Below are positions 1 to 39,348 of a DNA stretch of 39,348 nt, piece after piece (position 1 is the first letter of the stretch; each line of letters begins with the position of its first letter). The DNA comes from Armatimonadota bacterium (GTDB taxonomy: Bacteria > Armatimonadota > Fimbriimonadia > Fimbriimonadales > GBS-DC). Where the stretch lies: positions 1-39,348 of the forward strand of contig PSLB01000005.1 of NCBI GenBank assembly GCA_040289385.1. The letters run 5' to 3'. Both the position numbers and the translations under genes were made by a program. The notes under the pieces are model-generated. The model had not been told where the DNA came from and did no database searches. It saw nothing but the letters and a program-made list of their open reading frames with translations.

Positions 1-102
1 GCCCCAGTTGAAGGCGAAGCGCCGGGCTCCCACATGGGAGGCAAGCATCCGCTCGGCGCGGGGGGAGGGGTCCAGGGCAAACCGGAAAGCCTGGTGCACC
101 AT
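1..102 (-). CDS. tnpB: TnpB RNA-guided endonuclease, IS607 type (N-terminal 34 aa only)
   Basis: Manual translation gives MVHQAFRFALDPSPRAERMLASHVGARRFAFNWG, a typical TnpB N-terminus (AxRFxLxP...GxxRFxxNWG). Its start overlaps the upstream TGA (GTGATG). Confidence 0.85.
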   Translation of the reverse strand, partial: MVHQAFRFALDPSPRAERMLASHVGARRFAFNWG

Positions 103-236
103 CACGACTCCGTCACCGCCTGCATCGCTTTTTAAGGCAGTTTGCGCGCCGGAACGGGCAGCTGACCCTTCTTCCACCAGAGCCAAGCGGTCTTGTAGGA
201 GATGCCGTTGGCGCGAGCCCAGGCGGACAGTTTCAT
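102..236 (-). pseudogene. tnpA: IS607 serine-recombinase transposase with internal deletion
   Basis: 236-132 reads MKLSAWARANGISYKTAWLWWKKGQLPVPARKLP*, the IS607 TnpA HTH. It is followed at once by KAMQAVTES*, a C-terminal-like tail. The catalytic domain is absent. Confidence 0.8.
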
Positions 237-242
237 GCGGAC

Positions 243-271
243 ATATTACCACAAACAGCCGCCGTTTTCAA
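243..271 (-). promoter_or_regulatory. Sigma70-type promoter of the IS607 element
   Basis: TTGAAA (271-266), 17 nt, TAATAT (248-243), then 6 nt to the tnpA ATG. Confidence 0.65.
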
Positions 272-298
272 CACGATGTTCAGCAGTTACGAACCCTA

Positions 299-324
299 CC
301 CTGCCCCCCACACGGGGGAGAGGG
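299..324. repeat. REP-like palindrome
   Basis: CCCTGCCCCCCACACGGGGGAGAGGG resembles the palindrome at 27495-27516. Confidence 0.45.
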
Positions 325-715
325 TTACACCTGTTCCCTTCCCCTTGACGAGGGAGAGTCAGGGGGGACAGGTGGCAAATGCGCTAAAACTGATGCACCT
401 GCCAGGCCGGTTGTTGCCTTGTTCGGTAGGGGTCATGGGTGTGAGCGTGCGTTCCCTCACGGGGGTGCGCGCGGGTTTTGTTTGGGTTGGGCGTCGTTGC
501 CAGCATCGCGTGCCTCCGTCTGTGTAGGGGAGGATTCGCGAGGGGCGGGCAGATTCCTGCTTTAATCTGAAGGACGAAGCGAAGCGCAGGTCAGAGAGTG
601 GGATTCTGTATTAGCCGTCGGGGGCCTTGAGTTTTCGGCATCTTTGGGTGGGAGGTGAGCGAAGGGTGTCTGAGAATATCGGCAAGGCTTGTTAGCCATA
701 CGGTACAATATCTGC

Positions 716-2221
716 GTGCGCAAGGTGCTGATAGCCAACCGTGGCGAGATTGCCCGCCGCATCATCACTGCTTGTCACGAGCTGGGGCTCCGAACCGTCG
801 CGGTCTATTCAGAAGCAGATCGCGAGGCGCCCTTCGTTTACGAGGCAGATGAGGCGTACCTGCTGGGCCCTGCTCCTGCCACAGAAAGCTATCTTGCGAT
901 CGATAAAATTCTGGAGATAGCCCATCGTTCGGGCGCAGAGGCGATCCATCCTGGCTACGGGTTCCTTTCGGAGAACCCCGACTTTGCGCAGGCTTGTGAG
1001 GCGGCTGGGATTCGATTCATCGGTCCACGTGCGGAAGTGATTCGTCTGTTGGGCGACAAAGGGCGTGCGAAACAGATTGCACAACAAAACGGCATCCCCA
1101 CCGTGCCCGGTTTCACGCCCACCGAACCGATGGACGCGCCGTCGCTGTTGGAGCAGGCACGCCGAATTGGCTTCCCCGTTTTACTCAAAGCGGTGGCGGG
1201 CGGCGGGGGCAAAGGGATGCGCACCGTATGGGAAGAATCGGAGTTCCTTCCCGCAGTAGAGAGTGCCCAGCGCGAGGCGCTCTCCGCCTTCGGTGACCCC
1301 CGCCTGATGCTGGAACGCTATATCCCACGCCCACGCCATGTGGAAGTGCAGATTGTCGGGGACACCTACGGCACGGTAATCCACCTCTTTGAGCGCGAGT
1401 GTAGTATCCAGCGACGCCACCAAAAAATCGTCGAAGAAAGCCCCTCCCCCGTACTCGACCCGGCAACTCGAGAGGCACTCACTGCCAGCGCAGTCAAGCT
1501 GGCACAGGCTGTGGGCTATACTAACGCAGGCACGGTCGAGTTTCTAATTGAGGAGGCTCCAGACGGCTTGCGCTTCTACTTTCTGGAGGTCAACACACGC
1601 CTGCAAGTGGAACATCCCGTTACGGAGATGGTGACAGGCATCGACCTGGTGCATCTCCAACTTTGGATAGCGGAAGGTCACCCCTTCTTCCTCACCCAAG
1701 AAGCGATTCGTCAACGAGGACACGCCATCGAAGCACGCCTCTATGCAGAAGACCCCACCAACGCCTTTGCTCCCTCACTGGGCACAATAAAGGCTTGGGA
1801 ACTCCCCAATCTGCCCCATGTGCGATTCGACACGGGGGTGACTATGGGCACGACGATTACGCACCACTACGACCCGATGATTGCTAAGGTGATTGCTTGG
1901 AGCGCCGACCGCACCACAGCCATACAGCGTTTAGCCCACGCGCTGAAACAAACCACAATTCTGGGTGTGCGGACCAATCTAGGCTTCTTGATTGACCTCC
2001 TACACCATCCCGATTTTGTGGCGGGAAGGCTTCATACAGGCTTTCTGTCTGAGCATGCGCTGACTGGCGAGCCGTCGGAAGTCCCTCTGCCTGTCCTGTG
2101 CGCTCTGGGATTAGCCGAGACGCTCGTACGCCCGACACGCCCAACACGCGTCAACACCGATGAACCTGCCATCGCCGATCCTTGGCAGACCATCGGAGCG
2201 TGGCAGATCGGAGGGTCATAA
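716..2221 (+). CDS. Biotin carboxylase (acyl-CoA carboxylase alpha-type subunit, no biotinyl domain)
   Basis: KVLIANRGEIA, HPGYGFLSEN, GGGGKGM, ERECSIQRRHQK and EVNTRLQVEH motifs. Start reassigned to GTG 716, 6 nt after TACAAT. Confidence 0.93.
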   Translation: MRKVLIANRGEIARRIITACHELGLRTVAVYSEADREAPFVYEADEAYLLGPAPATESYLAIDKILEIAHRSGAEAIHPGYGFLSENPDFAQACEAAGIRFIGPRAEVIRLLGDKGRAKQIAQQNGIPTVPGFTPTEPMDAPSLLEQARRIGFPVLLKAVAGGGGKGMRTVWEESEFLPAVESAQREALSAFGDPRLMLERYIPRPRHVEVQIVGDTYGTVIHLFERECSIQRRHQKIVEESPSPVLDPATREALTASAVKLAQAVGYTNAGTVEFLIEEAPDGLRFYFLEVNTRLQVEHPVTEMVTGIDLVHLQLWIAEGHPFFLTQEAIRQRGHAIEARLYAEDPTNAFAPSLGTIKAWELPNLPHVRFDTGVTMGTTITHHYDPMIAKVIAWSADRTTAIQRLAHALKQTTILGVRTNLGFLIDLLHHPDFVAGRLHTGFLSEHALTGEPSEVPLPVLCALGLAETLVRPTRPTRVNTDEPAIADPWQTIGAWQIGGS

Positions 2222-2225
2222 AGTC

Positions 2226-4412
2226 ATGCACCAGCTGAAACTGCTATCAGAGGAAACCCCTTCGGAGCCAACGCCCCTCACAGTGGAATCGCTCCTGTTT
2301 GGGCATGACCCTACCCCGCACCTCATCGCAGTGGAGGCGATTGGCGGACTAATCCGACTCTATCGGCGCGAGGGCGGCCGGCTCATTACCGAAGAGGAAC
2401 CTTTTGAACCGTGGCTTCTCAGTGACCAAAAGATGGAGATGCCCGATGTGCACTGGCAAGCACTGGAAGGCGACTTCGGTGCGCGTCCCACTTTGCGCTA
2501 TCTCGCACGCTGTTCCCATCGTGAGGCATTCGATACACTCCGACGCGCCCTTCGCGAAGCGCATCGCGAAATTTTAGCCTTCGGAAGCCTGCCACGCCAA
2601 TACCTGATGCTGTTGGGCAAGACCCTCTTCAAAGGAATGGCGTTCAATGACCTTCGCCGCCTCCAACTCGACATCGAAACCAGCACGCTCACCAGCGATC
2701 AGGCAGAGTCGCAAATTTTGATGATTGCCCTCAGTGACAATCGGGGCTACGAGGAGATTTTGGAAGGGGATGAGGCGACGCTCCTCAATACGCTTACCGA
2801 ACGCATCGTGCAGTTAGACCCCGATGTGATCGAGGGACACAATCTTTTTGGGTTCGACCTGCCCTATTTGTATCGGCGTGCACAGGAGTTGGGCATCGCA
2901 TTAGCCTGGGGGCGCGACGGATCGGTGCTACGGTTCGGAAGCCCACGCGCATGTGTTATCGGAGCCAACAACCGTACCTTCACCCCAGCTTTCGTTCACG
3001 GACGCCATCTGCTTGACACCTACCTTGCTGTCCAGCGATTCGATATCTGGCGAGGCGACCTCGAAAGCTACGGACTAAAAGAATCGGCGCAACAGCTCGG
3101 CATCGCTTCGGAGGAGCGAATCTATCTGGAGCGCCAGCAAATCCCTCATCTTTGGCGTACCGACCCCGACACCGTGCGCCGTTATTGCCTGCAGGATGTC
3201 CATGAAACACGCTTGCTGGCGGAACTGGTCTTACCCACCGAGTTCTATCAGTGCCAAATGCTTCCCGACACGCTCCAGAATCTGGCGACCATCGGCACGG
3301 GCGAGAAGGCGAACCTGCTGTTTGTGCGTGCTTACCTGATGCAAGGACATGCGGTGCCCACGCCAGAGCCACCGCGCGACTACCCCGGTGGGTATACCGA
3401 GGTGCGGTTCGTGGGGCGTATCGAACATGTGGTCAAAGCCGATGTGGAAAGCCTGTACCCCAGCGTGATGTTGTATTACCGCATCAAGCCGAAGGTAGAC
3501 ACCCTCGATGTGTTTCTGCCGTTGTTGGCAGAACTGCGTCAGCGCCGACTGGATGCTAAAACGCGCGCTCGCGCCACCATCGGCACTGAATCGGCATATT
3601 GGGACGGTCTACAAGGCTCGTTCAAGATCCTGATTAACTCATTTTATGGCTATTTGGGGGCTCCGTTTCATTTCAACGATTACGATGCAGCAGAGGCGGT
3701 AACGCTCAAGGGTCAGGAGTTGGTCAAACAGATTGCCCAGCAGATAGAAGCACTCGGCGGTCGCGTCATCGAAATCGATACCGATGGAGTCTACTTTCAG
3801 CCGCCCCCCCATGGGCAGACCGAAGATCAAGAGCGTGTGTTTGTAGAGACGGTGGGCGCCATTCTGCCCGAAGGCATTCGTCTGGTTCAAGATGGACGCT
3901 ATGCCGTGATGCTCTCCCTGAAAACCAAGAACTATGTGTTGTTGAGCTACGATGGAAAGCGCATCTTTAAGGGAGCTTCTCTCCGCTCACGCGCCGATGA
4001 ACGGTTCGGACGCGAGTTCATCACCCGTGCCGTCGAATGGCTTCTGATGAACAAGCCCGAACAGGTTCCGCAAGAGTATCTCCGATTGGCACACGCCCTG
4101 CTCAACAGAGAAGTGCCTATCGAAGACCTTTGCCGACGCGAACGAATCACCGAAAAGAGCAAACTGCCCCACCATCCCCTGCGTAACCTGGCATCCCGGT
4201 TTCAGGTAGGCGACTACATCATGGTCTATCGTAAGCGTGACGGCACGCTGGGACTTCTTGAAGAGTATGCAAACGACGCCGATGTCGAGCACTATGTCGA
4301 GAAGCTCTACAAGTTTGCTCAACGCTTGGAACCCCTCTTCCCTGATTTTGAGCGTGCGTTTCCCAAGCCCCAAATGCTGATTCACTCTGCCAATCAGCCC
4401 AGCTTGTTTTAG
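2226..4412 (+). CDS. polB: Family-B DNA polymerase with 3'-5' exonuclease
   Basis: Exo motifs DIET, HNLFGFD and YCLQD; polymerase motifs DVESLYPS, KILINSFYG and DTDG; C-terminal QPSLF. Confidence 0.92.
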   Translation: MHQLKLLSEETPSEPTPLTVESLLFGHDPTPHLIAVEAIGGLIRLYRREGGRLITEEEPFEPWLLSDQKMEMPDVHWQALEGDFGARPTLRYLARCSHREAFDTLRRALREAHREILAFGSLPRQYLMLLGKTLFKGMAFNDLRRLQLDIETSTLTSDQAESQILMIALSDNRGYEEILEGDEATLLNTLTERIVQLDPDVIEGHNLFGFDLPYLYRRAQELGIALAWGRDGSVLRFGSPRACVIGANNRTFTPAFVHGRHLLDTYLAVQRFDIWRGDLESYGLKESAQQLGIASEERIYLERQQIPHLWRTDPDTVRRYCLQDVHETRLLAELVLPTEFYQCQMLPDTLQNLATIGTGEKANLLFVRAYLMQGHAVPTPEPPRDYPGGYTEVRFVGRIEHVVKADVESLYPSVMLYYRIKPKVDTLDVFLPLLAELRQRRLDAKTRARATIGTESAYWDGLQGSFKILINSFYGYLGAPFHFNDYDAAEAVTLKGQELVKQIAQQIEALGGRVIEIDTDGVYFQPPPHGQTEDQERVFVETVGAILPEGIRLVQDGRYAVMLSLKTKNYVLLSYDGKRIFKGASLRSRADERFGREFITRAVEWLLMNKPEQVPQEYLRLAHALLNREVPIEDLCRRERITEKSKLPHHPLRNLASRFQVGDYIMVYRKRDGTLGLLEEYANDADVEHYVEKLYKFAQRLEPLFPDFERAFPKPQMLIHSANQPSLF

Positions 4413-4421
4413 AAGGTCGCT

Positions 4422-4664
4422 CTATAACACCAGCGGGACCACCCAAACGCTGAGCCAGTCAGCGCGATAGGGAAGACTCCCGCCATAGTAGTAGGGGCGC
4501 AACACTTCCAAATCCCATACAAACAGGAGGCGTGGAATGTAGGCGAAAAACCGCTCCCGCCCGCCCGTCTCGACCTGTGAACGCCACTGAGCGTGCCCAA
4601 TCGCCCCAAACAGATTCTGAAGCATATCGTGCCCCGCGAACACGGCGCCCGTCACCATCACCAC
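4422..4664 (-). pseudogene. Possible short or remnant ORF of unknown function
   Basis: 80-aa ORF with a protein-like C-terminal part (YIPRLLFVWDLEVLRPYYYGG). No recognisable family and no clear RBS. Confidence 0.2.
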
Positions 4665-4712
4665 ATTCGGGTATAATCTGGGAGACGGTGAAATTTTTCA
4701 CGGAGGCTCGCT

Positions 4713-5867
4713 ATGAATGTGGAGTTTATTATCGGGCGCGAACTGATGCCCCTCTATGAAAAAGTCGTTCAGGGAGAACGGCTCTCCTACGAGGATGGGT
4801 TGACCCTCTACCGCACTCCTAACCTCACAGGAGTCGGCTATTTAGCCAATCTTGTGCGCGAACGCCTGCACGGCAATCGTGCCTACTACATTCGCAACCA
4901 ACACATCAACTACACCAACATCTGCAACAAGGGATGCAAGTTTTGTTCCTTCTATGCGAAGAAGGGCGGTCCCAAGCCCTACACGCTGACAATGGACGAG
5001 GTGCGCGAGCGTCTGCGTGCCTACCGACATGTGCCCATTACGGAGGTTCATATTGTAGGGGGGGTTAACCCGCACCTGCCGTATGCCTACTATTTAGACC
5101 TAATCCGAACCGTCAAGGAGGAGCGCCCCGATGTGCACATCAAAGCTTTCACTGCTGTCGAATGGGAAGAGATTGCCCGTGTAGCGCGCAAACCACTTGC
5201 CGAGGTGCTTGCGGAAATGAAGGAAGCAGGGTTAGGGAGTGTGCCCGGTGGGGGGATCGAAGTGCTGAGCGATCGGATTCACGCCGAGCTGTTCCCCAAA
5301 AAGATTAGTGGCGCACGCTGGATGGCGATTGCGCGCGAGATCGCCCGTGCCGGTCTCAAACAATACGCCACACTGCTCTACGGAATGGGTGAAACCATCG
5401 AAGAGCGGGTGGATCACTTCGTTCGCCTGCGGGACCTGCAAGATGAAACAGGACACTTTTTGGCAATGACTCCCCTGGCATTCCACCCCGAGGGCACCGA
5501 GATGGAACATCTCCCCCACACCTCAGGAGAGGACGATCTGCGCAATATTGCCATCGCTCGCTTGATGCTCGATAACTTCCCGCACATCAAATCGTTCTGG
5601 ATTATGAATACGCCGGCGATTACCCAAATTGCTCTTTGGTATGGCGCCGACGATGTGGACGGTACGGTACACGAGTATGAGATTGTCTATCAAGACGATG
5701 CGCCTGGGGTGCGTCAGCAGGTGTTGACCCGCAAAGTCCTGATTCGGTTGATTCAGGATGTGGGACGTGAACCTGTGGAGCGCGATAGCCTCTACAACAT
5801 CGTTCACCGTCCCGACGCAGAGCCAGAGACACCCCACTCCCTCCGTCTCCTGCCAGTGGTGGTGTGA
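4713..5867 (+). CDS. mqnE: Aminofutalosine synthase (radical SAM, futalosine menaquinone pathway)
   Basis: HINYTNICNKGCKFC CxxxCxxC motif, HIKAFTAVE and NFPHIKSFWIM; GGAGG RBS; upstream GGTATAAT. Confidence 0.85.
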   Translation: MNVEFIIGRELMPLYEKVVQGERLSYEDGLTLYRTPNLTGVGYLANLVRERLHGNRAYYIRNQHINYTNICNKGCKFCSFYAKKGGPKPYTLTMDEVRERLRAYRHVPITEVHIVGGVNPHLPYAYYLDLIRTVKEERPDVHIKAFTAVEWEEIARVARKPLAEVLAEMKEAGLGSVPGGGIEVLSDRIHAELFPKKISGARWMAIAREIARAGLKQYATLLYGMGETIEERVDHFVRLRDLQDETGHFLAMTPLAFHPEGTEMEHLPHTSGEDDLRNIAIARLMLDNFPHIKSFWIMNTPAITQIALWYGADDVDGTVHEYEIVYQDDAPGVRQQVLTRKVLIRLIQDVGREPVERDSLYNIVHRPDAEPETPHSLRLLPVVV

Positions 5868-5872
5868 GGTGC

Positions 5873-6778
5873 TTATCCCTCCACTGCAAGGCGATCGCCC
5901 TGAAGCGTAATGCGGAAAGTGCGTTCTATTGCGCCCAGCGTGTCTAACATAGCCGGCACGTGCGGCGCCAAGAGCATCATCAGCTCGCGCTCGACGGTGC
6001 GTTCCAGTTCGCGCGCACCATATCGCTCGTTGTCACCCTTTTGCACCAACCAGTCTGCCGATCCGAAGAAATACTCTGCCAAAACGCGCGCCGTCTCGGT
6101 CTTGCCGACTCCTGTCGGTCCGATGAACAGAAACACACCGTTCGGGCATTCTGGACGCAGGTCTAAGCGACGAATCCTCAGACTAAAGATTTGAACCAGC
6201 GTCTCGATAGCGTGGTCTTGACCGATGATACGCTGTTTGAGGGCACTTTCCAGCCCCTTGATGCGTTTCAGCATCGAGCTACCCTTCCAGTCCCACCAAT
6301 ACCGCATAGAGGGTGATCGATCGGCAGAGAATTTCCACAAGTTGGCTGATCTCTGCGTCACGCCCGACCCCATGGGGAAGATTGCCTGCTTGCGCCTGTT
6401 CAATCAGTTTCAGCCCGAGCTTGCTCAGGAGGCTATCCGCTGGCTGTGCCCCGATCCCACGCAGAGTCAGCAGTACCCGCCCAATATGCATCGAGTCGAT
6501 AGCCGATTCGCCCTCCTCCTGAGTGACCAGCGAAGCATTGGCCAGCACTTCCTCCACCGACTTAGCATACTGGGTGTCTTGGGTTGCGATTTCGTTCTCA
6601 ACAGCCTGTCGGAGGCTTCGACATCGGGGGCAATCTAGAAAAGCATCGGGGCGTGGCGTTCCAAAAAGACGGGGAGCAGGTGGCGTGCATCTGGAGCGTT
6701 GGGGGATGCGCGCGCCACAGCCAGCTCCAGAAGCCGATGCGCTCCCTTCGTCAGCTGAATCGATGCTCTTTGAAACAT
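5873..6778 (-). pseudogene. Heavily deleted Clp/Hsp100 (ClpB/ClpC-type) ATPase remnant
   Basis: Fragments occur in the native order: Clp-N-like start (ATG 6778), GRDAEISQLVEIL...VLVG (start of D1) then a stop, LESALKQRIIGQDHAI...GPTGVGKTE (D2 Walker A), and YGARELER (D2-small). About 900 nt versus about 2.4 kb for an intact gene. Confidence 0.85.
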
Positions 6779-6796
6779 GGCTGAAGTATACCCGTA

Positions 6797-8164
6797 TCAG
6801 CGTCGGACTTGCTTGCGAACCGTCTGATCCAGCCAATCGGCAATCACCTGGAGGGCCGACTCGTTGAAGGTCTCTTCTATCTGGGTATATTCGGTGGGCA
6901 GCCCCGTAGCGGCTTTTTGAAATAGGTGGTTAAGGTTGGGCAGGCGTCGGATTGTGAAGTGGCGATTGCCCCCTTCCTTGAGCGCACGCTCGATTGCGGG
7001 AAGGTTCTGTTCAGGGTCTACCTGCAGGTCGCGCTCACCGTTGAGCACCAGTACTGGACAGCGTACCTGCCGAAGATAGGGAGCAGGGTCTAAAGTCACG
7101 AAGGTTCGGAACCATGGGCTGGTGTAGGCTTTGGCTTGCTCGCGAATTGCCGTTTTTTGGGCATCGTTGAGCGTGCCCCTGTTTGGCAAATTTTCAAGTA
7201 GGATCTGGTAGATCTGATCACTGGCGGTGTCGTTATTAGGCTCGCGCTTGAGAATCTCGAACACACGCTCCTGCAGTTTGCGATTACGCTCGATAAGCGG
7301 CTGGGGCACGCCCGATTTCTGGGCGATCAGCTCTGCCTGACGATACAAGATTTGCTCGCCTGGCACCCCTGTGCCCGCCAGCAGAATGGCGAAGGCAATC
7401 TCTTTGGGAGCTTTCGCACATGCAAGCGTTGCCACCAAGGCGCCTTCGCTGTGCCCCAGTACCCCAATGCATCGACGATCGATCTCACTACGCTTTTTGA
7501 GGTAAGCCACCCCAGAAAGCAGGTCGCCCACAAAATCGAGCGTAGTGGCATTGCGCATCTCACCCTCCGACTTGCCCACTCCCCGATCGTCCATGCGTAA
7601 GGTGGCGTATCCGCGTCGGGTCAGGTAGTCCGCAAGCACCAGAAAGGGCTTATGCTCGAAGATTGCCTGATCGCGATTCTGGGCGCCTGACCCCGTGAAA
7701 AAGACAATCGCAGGGAAAGGTGGCTTGCCTGTGGGAAGAGTGAGCGTGCCTGCAAGGCGGAATCGCTCTTGTTGATGGGGGATGACCACCTCCTCCACAC
7801 GGTACGGGAAGGGCGGTTTTGGCTCCTGTGGGCGTTTGGCTTTCGGCGGTTCGCCTGCTGTGAGGGTCAGCGGAAAGGTGTTGCCTACTTGACACCATTC
7901 GCCCTTTATCTCGCGCCCATCCTCTGAGAGCGTGCCCACAAATTCGCCATTAATCGACTCCACCGTGAGGGTAACCCGCTTGCCCTCGACGCGAACCTTA
8001 GAAAGGGCGATCCCAGTTGCGCCTTGGTCGGGGCTATCGAGCGTGCCTGTCCAAGAGCCATCGGGATTGCGCTTGAGGTGAAACACTACTCGAAGCGGTG
8101 TCTGCCCGACGCGCAGAGTGCCCCACCAACTCCCCTCTATCTGTTGTGCAAGGCGTCGTGTCAT
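6797..8164 (-). CDS. Alpha/beta-hydrolase (serine peptidase/esterase-like)
   Basis: GHSEG nucleophile motif, GSGAQNRD, DDRGVGKS, GERDLQV and LNHLFQ. ATG 8164 chosen. Confidence 0.85.
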   Translation of the reverse strand: MTRRLAQQIEGSWWGTLRVGQTPLRVVFHLKRNPDGSWTGTLDSPDQGATGIALSKVRVEGKRVTLTVESINGEFVGTLSEDGREIKGEWCQVGNTFPLTLTAGEPPKAKRPQEPKPPFPYRVEEVVIPHQQERFRLAGTLTLPTGKPPFPAIVFFTGSGAQNRDQAIFEHKPFLVLADYLTRRGYATLRMDDRGVGKSEGEMRNATTLDFVGDLLSGVAYLKKRSEIDRRCIGVLGHSEGALVATLACAKAPKEIAFAILLAGTGVPGEQILYRQAELIAQKSGVPQPLIERNRKLQERVFEILKREPNNDTASDQIYQILLENLPNRGTLNDAQKTAIREQAKAYTSPWFRTFVTLDPAPYLRQVRCPVLVLNGERDLQVDPEQNLPAIERALKEGGNRHFTIRRLPNLNHLFQKAATGLPTEYTQIEETFNESALQVIADWLDQTVRKQVRR

Positions 8165-8275
8165 AACGGCGCAATTGTACCCTCTCACTAGCTCACAGAA
8201 CGCCTTGCCGCCAGGAGAACCCTGGCTTATGGGGAGCGCCTCGCAATCAAAACTACACTTGTGGTGCGAGGTGTC

Positions 8276-8757
8276 TTACTTCTTCTGCACTTTGTGCTGA
8301 ATATCCGACCACAACTCAGGACTCCATTCCAGAAGCAGATAGGGGCGAGGCGCGTCCTCTTCATCAGGCTCAATAAACTTCAGCGCCTGTTTCAGTGCAT
8401 CCCGCCCCAGGTGACGCCAGTCCCGAACCCGTGTGCCGATTGGAAGATCGACCAGCACTTCCAAGGCGGTTTTGCCGATACTCTCTTAGGAGAGCAGTCG
8501 AAGATGTCGGTTCCGACGAGATAGTTGTGGGTTATCATCACCTCGCCGTTACGCCCAACAAAGTAGGTGATGCTGTCTTCTCTAACGATGACATTGGGTT
8601 CGTAATTTGGCGTCGGCAGGCGATGGATTTGTTGTTGCGTTTGGAAGATGCGCAATTGCCATTCTGGAACCACTTTGATAATCTCGATATTCCAGACGAA
8701 GGTGAGGTTCTCCGAAACGCGCTCGTACCTATCGTAGGAAGAGCCCTTCCTGCGCAC
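8276..8757 (-). pseudogene. Probable frameshifted gene of unknown function
   Basis: Two overlapping protein-like ORFs in different frames (8392-8757 and 8276-8464) with a break near 8480. No family recognised. Confidence 0.3.
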
Positions 8758-8828
8758 CTTTTGGAGGCAGAACCGTTTTTAGACGGTGACGGAAATAGGG
8801 TATACTATAGGCGGAGGCTACGAAGACA

Positions 8829-9002
8829 ATGCCGATTCTGGGATATATGGGCACACAAGAGTGGATGATTCTATTGTTGATCGTGCTGGTGCTGTTTGGC
8901 GCCTCGCGATTACCTGCATTAGCCCGCTCTATCGGTGAGGCACTGACCGAGTTCCGCCGTGCCACTCGTACCGAAGACGAGACGGAGCAGACACATAAGT
9001 GA
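8829..9002 (+). CDS. tatA: Twin-arginine translocase TatA/E subunit (57 aa, absent from the ORF track)
   Basis: MPILGYMGTQEWMILLLIVLVLFGASRLPALARSIGEALTEFRRAT...: TM helix, FG hinge and amphipathic helix. GGAGG RBS and GGTATACT upstream. Confidence 0.9.
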   Translation: MPILGYMGTQEWMILLLIVLVLFGASRLPALARSIGEALTEFRRATRTEDETEQTHK

Positions 9003-9946
9003 AGGTTGCGATGCGGGCAAGTGGGCCATCCAAACAGCAGGTGCCCCTGCCCGTGCGTATCGGCTGGCAGGGTATCCAACTGCGAGTTCCTGAGGGATGG
9101 TTCCTCAAGGGCTACACGGGCGAGTGGAAGGAAGGCTACCTCCAGATTGGTTCACCAGGCAGTACCGAAATCGATATCAAATGGGTTCGTTCGCGCCGGC
9201 GCACAGACCTCCCCTATGTGCTTCGGCAGTTCCTCAGGCGGATTGAACGCGCCAAGCGTCGCATCCGCCAGCCTTATTTGGGAACCATCAAGCCCATAGA
9301 TGAGGAGACCCTTGAGTTTCGGTGGCAGTCGGATGAGCGGGCGTTAGGACAGATTCGGCGGTACCCCGATTGCCATACAATTGTGCTGATCCAGGCTCGT
9401 TCGGGCTCACGCCACGAGACGCTCCACCATCTGGCACGCGCCATTTTCGAGACGCTCTCGGTCAAGCCCGACCCTGATGGCTGGGTTGTGTGGAGCTTAT
9501 ATGGGCTGTGTACGGCAGTGCCAGAGCGTTTTCGGCTGGCGAAGGCGCAGATTCTCACAGGTCAGACCCGGCTTATCTTTCGTCATCGGCGCGAACACTT
9601 ATTAATCGAACGCATTGCGCGCGCCGAGCAGTTGAGGAAGGGCTACACTTTCGAGGAATGGGCGAATCTCTGGCTTAAGTGGGAACCGTATCGGCGTTCC
9701 GCTCGAAGCAAGCTCGACAGCACTCCCGAAATGGTTCCTTCGCTTCGCCTTTCTGCGCGACTTCCCTTGAGCACAGCCATCGCCGAAACGGTGCGCAGTG
9801 TACTGACGCTTCACCGCCCGGCTTGGTATGTGGAGGCGATTGCATGGGTGGCTCCCGAACGCAACACCATCTTTCACATCCACTACCAAACGCCTCGCAA
9901 GAACGCCCTGTTAGAGGAGGTGCTTGCGCGAACCCGATGCCCTTAA
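8999..9946 (+). CDS. Hypothetical protein (basic, Trp-rich)
   Basis: 315-aa ORF overlapping the tatA stop (GTGA) and the next start. Function not recognised. Confidence 0.75.
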   Translation: MKVAMRASGPSKQQVPLPVRIGWQGIQLRVPEGWFLKGYTGEWKEGYLQIGSPGSTEIDIKWVRSRRRTDLPYVLRQFLRRIERAKRRIRQPYLGTIKPIDEETLEFRWQSDERALGQIRRYPDCHTIVLIQARSGSRHETLHHLARAIFETLSVKPDPDGWVVWSLYGLCTAVPERFRLAKAQILTGQTRLIFRHRREHLLIERIARAEQLRKGYTFEEWANLWLKWEPYRRSARSKLDSTPEMVPSLRLSARLPLSTAIAETVRSVLTLHRPAWYVEAIAWVAPERNTIFHIHYQTPRKNALLEEVLARTRCP

Positions 9947-10326
9947 CTGTCCTCTTTCGCAAGCGCAAACCACCACCGATCGATCGGCGCGCAGTGCTGA
10001 AGCTCTACCCCCTGCGCAATCCGTCAGTAGGGTACGAACTGCGTTCCGATGGCTCCTGCCTGCTGAAAGTGCCGTTCCGTCCCAAAGGAATTGCCCAGCT
10101 CTTCAGCAGGATTTTCAAAGTGCCTGAGGAACATCAAATCGAGCTGGACGAGACCGGCGCCACGGTCTGGCTTCTTTGCGACGGTCAGCACAGCGTGGAG
10201 TCGATAGTTCAGCGTTTGGTGAACCAATACAAGCTGGAGCGGCGCGAGGCAGAGTTCTCGCTTTTTGCGTTTCTGAACTTGCTCTCGCAACGCGGGTTTA
10301 TTGCATATCTGAAGAAACGGCGATGA
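9937..10326 (+). CDS. PqqD-family (RiPP-recognition-element-like) protein, 129 aa
   Basis: IELDETGATVWLLCDGQHSVESIVQRL...FLNLLSQRGFI is the PqqD wHTH signature. ATG at 9937. Confidence 0.8.
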   Translation: MPLTVLFRKRKPPPIDRRAVLKLYPLRNPSVGYELRSDGSCLLKVPFRPKGIAQLFSRIFKVPEEHQIELDETGATVWLLCDGQHSVESIVQRLVNQYKLERREAEFSLFAFLNLLSQRGFIAYLKKRR

Positions 10327-10955
10327 GTACCGTACACCCTACAACTGGTAAGGGTGCTATTCGGAAGCAGGTTCAGCTCCCGCTGTCGGTGGCGTTCCGA
10401 ATCGCCCTTTTGAACATTCGCGTGCGCTTCCTGCGCGCGCTGATCACCGCGGCAGGCATCATGCTGGGCATCGCCTTTTTCGTGGTGGTGCGCTCGGCAG
10501 GACTGTACGCCCCCCCATTAGACCCCAACGACCCCACCATTCAGGAGACGACCACACGCCAAACCTGGCTGGTGGTCATGAGCCTGCTGATGTCGGCGGT
10601 GGGCATCTCCAACTCGATGCTGATGGCGGTCACCGAGCGCTATAAAGAAATTGGCACGATGAAGTGTCTGGGGGCTCTCGACTCGTTTATTGTGAAGCTC
10701 TTCTTTTTAGAGTCTGGGATGTTAGGTGTGGTCGCCTCATTTATTGGCTTTTTCGCGGGGTGGGGATCGGTGTTTCTGATTAATCTGGCGCGTCTGGGCG
10801 GGGCGGTCATTACAGCGGTTCCGCTGAGCGTTTTGGGTGGACTTCTTCTTCAGGCGATGGCGATCAGCATCTTGCTCACGGTGATCGCGACCATTCTTCC
10901 AGCGATCCGAGCCGCGAAGATGCCCCCATCCGCCGCTCTGCGTGTGGAGGTCTAA
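10323..10955 (+). CDS. FtsX/MacB-like ABC permease, short (210 aa)
   Basis: MAVTERYKEIGTMKCLGA and PAIRAAKMPPSAALRVE; four hydrophobic segments; ATGA overlap with the upstream gene. Confidence 0.88.
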   Translation: MSTVHPTTGKGAIRKQVQLPLSVAFRIALLNIRVRFLRALITAAGIMLGIAFFVVVRSAGLYAPPLDPNDPTIQETTTRQTWLVVMSLLMSAVGISNSMLMAVTERYKEIGTMKCLGALDSFIVKLFFLESGMLGVVASFIGFFAGWGSVFLINLARLGGAVITAVPLSVLGGLLLQAMAISILLTVIATILPAIRAAKMPPSAALRVEV

Positions 10956-10958
10956 AAA

Positions 10959-11717
10959 ATGGCAAATGGGCAAAACAATCAGGCCAGCGAGTTCGTGGTG
11001 CGCGTGCGCGATGTGTTCAAGGAGTACCAAGTGGGCAAGCTAACCGTGCGCGCACTGGACGGTGTCAACCTCGATATCTACCGTGGCGAATATCTGTCGA
11101 TCATGGGGCCCTCAGGATCGGGCAAAAGCACGCTGTTTAATATGATTGGCGGACTGGATAAGCCGACCAGCGGATCAGTTTTCATCGATGATGTGGACAT
11201 GGCACAGTTGGATCCGCAGGAGCTGGCGTTCCTCCGATGCCACCGAATTGGCTACATCTTCCAGACTTTTAACCTCATTCCCGTGATGACTGCGCTGGAA
11301 AATGTGACTTTGCCGATGGTGTTCGCTGGGGTCACCGCAGACGAGGCGCGCGAACGGGGCGTAGAGCTGTTGACGCTAGTGGGGCTGGGCGGACGCCTCC
11401 ATCATAAGCCGACAGAGCTTTCAGGCGGGCAACAACAGCGCGTTGCCATCGCCCGCGCCCTCGCCAACCACCCGTCGATTATCTTAGCCGACGAACCAAC
11501 AGGCAATCTCGACCTCAAAACAGGCAAAGAGATTATCGAACTCCTCAAAAAACTCAACAAGGAGCGTGGGGTCACTATCATCTCCGCAACGCACGACTTG
11601 AAGATGCTGGATATTTCCGACCGCATCGTGTGGATTCGCGATGGGAAGATCGAACGCGTCGAACTCCGAAGTGAGTTAGAACTGAAGGTAGGCGAGGTGG
11701 AAGGTGAAGCAGGCTAA
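10959..11717 (+). CDS. ABC ATP-binding protein (LolD/MacB-like)
   Basis: [35 protein letters not shown] and the H-loop ATHD. Confidence 0.93.
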
Positions 11718-12607
11718 TGGACGCCTATATCGATTCGTTTCTGGAGTTCTTACAGAGCGAGCGTCGTGCCTCTGCCCACACCGTCGGCGCCTATGCTGTA
11801 GACCTGCGCCAGTTTACAGACTATCTTCACCGATCAGGACGAACCGAACCGCATCTCTGGGATGCCAGCCTGTGGGAAGGGTTCGTCTACTATCTGCGTC
11901 GGCACTCGCTGAGCGAGACCAGCATCGCCCGCAAATTGAGCGCCGTGCGCACCTTCTTGCATTATCTCTATCGACGCGGGATTTTAGTCGAGGCGCCCCC
12001 CGAAGCGTTGGAGGTGCCGCGCCTGCACCGCAGTCTGCCCGCAACGCTCACCGTGAGCGAAATGCGACGCCTTCTTCTTCAGCCTCCCTTAGACACGCCG
12101 CACGGGCTACGCGATCGCACGATGCTGGAAACGATGTATACCACTGGCATGCGTGTCTCAGAACTACTTGGGCTGAATATCGGCGACCTGAACTTGGTGG
12201 ATCAAGCGGTTTTGGTTCGGGGCAAGCGCGCACGCGAACGGCTTCTGCCCCTCCCCGAAGCGACAGTCTATTGGATCCAACGCTATCTAAGCGATGCCCG
12301 TCCCAAACTGTCAAGCCCGAAACGCCCTTGTGAGCATCTGTTCCTGAATGACCACGGCGCCCCCCTGAGCCGAGTTGCCTTCTGGAACAAGGTCAAAGCC
12401 TATGCCTTGTTGGCTGGTATCCCCAAAAACATCTCCCCCCATACCCTGCGCCACTCGTTCGCTGTCCACCTGCTCAACGGAGGGGCTGATCTGCGCGCCG
12501 TTCAGGGACTACTGGGACATAGCGACCTCGCAACCACCCAGATTTACACTCAAGTTAGCGTAGAGCGGTTGCGTGAGGTCTATCAGAAGACACATCCGCG
12601 CCGCTAA
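11717..12607 (+). CDS. xerD: Site-specific tyrosine recombinase, XerD/XerC type
   Basis: TGMRVSEL, PHTLRHSFAVHLL and GADLRAVQGLLGHSDLATTQIYT give the R-K-H-R-H-Y set. XerD versus XerC is not certain. Confidence 0.82.
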   Translation: MDAYIDSFLEFLQSERRASAHTVGAYAVDLRQFTDYLHRSGRTEPHLWDASLWEGFVYYLRRHSLSETSIARKLSAVRTFLHYLYRRGILVEAPPEALEVPRLHRSLPATLTVSEMRRLLLQPPLDTPHGLRDRTMLETMYTTGMRVSELLGLNIGDLNLVDQAVLVRGKRARERLLPLPEATVYWIQRYLSDARPKLSSPKRPCEHLFLNDHGAPLSRVAFWNKVKAYALLAGIPKNISPHTLRHSFAVHLLNGGADLRAVQGLLGHSDLATTQIYTQVSVERLREVYQKTHPRR

Positions 12608-13995
12608 AACCGATACTGCCACTCCAGCCACCAACCACATCGAGCATCGGGATCCAAGGCAGTATTGCGTAAGTGGCGTGTCCGATAGTGGAGACTGATG
12701 AAACTGTAAGGGCTCAATTGGTGCGCCAGAGTGGCATCGAATTCGAACCCCCGATTGCCTGAATACCATGCGTGGAACCGACGCAGATTATAGCCCTCCA
12801 AGGAAACCAACCAGCGAGAATGGGTGTAGTCCAGACGCCCATAGAAGCCGATCTGGTTCGCCCCGAAGGGGTGTCCCATCGGGAAGCCATCGATAGTGTA
12901 AGCGTAGTGGGGATCATGCCCCGAGGCGCTATAGACCCCGCCATCGTGTGTTCCGTCCGTACGGATAGCCTCAAGCACGACTCGAGTTTGGGCGTTCGGA
13001 TGGAGGCGCGCTCCAACAAGCAGGGCAGTCTTGCGAGGGGTGTTGGCACCGCGCCCGCCCAAGAAATCGGGGGCACGCATGTCGTCGACGAGCCAGAACA
13101 GATAGAGGCGGTTTTGATCGTCAAAGCGGTACTGCACCCCAACCTCAGCGAGGTAGTTGAACCAACCTGACCCACGCTCGGCGGTGGTCATCCATTTTTG
13201 GTAGGCATAGTACGGGGCTATCTGGCTGAGGACGCCATCAGGCAGTTGGAGCGCCTTGAACGCTTCCGAAAGCGACACGCTCCACTGCTTGCTTAGCGCA
13301 CGCTCAAATCGGCGTCCACCCCACCAGACCGTCCGACCCGATTGGCGAAACGATGCGAAAAACTGCTCAAACTGCCAGCGTCCCAACACGGGCAGGCGCA
13401 TCGGGAACGCCACCTTCGCATACGGTACAGGCGGAGTCGTATCGTTGACCAGGAGGCTCCCGCTGTAGCCCCCAGCCCAACGCAGGGACGCACGCCCGAA
13501 CTGCCACTGCCATTCCCCTGTGCGAAAGGTGAGCTGTGCCAACAGGAGGGTGCCGAACCGTTCGGGTGCGGGTTCAGGCAGGCTCAGCCCCATCGGGCGT
13601 TCGCGACGCGAAGCATCACTCCAAACGAACTCCAGTAAGGCTTGCTCACCAAGCGACCACACGCCACTGATTCGGTAGGTCGCTTTCGCAGAGGTCTCCC
13701 AATCTTCTTTGCCGAACGCATAACTGGTAAAGGTGGCGAACAACCTGCCCTGCGACGGGGAGAGCATCGTTATCTCGCCGAGTTTCCAGAGAGCCGTTGT
13801 GCGCAGAGGAGTGTCTGGAGCCCGACGCAGTGCGATACGCCATTCGTCCTCGTCGCGCGGAATGCTCATCAGGGAAGGGATGTCTTGCAGAAGCACCGCA
13901 CCGAGGTCGTACAACGGCTCATCCCGCACGGGCAGATGCTGTCCCCATACCCCGCAGATCCATACGCTGGCGAGGACAAGCCCAAGAGCCCTCAT
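12604..13995 (-). CDS. Capsule-assembly Wzi-family outer-membrane protein
   Basis: Signal peptide, WAGGYSGSLLVNDTTPP (Wzi-like), alternating beta-strands, terminal YRF; adjacent to a polysaccharide gene. Confidence 0.65.
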   Translation of the reverse strand: MRALGLVLASVWICGVWGQHLPVRDEPLYDLGAVLLQDIPSLMSIPRDEDEWRIALRRAPDTPLRTTALWKLGEITMLSPSQGRLFATFTSYAFGKEDWETSAKATYRISGVWSLGEQALLEFVWSDASRRERPMGLSLPEPAPERFGTLLLAQLTFRTGEWQWQFGRASLRWAGGYSGSLLVNDTTPPVPYAKVAFPMRLPVLGRWQFEQFFASFRQSGRTVWWGGRRFERALSKQWSVSLSEAFKALQLPDGVLSQIAPYYAYQKWMTTAERGSGWFNYLAEVGVQYRFDDQNRLYLFWLVDDMRAPDFLGGRGANTPRKTALLVGARLHPNAQTRVVLEAIRTDGTHDGGVYSASGHDPHYAYTIDGFPMGHPFGANQIGFYGRLDYTHSRWLVSLEGYNLRRFHAWYSGNRGFEFDATLAHQLSPYSFISLHYRTRHLRNTALDPDARCGWWLEWQYRF

Positions 13996-15890
13996 CTATG
14001 CTTCACCACATCAGGGGGTTTCAAACGCACTGTCGCCAGCTCCATCAGCATCGTTTGCGCCTTCTCCGCTTGGTTCGATTCACACAGGTCTAATAGGATC
14101 TCCAGTTGACTCTTGAGCCAATGCCACTGTGGCGCCCCCCCGTTTGTCACGCGCCGAATCTTTTGGTGGGGGGTCGGCTCAAGGTTCTCTTCGTCGTAGC
14201 AAAGCTCCTCGTGAAGTTTCTCACCAGGGCGGATCCCCGTGAAGACGATAGGGATATCCTTGTTCGGCACCAGCCCATACAGTCGGATAAGGTCATGTAC
14301 GAGATCCACCACGCGTACGGGCTTGCCCATATCGAGGAGATAAATGTCGCCATGGCTTTCGAAGGCACCCACGCACATAATCAGATGCACCGCTTCGGAG
14401 ACGCTCATAAAGTAGCGCTGCATTTCGGGGTGGGTTAGGCGCACAGGGCCGCCTGCCTCGATTTGGGCTTGAATTGTGGGCACAAGACTGCCGCGACTCC
14501 CCAACACATTACCGAAACGCACAATTGCGAACTCGGTCTCCGTTTCATGAGCTAACGCTTGGATAATCATCTCACCAACCCGCTTCGTCGCCCCCATAAT
14601 GCTGGCAGGTTTTACCGCTTTATCGGTAGAGATGTAGACAAACTTGCGCACTCCGTTTCGAGCCGAGGTTTCTGCGATGACCCATGTGCCCAGCACATTA
14701 TTCTTGATGGCTTCCACAGGATTGGCTTGCATAAGGGGCACATGCTTGTGCGCCGCAGCGTGGAACACGACGGTGGGCTGCTCCTCTCGCAGAACCGATC
14801 GGATGCGTGATTCATCGCGTACATCGGCAATAACACAGCGCGGCTCGTAGTTGTGTTGTTCCACAACCTCACGCTGGATAACGTAGATACTATTCTCACC
14901 TTTACCCAGCAAGATGAGCGAGGCGGGGCCCAGAAGCACTACCTGCTGCGCCAACTCGCTCCCGATCGAGCCTCCCGCGCCCGTAATTAGCACGCGTTCC
15001 CCCTCAAGGTAATCCGAGATAGCGCGTAGGTCGAAGCGCACAGGCTCGCGCGGGAGCAGATCTTCAATATCCACCTCGCGAATTTGGTGGAGTTGAACCC
15101 CGCGCTCAAAAATTGCAGGAATGGCCGGCACAATTTGGATTCGAGCAGGTGTGCGTCGACAAACCTCGAAGATGCGTCGGATGGTGGCGCTCTCACCAGA
15201 GGGAATGGCGATGATAATCTCCTGAACTCCGAACTCGGCGACAACCTTAGGAATATCTTGGGTGGTTCCCAGCCAGGGCTGACCGTGTAGGCGTGTGTAG
15301 CGTTTGGCTGGATTGTCGTCCACAAAGCCGATAACACGGTGCTTCGATTCAGGGTTGCGCTGAATCTCCCGAATCACCATTTCGCCCGCGTCCCCGCCCC
15401 CCACAATTAGGGTACGTTTGCGTTCTTGCCCCTTGTCACGGAGGATCTGGTACAAGTCGAAGGCTCTACGCCACACTCGGAGCAGACTCAACAGGCTTAC
15501 GCTGAGAAAGAAGAATAGTACCAGTTCCGCCGAATGGAAATTGCGTCCCTGCCACACCCAGCCTGCATAAAACAACCCCGCGCTGACCAACCCCAGAATC
15601 AGACCGACCTGCACTAAGTACACGATATCGACGATGCTGGCGTATCGACTTTGTACCCGGTAAAGTCCCTTGAGGAAAAGAAGCACAGGAGCGACTCCTG
15701 CCAGCGTGGGTGCCATCCAGCGGATGAGATGCCAGTCTGCAGGTTCGAACACAAAGTCGCAAGTCAGCCCGATTGCGCAGACCAGTGCCAGTGAGAGCAT
15801 CAGAATGTCCCAAACGACTGCCTGAACCAGTTCGCCCCAGCGTTTCGGGGGAATACGCCTCCAAGCTTTGAGTGTCTCTCTGATAGACAA
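13992..15890 (-). CDS. Membrane-bound nucleotide-sugar dehydratase (CapD/PglF/WbpM type)
   Basis: Four N-terminal TM helices, ITGAGGSIGSEL, HAAAHKHVP, STDKAV, MGATKR and GIRPGEKLHEEL. Confidence 0.92.
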   Translation of the reverse strand: MSIRETLKAWRRIPPKRWGELVQAVVWDILMLSLALVCAIGLTCDFVFEPADWHLIRWMAPTLAGVAPVLLFLKGLYRVQSRYASIVDIVYLVQVGLILGLVSAGLFYAGWVWQGRNFHSAELVLFFFLSVSLLSLLRVWRRAFDLYQILRDKGQERKRTLIVGGGDAGEMVIREIQRNPESKHRVIGFVDDNPAKRYTRLHGQPWLGTTQDIPKVVAEFGVQEIIIAIPSGESATIRRIFEVCRRTPARIQIVPAIPAIFERGVQLHQIREVDIEDLLPREPVRFDLRAISDYLEGERVLITGAGGSIGSELAQQVVLLGPASLILLGKGENSIYVIQREVVEQHNYEPRCVIADVRDESRIRSVLREEQPTVVFHAAAHKHVPLMQANPVEAIKNNVLGTWVIAETSARNGVRKFVYISTDKAVKPASIMGATKRVGEMIIQALAHETETEFAIVRFGNVLGSRGSLVPTIQAQIEAGGPVRLTHPEMQRYFMSVSEAVHLIMCVGAFESHGDIYLLDMGKPVRVVDLVHDLIRLYGLVPNKDIPIVFTGIRPGEKLHEELCYDEENLEPTPHQKIRRVTNGGAPQWHWLKSQLEILLDLCESNQAEKAQTMLMELATVRLKPPDVVKHR

Positions 15891-16093
15891 AGTCTCCCTC
15901 CGTAGAACTGATGGTTCCGACGCATAAGGAGTATACCCGTTTTATAATGGCGTCGATCCATGACCTTCTCAAAGTTGAGTTCAGACCCCCCTCCCGATCG
16001 ACGACACCCCTTGACTTCACTGTCACAGATGGGGGATAATAGCGTCGCCAACGGGCACGCTGGGAACCTTGACAATCGGAACTCAAATCTGCC

Positions 16094-16122
16094 ACCGACC
16101 CCCGTTGGAGGGGTTGGTTTGT
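16094..16122. terminator. Hairpin, terminator-like
   Basis: ACCGACCCC / GGGGTTGGT stem with a 7-nt loop, followed by TTGT on the plus strand. It lies just past the ylxR end. Confidence 0.5.
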
Positions 16123-16125
16123 AGC

Positions 16126-16432
16126 CTACCTGTGAGGGATGGAAAAGTGAGGGCTGGAAACTTGGAAAAGCTTTTCTACCAGTTCGGGGGGGGGTGGCTT
16201 TGAGGGCGCGCAGGAGACTGCCTTTGCGGCGGGCATGTTGGAGACACTCGGTTTTAGGGCAGAGGTAGGCACCGCGACCAGCCAGTTTCTGTTGGGGGTC
16301 AAACAGAACCTGATGGGTTTTAGGATGGCGGACAAAGCGCAGGAGCTGGCTTTTGGGGGCGGTGCGTCTGCATGCGACACACCGCCGAATAGGGCTACGC
16401 ACCGCGTCGGGCTGAGCGCTCTTGCTTGGCAA
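16126..16432 (-). CDS. ylxR: YlxR/RnpM (DUF448) RNA-binding protein, frameshifted at a G9 tract
   Basis: PIRRCVACR...LLRFVR...GRGAYLC...C, downstream of nusA. The natural C-terminus (PELVEKLFQ...) is in another frame beyond G9 at 16186-16194. Confidence 0.85.
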
Positions 16433-17498
16433 TCTCTTCCTCCGAATGAACTTCGAGGGTCCAACCCGTTAGTTCCTCGGCGAGCCGAACATTGACACCT
16501 GAGCGCCCGACCGCTTGACGCAATTGATTATTCGGGACAACCACGCGTGCCTTGCGATGCTCAGGGTCTAAAATGACCACTCGGTTCACGCGCGCAGGGC
16601 TCAGCGCCGCACGGATAAACTTTTCTGGATCGCGACTCCACTCGACGATATCGATATGCTCCCCTGCGAGCTCGTTGCTAATGGCTTGTAAGCGCATGCC
16701 ACGCTGACCCAGACACGCGCCGACAGCATCGACAAGGGGGTTGCGTGAATACACAGCAATCTTCGTGCGTTCGCCAGGCTCGCGTGCAATCGCTTTGATC
16801 TCCACTTCACCACTGGCAACCTCTGGCGACTCCTGGGCTAACAGTCCAGCAACCAACCGCTTATCGGTTCGGGAGGCGATGACCTTCATGTCGCGCAAGC
16901 GGGGTTCGCGCCCACCCTCCCTCGGCGGCACCTGGATCTCCAGAATGAGCACCTTGAGGTTGTCGCCTATAGCGTAGGTCTCTCTTGCGATTTGATGGCG
17001 GTAGGGGAGAATGACCTCGACACGCCCATAGGAGAGGATCACCGTGCTCCCTTGAAAGCGCTCCACACGCGCGGTGATGACCTTCCCTACATGGGCTTGA
17101 AGTTCCCGCATTGCGTGTTCGCGTTCCAGCTCACTGAGTCGCTGTCGGAGCATCTGGAAGGCGTTTTGAACCGCCACACGCCCCAAAAGGTCTAACGGAA
17201 GCTCCAGCGAGACCTTATCGCCGACCTCCAAGTTTGCATCGATCTTGTGCGCCTCTTCTACGCTGATTTGGGTGTGTTCGTCGGTGACCAACCCCACAAT
17301 CTCCTTCTCTATAAAAAGGCGGAAACAGTTGGGGGCGTCGGGCGCCCACTGGGCGCGAATACGGGAACTACTGGGATAGTGCAGTTGTTTGCGACAGGCG
17401 TTTGCAATCGCACCCTCCAGAGTCGCCATCAGCTCAGGGAGCGGAATGTTGCGCTCCCTCTCCAGTTGTCTCAACAACTCGATAATCTCGTTGCACAT
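16395..17498 (-). CDS. nusA: Transcription termination/antitermination factor NusA
   Basis: IAREPGERTKIAV, DAVGACLGQRG, EHIDIVEW and GRSGVNVRLAEELTGW; ATG 17498 after AAGGGG. Confidence 0.95.
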   Translation of the reverse strand: MCNEIIELLRQLERERNIPLPELMATLEGAIANACRKQLHYPSSSRIRAQWAPDAPNCFRLFIEKEIVGLVTDEHTQISVEEAHKIDANLEVGDKVSLELPLDLLGRVAVQNAFQMLRQRLSELEREHAMRELQAHVGKVITARVERFQGSTVILSYGRVEVILPYRHQIARETYAIGDNLKVLILEIQVPPREGGREPRLRDMKVIASRTDKRLVAGLLAQESPEVASGEVEIKAIAREPGERTKIAVYSRNPLVDAVGACLGQRGMRLQAISNELAGEHIDIVEWSRDPEKFIRAALSPARVNRVVILDPEHRKARVVVPNNQLRQAVGRSGVNVRLAEELTGWTLEVHSEEEIAKQERSARRGA

Positions 17499-17526
17499 CG
17501 TACAGACCCCCTTGGTGCACTTACGG

Positions 17527-17561
17527 ATATAAAGAAAAGAGTGGGCATAACCCCACTCTTT
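17527..17561 (-). promoter_or_regulatory. rimP/nusA-leader-type attenuator hairpin
   Basis: AAAGAGTGGG-GTTATG-CCCACTCTTT followed by TCTTTATAT on the minus strand, between a GGTATACT -10 and the nusA start. Confidence 0.7.
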
Positions 17562-17663
17562 CCCCGCTATGTGCCCACCTGTAGTATACCCGAAAACCGC
17601 TCCTGAAACACGCAAGGCACAATTGGAGTATAATTCCCCATATAGACCACCAAGGAGGTTCCT

Positions 17664-19352
17664 ATGGCACGCCGTTATGACGAGGAGTACGCGTTTGAAC
17701 CACCTGAGACCCAGTTGCGAGCGCTGAGCGTTCTCGAAGAGATTATGCGAATCGCCCCGCGCACCGATCTCCGACTCATCCAACTGCTACGGCTTCTTAA
17801 ACATCAACTGGAAGTGGATGAACGGCAGATGCAGGAAGCCATCCAAGCCATACAAGAGTACGAGGAAGCCTACCAAAAACTGACCGCACCCGCAAACCGA
17901 ATCGGAGTGTTCTTAGACCAGCCCGAAGAGGGGGTCGCAATAATTGCACTGGGGGAGAGCGAGTATTTTGCCAATATCGATCCGAAGCTGGAAAATCCGC
18001 GCTTCCGAGTGGGGACACGAGTCAAGGTCAACGAAGCGTTCGCTGTAATCGGCAACCTGGGATACCATCCTGCAGGCCCCATCGTGAAGGTTCAGGAAGT
18101 GTTAGACGACAAACGCCTTCGAGTAGCCAACGACCCGCAGGGGATGAGCTCTCGAATCGTGTTCCGCTCAGACGACCTCATAGGACAGCCAATCAAGCCA
18201 GGCGACGAAGTGCGATTGGAGCCGAACTATAAAGTCGCCACTGAGCATATCGCTCACCAAGAGGTGCGCGACTACTATTTCGAAGAGGTGCCCCCTATCG
18301 AATGGAGCCAGATCGGCGGACAGGAGGAGGCCATTCACCTGATTCGTGAAACGATTGAACTCCCGCTCCTGTACCCCGAAGTCTTCAAGCGGTTCGACAA
18401 ACAACCGCTCAAGGGAATCTTGCTTTACGGTCCCCCAGGCTGTGGCAAGACGCTGATTGGCAAAGCGACCGCTTACAACCTCACGCGCCAATATTCTCAG
18501 AGCCTCGGCAAGCCCGTGAAAGAGTATTTCATGTATATCAGCGGCCCCAAAATCCTGAACATGTGGCTGGGCGAGACCGAGCGGATGGTGCGCGAAATCT
18601 TTGCCATCGCTCGAGAGAAAGCCAAAGAGGGCTATTTGGTGTTTATCTTTATCGACGAGGCGGAGTCGATTCTGCGCACACGCAGTTCGGGACGCTGGCT
18701 CAACATCTCTAACACGGTTGTCCCGCAGTTCTGTGCTGAGATGGACGGGTTGGTGAGCTTGGAGAATGTGGTGGTGATGCTGACCTCGAACCGACCCGAC
18801 TATATCGACCCCGCGATCCTGCGTCCCGGACGCATCGACCGCAAGGTCAAGGTGCGTCGCCCAGATCGAGAGGCCACACGCGAGATATTTAACATCTACT
18901 TGCATGCGAATCTCCCCTTAGACCCTGAGTTCGCTCGGGAGTACGACACGCCCCAAGAAGCGCGTGAGTGCCTCATCGATCAGGCGGTTCAGTACCTCTG
19001 GCGCAAAGCGCCCGATACCGAGTTCCTGCAAGTCTACCTGCGCAACGGTGGAATAGAGACTCTCTATTGGCGCGATTTGGTCAGCGGGGCCCTCATCAAA
19101 TCGGTGATCGATCGCGCCAAGGAGTACGCCATTCGCCGTGCGATTCAGGAGCCTGATGCCGAGCATGGCATTCGCCCAGAGGATCTGAAGCGCGCTATCG
19201 AGCGCGAATACGCAGAGAACGAAATCTTCCCCAAGTCGGATGTGATGGAGGATTGGCTCAAGCTGATCGACTACGAGCCCGAGTATGTCGCCAGTGTCAA
19301 GCCCATCCGTCCCAGTGCCCAAGTGGAAGAAGGACGCAATCGGGTGATTTGA
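17664..19352 (+). CDS. arc: Proteasome-associated AAA ATPase ARC/Mpa
   Basis: N-terminal coiled coil (KLTAPAN), OB region, LYGPPGCGKTL, GETERMVREIF, FIDEAES and SNRPDYIDPAILRPGRIDRK; AAGGAGG RBS. Confidence 0.88.
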   Translation: MARRYDEEYAFEPPETQLRALSVLEEIMRIAPRTDLRLIQLLRLLKHQLEVDERQMQEAIQAIQEYEEAYQKLTAPANRIGVFLDQPEEGVAIIALGESEYFANIDPKLENPRFRVGTRVKVNEAFAVIGNLGYHPAGPIVKVQEVLDDKRLRVANDPQGMSSRIVFRSDDLIGQPIKPGDEVRLEPNYKVATEHIAHQEVRDYYFEEVPPIEWSQIGGQEEAIHLIRETIELPLLYPEVFKRFDKQPLKGILLYGPPGCGKTLIGKATAYNLTRQYSQSLGKPVKEYFMYISGPKILNMWLGETERMVREIFAIAREKAKEGYLVFIFIDEAESILRTRSSGRWLNISNTVVPQFCAEMDGLVSLENVVVMLTSNRPDYIDPAILRPGRIDRKVKVRRPDREATREIFNIYLHANLPLDPEFAREYDTPQEARECLIDQAVQYLWRKAPDTEFLQVYLRNGGIETLYWRDLVSGALIKSVIDRAKEYAIRRAIQEPDAEHGIRPEDLKRAIEREYAENEIFPKSDVMEDWLKLIDYEPEYVASVKPIRPSAQVEEGRNRVI

Positions 19353-19415
19353 GGGCTGCGGATAAAAACGATAGACAACGCCTCTCTGCGCACTGGCTCA
19401 AGGTAGGGGTGCGTT

Positions 19416-20414
19416 TTACTCTTTCTGCTGACGCATTATCCAAACGAAGACAGGGGTGCCGATAAGAGCAGTAATCACACCGACGGGCAGTTCCACAGGG
19501 CGCGCCAACGTACGCGCCAGGGTATCCGCCCACACCAGCAATAGTGCCCCACCCAACGCCGATAAAGGAATCAACATCCGATGATCCCCACCCAGCACCC
19601 GTCGCAGGAGATGCGGCACTAACCACCCCACAAATCCAATAATCCCTGCCACCGCGACAGTCGCCGAGACCATCAGCGAACCTGCTGCCAAAACACTCCA
19701 CTTCAACCGCTCCACCGAAACCCCTAAATGGATTGCCACCTCCTCGCCAGCAGCGTAAAGGTTCAGCGCACGTGCCTGACCCATCAACACCAACCCGCCC
19801 AACGCTGTCGGAACCGCAACCCACTCCAGCCGCTGCCAGTCCGCATTCAGCAATCCACCCAGAAGCCAATAGAGCACACGCCCCAAATCCTCGCCCGCCA
19901 GCACCAGCAAGAGCGTCACGACGCCCCATAAACTCGCACTGATTGCCACCCCCGTTAACAAAAAGGAGCTCATGCGGAGACTCCCGTTGCGACGGCTTAG
20001 CGCCATAACCAGAGCCAGCACCATCAGCCCGCTAAGAAATGCCAAGCCCGTTAGACCAAGCCCAAAGCCGAGCGTGTGCCACCCCAAAAGCACACCAACT
20101 GCCGCCCCCACCGCCGAGCCAGAAGACACTCCCACGATATAGGGATCTGCGAGCGGGTTGCGCAAAAGCCCTTGAAAGGCGCACCCCACCATCCCCAACC
20201 CCCCCCCTACACACGCAGCAAGGAGCACACGGGGGAGACGCAACTCCCACAAAATGAGCGAAGCTGTCGTATCGGCATAGTCTGAACGATGCCACAGCAC
20301 GCACCACAGCTCGCCAAATGAGAGCGGCACCGCACCGATGCCCAACGCCAGCCAGAGGCTTGCCCCCAGCGCCCCCAGCAATCCCACACCGAACAACCAC
20401 GCCTTACGACGCAC
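19416..20414 (-). CDS. FecCD/BtuC-family ABC permease
   Basis: LRLPRVLLA, QGLLRNPLADPYIVGVSSG, GIIGFVG and ELPVGVITALIG. Confidence 0.93.
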   Translation of the reverse strand: MRRKAWLFGVGLLGALGASLWLALGIGAVPLSFGELWCVLWHRSDYADTTASLILWELRLPRVLLAACVGGGLGMVGCAFQGLLRNPLADPYIVGVSSGSAVGAAVGVLLGWHTLGFGLGLTGLAFLSGLMVLALVMALSRRNGSLRMSSFLLTGVAISASLWGVVTLLLVLAGEDLGRVLYWLLGGLLNADWQRLEWVAVPTALGGLVLMGQARALNLYAAGEEVAIHLGVSVERLKWSVLAAGSLMVSATVAVAGIIGFVGWLVPHLLRRVLGGDHRMLIPLSALGGALLLVWADTLARTLARPVELPVGVITALIGTPVFVWIMRQQKE

Positions 20415-21302
20415 CTACCCCTCGCTCCAAATCCGAACAAATCGGCGCGCCGCCCACCACGCACACAGACCCCCCAAAAGAGCACCCAGTACCGGCAAGC
20501 CCAGCAACACTTGCTCAGGGGGAAGCCCAGGCGGCAAATCTTTCAGAAACGGCCAGGCGCGCAACATCCGATCCGAAAGCACCCCTGCCCCCGCCAGCAC
20601 TAACGCCGCTGCCAACAGCCCTCCCAAACCGCCCTGCAAGATCCCCTCCAGCACAAACGGCGCACGAATGGTCTGCAAAGTCGCGCCCATCAGCGCCATC
20701 ACGCCCACCTCACGCTGACGCGAATAGATGGTCAACCGAACAGCGTTGTAGATCAAGATAAGTGCCGAAACCAGCAGGAGCCCAGCCGCACTGAACCCCA
20801 CCACGCGTACAAACTGCGCCCACGAAAGTACCTCCCGGAGAGTCTTGCGGTGGTCCATCACCTCATCGATGCGCGCATCTCGAGCAATGCGTTCTGCAAT
20901 AAGTGGCAACTGTTCGGGCTCGCGTGCCGACACCACCAGCTTATCGGGAAGCGGGTTCGGCAGGTCGGCAAGGTTCACCTCATCTTTGAGGTTCCGCTTC
21001 ATCTGCTCCCAGCCCTGTTCACGCGAGATGAGCCACACCCGCGCCACCTCAGGCATCGCCTCCAGCTCCTTCTGAAGTGCCAAGCTCTGTTCGCGCGGCA
21101 CCGAGACCTTCAAGAACACCTCCAGCTCGAACTGGCTCGGCAAAGAGTGGGCTAAGGCGTCCAGCTTGTAAAGAGTCATGCCGACGGCGCCCAACAACAT
21201 CAGAGCGATGCAGGCTGTGCTGACCGCCGCAATCTGCAACATTGTGTTGCGTCGTAGGCTCGCCCAAGTCTCACTCAACAGAAAAAGGATACGATCCTTC
21301 AT
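20415..21302 (-). CDS. ftsX: Cell division permease FtsX
   Basis: NPLPD, IYNAVRLTIYSRQREVGVMALMGAT...IRAPFVLEG; follows ftsE. Confidence 0.9.
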   Translation of the reverse strand: MKDRILFLLSETWASLRRNTMLQIAAVSTACIALMLLGAVGMTLYKLDALAHSLPSQFELEVFLKVSVPREQSLALQKELEAMPEVARVWLISREQGWEQMKRNLKDEVNLADLPNPLPDKLVVSAREPEQLPLIAERIARDARIDEVMDHRKTLREVLSWAQFVRVVGFSAAGLLLVSALILIYNAVRLTIYSRQREVGVMALMGATLQTIRAPFVLEGILQGGLGGLLAAALVLAGAGVLSDRMLRAWPFLKDLPPGLPPEQVLLGLPVLGALLGGLCAWWAARRFVRIWSEG

Positions 21303-22015
21303 AGTGTTATAGGTGGATAGAGCCGATCCAGTTCGATAGGATACCCTCCGCGTGGCACATCGCTAATCAGTCGCCCGCGATCAAGGGCGACCACGCGCTG
21401 GTTCGCTCGATCCACAATCTCACGGTTGTGCGTGGAGACAATCACCGTGGTGCCACGCAGGTTAATCCGCAACAGCAGGTCGATAATCTCCCACGAAGTC
21501 TCAGGGTCTAAGTTGGCGGTCGGTTCGTCCGCAAGCAGGAGGGGCGGTCGGTTTGCGATGGCGCGCGCAATCGCCACGCGCTGTGCCTCACCTGCCGAAA
21601 GTTGGTGCGGGAACTGGCGCGCCTGTGCGCTCATCCCCACTTGCGCCAGCACCTGCGCCACACGCTCGCGAACCGCCCTATCCGAGAAGCCCATTGCGCG
21701 CAACCCATACGCCACATTCTCCCAAACCGTCTTGCGCGACAGCAACGGATAGTCTTGCGGCACTATCCCCATCTGCCGACGCAAAAACGGCACCTCATGC
21801 TCGCGCAGGGCATGCACAGGCGTGCCCTGCACCCAAACCTGACCCGAATTCGGGCGGAGCGCACCATAGAGCAGTTTCAGCAGGGTCGACTTGCCTGCTC
21901 CCGTCGCGCCCACCAAAAAGACGAACTCGCCCTGCTCGACCACCAGATTCAACCGATGCAGGGCATGGATCTCGCCCGACTCGTACTCCACGCTTACATC
22001 CTTCAGGTGGATCAT
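21299..22015 (-). CDS. ftsE: Cell division ATP-binding protein FtsE
   Basis: GEFVFLVGATGAGKSTL, LRRQMGIVPQD and ADEPTANLDP. Confidence 0.9.
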   Translation of the reverse strand: MIHLKDVSVEYESGEIHALHRLNLVVEQGEFVFLVGATGAGKSTLLKLLYGALRPNSGQVWVQGTPVHALREHEVPFLRRQMGIVPQDYPLLSRKTVWENVAYGLRAMGFSDRAVRERVAQVLAQVGMSAQARQFPHQLSAGEAQRVAIARAIANRPPLLLADEPTANLDPETSWEIIDLLLRINLRGTTVIVSTHNREIVDRANQRVVALDRGRLISDVPRGGYPIELDRLYPPITL

Positions 22016-22159
22016 CGAGTCTGTGCTGTTCGACGGTGTGCGTCAATCTCCTTCAGAAGCACCATAGGAAGCCAAAACCCGTAAAACTGTTGATGTCAAA
22101 GCCGTGCCTTTCTGGAACAACTCCAACAGCAGAAACACTCTTTCGGGGAGGTGTTGCCT

Positions 22160-22249
22160 ATGCTTTCTGCGATCGCCCTGGCAGTGGCTGCCGCATGTGT
22201 TGTCGGTGCCTATCAGCTTCTGCGGGATGCACTGGAAGACATCTGGTAG
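22160..22249 (+). CDS. Putative 29-aa single-pass membrane microprotein
   Basis: GGGGAGGT RBS, then MLSAIALAVAAACVVGAYQLLRDALEDIW*. It fits the ftsE-feoA gap without overlap. Confidence 0.55.
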   Translation: MLSAIALAVAAACVVGAYQLLRDALEDIW

Positions 22250-22250
22250 G

Positions 22251-22469
22251 CTATTCGGGATGCACTCGAACCTGTTGCGCCAGCTGCCGATCGATAGCCA
22301 CCAAGCCGTAGCCGACTTGCACCACGAAGGTAGGAAACCGTTGGACCATTCGAACCGTTGCGCCCGGCACGATGCCTAGCGCGCTCAGCTTGCGCCAGTG
22401 TCCGTCCGAATCGTGAACAATCTCCACGACACGGGCGCTGGCGCCTCGCTCTAATGCACTTAATGACAT
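22251..22469 (-). CDS. feoA: Ferrous iron transport protein A
   Basis: RKLSALGIVPGATVRMVQRFP; ATG 22469 overlaps the upstream stop. Confidence 0.88.
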   Translation of the reverse strand: MSLSALERGASARVVEIVHDSDGHWRKLSALGIVPGATVRMVQRFPTFVVQVGYGLVAIDRQLAQQVRVHPE

Positions 22470-22657
22470 CAAACTTTTCGCTCCTGTTGGCGTTTCGCCA
22501 TCTCGACCAGCCATTTGAGCCACCGAGGCAGTTGGGGTTGCTCGTAGCCGCAGTGGAGGCATTTTACCAGCCGACAGCCCCCAAATGCGGAACAGCCACG
22601 ACACGCCTTCTCGATACCCGCTTCCGTCAACTCATGCCCACACATCCCGCACCGCAT
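22469..22657 (-). CDS. Small Cys-rich putative metal-binding protein (62 aa)
   Basis: MRCGMCGH...CRGC...GCRLVKCLHCGYE, seven Cys; TGATG overlaps on both sides. Confidence 0.75.
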   Translation of the reverse strand: MRCGMCGHELTEAGIEKACRGCSAFGGCRLVKCLHCGYEQPQLPRWLKWLVEMAKRQQERKV

Positions 22658-24117
22658 CAAAGCACCACCCCCAATGCCGATAACGCCAGCTTGAGCATCC
22701 AGCCAACCCATATAGCCACCCCCAACGAGATAACGAACATCGCAAGGGCGGCCTTCCAGCCACGCTCTTTGAGCGTCACCAAAAACTGCGCCACGCACGG
22801 CACAAATAAGGTCAGCACCACTGCCACAATCAAAACCTGATTGCCTGTCAGCAAGCCTGCCTGCTGAAGGTCGTACAGCCCCGCTGCACCGTAATCGCGT
22901 CGGAAAAACCCGAACAAAAACGCCACGCCCGCAGAATCGGGCAAGCCAAGCAACCCCGTTATCGGCGCAATCGCACGCAACGCCCAGTCGAACAAACCCG
23001 TTAGCTGTCCCACCCAGATCAACACGCTGGCAAGCAGAAAAAGCGGAAACACCTCCAAAAAGTACCAGTGAAGTCGTGCCATCGTCTTCAATAACACATT
23101 GCTCAGGCTGGGTAGGCGTATCGGGGGAAGCTCCATGTAAAACGGCATCGGGTTTCCAGGAATCACGCGCGCCGCAATCCAGCCCGCCGTCAGAAACACG
23201 CCCACCAACACCCCCATCCAGATCAAAAGCCCTGTTGGATACCGCGCCAGTAAAGCCAGAACCACCCCCAGCTGCGCCGAACACGGAATCGTGAGCGTCA
23301 ATAAAAAGGTGGCTAACACCCGCTCGCGACGCGTCTCCAACACGCGGGTCACCATCGTCGCCATCGTGTCGCAGCCGAACCCCAACACAATCGGGATCAC
23401 CGCACGCCCATTCAGCCCTAACCCTTTGAAGGCACGATCAATCAACATCGCCAAACGCGGCAGATAACCGCTATCCTCTAATACCGCGAAAACCAGAAAA
23501 AAGAAGGTCACTATCGGCAAAATCAGCGCAACCGCATAGGTAACCCCCAGGGTCCAAACACCGTACTCCCCTACCAATAACTCCTGTATCGCCTTCCAAG
23601 GAACAAGCCCCCGCACAAACGATTCTACTGCAGGATTAATCCAACCCCCGAAGAGGTCTTCCTCAATCCACCCCACAACCGTGCCCGCCCCAAACACCCC
23701 CACAAACTGATACAGCCCAAAGTAAAGCACCAACGCCAGAATCGGAAAGCCTGTCCACGGGTTCATACAAAGCCAACCCAGCCATTCTGCAACCGAATGG
23801 GCGCGTTCGCCAAATTGCGCTTGCAACACCTGCTGGCTAATCTGCTGACCTACCTGTTGGCGCTGATGCTCGATAGCCCAGCCGATGGGAGAGTCCATCT
23901 GTGTTTTTACGGTGTTCAGCACGCTCCGAATCTGCTCCAGTGTTGCCGAGGTCTCCTGTTGGCGTACCATCTGCCAAATTTCGTCGTCCTCTTGCAAAAG
24001 CAGCAACGCAAGGGTATGCTTTCCAAGCGGGTAGTCGCCCCGAAGGAACTCCGAAATTTGGCGAATGGCTTCCTCAATCTCAGCCGGATAGGTGAGCGTG
24101 GCATGTAAGGCGCTCAT
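22657..24117 (-). CDS. feoB: FeoB C-terminal part (helical linker and membrane domain)
   Basis: LEDSGYLPRLA, GLNGRAVIPIVLGFGC, IPCSAQLG, FYMELPPIRLP and LFVPCVA. Confidence 0.93.
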   Translation of the reverse strand: MSALHATLTYPAEIEEAIRQISEFLRGDYPLGKHTLALLLLQEDDEIWQMVRQQETSATLEQIRSVLNTVKTQMDSPIGWAIEHQRQQVGQQISQQVLQAQFGERAHSVAEWLGWLCMNPWTGFPILALVLYFGLYQFVGVFGAGTVVGWIEEDLFGGWINPAVESFVRGLVPWKAIQELLVGEYGVWTLGVTYAVALILPIVTFFFLVFAVLEDSGYLPRLAMLIDRAFKGLGLNGRAVIPIVLGFGCDTMATMVTRVLETRRERVLATFLLTLTIPCSAQLGVVLALLARYPTGLLIWMGVLVGVFLTAGWIAARVIPGNPMPFYMELPPIRLPSLSNVLLKTMARLHWYFLEVFPLFLLASVLIWVGQLTGLFDWALRAIAPITGLLGLPDSAGVAFLFGFFRRDYGAAGLYDLQQAGLLTGNQVLIVAVVLTLFVPCVAQFLVTLKERGWKAALAMFVISLGVAIWVGWMLKLALSALGVVL

Positions 24118-24637
24118 GAATATGCTCCTTGAGGAGATCCACCCCCTGACCTGAGAGGCACACGGTCGGAATGACCTTGATGCCCAAATGCTGAGTAAGC
24201 CGATCGAGGTCGATGTGCAATCCTGCGCGCTCCAACTCGTCCATCATGTTCAAGACCAGCACGACTTCGAGCCCCGTCTCTATGAGCTGCAAGGCCAGGG
24301 GCAAGGAGCGTGCCAGATTTTTCGCATCTACGACATGCAGAACCAAGCTCGGTCGCTCGTAAAGTAGCATGCGTCGCACCACGCGCTCCTCCTCGGTAAT
24401 CGGGTTCAGCGAATAGAGCCCCGGCGCATCAATAACTGTATAGCGATGCCCCCTGTAGTACATCGTGCCGCGCTCCACCTCGACAGTGGTGCCAGGATAG
24501 TTCGAAACCGTAACATAGCGTCCGGTCAGTCGGTGGAACAGCAGACTCTTGCCCACATTCGGATTGCCGACAATCAGCACGGTGGGGCTATCCGCTTCCG
24601 ACCTGCGTTGCGTCCGAAACTTCATAAGGGTCTCCAT
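24080..24637 (-). CDS. feoB: FeoB small GTPase domain, separate ORF
   Basis: GNPNVGKS, VSNYPGTTVE, DAPG and LNMMD. Confidence 0.92.
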   Translation of the reverse strand: METLMKFRTQRRSEADSPTVLIVGNPNVGKSLLFHRLTGRYVTVSNYPGTTVEVERGTMYYRGHRYTVIDAPGLYSLNPITEEERVVRRMLLYERPSLVLHVVDAKNLARSLPLALQLIETGLEVVLVLNMMDELERAGLHIDLDRLTQHLGIKVIPTVCLSGQGVDLLKEHIHERLTCHAHLSG

Positions 24638-24699
24638 TTTCTCATAATATACCCTTTAGCGTGGCTAAATTTCAACCCCCCTCCAAGTTACTCAGGGTT

Positions 24700-26412
24700 C
24701 TATGCGCCCTCCGCCTCACGCTCCGGAGCGACCATAGGCGCGGGTAGCAGCAATTGCCGTATCCCTATCGATGTAAGCCACAGCGCCAGCCCCAAAATCG
24801 CAAGCGTGAATCCGAACAGCACCATGTTGCCCTGAACCCAGAAGTCGCGCAGGCTGAGCCCCAACGCAGTCAGCGTCGCCGCCAACATAAACGCCATCGG
24901 AACCCCCGTGAACCAAGTGGGGCGCCCCAGCGACCGCAAGTAGAGCGTGACCACCAACAGCGCCAACCCCGCCAGCAACTGGTTCGATGCCCCGAACAGC
25001 TGCCACAAAATCGTGCCGATCGACCGCATTTGACCCGTAACGGGATCGGGCGCTTTGAGCAGGGCAAAGAAGCCAATCAGCCCTACTGAGAGCCCAGTCG
25101 CCAAATAGGGATGGCTCAAGATACGGGCCCCTGTGGCATGCCCCAACTCCTGCAGGTTATAGCGGATGAGCCGTGCGCCCGTATCCAGCGTGGTCAACGC
25201 AAAGCCAACCGCCACCGTCGCCACAAACACCTTCGCCACCTCCAACGGGATCCCCACTGCGCTCACAACCGTGCCCGCACCCTGCACAAAGTTCGCCAAG
25301 GCGCCCTTGCCCGCAGAAAGCCAATCCGTGTAGCGTGTGCCCCACTCAGTGCCCAGCCCCGCCCCCACCGCCAACAGCGCCAGCACAGCCAGCACCCCTT
25401 CGGTCAGCATGCCGCCATACCCCACAGGGAGCGCATGCGACTCCTTGTCTAACTGACGCGAGGTCGTGCCCGACGCTACCAGCGAATGAAACCCCGAAAC
25501 AGCACCACACGCAACCGTGATGAACAGCATCGGAAACAACGGCGGCAGTCCCGAAGCCGAGCGGTTAAACGCAGGCGCTGTCAACTCAAACCCGCCTACC
25601 AACACCCCTACCCACAACAGCCCCATCCCCAAAAAGAGCTGGAACGAATTCAAATAATCGCGCGGCTGGAGCAACAGCCACACAGGCAACACCGAAGCCA
25701 GAAAGGCATACCCCAACAGCAGATACACCCACCGATCCGCAGTTAACTCCCAGCCCCCCACCGCAGTAATCGGATTCTGCACACCCACCCACACAAAGTA
25801 TAACGACAACACCACACCGATCGCTGTCACCCATCCCAGCGGAAGCCGATAACAATAAAACAGAACCCCCATTATCACCGCCAACACCACCAACATCACG
25901 CTCGGCAACACCGCCTCCGCCCCATGAATCCCCCCCATGCCCGGCGCAAACAGGTTCGCAATATTAATCACAAACACGCCCATCGCCAGACTGATCGCAA
26001 AGATGCCGAACAGTAAAAAGAGGACGCGTGCCTGCTGCCCCACCACATCGCACGCCAAATCCGCCACCGTACGCGCCCGATGCCGCAACGAACTGTAAAG
26101 ACATCCTAAATCATGAACCGCCCCAATCACTATCGAGCCTACCACAATCCAAATCAGTGCAGGCACCCAGCCCCAGATAATCGCTATCGCCGGACCCAGC
26201 AGCGGCCCCAAACCCGCTATCGAAGCGAAGTGGTGCCCAAACACAACCAACGGCGGAGTAGGCACAAAATCGCGCCCGTCACACAGCGTGTGCGCAGGTG
26301 TCGGACGCCCATCATCTAACGGAAAGACCCGACTCGCTAAGTAACGCCCGTAAGAGCGATACGCTACCGCAAACGCCAATAAACTGCCCACCAGAACCAA
26401 CAGCGCACTCAT
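24700..26412 (-). CDS. cstA: Carbon starvation protein A family transporter
   Basis: FGHHFASIAG, LPVWLLLQPRDYLN, ACGAVSGFHSLV and LFGASNQLLA; ATG 26412. Confidence 0.93.
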   Translation of the reverse strand: MSALLVLVGSLLAFAVAYRSYGRYLASRVFPLDDGRPTPAHTLCDGRDFVPTPPLVVFGHHFASIAGLGPLLGPAIAIIWGWVPALIWIVVGSIVIGAVHDLGCLYSSLRHRARTVADLACDVVGQQARVLFLLFGIFAISLAMGVFVINIANLFAPGMGGIHGAEAVLPSVMLVVLAVIMGVLFYCYRLPLGWVTAIGVVLSLYFVWVGVQNPITAVGGWELTADRWVYLLLGYAFLASVLPVWLLLQPRDYLNSFQLFLGMGLLWVGVLVGGFELTAPAFNRSASGLPPLFPMLFITVACGAVSGFHSLVASGTTSRQLDKESHALPVGYGGMLTEGVLAVLALLAVGAGLGTEWGTRYTDWLSAGKGALANFVQGAGTVVSAVGIPLEVAKVFVATVAVGFALTTLDTGARLIRYNLQELGHATGARILSHPYLATGLSVGLIGFFALLKAPDPVTGQMRSIGTILWQLFGASNQLLAGLALLVVTLYLRSLGRPTWFTGVPMAFMLAATLTALGLSLRDFWVQGNMVLFGFTLAILGLALWLTSIGIRQLLLPAPMVAPEREAEGA

Positions 26413-26460
26413 CGTTAAAAAAATGATTCTACACCCTCTGCCCCTCTCCTGTTCACATAA

Positions 26461-26496
26461 CAACAGGGGGTAACCATGTCAGGTCGCCCCCTGTTG
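26461..26496 (-). terminator. Probable intrinsic terminator after the PEP-CTERM gene
   Basis: CAACAGGGGG...CCCCCTGTTG inverted repeat about 20 nt past the stop. Confidence 0.55.
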
Positions 26497-26517
26497 AGAA
26501 CAAGTTCCGATAAGGCT

Positions 26518-27219
26518 TTATCGGCGTCGGCGTAGCGCCCACAACCCCACAAGCCCAGTTCCTAAAGCAATCAGGCTGGCAGGCTCAGGCACCGCCTCCA
26601 CCTCCACCAGATCGAACCGAAGCGTACCACGGGGTGCGTAACTGGACCCGCTTGCAGCAGCCGCGTATTGATTGGTCGCAGGGTCAAACTCGCTCACCAA
26701 GCGGAACGCAAAGTTGGGATTATTTTCCACGGCGGAAACGTCGGTGAAGGTGTACTCAAAAAGTCCACCATAACCCGCACTATACCAAGTGTCGCCCCCA
26801 GGGGCCACCAACTGCGGACCGTTCGTCCAGTTCGTGCCATCGGTTGTGTATTGCAGACGTACGAACTTGGACGCCGTATTGCTCCAGCGCACATCGAAGC
26901 GTACCTTAACCTGATAGTAGCCCGTAGTCGGCACAGCGAAGACAATCCCTGCGGAAAGGTTATTCGTCCCCTGGGTAGGATAGTTCGTGGTGTTGTAGCC
27001 ATAATTCGGGGACGCTGTGTCTCGAGGGGAGCCCGTGGCAAAAGTGGCTGTGGTACCACCAATCAAGACAATTCTGGCATTGCTCGCATAGACACCGCTC
27101 GTCGGGTTCGTTGTCTGATCGTTGAAATTCCAAAGCACCAGTTGATCCGCCGAAGCGGAGGCAAACATCCACACCAATCCTACAGCCATTAAGCTTATCC
27201 GATGTCTCGAACCTCTCAT
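26518..27219 (-). CDS. PEP-CTERM sorting-domain surface protein
   Basis: AGGAGG RBS, signal peptide, Thr/Asn-rich body and C-terminal VPEPASLIALGTGLVGLWALRRRR. Confidence 0.93.
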   Translation of the reverse strand: MRGSRHRISLMAVGLVWMFASASADQLVLWNFNDQTTNPTSGVYASNARIVLIGGTTATFATGSPRDTASPNYGYNTTNYPTQGTNNLSAGIVFAVPTTGYYQVKVRFDVRWSNTASKFVRLQYTTDGTNWTNGPQLVAPGGDTWYSAGYGGLFEYTFTDVSAVENNPNFAFRLVSEFDPATNQYAAAASGSSYAPRGTLRFDLVEVEAVPEPASLIALGTGLVGLWALRRRR

Positions 27220-27389
27220 TCTATTAACCTCCTGCCCAGATGGGCGTGATAAGTATCGCATGCCGATTGTTAAGGTCGGGTTATGTTGGGAGGAATTTCC
27301 CGCAAATACCCACAATCTGGTATTTTTGCTAGGTGTCACCTCCCAATATCGCGACAATCGTATCCCGAACGGAGGGATGGAAACAATTG

Positions 27390-27551
27390 GGTAGGGCAGA
27401 CCTGCGTGTATGCCCCTACCTGCCTGATGGATGTGTCTGTCCTGTGACCGATGTGCCCCCTGTTTTCTGGGTCTGGATAATGCCCCCACCCCAACCCTCC
27501 CCGTTCACGGGGAGGGAGAACCGTGTAGGGGCAGACCGATGTGTCTGTTCC
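27390..27551. repeat. Cluster of GTAG-type REP-like palindromes
   Basis: GTAGGGCAGACCTGCGTGTATGCCC (27391), GTAGGGGCAGACCGATGTGTCTGTTCC (27525), partial copies between them, and CCCTCCCCGTTCACGGGGAGGG (27495-27516). Confidence 0.65.
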
Positions 27552-27586
27552 AACAGGTTTTTTTAGCTTCTCCCCGCTTTGCCCTC

Positions 27587-27618
27587 TTGACAAGCCTCTA
27601 TGTCGGATGGGGTATAAT
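27587..27618 (+). promoter_or_regulatory. tRNA operon promoter
   Basis: TATAAT at 27613-27618 preceded by GGGG. TTGACA at 27587 has an atypically long 20-nt spacer. Confidence 0.55.
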
Positions 27619-27628
27619 CGAATCGCAC

Positions 27629-27713
27629 GCGCGGGTGGTGGAATTGGTAGACACGCATGGTTGAGGGCCATGTGGGATTACCCGTGTGGGTTCGAGTCCC
27701 ACCCCGCGCACCA
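27629..27713 (+). tRNA. tRNA-Leu(GAG)
   Basis: GCGCGGG/CCCGCGC acceptor stem, CATGG-TTGAGGG-CCATG anticodon arm, long variable arm, GGTTCGAGTCC and encoded CCA. Confidence 0.96.
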
Positions 27714-27716
27714 GTG

Positions 27717-27788
27717 GGGCGGTTAGCTCAGTGGCAGAGCGCCTCGTTCACACCGAGGAGGTCGTTGGTTCAAGTCCAACACCGCCCA
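27717..27788 (+). tRNA. tRNA-Val(CAC), CCA not encoded
   Basis: GGGCGGT/ACCGCCC acceptor stem, TAGCTCAGTGGCAGAGC D arm, CCTCG-TTCACAC-CGAGG anticodon arm and GGTTCAAGTCC. Confidence 0.96.
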
Positions 27789-27792
27789 CTCT

Positions 27793-29043
27793 CTAAGGTG
27801 TGCCCAGCCACTCGTTCACAAAGCGCGTGAGCTGGCCGTACCATCCCAGATAGATTAGTGCTAAGGCAATCCCGCCCCCCAGCAAGCCAAGCAAAACCGC
27901 CAAGCGTATAAGCCCTGCAGGAACCATGCGAAGTGCATGCTGGCTGCGTTCTTGATAGTAGTCTGCCAGCCGTTGAAGCATCTCCACCGCCTGACCTGCC
28001 TGAATGCCAGTGGTAACGAGAGCGACCTCGTCTGGGGGGAACATGCCGGAGCGTGCGAGTGCGCTATCGAGATGCTCGGCGCGCTCGCCGTGCGCCAAGT
28101 TGACCGACGCCAGACTGCCTGCAATAGCGGGATTGGGCACCGTGCGCGATGCGGTCTCCCACACCGTGGCAGGGGGCAAGCCTACCGCAGAGAGGCGTGT
28201 CAGGTGGTACAGCAACATCTGCAACGATTGCGCTCGCACCCAGTCGGCAAAGCCCCAAACCAGTGGAGTAGAAAGCTGGAACCGTCCGCGAATCGCCTCG
28301 AAACGCATCGCCAACGCCCAGAGCCCCCACGCACACAACATCCCCACCAACAGCGGCACCCCAATCCGCACAAACGCAGTCCACCAGCCCTGAAAAATCA
28401 ATCGGAGTGCCTCTCCATAAGTTTCTGTGCCTGTGAATCGTCCGAGAGCATTAATCAGCCCGAAACCGAATGGAGCCACCACAGGCAAGAGGACTATCGT
28501 TATCCACAGACAGCCCTTAGCAGGAATCGACCAGAGCTGGATCGAACGCCACTGCTCGTAGTATTGCACCAGCCGTTCGAGAGCCCCTGGAAGGTAGCCT
28601 CCCAGTTCGCCTGCGTAGAGCGTGTGGCACACGAAGGCAGGAAACAGGCGCGGATATTGCTGCATCGCCTGCGAGACGGGGACTCCTTGCGCGGCTTTTT
28701 GAGCGATCTCGTGGCACGCCTGTACCAGCTCTTTGTGAGCGATCCGATTCGCCACCTGCCGAAACGATTCCGAAAGAGGATAGCCCGCTTTCACCAGGGC
28801 GCGCAGTTGAACCAGTAGGTGCGCCATCTTTGCGGGTGGCACTGCCGAGCTTTCCCAGTCGGGTGTAGCAGATGGAGCTTGCGTTGTGGACGGTGTGGGC
28901 GCGTCTGGAATGCGGACGACCTGCTGGACCATCAACCCGTGTTGGCGTAGGGCGTTCTGCACGGCGCGTGCATCGAGCGCCTGCATCGTGCCTGTGTGAA
29001 CCTGCCCACGCGAGTCAACTGCTTGGTAGCGAAAGTTGGGCAT
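27793..29043 (-). CDS. Type II secretion F / PilC family inner-membrane platform protein
   Basis: MPNFRYQAVDSRG, LVKAGYPL, AGELGGYLPGALERL, two repeated domains and three TM helices. Confidence 0.88.
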   Translation of the reverse strand: MPNFRYQAVDSRGQVHTGTMQALDARAVQNALRQHGLMVQQVVRIPDAPTPSTTQAPSATPDWESSAVPPAKMAHLLVQLRALVKAGYPLSESFRQVANRIAHKELVQACHEIAQKAAQGVPVSQAMQQYPRLFPAFVCHTLYAGELGGYLPGALERLVQYYEQWRSIQLWSIPAKGCLWITIVLLPVVAPFGFGLINALGRFTGTETYGEALRLIFQGWWTAFVRIGVPLLVGMLCAWGLWALAMRFEAIRGRFQLSTPLVWGFADWVRAQSLQMLLYHLTRLSAVGLPPATVWETASRTVPNPAIAGSLASVNLAHGERAEHLDSALARSGMFPPDEVALVTTGIQAGQAVEMLQRLADYYQERSQHALRMVPAGLIRLAVLLGLLGGGIALALIYLGWYGQLTRFVNEWLGTP

Positions 29044-29527
29044 CGAAGCGTTTGACCTCCTGTTGTTTCAGGGTGGGGTTCTGCAGAAGCGTTTGGAGGG
29101 GCGTGCCGTCGGGGAGGATCAGGTCGGGAGTCAGCTCGGCTAAGGGGATCAGCACGAACGCACGTGTCCGCATTCGGGGATGGGGAAGGGTCAGCATAGG
29201 GGTGTCGAGGCATAGGTTCTCATAGAGGATAATATCGATGTCCAAAGTGCGTGGGAGCCAGCGTCCGGTGTTGGGGGGGCGTCCCATTTGACGCTCGATG
29301 TGCTTGACCGTCTCCAGCAGGGCGAGCGGTTCCAGAGGCGTCTCTGCCCACAGCCCCACATTCAGGTATGGGCGCGGGTCGGGCGTCTCGCCGACAGGGG
29401 CAGTCTCATAGACCGACGATACCTGAATGGGCACAATCCCGTAATGTGGCAGAAGCTGCACTCCCTCCTGCAAATGGCGCCAGCGATCCCCCAGATTGGA
29501 GCCCAAGCTCAAGTGGACCCGTACCAC
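29015..29527 (-). CDS. folK: 2-amino-4-hydroxy-6-hydroxymethyldihydropteridine diphosphokinase
   Basis: LSLGSNLGDR, SSVYETAP, PRTLDIDI and LPHPRMRTRAFVLIPL. Confidence 0.95.
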   Translation of the reverse strand: MVRVHLSLGSNLGDRWRHLQEGVQLLPHYGIVPIQVSSVYETAPVGETPDPRPYLNVGLWAETPLEPLALLETVKHIERQMGRPPNTGRWLPRTLDIDIILYENLCLDTPMLTLPHPRMRTRAFVLIPLAELTPDLILPDGTPLQTLLQNPTLKQQEVKRFDAQLSLPSS

Positions 29528-29570
29528 AAGATAGAGTATACCCCCAGCCTCCCAGCGCTCTTAGCCCGAG

Positions 29571-29616
29571 AATTCGGGAATTTGGGGGTAAATTCCCCCC
29601 CAAATTCCCCCGAATT
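29571..29616. repeat. Long imperfect inverted repeat between divergent promoters
   Basis: AATTCGGGAATTTGGGGG ... CCCCCAAATTCCCCCGAATT. Confidence 0.7.
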
Positions 29617-29628
29617 TGCCCGTAACCC

Positions 29629-29658
29629 TTGACAAATGCCCTCTCGATGTGCTATAAT
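29629..29658 (+). promoter_or_regulatory. Consensus sigma70 promoter
   Basis: TTGACA (29629-29634), 18 nt, TATAAT (29653-29658) with an extended TGn. Confidence 0.85.
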
Positions 29659-29661
29659 ATA

Positions 29662-29987
29662 GGCATCGTCGGGGCAACCCGATGGCATCGCCCGAGTGCA
29701 GTCAGGAATGCCCTGCTGTCGGGAGCCGAGCGGCGACTCGGGAGGCGCGTTGCAATCGCAACACCCTCACCCAAAGAGCCGAACGGAGCAATGCAGGAAG
29801 GTCTGCGCCCCAGTTAGACCGCCTGCAAGCGGCAGATAGGATCTGCGCTGGACAGACCGTTCTCTCATAGAGAGAAACGGACGCCTTCGGATCGGGGACA
29901 ACCTCGGTTAAGGCTCCGCAAGCGGAACCGCGCGGTCTGCACCTGCAGAGCCCAAAAAGGCTCCTGATGGAGCGCTCGGGCATTTTT
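29662..29987 (+). ncRNA. Candidate structured non-coding RNA or long leader, family not recognised
   Basis: Starts at the promoter +1 region with a GCAA-tetraloop hairpin. 10-bp and 7-bp long-range helices close several internal hairpins. Ends at ATTTTT. No convincing ORF. Confidence 0.7.
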
Positions 29988-30025
29988 CGGTTTCGGGTAT
30001 CCTTCCCCCTGTAGGAGGAGCAACG

Positions 30026-31231
30026 ATGCAAAACACACTAAAAGCACTTCGCAACGTCCAGTCAGACCGATTCTTTATCGTCTCTCTCTATTTGAGTTTG
30101 ACTCCGCAAGAGCGTGCTACACGCCCCCCGATGTACCAGACTCGCCTCAAGACGATGCAAAACCAACTGCGCCATTGGCTGGCAGACCACCCCATGGAAC
30201 CCAGCCAACGCGAATCGGTGGAGAACGATTTTAAGCGGATGATGGACTTTATCGACGAGCCGACGAACCTGTTGGGCGAGAACTCTCTGCCCGTGCGTGG
30301 GCTCGCCCTCTTCTCCTGCTCGGCGGAGGGGCTTTTCGAGGCAGTGCGCCTGCCATATGTCGAGCGCAATACACTCGTGGTAGACCGTACCCCCTATATT
30401 CGCAGACTGTTCGCAGTGGAGGCAGATTTCGGGGTTAACCTTGTGGTGGTGTTCGATCACCGAGACGTCCACTTCTATCAGATCGATATTCACGGCATTC
30501 GCGAGCTGGAGTCGTTGCGTTTGGTGCGCGATCGGGAGATCCTCCCACCAGGAGTACACGGGGTGCGTACTCCGTCGGGCATGCGCGCCCTCCACGGGAT
30601 GGGGGAACGCAATGTGCAAATGCTCAAACAGCATGAGCAACAGCAGCACCTGCGCCAGATTGCCGAGACTCTCCTACAGTTGCGCCGGGCACACCCGTAC
30701 GATCGCCTGCTGATCGCCGCCCCAGACGACTTAGCCAATGCACTCCCCAGCTATCTGCATGACTATGTGCGGCGCACTTTTGCAGGGGGTATCGCCGCCC
30801 ACGACAAGATGCCCCTTAATCTGCTGTACGAGCGTGTGTTAGACAAACTCATGGAGCTGGACCGCGAACAGGAAAATCGGCTTCTCCAAGAGTTTCGGGA
30901 GAGTATCCCGCATCTGGCACTGTCTGGAATCGAGCCCGTGCTAAAGGCTTTAGAATGGGGGAATGTGCGTGTGTTGTTGTACGACACCGATTACACCCTA
31001 CCCGGCTGTGTCTACTACCCGTCAGGTTTGCTGGGGTTACATCCCGAACATGCCCCCAAAGGCACCGAGCTGGTCTGGAGATTGCCCGACATTGTGGATA
31101 CGGTTGTGGAACGGGCTCTGGAACAAGGGGCACAGGTCGAGGCGGTGCATGCACCCTCAGCTAAATCGGAGATCCACGGTGTCAGCGCCATTCTGCGCTA
31201 CCCCATGAGCCAAACCGCAACGAGCGAATAG
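30026..31231 (+). CDS. Bacterial aeRF1-like protein (baeRF superfamily)
   Basis: VSLYL, GLALFSC, PYIRRL, DRLLIAAP, VLKALEWGNVRVLL, ERALEQGAQV and GVSAILRY, covering the three-domain eRF1/Pelota layout; AGGAGG RBS. Confidence 0.82.
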   Translation: MQNTLKALRNVQSDRFFIVSLYLSLTPQERATRPPMYQTRLKTMQNQLRHWLADHPMEPSQRESVENDFKRMMDFIDEPTNLLGENSLPVRGLALFSCSAEGLFEAVRLPYVERNTLVVDRTPYIRRLFAVEADFGVNLVVVFDHRDVHFYQIDIHGIRELESLRLVRDREILPPGVHGVRTPSGMRALHGMGERNVQMLKQHEQQQHLRQIAETLLQLRRAHPYDRLLIAAPDDLANALPSYLHDYVRRTFAGGIAAHDKMPLNLLYERVLDKLMELDREQENRLLQEFRESIPHLALSGIEPVLKALEWGNVRVLLYDTDYTLPGCVYYPSGLLGLHPEHAPKGTELVWRLPDIVDTVVERALEQGAQVEAVHAPSAKSEIHGVSAILRYPMSQTATSE

Positions 31232-31365
31232 AAAAGACTCACTGAAAGAGGTTATGATTTCCTGCGGCGCTGTTATTGGTGTAAGCCCCCCTGCTACCTG
31301 CCGAGCCGTCCACCGAAGCAGACCTGCAAAGAACAGATCACCGTCGCTGTAAGCCGTGACGTCCT

Positions 31366-31449
31366 CCCCTCAATCAATTGAGGGGCATCCTTATTCAGGA
31401 TGCACGCATGGCGGGGGTCTGTGTATCCCTCCAATGAATTGCGGGGGAT
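31366..31449. repeat. Palindromes with an AAT(G/C)AATT core
   Basis: CCCCTCAATCAATTGAGGGG (31366-31385) and ATCCCTCCAATGAATTGCGGGGGAT (31425-31449); a related copy is at 39282-39302. Confidence 0.55.
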
Positions 31450-31536
31450 TACAGCCCCCTCGCACTCCTCCGTTTTTCTAAAACCAGCCAGTTTTTCATC
31501 TGTGCCTAGGATACCTGAACAAAGTTTAAGGCGGGA

Positions 31537-31983
31537 TTAAGAAGGCTTGCGCGGGGCGATTCGACGCAGGAGCCAGAATGCCATCATCAGGATACCGCCT
31601 GTATCGATGCCTATATCCATCAAGGTTGAGGTGCGCCCTGGCACGAACGATTGCTGGAACTCATCGAGGAGCGCGCGCAAAAAGGAAGTACCAACCGCCC
31701 ACTGCAGGGCACGCACTGGCGGCATTTGGAGGCTATGGTGGAACATGCCATACCCTAAATAGGTCAAGATGGCGAACCCGCAGAAGTGCGCCCCCTTACG
31801 CACCACGAAGTTGAGTGCAGAAAGCATCTCAGGGGTGAACTGCTCGGCTAGGGCGGGGCTAATCGCCCGCAGAAGCTGGAGCAACCACGCCGAAGAGTTC
31901 TCAGAGCTACCGATTCGCGAGGAAAGGACCACATAGAGCCCAATCCATCCCAACCATGCGAATAGCCATCTCCAGCGCCTCAT
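31537..31983 (-). CDS. VanZ-family membrane protein
   Basis: VRKGAHF and DEFQQSFVPGRTSTLMDIGIDTGG; ATG 31983. Confidence 0.88.
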   Translation of the reverse strand: MRRWRWLFAWLGWIGLYVVLSSRIGSSENSSAWLLQLLRAISPALAEQFTPEMLSALNFVVRKGAHFCGFAILTYLGYGMFHHSLQMPPVRALQWAVGTSFLRALLDEFQQSFVPGRTSTLMDIGIDTGGILMMAFWLLRRIAPRKPS

Positions 31984-32801
31984 CGGATTGCACCTTGCGT
32001 ACTTGGCTTCAACAGCGCCACCCCTACAAAGATTGCCCCTGCAACCAGCGCTACCGCCGCCCCTGGCGGTATCGGCTGCCACAATGCCAGCCCAAACCCG
32101 AATAGCAGGCTAATCCCCCCAAACAGCCCGCTGAACCCCATCATCTGGCGGAAGCTCTTACTGATCGCACGCGCCCCTGCTGGCGGCAACACCAATAAGG
32201 CACTAATCGGTAAGATGCCCACCGCACGCACCCCCACCGCTACCGCGACCGCCAGCCCCACTAGAAAGAGGGTCTCAATCCACCGCACAGGCACGCCTTG
32301 CGCCTGCGCCAGCTCCCGATGGAAGCCAATCCGAATCAGCGGACGCATCAACCCCAATAGAAGTGCCCAGCCGAAACAGTCGATCCCGAACAAGCGCCAC
32401 AAATCCACAGGAGTAATCCCCAACACATCGCCAAACAACAATGCCTGAAATGCCAGCGGGGTCTCCGTTAGGCTCACCAACAGGATGCCCATCCCCGACA
32501 CCAGCGTGATCGCCACCACAAGCAAAGTGTCAGGCGGTGAGCCCGTCCTCTGCTGGAACCCAGCAATCAACAACGCAAGCAGGGGCGCCGTGAGCAGAAG
32601 GGCATCCCCTAACTGCCAGCCCAGCAGGCTCGCTATGCCAGCCCCCAGAAACGCCGAATGGGCAACTGCGTCCCCAAAGTACGCCACACGCTGACCGACC
32701 ACAAACACCCCCAGAAACGGATAGAAGGCGGTCAACAGCGCCATCGCTATCAGTGCATAGCGGACAAAATCGAACTGAAGCCATTCCCAAACCGATCCCA
32801 C
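31980..32801 (-). CDS. znuB: Zn/Mn ABC transporter permease
   Basis: GDAVAHSAFLG, LLFGDVLGI and VGILPISALLVLP. Confidence 0.85.
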   Translation of the reverse strand: MGSVWEWLQFDFVRYALIAMALLTAFYPFLGVFVVGQRVAYFGDAVAHSAFLGAGIASLLGWQLGDALLLTAPLLALLIAGFQQRTGSPPDTLLVVAITLVSGMGILLVSLTETPLAFQALLFGDVLGITPVDLWRLFGIDCFGWALLLGLMRPLIRIGFHRELAQAQGVPVRWIETLFLVGLAVAVAVGVRAVGILPISALLVLPPAGARAISKSFRQMMGFSGLFGGISLLFGFGLALWQPIPPGAAVALVAGAIFVGVALLKPSTQGAIR

Positions 32802-32808
32802 CGCCGTT

Positions 32809-33540
32809 TCACCCCTCGTGATGATGGTAGACCCCTATTGGATGCCCGTACAACTGATCCAGCACGGGCATCTGGAGCACCTCCGCAGGCGAGCCCTCGC
32901 AGATCAATCGGTGATGGATGCAGACCACCCGCGTAGCATACCGACTGACGATGCTCAGGTCGTGCGACACAATCAGCGTGCCCATCTGTCTCGTGGTGCG
33001 CAGATGCTCCACCAACTCGTAGAAGTGGAGGCGCGTGCCCACATCGATGCCGGTTGCGGGTTCATCCAAAAGTAAGAGCCGCGGCTCCTGTGCCAGCACG
33101 GCGGCAATCACCACCCGTTGCATCTCGCCACCCGATAAGGTTCGCACGGGCTTATCCAACAGGTGAACCGCATCGACGGCATGCAGAACCGCAGTCAGTT
33201 GGGCGCGCTTGCGGAACGCATCCCCCAGCATCGCGTGCAGGAGCTCGCTTACAAGTAGCGGCATCGAGCGTTCGAACTGCAGCGCCTGGGGCACATAACC
33301 GATCTGCGTTCGCTCGGTACGCGTGAGCTGATGGGGCGCCTTACCCAAGATGCGTACAGACCCCGAACGATACGGCAATAGCCCCAGCAAGACGCGCAAC
33401 AGAGTGGTCTTGCCTGCGCCGTTGGGACCAATAAGGGCCACGGTCTCCTCGGGCATCAAGCGGAGCTGAAGCCCTTCCAGAATCGGGAGTCCATCTAACT
33501 GCACCCACAGCTCCGCCACTTCAATGAGTGGGTTCATCAC
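32809..33540 (-). CDS. znuC: Zn/Mn ABC transporter ATP-binding protein
   Basis: GPNGAGKTT, IGYVPQ, LSGGEMQRV, LDEP, VSHDL and a His-rich tail. Confidence 0.87.
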   Translation of the reverse strand: MMNPLIEVAELWVQLDGLPILEGLQLRLMPEETVALIGPNGAGKTTLLRVLLGLLPYRSGSVRILGKAPHQLTRTERTQIGYVPQALQFERSMPLLVSELLHAMLGDAFRKRAQLTAVLHAVDAVHLLDKPVRTLSGGEMQRVVIAAVLAQEPRLLLLDEPATGIDVGTRLHFYELVEHLRTTRQMGTLIVSHDLSIVSRYATRVVCIHHRLICEGSPAEVLQMPVLDQLYGHPIGVYHHHEG

Positions 33541-33953
33541 TCTCCGAGAATTTGCACATAGAGGGTGCGTTGTCGGGGACGTGTATCGAAATCGACTAGC
33601 ACAATCTGTTGCCAGGTGCCGATGACCATCTGCCCGTTGACGATGGGCACGGTCAGCGAGGGACCCATCAGGGCGGCACGGATATGCGAATGTCCGTTAT
33701 CGTCCTTCCATCGGGCTTCGTGGGCATAAAACTCGTCGCGGGGCGCAATCCGTTCCATGACGCGTGCCATGTCTTGGACAAGCCCCGGCTCGTACTCTAT
33801 GGTGGTGATGCCCGCCGTCGAGCCGACCACGAACACGGTGGCGATTCCGTTCAGCACACCGCTTTCCAGGATCGCCTGCTCCACCTGACCCGTGATGTCG
33901 ACCATATCGTCGTTGCCCTGAGTGGACACCACAAACTTCGACGAGTGCACCAT
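33537..33953 (-). CDS. yjbQ: YjbQ/UPF0047 family protein
   Basis: [25 protein letters not shown] and [12 protein letters not shown]; ATG 33953. Confidence 0.9.
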
Positions 33954-33993
33954 TAGCCTTATTGTACCCGACCTAATGGGGTATACTATGCAG

Positions 33994-34092
33994 TCAAATG
34001 CGTACCGTGCCCGACGCGCTGGGGTGCTCTCGGTAGACGCGGGTGGAAAGCGCGGAAGACGGCACGGGCGGAAATCAACCCTAAGGAGGCTA
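33994..34092 (+). promoter_or_regulatory. rpsB (S2) structured 5' leader
   Basis: After TATACT (33982-33987): CCGTGCC/GGCACGG and CGCGCT/AGCGCG stems with a GGGGTGC element, upstream of AAGGAGG. Confidence 0.6.
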
Positions 34093-34095
34093 TCT

Positions 34096-34985
34096 ATGGC
34101 ACAACTAACGATGCGTGAACTGCTCGAAGCGGGCGTCCACTTCGGACATCCCACGCGCAAGTGGCACCCGAACATGAAGCGGTACATCTACGGCGCACGC
34201 AACGGGATCCATATCATCGACCTGCACAAGACCGTCGAGATGTTCGAGACGGCTCAAAAAGCGGTCAAGGAGATTGTTAATTCGGGCGGGCACATCTTAT
34301 TTGTCGGCACGAAGAAGCAGGCGCGCGATGCCATCAAAGAGGCCGCTCTGCGTAGCCGACAGTTCTACATTATCCACCGCTGGCTTGGCGGCACCCTTAC
34401 CAACTTCCGCACGATTCAGTTGCGTGTCCGACGCCTCAAAGAGCTGGAACGCATGATCCAAGATGGAGAGCTGGATCGCATCCCGAAAAAGGAGGCGGCG
34501 CGTCTGCGTAAAGCGTACGAAAAGCTGGAGCGCAACCTCGGCGGGATCAAAGAGATGCCCGGCTTGCCCGCAGCACTCTTTCTCGTCGACCTGCAAGAGG
34601 AGCATACCGCCGTCGCAGAAGCCAACCGATTGGGGATCCCCACTATCGCCGTCGTCGATACCAACTGCGACCCCGACGAGGTGGACTACCCTATCCCCGG
34701 CAACGACGATGCGATTCGCGCCATTCGGCTGATCGCCGGGCGCATCGCCGACGCAATTATAGAAGAAAAGCAATTAGAGTGGCAAGGCGCTGAAGTGTAC
34801 GAACCGATTTCCCCCATCGAAGAGGAGGCGCCGCTCTCGCCCGAACAAGTCGCAGAGTATGGCAAGATGTTCGGCGAGCAGATCGAAGAAACGCCCCTTG
34901 CCAACCCCACCCTAGAAGACCCTATGGATCGCGAATGGGAACTGATGCGCCGACACCGCTTAGAAGACTTAGAGGAGGATTACCG

Positions 34986-34989
<4 letters not shown>
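34096..34989 (+). CDS. rpsB: 30S ribosomal protein S2
   Basis: [27 protein letters not shown] and [10 protein letters not shown]. Confidence 0.98.
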
Positions 34990-37682
<2,693 letters not shown>

Positions 37683-37684
37683 CA

Positions 37685-38365
37685 TTAGCCCCCTGACCCC
37701 GCGTCAGGGGGCTGACCATAAGAACCGCACTCCGAACCAGAGGAATCGGCAATCGGGACACCCGAGAGCGGAATCTCCCCCTCTACAAAACGCCGAACTG
37801 CCTCCACATAGGTTGCGTGCTCTACGGGCAGGAGCCGTTGCGCTAAGATTTCGGGGGTGTCCCCCTCCAACACGGGTACGGTACGCTGAAGGATTATCGG
37901 ACCCGTGTCGTACTGTTCGTCGACGAAGTGGACAGTACAGCCGGTCTGGCTGGCTCCGCTTTGCAGGACAACCTCGTGCACACGCAAGCCGTACATGCCC
38001 TTCCCTCCGAATTGCGGCAGGAGCGCAGGGTGAATGTTCATAATGCGGGCGGGGTAAGCGCGTACGACGCGCGCTGGGAGCAGGCGCATATAGCCCGCCA
38101 GACAGATGAGGTCGGGCTGAACGCGCTGGAGAACCCACAACAGCGCATCGCCATAGGCTTCGTCATCGGGGAACTCGCGTGGGGACACCACCGCTGTCGG
38201 CACACCTAACTGCTCTGCTTTCTGAAGGGCGGGCGCCTCCGAACGCGTGCCAATTACCAGAACGACCCCGCTATGGGGGATGATGCCCGACTGGCACGCG
38301 CGAATAATCGCCTCCATATTGGTGCCACGCCCTTGCCCTGAAACCAGAATCACGATGCGCGCCAT
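37685..38365 (-). CDS. purN: Phosphoribosylglycinamide formyltransferase
   Basis: SGQGRGTNM, LAGYMRLL, NIHPALLPQFGG and GCTVHFVDEQYDTGPII. Confidence 0.96.
   Translation of the reverse strand: MARIVILVSGQGRGTNMEAIIRACQSGIIPHSGVVLVIGTRSEAPALQKAEQLGVPTAVVSPREFPDDEAYGDALLWVLQRVQPDLICLAGYMRLLPARVVRAYPARIMNIHPALLPQFGGKGMYGLRVHEVVLQSGASQTGCTVHFVDEQYDTGPIILQRTVPVLEGDTPEILAQRLLPVEHATYVEAVRRFVEGEIPLSGVPIADSSGSECGSYGQPPDAGSGG
37687..37713. terminator. Hairpin at the atpC/purN convergence
   Basis: AGCCCCCTGAC / GTCAGGGGGCT perfect 11-bp stem, within the purN 3' end; no U-tract. Confidence 0.5.
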
Positions 38366-38721
38366 CAGTCCACCACCCACAGAGCGACTGCTTGGGCACT
38401 GACGTCAGTGTGCGTGATGCTCACCAGCAGTTTGCCCACCGGCACGCGTCGCGCGCTCTCGCCGCGCAGATGGACCTCCGGGGCGCCGTGCGCATTAGGC
38501 AGGATAGCCACCTCTTGCCAGCGCAGAGGGCATCCCACTGCCTTCATCACGGCCTCTTTGCCTGCCCAACGCCCCGCAATATGGGGCAGGGGATCGCGCT
38601 TACGCAGGCAGTGGTCACGCTCTTCGGGGGTCAGGATACGCACCACAAACTGCGGAAAGCGTGCCCACACCCTTGCGATGCGCGCCGTCTCGACGGTGTC
38701 AATGCCCACTCCGCGTATCAC
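38365..38721 (-). CDS. acpS: Holo-[ACP] synthase
   Basis: GVGIDTVE, AGRWAGKEAVMKA and VSITHT; GTG 38721 after AGGAG. Confidence 0.93.
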   Translation of the reverse strand: MIRGVGIDTVETARIARVWARFPQFVVRILTPEERDHCLRKRDPLPHIAGRWAGKEAVMKAVGCPLRWQEVAILPNAHGAPEVHLRGESARRVPVGKLLVSITHTDVSAQAVALWVVD

Positions 38722-39061
38722 CAGCCGACTTCTCCTGAAGAGGCGGGGCTTGCCACAGAGGCGTGCCCCCTTTGCCCACAAACATCGCCTTCGGGTTACC
38801 TTCCGAGTCTAACAAAATCCACGCACGGGCGTTGCCCTCGCGATCGTACAGAAAGAGCGCCGGCTCGCCGAACGGCATTCCTAGCTCGGCGCGCACGCGC
38901 CCTTCCGAATCCATCAGACGGAACTGGCGCGCATCGACCCGCTCTGCGACCCGTGGCGCCCGCTGGCTCTCACGACGATGCGACGCCAGCACCATCCCGC
39001 TCAAAAAACCGAACAGCCCAACAATCAATACCAGACCGCCTATCTGCCAAAACCGTGCCAT
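38699..39061 (-). CDS. Hypothetical membrane-anchored protein
   Basis: N-terminal TM helix then short beta-repeats (LMDSEGRVRA, LYDREGNARA); GGAGG upstream. The start may be 39070. Confidence 0.7.
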   Translation of the reverse strand: MARFWQIGGLVLIVGLFGFLSGMVLASHRRESQRAPRVAERVDARQFRLMDSEGRVRAELGMPFGEPALFLYDREGNARAWILLDSEGNPKAMFVGKGGTPLWQAPPLQEKSAGDTRSGH

Positions 39062-39157
39062 CGATTGCATCGCCTCCAAACTGAAAGTGTACCTCAAACG
39101 CAAACGCCTCGCCCAGAACTCCGAGCGAGGTGCTTGGGAATTGTGCCTACGGGAACT

Positions 39158-39214
39158 TCAGCAGCCGCTTCCGAAGTTGAATAACACGGTCAATAGGTCG
39201 GCGTCATCCACACA
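39158..39214 (-). pseudogene. Orphan C-terminal dockerin/EF-hand-like motif remnant
   Basis: CVDDADLLTVLFNFGSGC*, with an in-frame stop 16 codons upstream and no start for a full protein. Confidence 0.55.
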
Positions 39215-39281
39215 GCAGTGTCTGCCAGCTGGAACGAGAAATTCCCCGCCTCGCGAAGTTTATAGCCCCGGTGCGAGAAAA

Positions 39282-39302
39282 CCCCGGAAATTCATTCCGG
39301 GG
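39282..39302. repeat. Palindrome with an AATGAATT core
   Basis: CCCCGGAAATTCATTCCGGGG. Confidence 0.55.
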
Positions 39303-39348
39303 ATGAGAGCGCCGGACTTCTGGCCAAAAGCGTGAACATGGTGTAAGA

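Follow-up and report, generated by a model that had tools for sequence, protein, structure and literature searches.

Large, intricately folded bacterial RNAs without an assigned function are, to our knowledge, few, and solving such RNAs has led to new biology, including catalysis, ribonucleoprotein machines and RNA-only assemblies. OLE RNA of the Bacillota is an orphan, abundant and highly structured RNA found in extremophiles, where it forms a stable transcript with numerous covarying helices beside a conserved protein gene, oapA. RNAs of the ROOL, GOLLD and raiA-motif type reportedly form RNA-only assemblies in recent cryo-EM work. Here we analyse a structured RNA in a 39,348-base stretch of DNA (the window). 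It is a single-copy element of one hot-spring family of Fimbriimonadales (Armatimonadota), and none of the catalogued RNA families matched it. We favour, with moderate confidence, a free-standing gene whose product, an abundant and compact ~320-nt noncoding RNA of a new class, acts in trans, likely as the scaffold or partner of a conserved factor.

The locus has the anatomy of an independent stable-RNA gene, with a promoter and an intrinsic terminator of its own that are kept with the RNA. Its features, by position in the window, are as follows.

29629-29634, + strand: −35 hexamer TTGACA, part of a 12/12 promoter match and unique in the window
29650-29658, + strand: extended −10 element TGcTATAAT (TATAAT at 29653-29658), from the promoter scan and a genome pattern search
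29665-29987, + strand: the RNA, ~320 nt, with ends predicted from promoter geometry (5′) and from the terminator U-tract (3′)
29664-29687, + strand: P0, a 10-bp 5′ hairpin outside the closing helix; 99.1% paired, 5 of 10 pairs compensatory
29690-29699, + strand: 5′ strand of the closing helix P1, GCCCGAGTGC; 100% paired, three pairs compensatory, partner at 29972-81
29701-29707, + strand: 5′ strand of P2, GTCAGGA, with TCCTGAT at 29962-29968; supported by the fold and by covarying strand pairs
29712-29721, + strand: 5′ strand of P3, CCTGCTGTCG, with CGGCAG-A-TAGG at 29830-29840; closes domain I
29722-29725, + strand: junction GGAG (of GGGAG); conservation of at least 95% at G29722, G29723 and A29724, all three unpaired in the tested structure
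29726-29786, + strand: P4, the long variable arm; 9 of 11 pairs compensatory, with support from individual folds
29792-29827, + strand: P5 stem-loop, with its loop at 29805-29815 (11-13 nt among copies)
29842-29949, + strand: domain II, closed by Pa and Pb and enclosing P7, P8 and P9
29842-47/29944-49, + strand: Pa, which covaries
29853-59/29933-39, + strand: Pb, CAGACCG/CGGTCTG, which covaries
29862-66/29870-74, + strand: P7, inside domain II
29879-29917, + strand: P8, inside domain II
29890-29909 (29890-97/29902-09), + strand: P8b hairpin, GATCGGGG-ACAA-CCTCGGTT, the most conserved element
29922-24/29929-31, + strand: P9, GCG/CGC, backed by relatives
29950-29961, + strand: P10, a mini-hairpin with an A-rich loop; CCCAAAAAG in the window, CYGAAAAGG in 42 of 47 copies
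29972-29987, + strand: 3′ strand of P1, GCGCTCGGGC, followed by A and TTTTT; P1 is also the intrinsic terminator stem
30026-31231, + strand: Balon-family (bacterial aeRF1-like) hibernation factor homologue, 401 aa, separate from the RNA

The pattern TTGACA-N16-18-TATAAT matches once in the window, at 29629-29658, with none expected from 100 shuffles, which bears out the statement of an earlier, sequence-only reading (the first-pass annotation) that the sole normally spaced promoter of this kind drives the RNA. The spacer is 18 nt long and ends in TGC, and the promoter scores 12/12. A spacer motif upstream of the −10 element, GATGTGn, is common to four other promoters of the same genome, in which TTGACA-N11-GATGTGnTATAAT, with at most one mismatch, has five matches and the reversed control none; a tRNA-Met gene carries a promoter of this type 11 nt upstream. 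The ATTTTT run noted earlier 3′ of the closing helix is present, and a scan of 29000-31600 lists a terminator-like site at 29963-29980. Transcription would start from this near-consensus sigma-70 promoter with its extended −10 and would end where P1 of the RNA itself serves as the stem of an intrinsic terminator. Promoter and terminator occur in all 47 retained full-length copies, both signals being conditions for retention (63 loci gave 47 distinct full-length copies; 11 incomplete ones were dropped and the remainder were duplicates). No ORF has a consistent start across these 47 copies, and a small-protein gene was set aside on this ground.

The predicted folding energy of 29660-29990 is −161 kcal/mol for the + strand (z = −5.75), which none of 100 shuffles equalled, and −153.4 kcal/mol for the − strand (z = −4.17). 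A 75-pair structure is paired in 97.1% of the 3,454 cells of a 47-row MAFFT alignment (A4), and 41 of its 75 pairs carry compensatory change on both sides. None of 500 shuffles of A4 reached any of five measures, a significance overstated by the relatedness of the sequences, and slid controls of the structure reached 32-41% paired cells and 8-16 both-side-changed pairs. RNAalifold, applied to 17 copies, found compensatory change in 28 of 69 pairs. Pairing is 97.1% when the alignment is read on the + strand versus 86.0% on the − strand, and the G-U pairs fit only the + strand, the orientation that they had been said to favour in the first-pass annotation. The structured plus-strand RNA proposed there is thus conserved and covarying in 47 homologous copies that have their own promoter and terminator.

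The architecture comprises the 5′ hairpin P0, then two multi-helix domains inside P1 and P2, with ~14 helices in all. P0 is capped by a GNRA loop in 46 of 47 copies (GAAA in 36 of 47; GCAA in the window copy). The columns of P2 are out of register in the MAFFT alignment, so this helix was judged by a strand listing rather than per column; its strand variants covary, for example GGGAG/CUCCC and GGAGAAGUC/GGCUUCUCC. Domain I consists of P3-P5. P3 is 97.9% paired, with three compensatory pairs (for example, CG 24 / UA 21). The P4 arm ranges from ~45 to 65 nt among copies and diverges strongly in sequence while keeping its hairpin shape; its tip carries a GNRA loop in 31 of 47 copies and GCCG in 13 of 47. 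The core of the P5 loop, GCCCCAG, is invariant (47/47). Strand variants listed for Pa and Pb, which close domain II, include CAGAGCG/CGCUCUG, AUCGCC/GGCGAU and CCGCUU/GAGCGG. Swapped-partner duplex tests shifted modestly, both for Pa/Pb (−19.3 versus −16.4 kcal/mol) and for P2 (−8.8 versus −7.1); many copies share strands, and support for these helices is therefore taken from the listed compensatory variants. Within domain II, the U-G and G-U wobbles of P8b are invariant in 47 of 47 copies, and its loop is GNRA in 46 of 47 (GCAA in 43 of 47). The GNRA loops on P0 and P8b and the invariant unpaired purines are hallmarks of a tertiary fold.

Much of this fold had been read from the single sequence. 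The GCAA-capped hairpin is present at 29664-29687; the closing helix GCCCGAGTGC/GCGCTCGGGC (29690-99/29972-81) and GTCAGGA/TCCTGAT (29701-07/29962-68) stand as described; and the internal stems GTTGC/GCAAC, TGCAG/CTGCA with GTCT/GACC, CTCTC/GAGAG, GCCT/AGGC and CAGACCG/CGGTCTG are retained and covary in relatives. A local GCAGAT/ATCTGC stem is unconserved, the same bases forming the 3′ strand of P3 (29830-40), and TCCGC/GCGGA is ambiguous, with relatives backing GCG/CGC (29922-24/29929-31). The long-range P3, the invariant P8b hairpin and the base of the variable arm were absent from that reading.

A covariance model of the 247-position core (R1), with P0, P1 and P2 outside the search model, has a single match of 130-262 bits in 24 of 28 family relatives and in the window's own genome. 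One copy is interrupted by a contig end (G011) and another is a reduced form of 275 nt (G005); R1 matches are absent from the family genomes G008 (94% complete) and G021 (85% complete). Longer relatives of the RNA probably exist in two sister families, f2 and f4, in which P8b is retained; blastn with the f2 form found just one further f2 genome. Elsewhere R1 matched none of 98 genomes in the sister family f3, none of 20 in f5 and none of 150 in a sample of the phylum, apart from a 19-bit fragment. The 16-mer pattern of P8b occurs in 26 of 175 f3 genomes and 1 of 20 f5 genomes; these matches were set aside as chance, all 27 fetched loci lying inside ORFs of 152-828 aa with the other motifs absent. 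A pattern of promoter plus GAAA hairpin was likewise rejected in f3, where it occurs in 2 of 175 genomes with ORFs downstream of both. The RNA is confined to a single order and may thus have a lineage-specific or dispensable function.

Contigs of two size-fractionated hot-spring metatranscriptome runs from one study match 29677-29996 at 90-99% identity. Depth is 2,210 in run X3 (one 236-nt contig) and sums to as much as 266,803 in run X8 (102 contigs), each from an RNA library that may contain DNA; DNA runs of the same study have a depth of 4-41 at the RNA. The RNA-library evidence consists of contigs and is blind to transcript starts, ends and strand. The flanks (29300-29668 and 29997-30500) have contigs from DNA runs and none from RNA libraries, an absence that carries no evidential weight. 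The sole contig joint listed is a replaced stretch matching the variable arm of a sister species.

Scans with Rfam 15 gave no family match on the RNA at gathering score across the whole window, none at E ≤ 10 within 29500-30100, and nothing at the RNA position in nine relatives' loci (E ≤ 10) or in two divergent relatives (E ≤ 1). The Rfam 15 models for the raiA motif, OLE, ROOL, GOLLD, riboswitches and ribozymes do not match it. These scans uphold the earlier view of an unrecognised RNA outside the RNase P, tmRNA, SRP and riboswitch families. The genome encodes its RNase P RNA at G000:C2:10311-10653 (276 bits), and its tmRNA (181 bits) and large SRP RNA (164 bits) also lie elsewhere. Identity as a Y RNA was dropped, the 99%-complete genome having no TROVE/Ro protein. 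A search of full texts found no paper on structured RNA of Armatimonadetes; the phylum is unmentioned in PMC11109978.

The ORF downstream of the RNA had been called aeRF1-like, an assignment that profile and fold matches sharpen to the Balon family. It matches the Pfam families baeRF_family10 (31.9 bits) and Host_attach (31.4 bits), both above cut-off, and a profile comparison with Balon MSMEG_1130 extends over the full length (E 6.2e-31). Its predicted model has a pLDDT of 85.4, and the top fold match is Balon 8v9j_z (TM 0.67/0.73); a single-sequence phmmer search of the ORF against the PDB found nothing. Likeness to Balon is thus full-length in both sequence and fold, with the aeRF1 catalytic and decoding motifs, GGQ and NIKS, missing. 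Identity to the solved Balons (PMC10901736) is only 13-20%, and binding to the A site of hibernating ribosomes, a mark of that family, would be a putative property of the product of this ORF. Neither raiA nor the stress genes named in the part of that report consulted here lie beside the ORF.

The Balon-like gene adjoins the RNA in 4 of 17 RNA-bearing loci, all of genus g1 and including the window. A Balon orthologue occurs in 23 of 28 family genomes and, outside g1, lies away from the RNA; in a one-contig genome (G013) the two are 1.1 Mb apart. The downstream gene varies with genus, encompassing at least five gene types plus unknowns, some on the opposite strand, rather than the one kind across species that marks a riboswitch or leader. 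A Pfam scan covered 9 of 20 downstream ORFs: ten of the ORFs are ~477 aa, of which two were scanned, both T2SSE+MshEN; the other genes encode the Balon-like protein, metallo-beta-lactamase+Ada (two), an ABC membrane protein and a GT2 glycosyltransferase, and three are without a Pfam match. Upstream genes vary too, and no conserved protein gene lies beside the RNA; a protein partner identified by neighbourhood was dropped, both flanks being variable. The proposed module of RNA and ribosome factor is therefore unsupported, the synteny check having returned the variable downstream genes that the first-pass annotation itself had said would remove the link. We infer that the adjacency of RNA and Balon is a genus-level accident of gene order, with the RNA neither leader nor partner.

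The gene order also bears on a cis-acting leader or attenuator, in which folding, with or without a ligand or temperature, would set read-through of the P1 terminator into the downstream gene. Only 38 nt separate the terminator from the Balon start codon, with a GGAGGAG ribosome-binding site between them; a pilB-like ORF in genus g4 starts ~45 nt past the terminator; and the scan of 29000-31600 shows no promoter-like site between 29659 and 30025. Given this short gap and the absence of a consensus promoter between, read-through is possible. We nevertheless consider a leader quite unlikely, because the downstream gene differs by genus and is sometimes on the opposite strand, P1, the terminator stem, is 100% paired in all copies, informal inspection noticed no conserved antiterminator pairing, and the known riboswitch models do not match. 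A new ribozyme, processing itself or another substrate with the junctions and the GCCCCAG loop as its active site, is similarly improbable. The ~14 helices in two domains recall the size and complexity of RNase P RNA or small group I introns, three helices are GNRA-capped, unpaired purines are invariant and a conserved protein gene alongside is absent; but the sequence bears no sign of cleavage or ligation, known ribozyme models do not match, and the RNA-library contigs span most of the RNA without a fixed-site joint in this species.

Two further candidates are known regulators. The RNA might be, as the first-pass annotation had suggested, a divergent 6S/Ms1-like RNA; such an RNA would sequester RNA polymerase. 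In favour are its abundance, its strong promoter and a closing helix that joins its 5′ and 3′ ends, as well as a length resembling that of Ms1 (~300 nt). The fold is multi-branched, however, without a long rod or an open-promoter-like central bubble; the locus has no 6S match at E ≤ 10; and 21 of 29 family genomes each contain a single full-length 6S-like match of ~180 nt at a separate site, which in the window's own genome is C3:2866-3045 (35 bits). Two of these matches are above gathering score and the others have 25-38 bits. Together these observations make the suggestion very improbable. A sponge of the CsrB/RsmZ type, titrating CsrA through repeated GGA, seems just as remote. The genome encodes CsrA, and the RNA contains ~11 GGA triplets (counted by eye), including the conserved GGGAG, GGAGUAAUG, UAGGAAC and CGGAUCGG; yet CsrA sites in known sponges sit in hairpin loops, and here a conserved GGA never does, the loops being GNRA, GCGCCCCAGCAA, GAGG-type and CGAAAAG, within a strongly covarying long-range architecture that does not resemble the plain hairpin repeats of Csr RNAs.

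We therefore return to a stand-alone RNA. Its anatomy suggests a stable folded molecule working in trans, most likely one that serves as scaffold for, or binds to, a conserved protein, another RNA or further copies of itself in an RNA-only assembly. Recognition or tertiary contacts may be made through the invariant P8b hairpin, the GCCCCAG loop and the A-rich junctions. A bolder and unlikely, if less remote, reading makes the RNA the core of a previously unseen RNA machine of thermophilic Armatimonadota. That machine would be a new ribozyme or an RNA-only particle that assembles itself, of a kind with RNase P RNA or with the ornate RNAs recently found to form cages, and its active or assembly surface would consist of the invariant GCCCCAG loop together with the wobble-containing GCAA hairpin.

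The locus offers a clean new case, with a defined gene, ~14 covarying helices, invariant single-stranded motifs and one copy per genome. Coming from thermophiles, the RNA is expected to be stable and a good subject for structure determination. Since these bacteria are represented solely by metagenome-assembled genomes, sequence-led discovery is the only route to such elements; with a covariance model, annotators could also flag the locus and suppress the spurious 60-110-aa ORFs that cover the RNA. The negative result also counts, in that a tempting module of RNA and hibernation factor is put down to chance gene order within a single genus.

Comparison with known systems places the RNA apart from each of them. 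It resembles 6S RNA (RF00013) in abundance, strong promoter and paired 5′ and 3′ ends, but 6S RNA is a ~180-nt rod with a central bubble and the RNA here has 320 nt and a multi-branched fold without such a rod. RNase P RNA (RF00010) is similar in size class, multi-domain build, GNRA loops and possession of its own promoter, but its model does not match the locus and the genuine RNase P RNA lies elsewhere in the genome. ROOL, GOLLD and raiA-motif RNAs share complex, conserved, GNRA-rich folds without a known partner; ROOL and GOLLD are larger, and the RNA here differs from all three in being single-copy, confined to one bacterial order, not prophage-associated, not beside raiA and without an Rfam match. 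Compared with OLE, it is about half the size, belongs to another phylum, and has neither an Rfam match nor a conserved neighbouring protein gene, but is alike as an orphan, structured and abundant RNA of extremophiles.

The RNA folds into two covarying domains with many GNRA loops and invariant unpaired purines. It follows the single TTGACA-N16–18-TATAAT promoter across the window (29629–29658; 0 expected from shuffles), which scores 12/12 and carries a TG extended −10. On the plus strand, the 331 nt after this promoter fold at −161 kcal/mol (z = −5.75), beating 100 of 100 shuffles; folded on the minus strand, the region gives z = −4.17. The first real ORF after the RNA starts at 30026. The hairpins and closing helices proposed in the first-pass annotation were found in place, and its GCAGAT/ATCTGC stem is not conserved among relatives. 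The helices below lie between predicted RNA ends.

Structural elements of the RNA
29664–29687 (+): P0, 5′ hairpin with a GNRA loop
29690–99 / 29972–81 (+): P1, closing helix, followed by A and five U
29701–07 / 29962–68 (+): P2, from strand listings, not column statistics
29712–21 / 29830–40 (+): P3, which closes domain I (junction GGGAG, arm P4, junction GGAG-YAAUG and P5, all +)
29726–86 (+): P4, long variable arm
29792–29827 (+): P5, with an invariant loop core, GCCCCAG
29842–47 / 29944–49 (+): Pa, outer closure of domain II (P7, P8 and P9, all +), from strand listings, not column statistics
29853–59 / 29933–39 (+): Pb, closure of domain II, from strand listings, not column statistics
29890–29909 (+): P8b, distal hairpin of P8; its U-G and G-U wobbles are invariant, and 43/47 copies have a GCAA loop
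29950–61 (+): P10, mini-hairpin with an A-rich loop

Because P1 runs directly into A and five U, the closing helix doubles as a terminator stem.

By blastn, the RNA was recovered at 69–77% identity from 22 of 41 genomes searched, with 21 of 24 positive in the RNA-bearing family (f1). Combining 25 genome loci with 38 metagenome loci yielded 47 distinct full-length copies of 308–334 nt, each retained on a promoter and a terminator match (of the loci left out, 11 were incomplete and the others duplicates). On the MAFFT alignment of these copies we tested a 75-pair structure comprising only helices whose columns are in register: 97.1% of 3,454 cells are paired, both sides change in 41 of the 75 pairs, and none of 500 shuffles attains any of five measures. 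Sliding the partners by 1–3 columns left 32–41% paired and 8–16 pairs changing on both sides; as the sequences are related, such controls overstate significance. The sequences of the P4 arm are very unlike among copies and take one common shape, which, together with the slid controls, leaves the conserved structure little in doubt. Read on the other strand, pairing falls to 86.0% (versus 97.1%), with G-U pairs filling 423 cells. An ORF search over the 47 copies found no consistent ORF.

The 22 RNA-bearing records are all titled as Fimbriimonadales or Armatimonadota metagenome-assembled genomes. A 247-position core covariance model, built without P0–P2, gave one strong match (130–262 bits) in 24 of 28 family relatives and in the window's own genome; sister families f3 (0/98), f5 (0/20) and f2 (0/3) gave none, f4 gave one weak match, and none was found in a sample of 150 other Armatimonadota genomes. 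One family copy (G011) is interrupted by a contig end, and another (G005) is a reduced form of 275 nt in which P1 covaries. Three longer RNAs in the sister families, about 356–412 nt where both ends could be set (G027 and G032), share further features.

Longer RNAs in sister families
L057:1316–1671: genome G027, family f4
L153:388–799: genome G032, family f2
L159, reverse strand: genome G029, family f2

A strong promoter of the RNA's own type precedes each of them, followed by a GAAA-capped 5′ hairpin at the promoter–hairpin distance of the RNA. All three carry a GAUAGGRA-like motif (in G027, GGUAGGAA) some 50 nt 5′ of the same GCAA hairpin, and a terminator-like hairpin lies at the end of those of G027 and G032. 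As a pattern, promoter plus hairpin is specific, matching 17 of 228 genomes versus 2 control matches. From these shared motifs and their order, rather than covariation, the longer RNAs are probable distant relatives.

A search of sequencing runs returned eight, from two studies, all labelled hot springs metagenome. Our expression data come from four runs of one study, two size-fractionated metatranscriptome and two DNA. In the former, contigs 90–99% alike cover 29677–29996, at a depth of 2,210 in one run (a 236-nt contig) and up to 266,803 in the other (summed over 102 short contigs); depth in the two DNA runs was 4–41. Another contig has the variable arm of a sister species. Such depth supports an abundant RNA, short of proof of a discrete transcript: the contigs show neither ends nor strand, both RNA runs belong to one study and RNA libraries can contain DNA.

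In the family to which the promoter belongs, the end of the spacer is conserved. Its pattern, TTGACA-N11-GATGTGnTATAAT, has five matches at ≤1 mismatch versus 0 for the reversed control (window 29629–29658; G000, the window's own genome, C45:58–87, C132:42927–42956, C135:2996–3025 and C159:4256–4285). They stand before the RNA, a tRNA-Met gene, a small RNA candidate of about 140 nt and two genes whose products start like signal peptides; the promoter type also serves tRNA-Met and further genes that are presumably expressed at a high level. Relatives such as G009 carry many near-identical 31–37-nt copies. The small RNA candidate (C135, about 3026–3170; L156:1531–1680) follows TTGACA-N11-GATGGGGTATAAT, ends in a GC hairpin and T-run, and has no Rfam match at gathering score. 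Near one strong promoter lies a match to the Rfam 'Transposase-2 RNA' (L157:1203–1263, minus strand, on C159; 47.1 bits versus a cut-off of 42.7). Just 5′ of the RNA promoter and 3′ of the minus-strand HPPK gene is a perfect 13-nt inverted repeat (29576–29609; GGGAATTTGGGGG / CCCCCAAATTCCC), which may be the HPPK terminator and has partial copies on four further contigs.

The downstream ORF (30026–31231) matches baeRF_family10 and Host_attach, both above cut-off. A profile of 20 homologues aligns over its full length with the solved Balon MSMEG_1130 (E 6.2e-31; aRF1/eRF1 poorer, about 1e-13), and the AlphaFold model (pLDDT 85.4) has Balon as its nearest structure (TM 0.67/0.73). GGQ and NIKS motifs are absent from the ORF; PMC10901736 describes Balon as lacking both and as frequently located in stress operons. 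Profile, fold and motif absence together uphold the aeRF1-like identity proposed at first pass. The proposed module of RNA and ribosome factor did not hold: the gene adjoins the RNA in 4 of 17 RNA-bearing loci, all in the window's genus, g1. Orthologues at 64–87% identity occur in 23 of 28 relatives on other contigs than the RNA, and in one-contig genome G013 the two lie at 1.27 Mb (gene) and 2.39 Mb (RNA). Among 20 downstream ORFs, ten are of about 477 aa (the two scanned were both T2SSE+MshEN, pilB-like); others encode metallo-beta-lactamase+Ada (two), an ABC membrane protein or a GT2 glycosyltransferase, and for three Pfam gave no match. Upstream genes also vary.

Several neighbours are recorded for themselves. 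A T2SS-F/PilC-like gene (27796–29043, minus strand) lies 0.6 kb 5′ of the RNA, and in genus g4 a PilB-like ATPase gene directly follows it; this arrangement may preserve traces of an earlier gene neighbourhood that included a pilus or secretion cluster. In two g4 genomes a tRNA gene lies about 70–80 nt 5′ of the RNA promoter (L033:1274–1347; L043:1268–1341). FeoB (22660–24637, minus strand) is represented by two overlapping ORFs; the gene is split or carries a frameshift.

FeoB ORFs
24083–24637 (−): N-terminal GTPase, 185 aa
22660–24117 (−): cytosolic helical, Gate and C-terminal domains, 486 aa

At gathering score, Rfam 15 finds only two tRNAs in the whole window (27629–27788, 1.8 kb 5′ of the RNA promoter); at E ≤ 10 the RNA locus gives only weak chance matches (microRNA-type and others) on the inverted repeat 5′ of the promoter, and nine homologous and two divergent loci give nothing at the RNA position. 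The genome encodes its RNase P RNA (C2, 276 bits), tmRNA (C205, 181 bits) and large SRP RNA (C81, 164 bits) elsewhere. A 6S/Ms1-like identity is very improbable: a full-length 6S-like match of about 180 nt lies at C3:2866–3045 (minus strand; 35 bits versus a cut-off of 46.4), and counterparts occur, one each, in 21 of the 29 genomes of the family, exceeding the cut-off in two. 6S RNA in this clade seems to have diverged too far to pass the curated Rfam threshold. We give equally little credence to a CsrA sponge; CsrA is encoded in the genome, but no GGA is conserved within a hairpin loop. A search for a Ro/TROVE protein found none. A read-through attenuator, acting on whichever gene follows, is unlikely, and so, to the same degree, is a ribozyme, in which the fold itself would be catalytic.

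The RNA is an independent, conserved, single-copy gene. It would act in trans, as a stable scaffold or the partner of a conserved factor, or might self-assemble. The best candidate for a recognition element is P8b, which is strictly conserved and kept even in the distant forms. Full-text literature searches, whose reach stops short of supplementary files, returned no paper on the RNA. We class it as a new kind of RNA among the loosely grouped ornate orphan RNAs of bacteria; the OLE, ROOL, GOLLD and raiA RNAs are of a similar nature, and it belongs to none of these.
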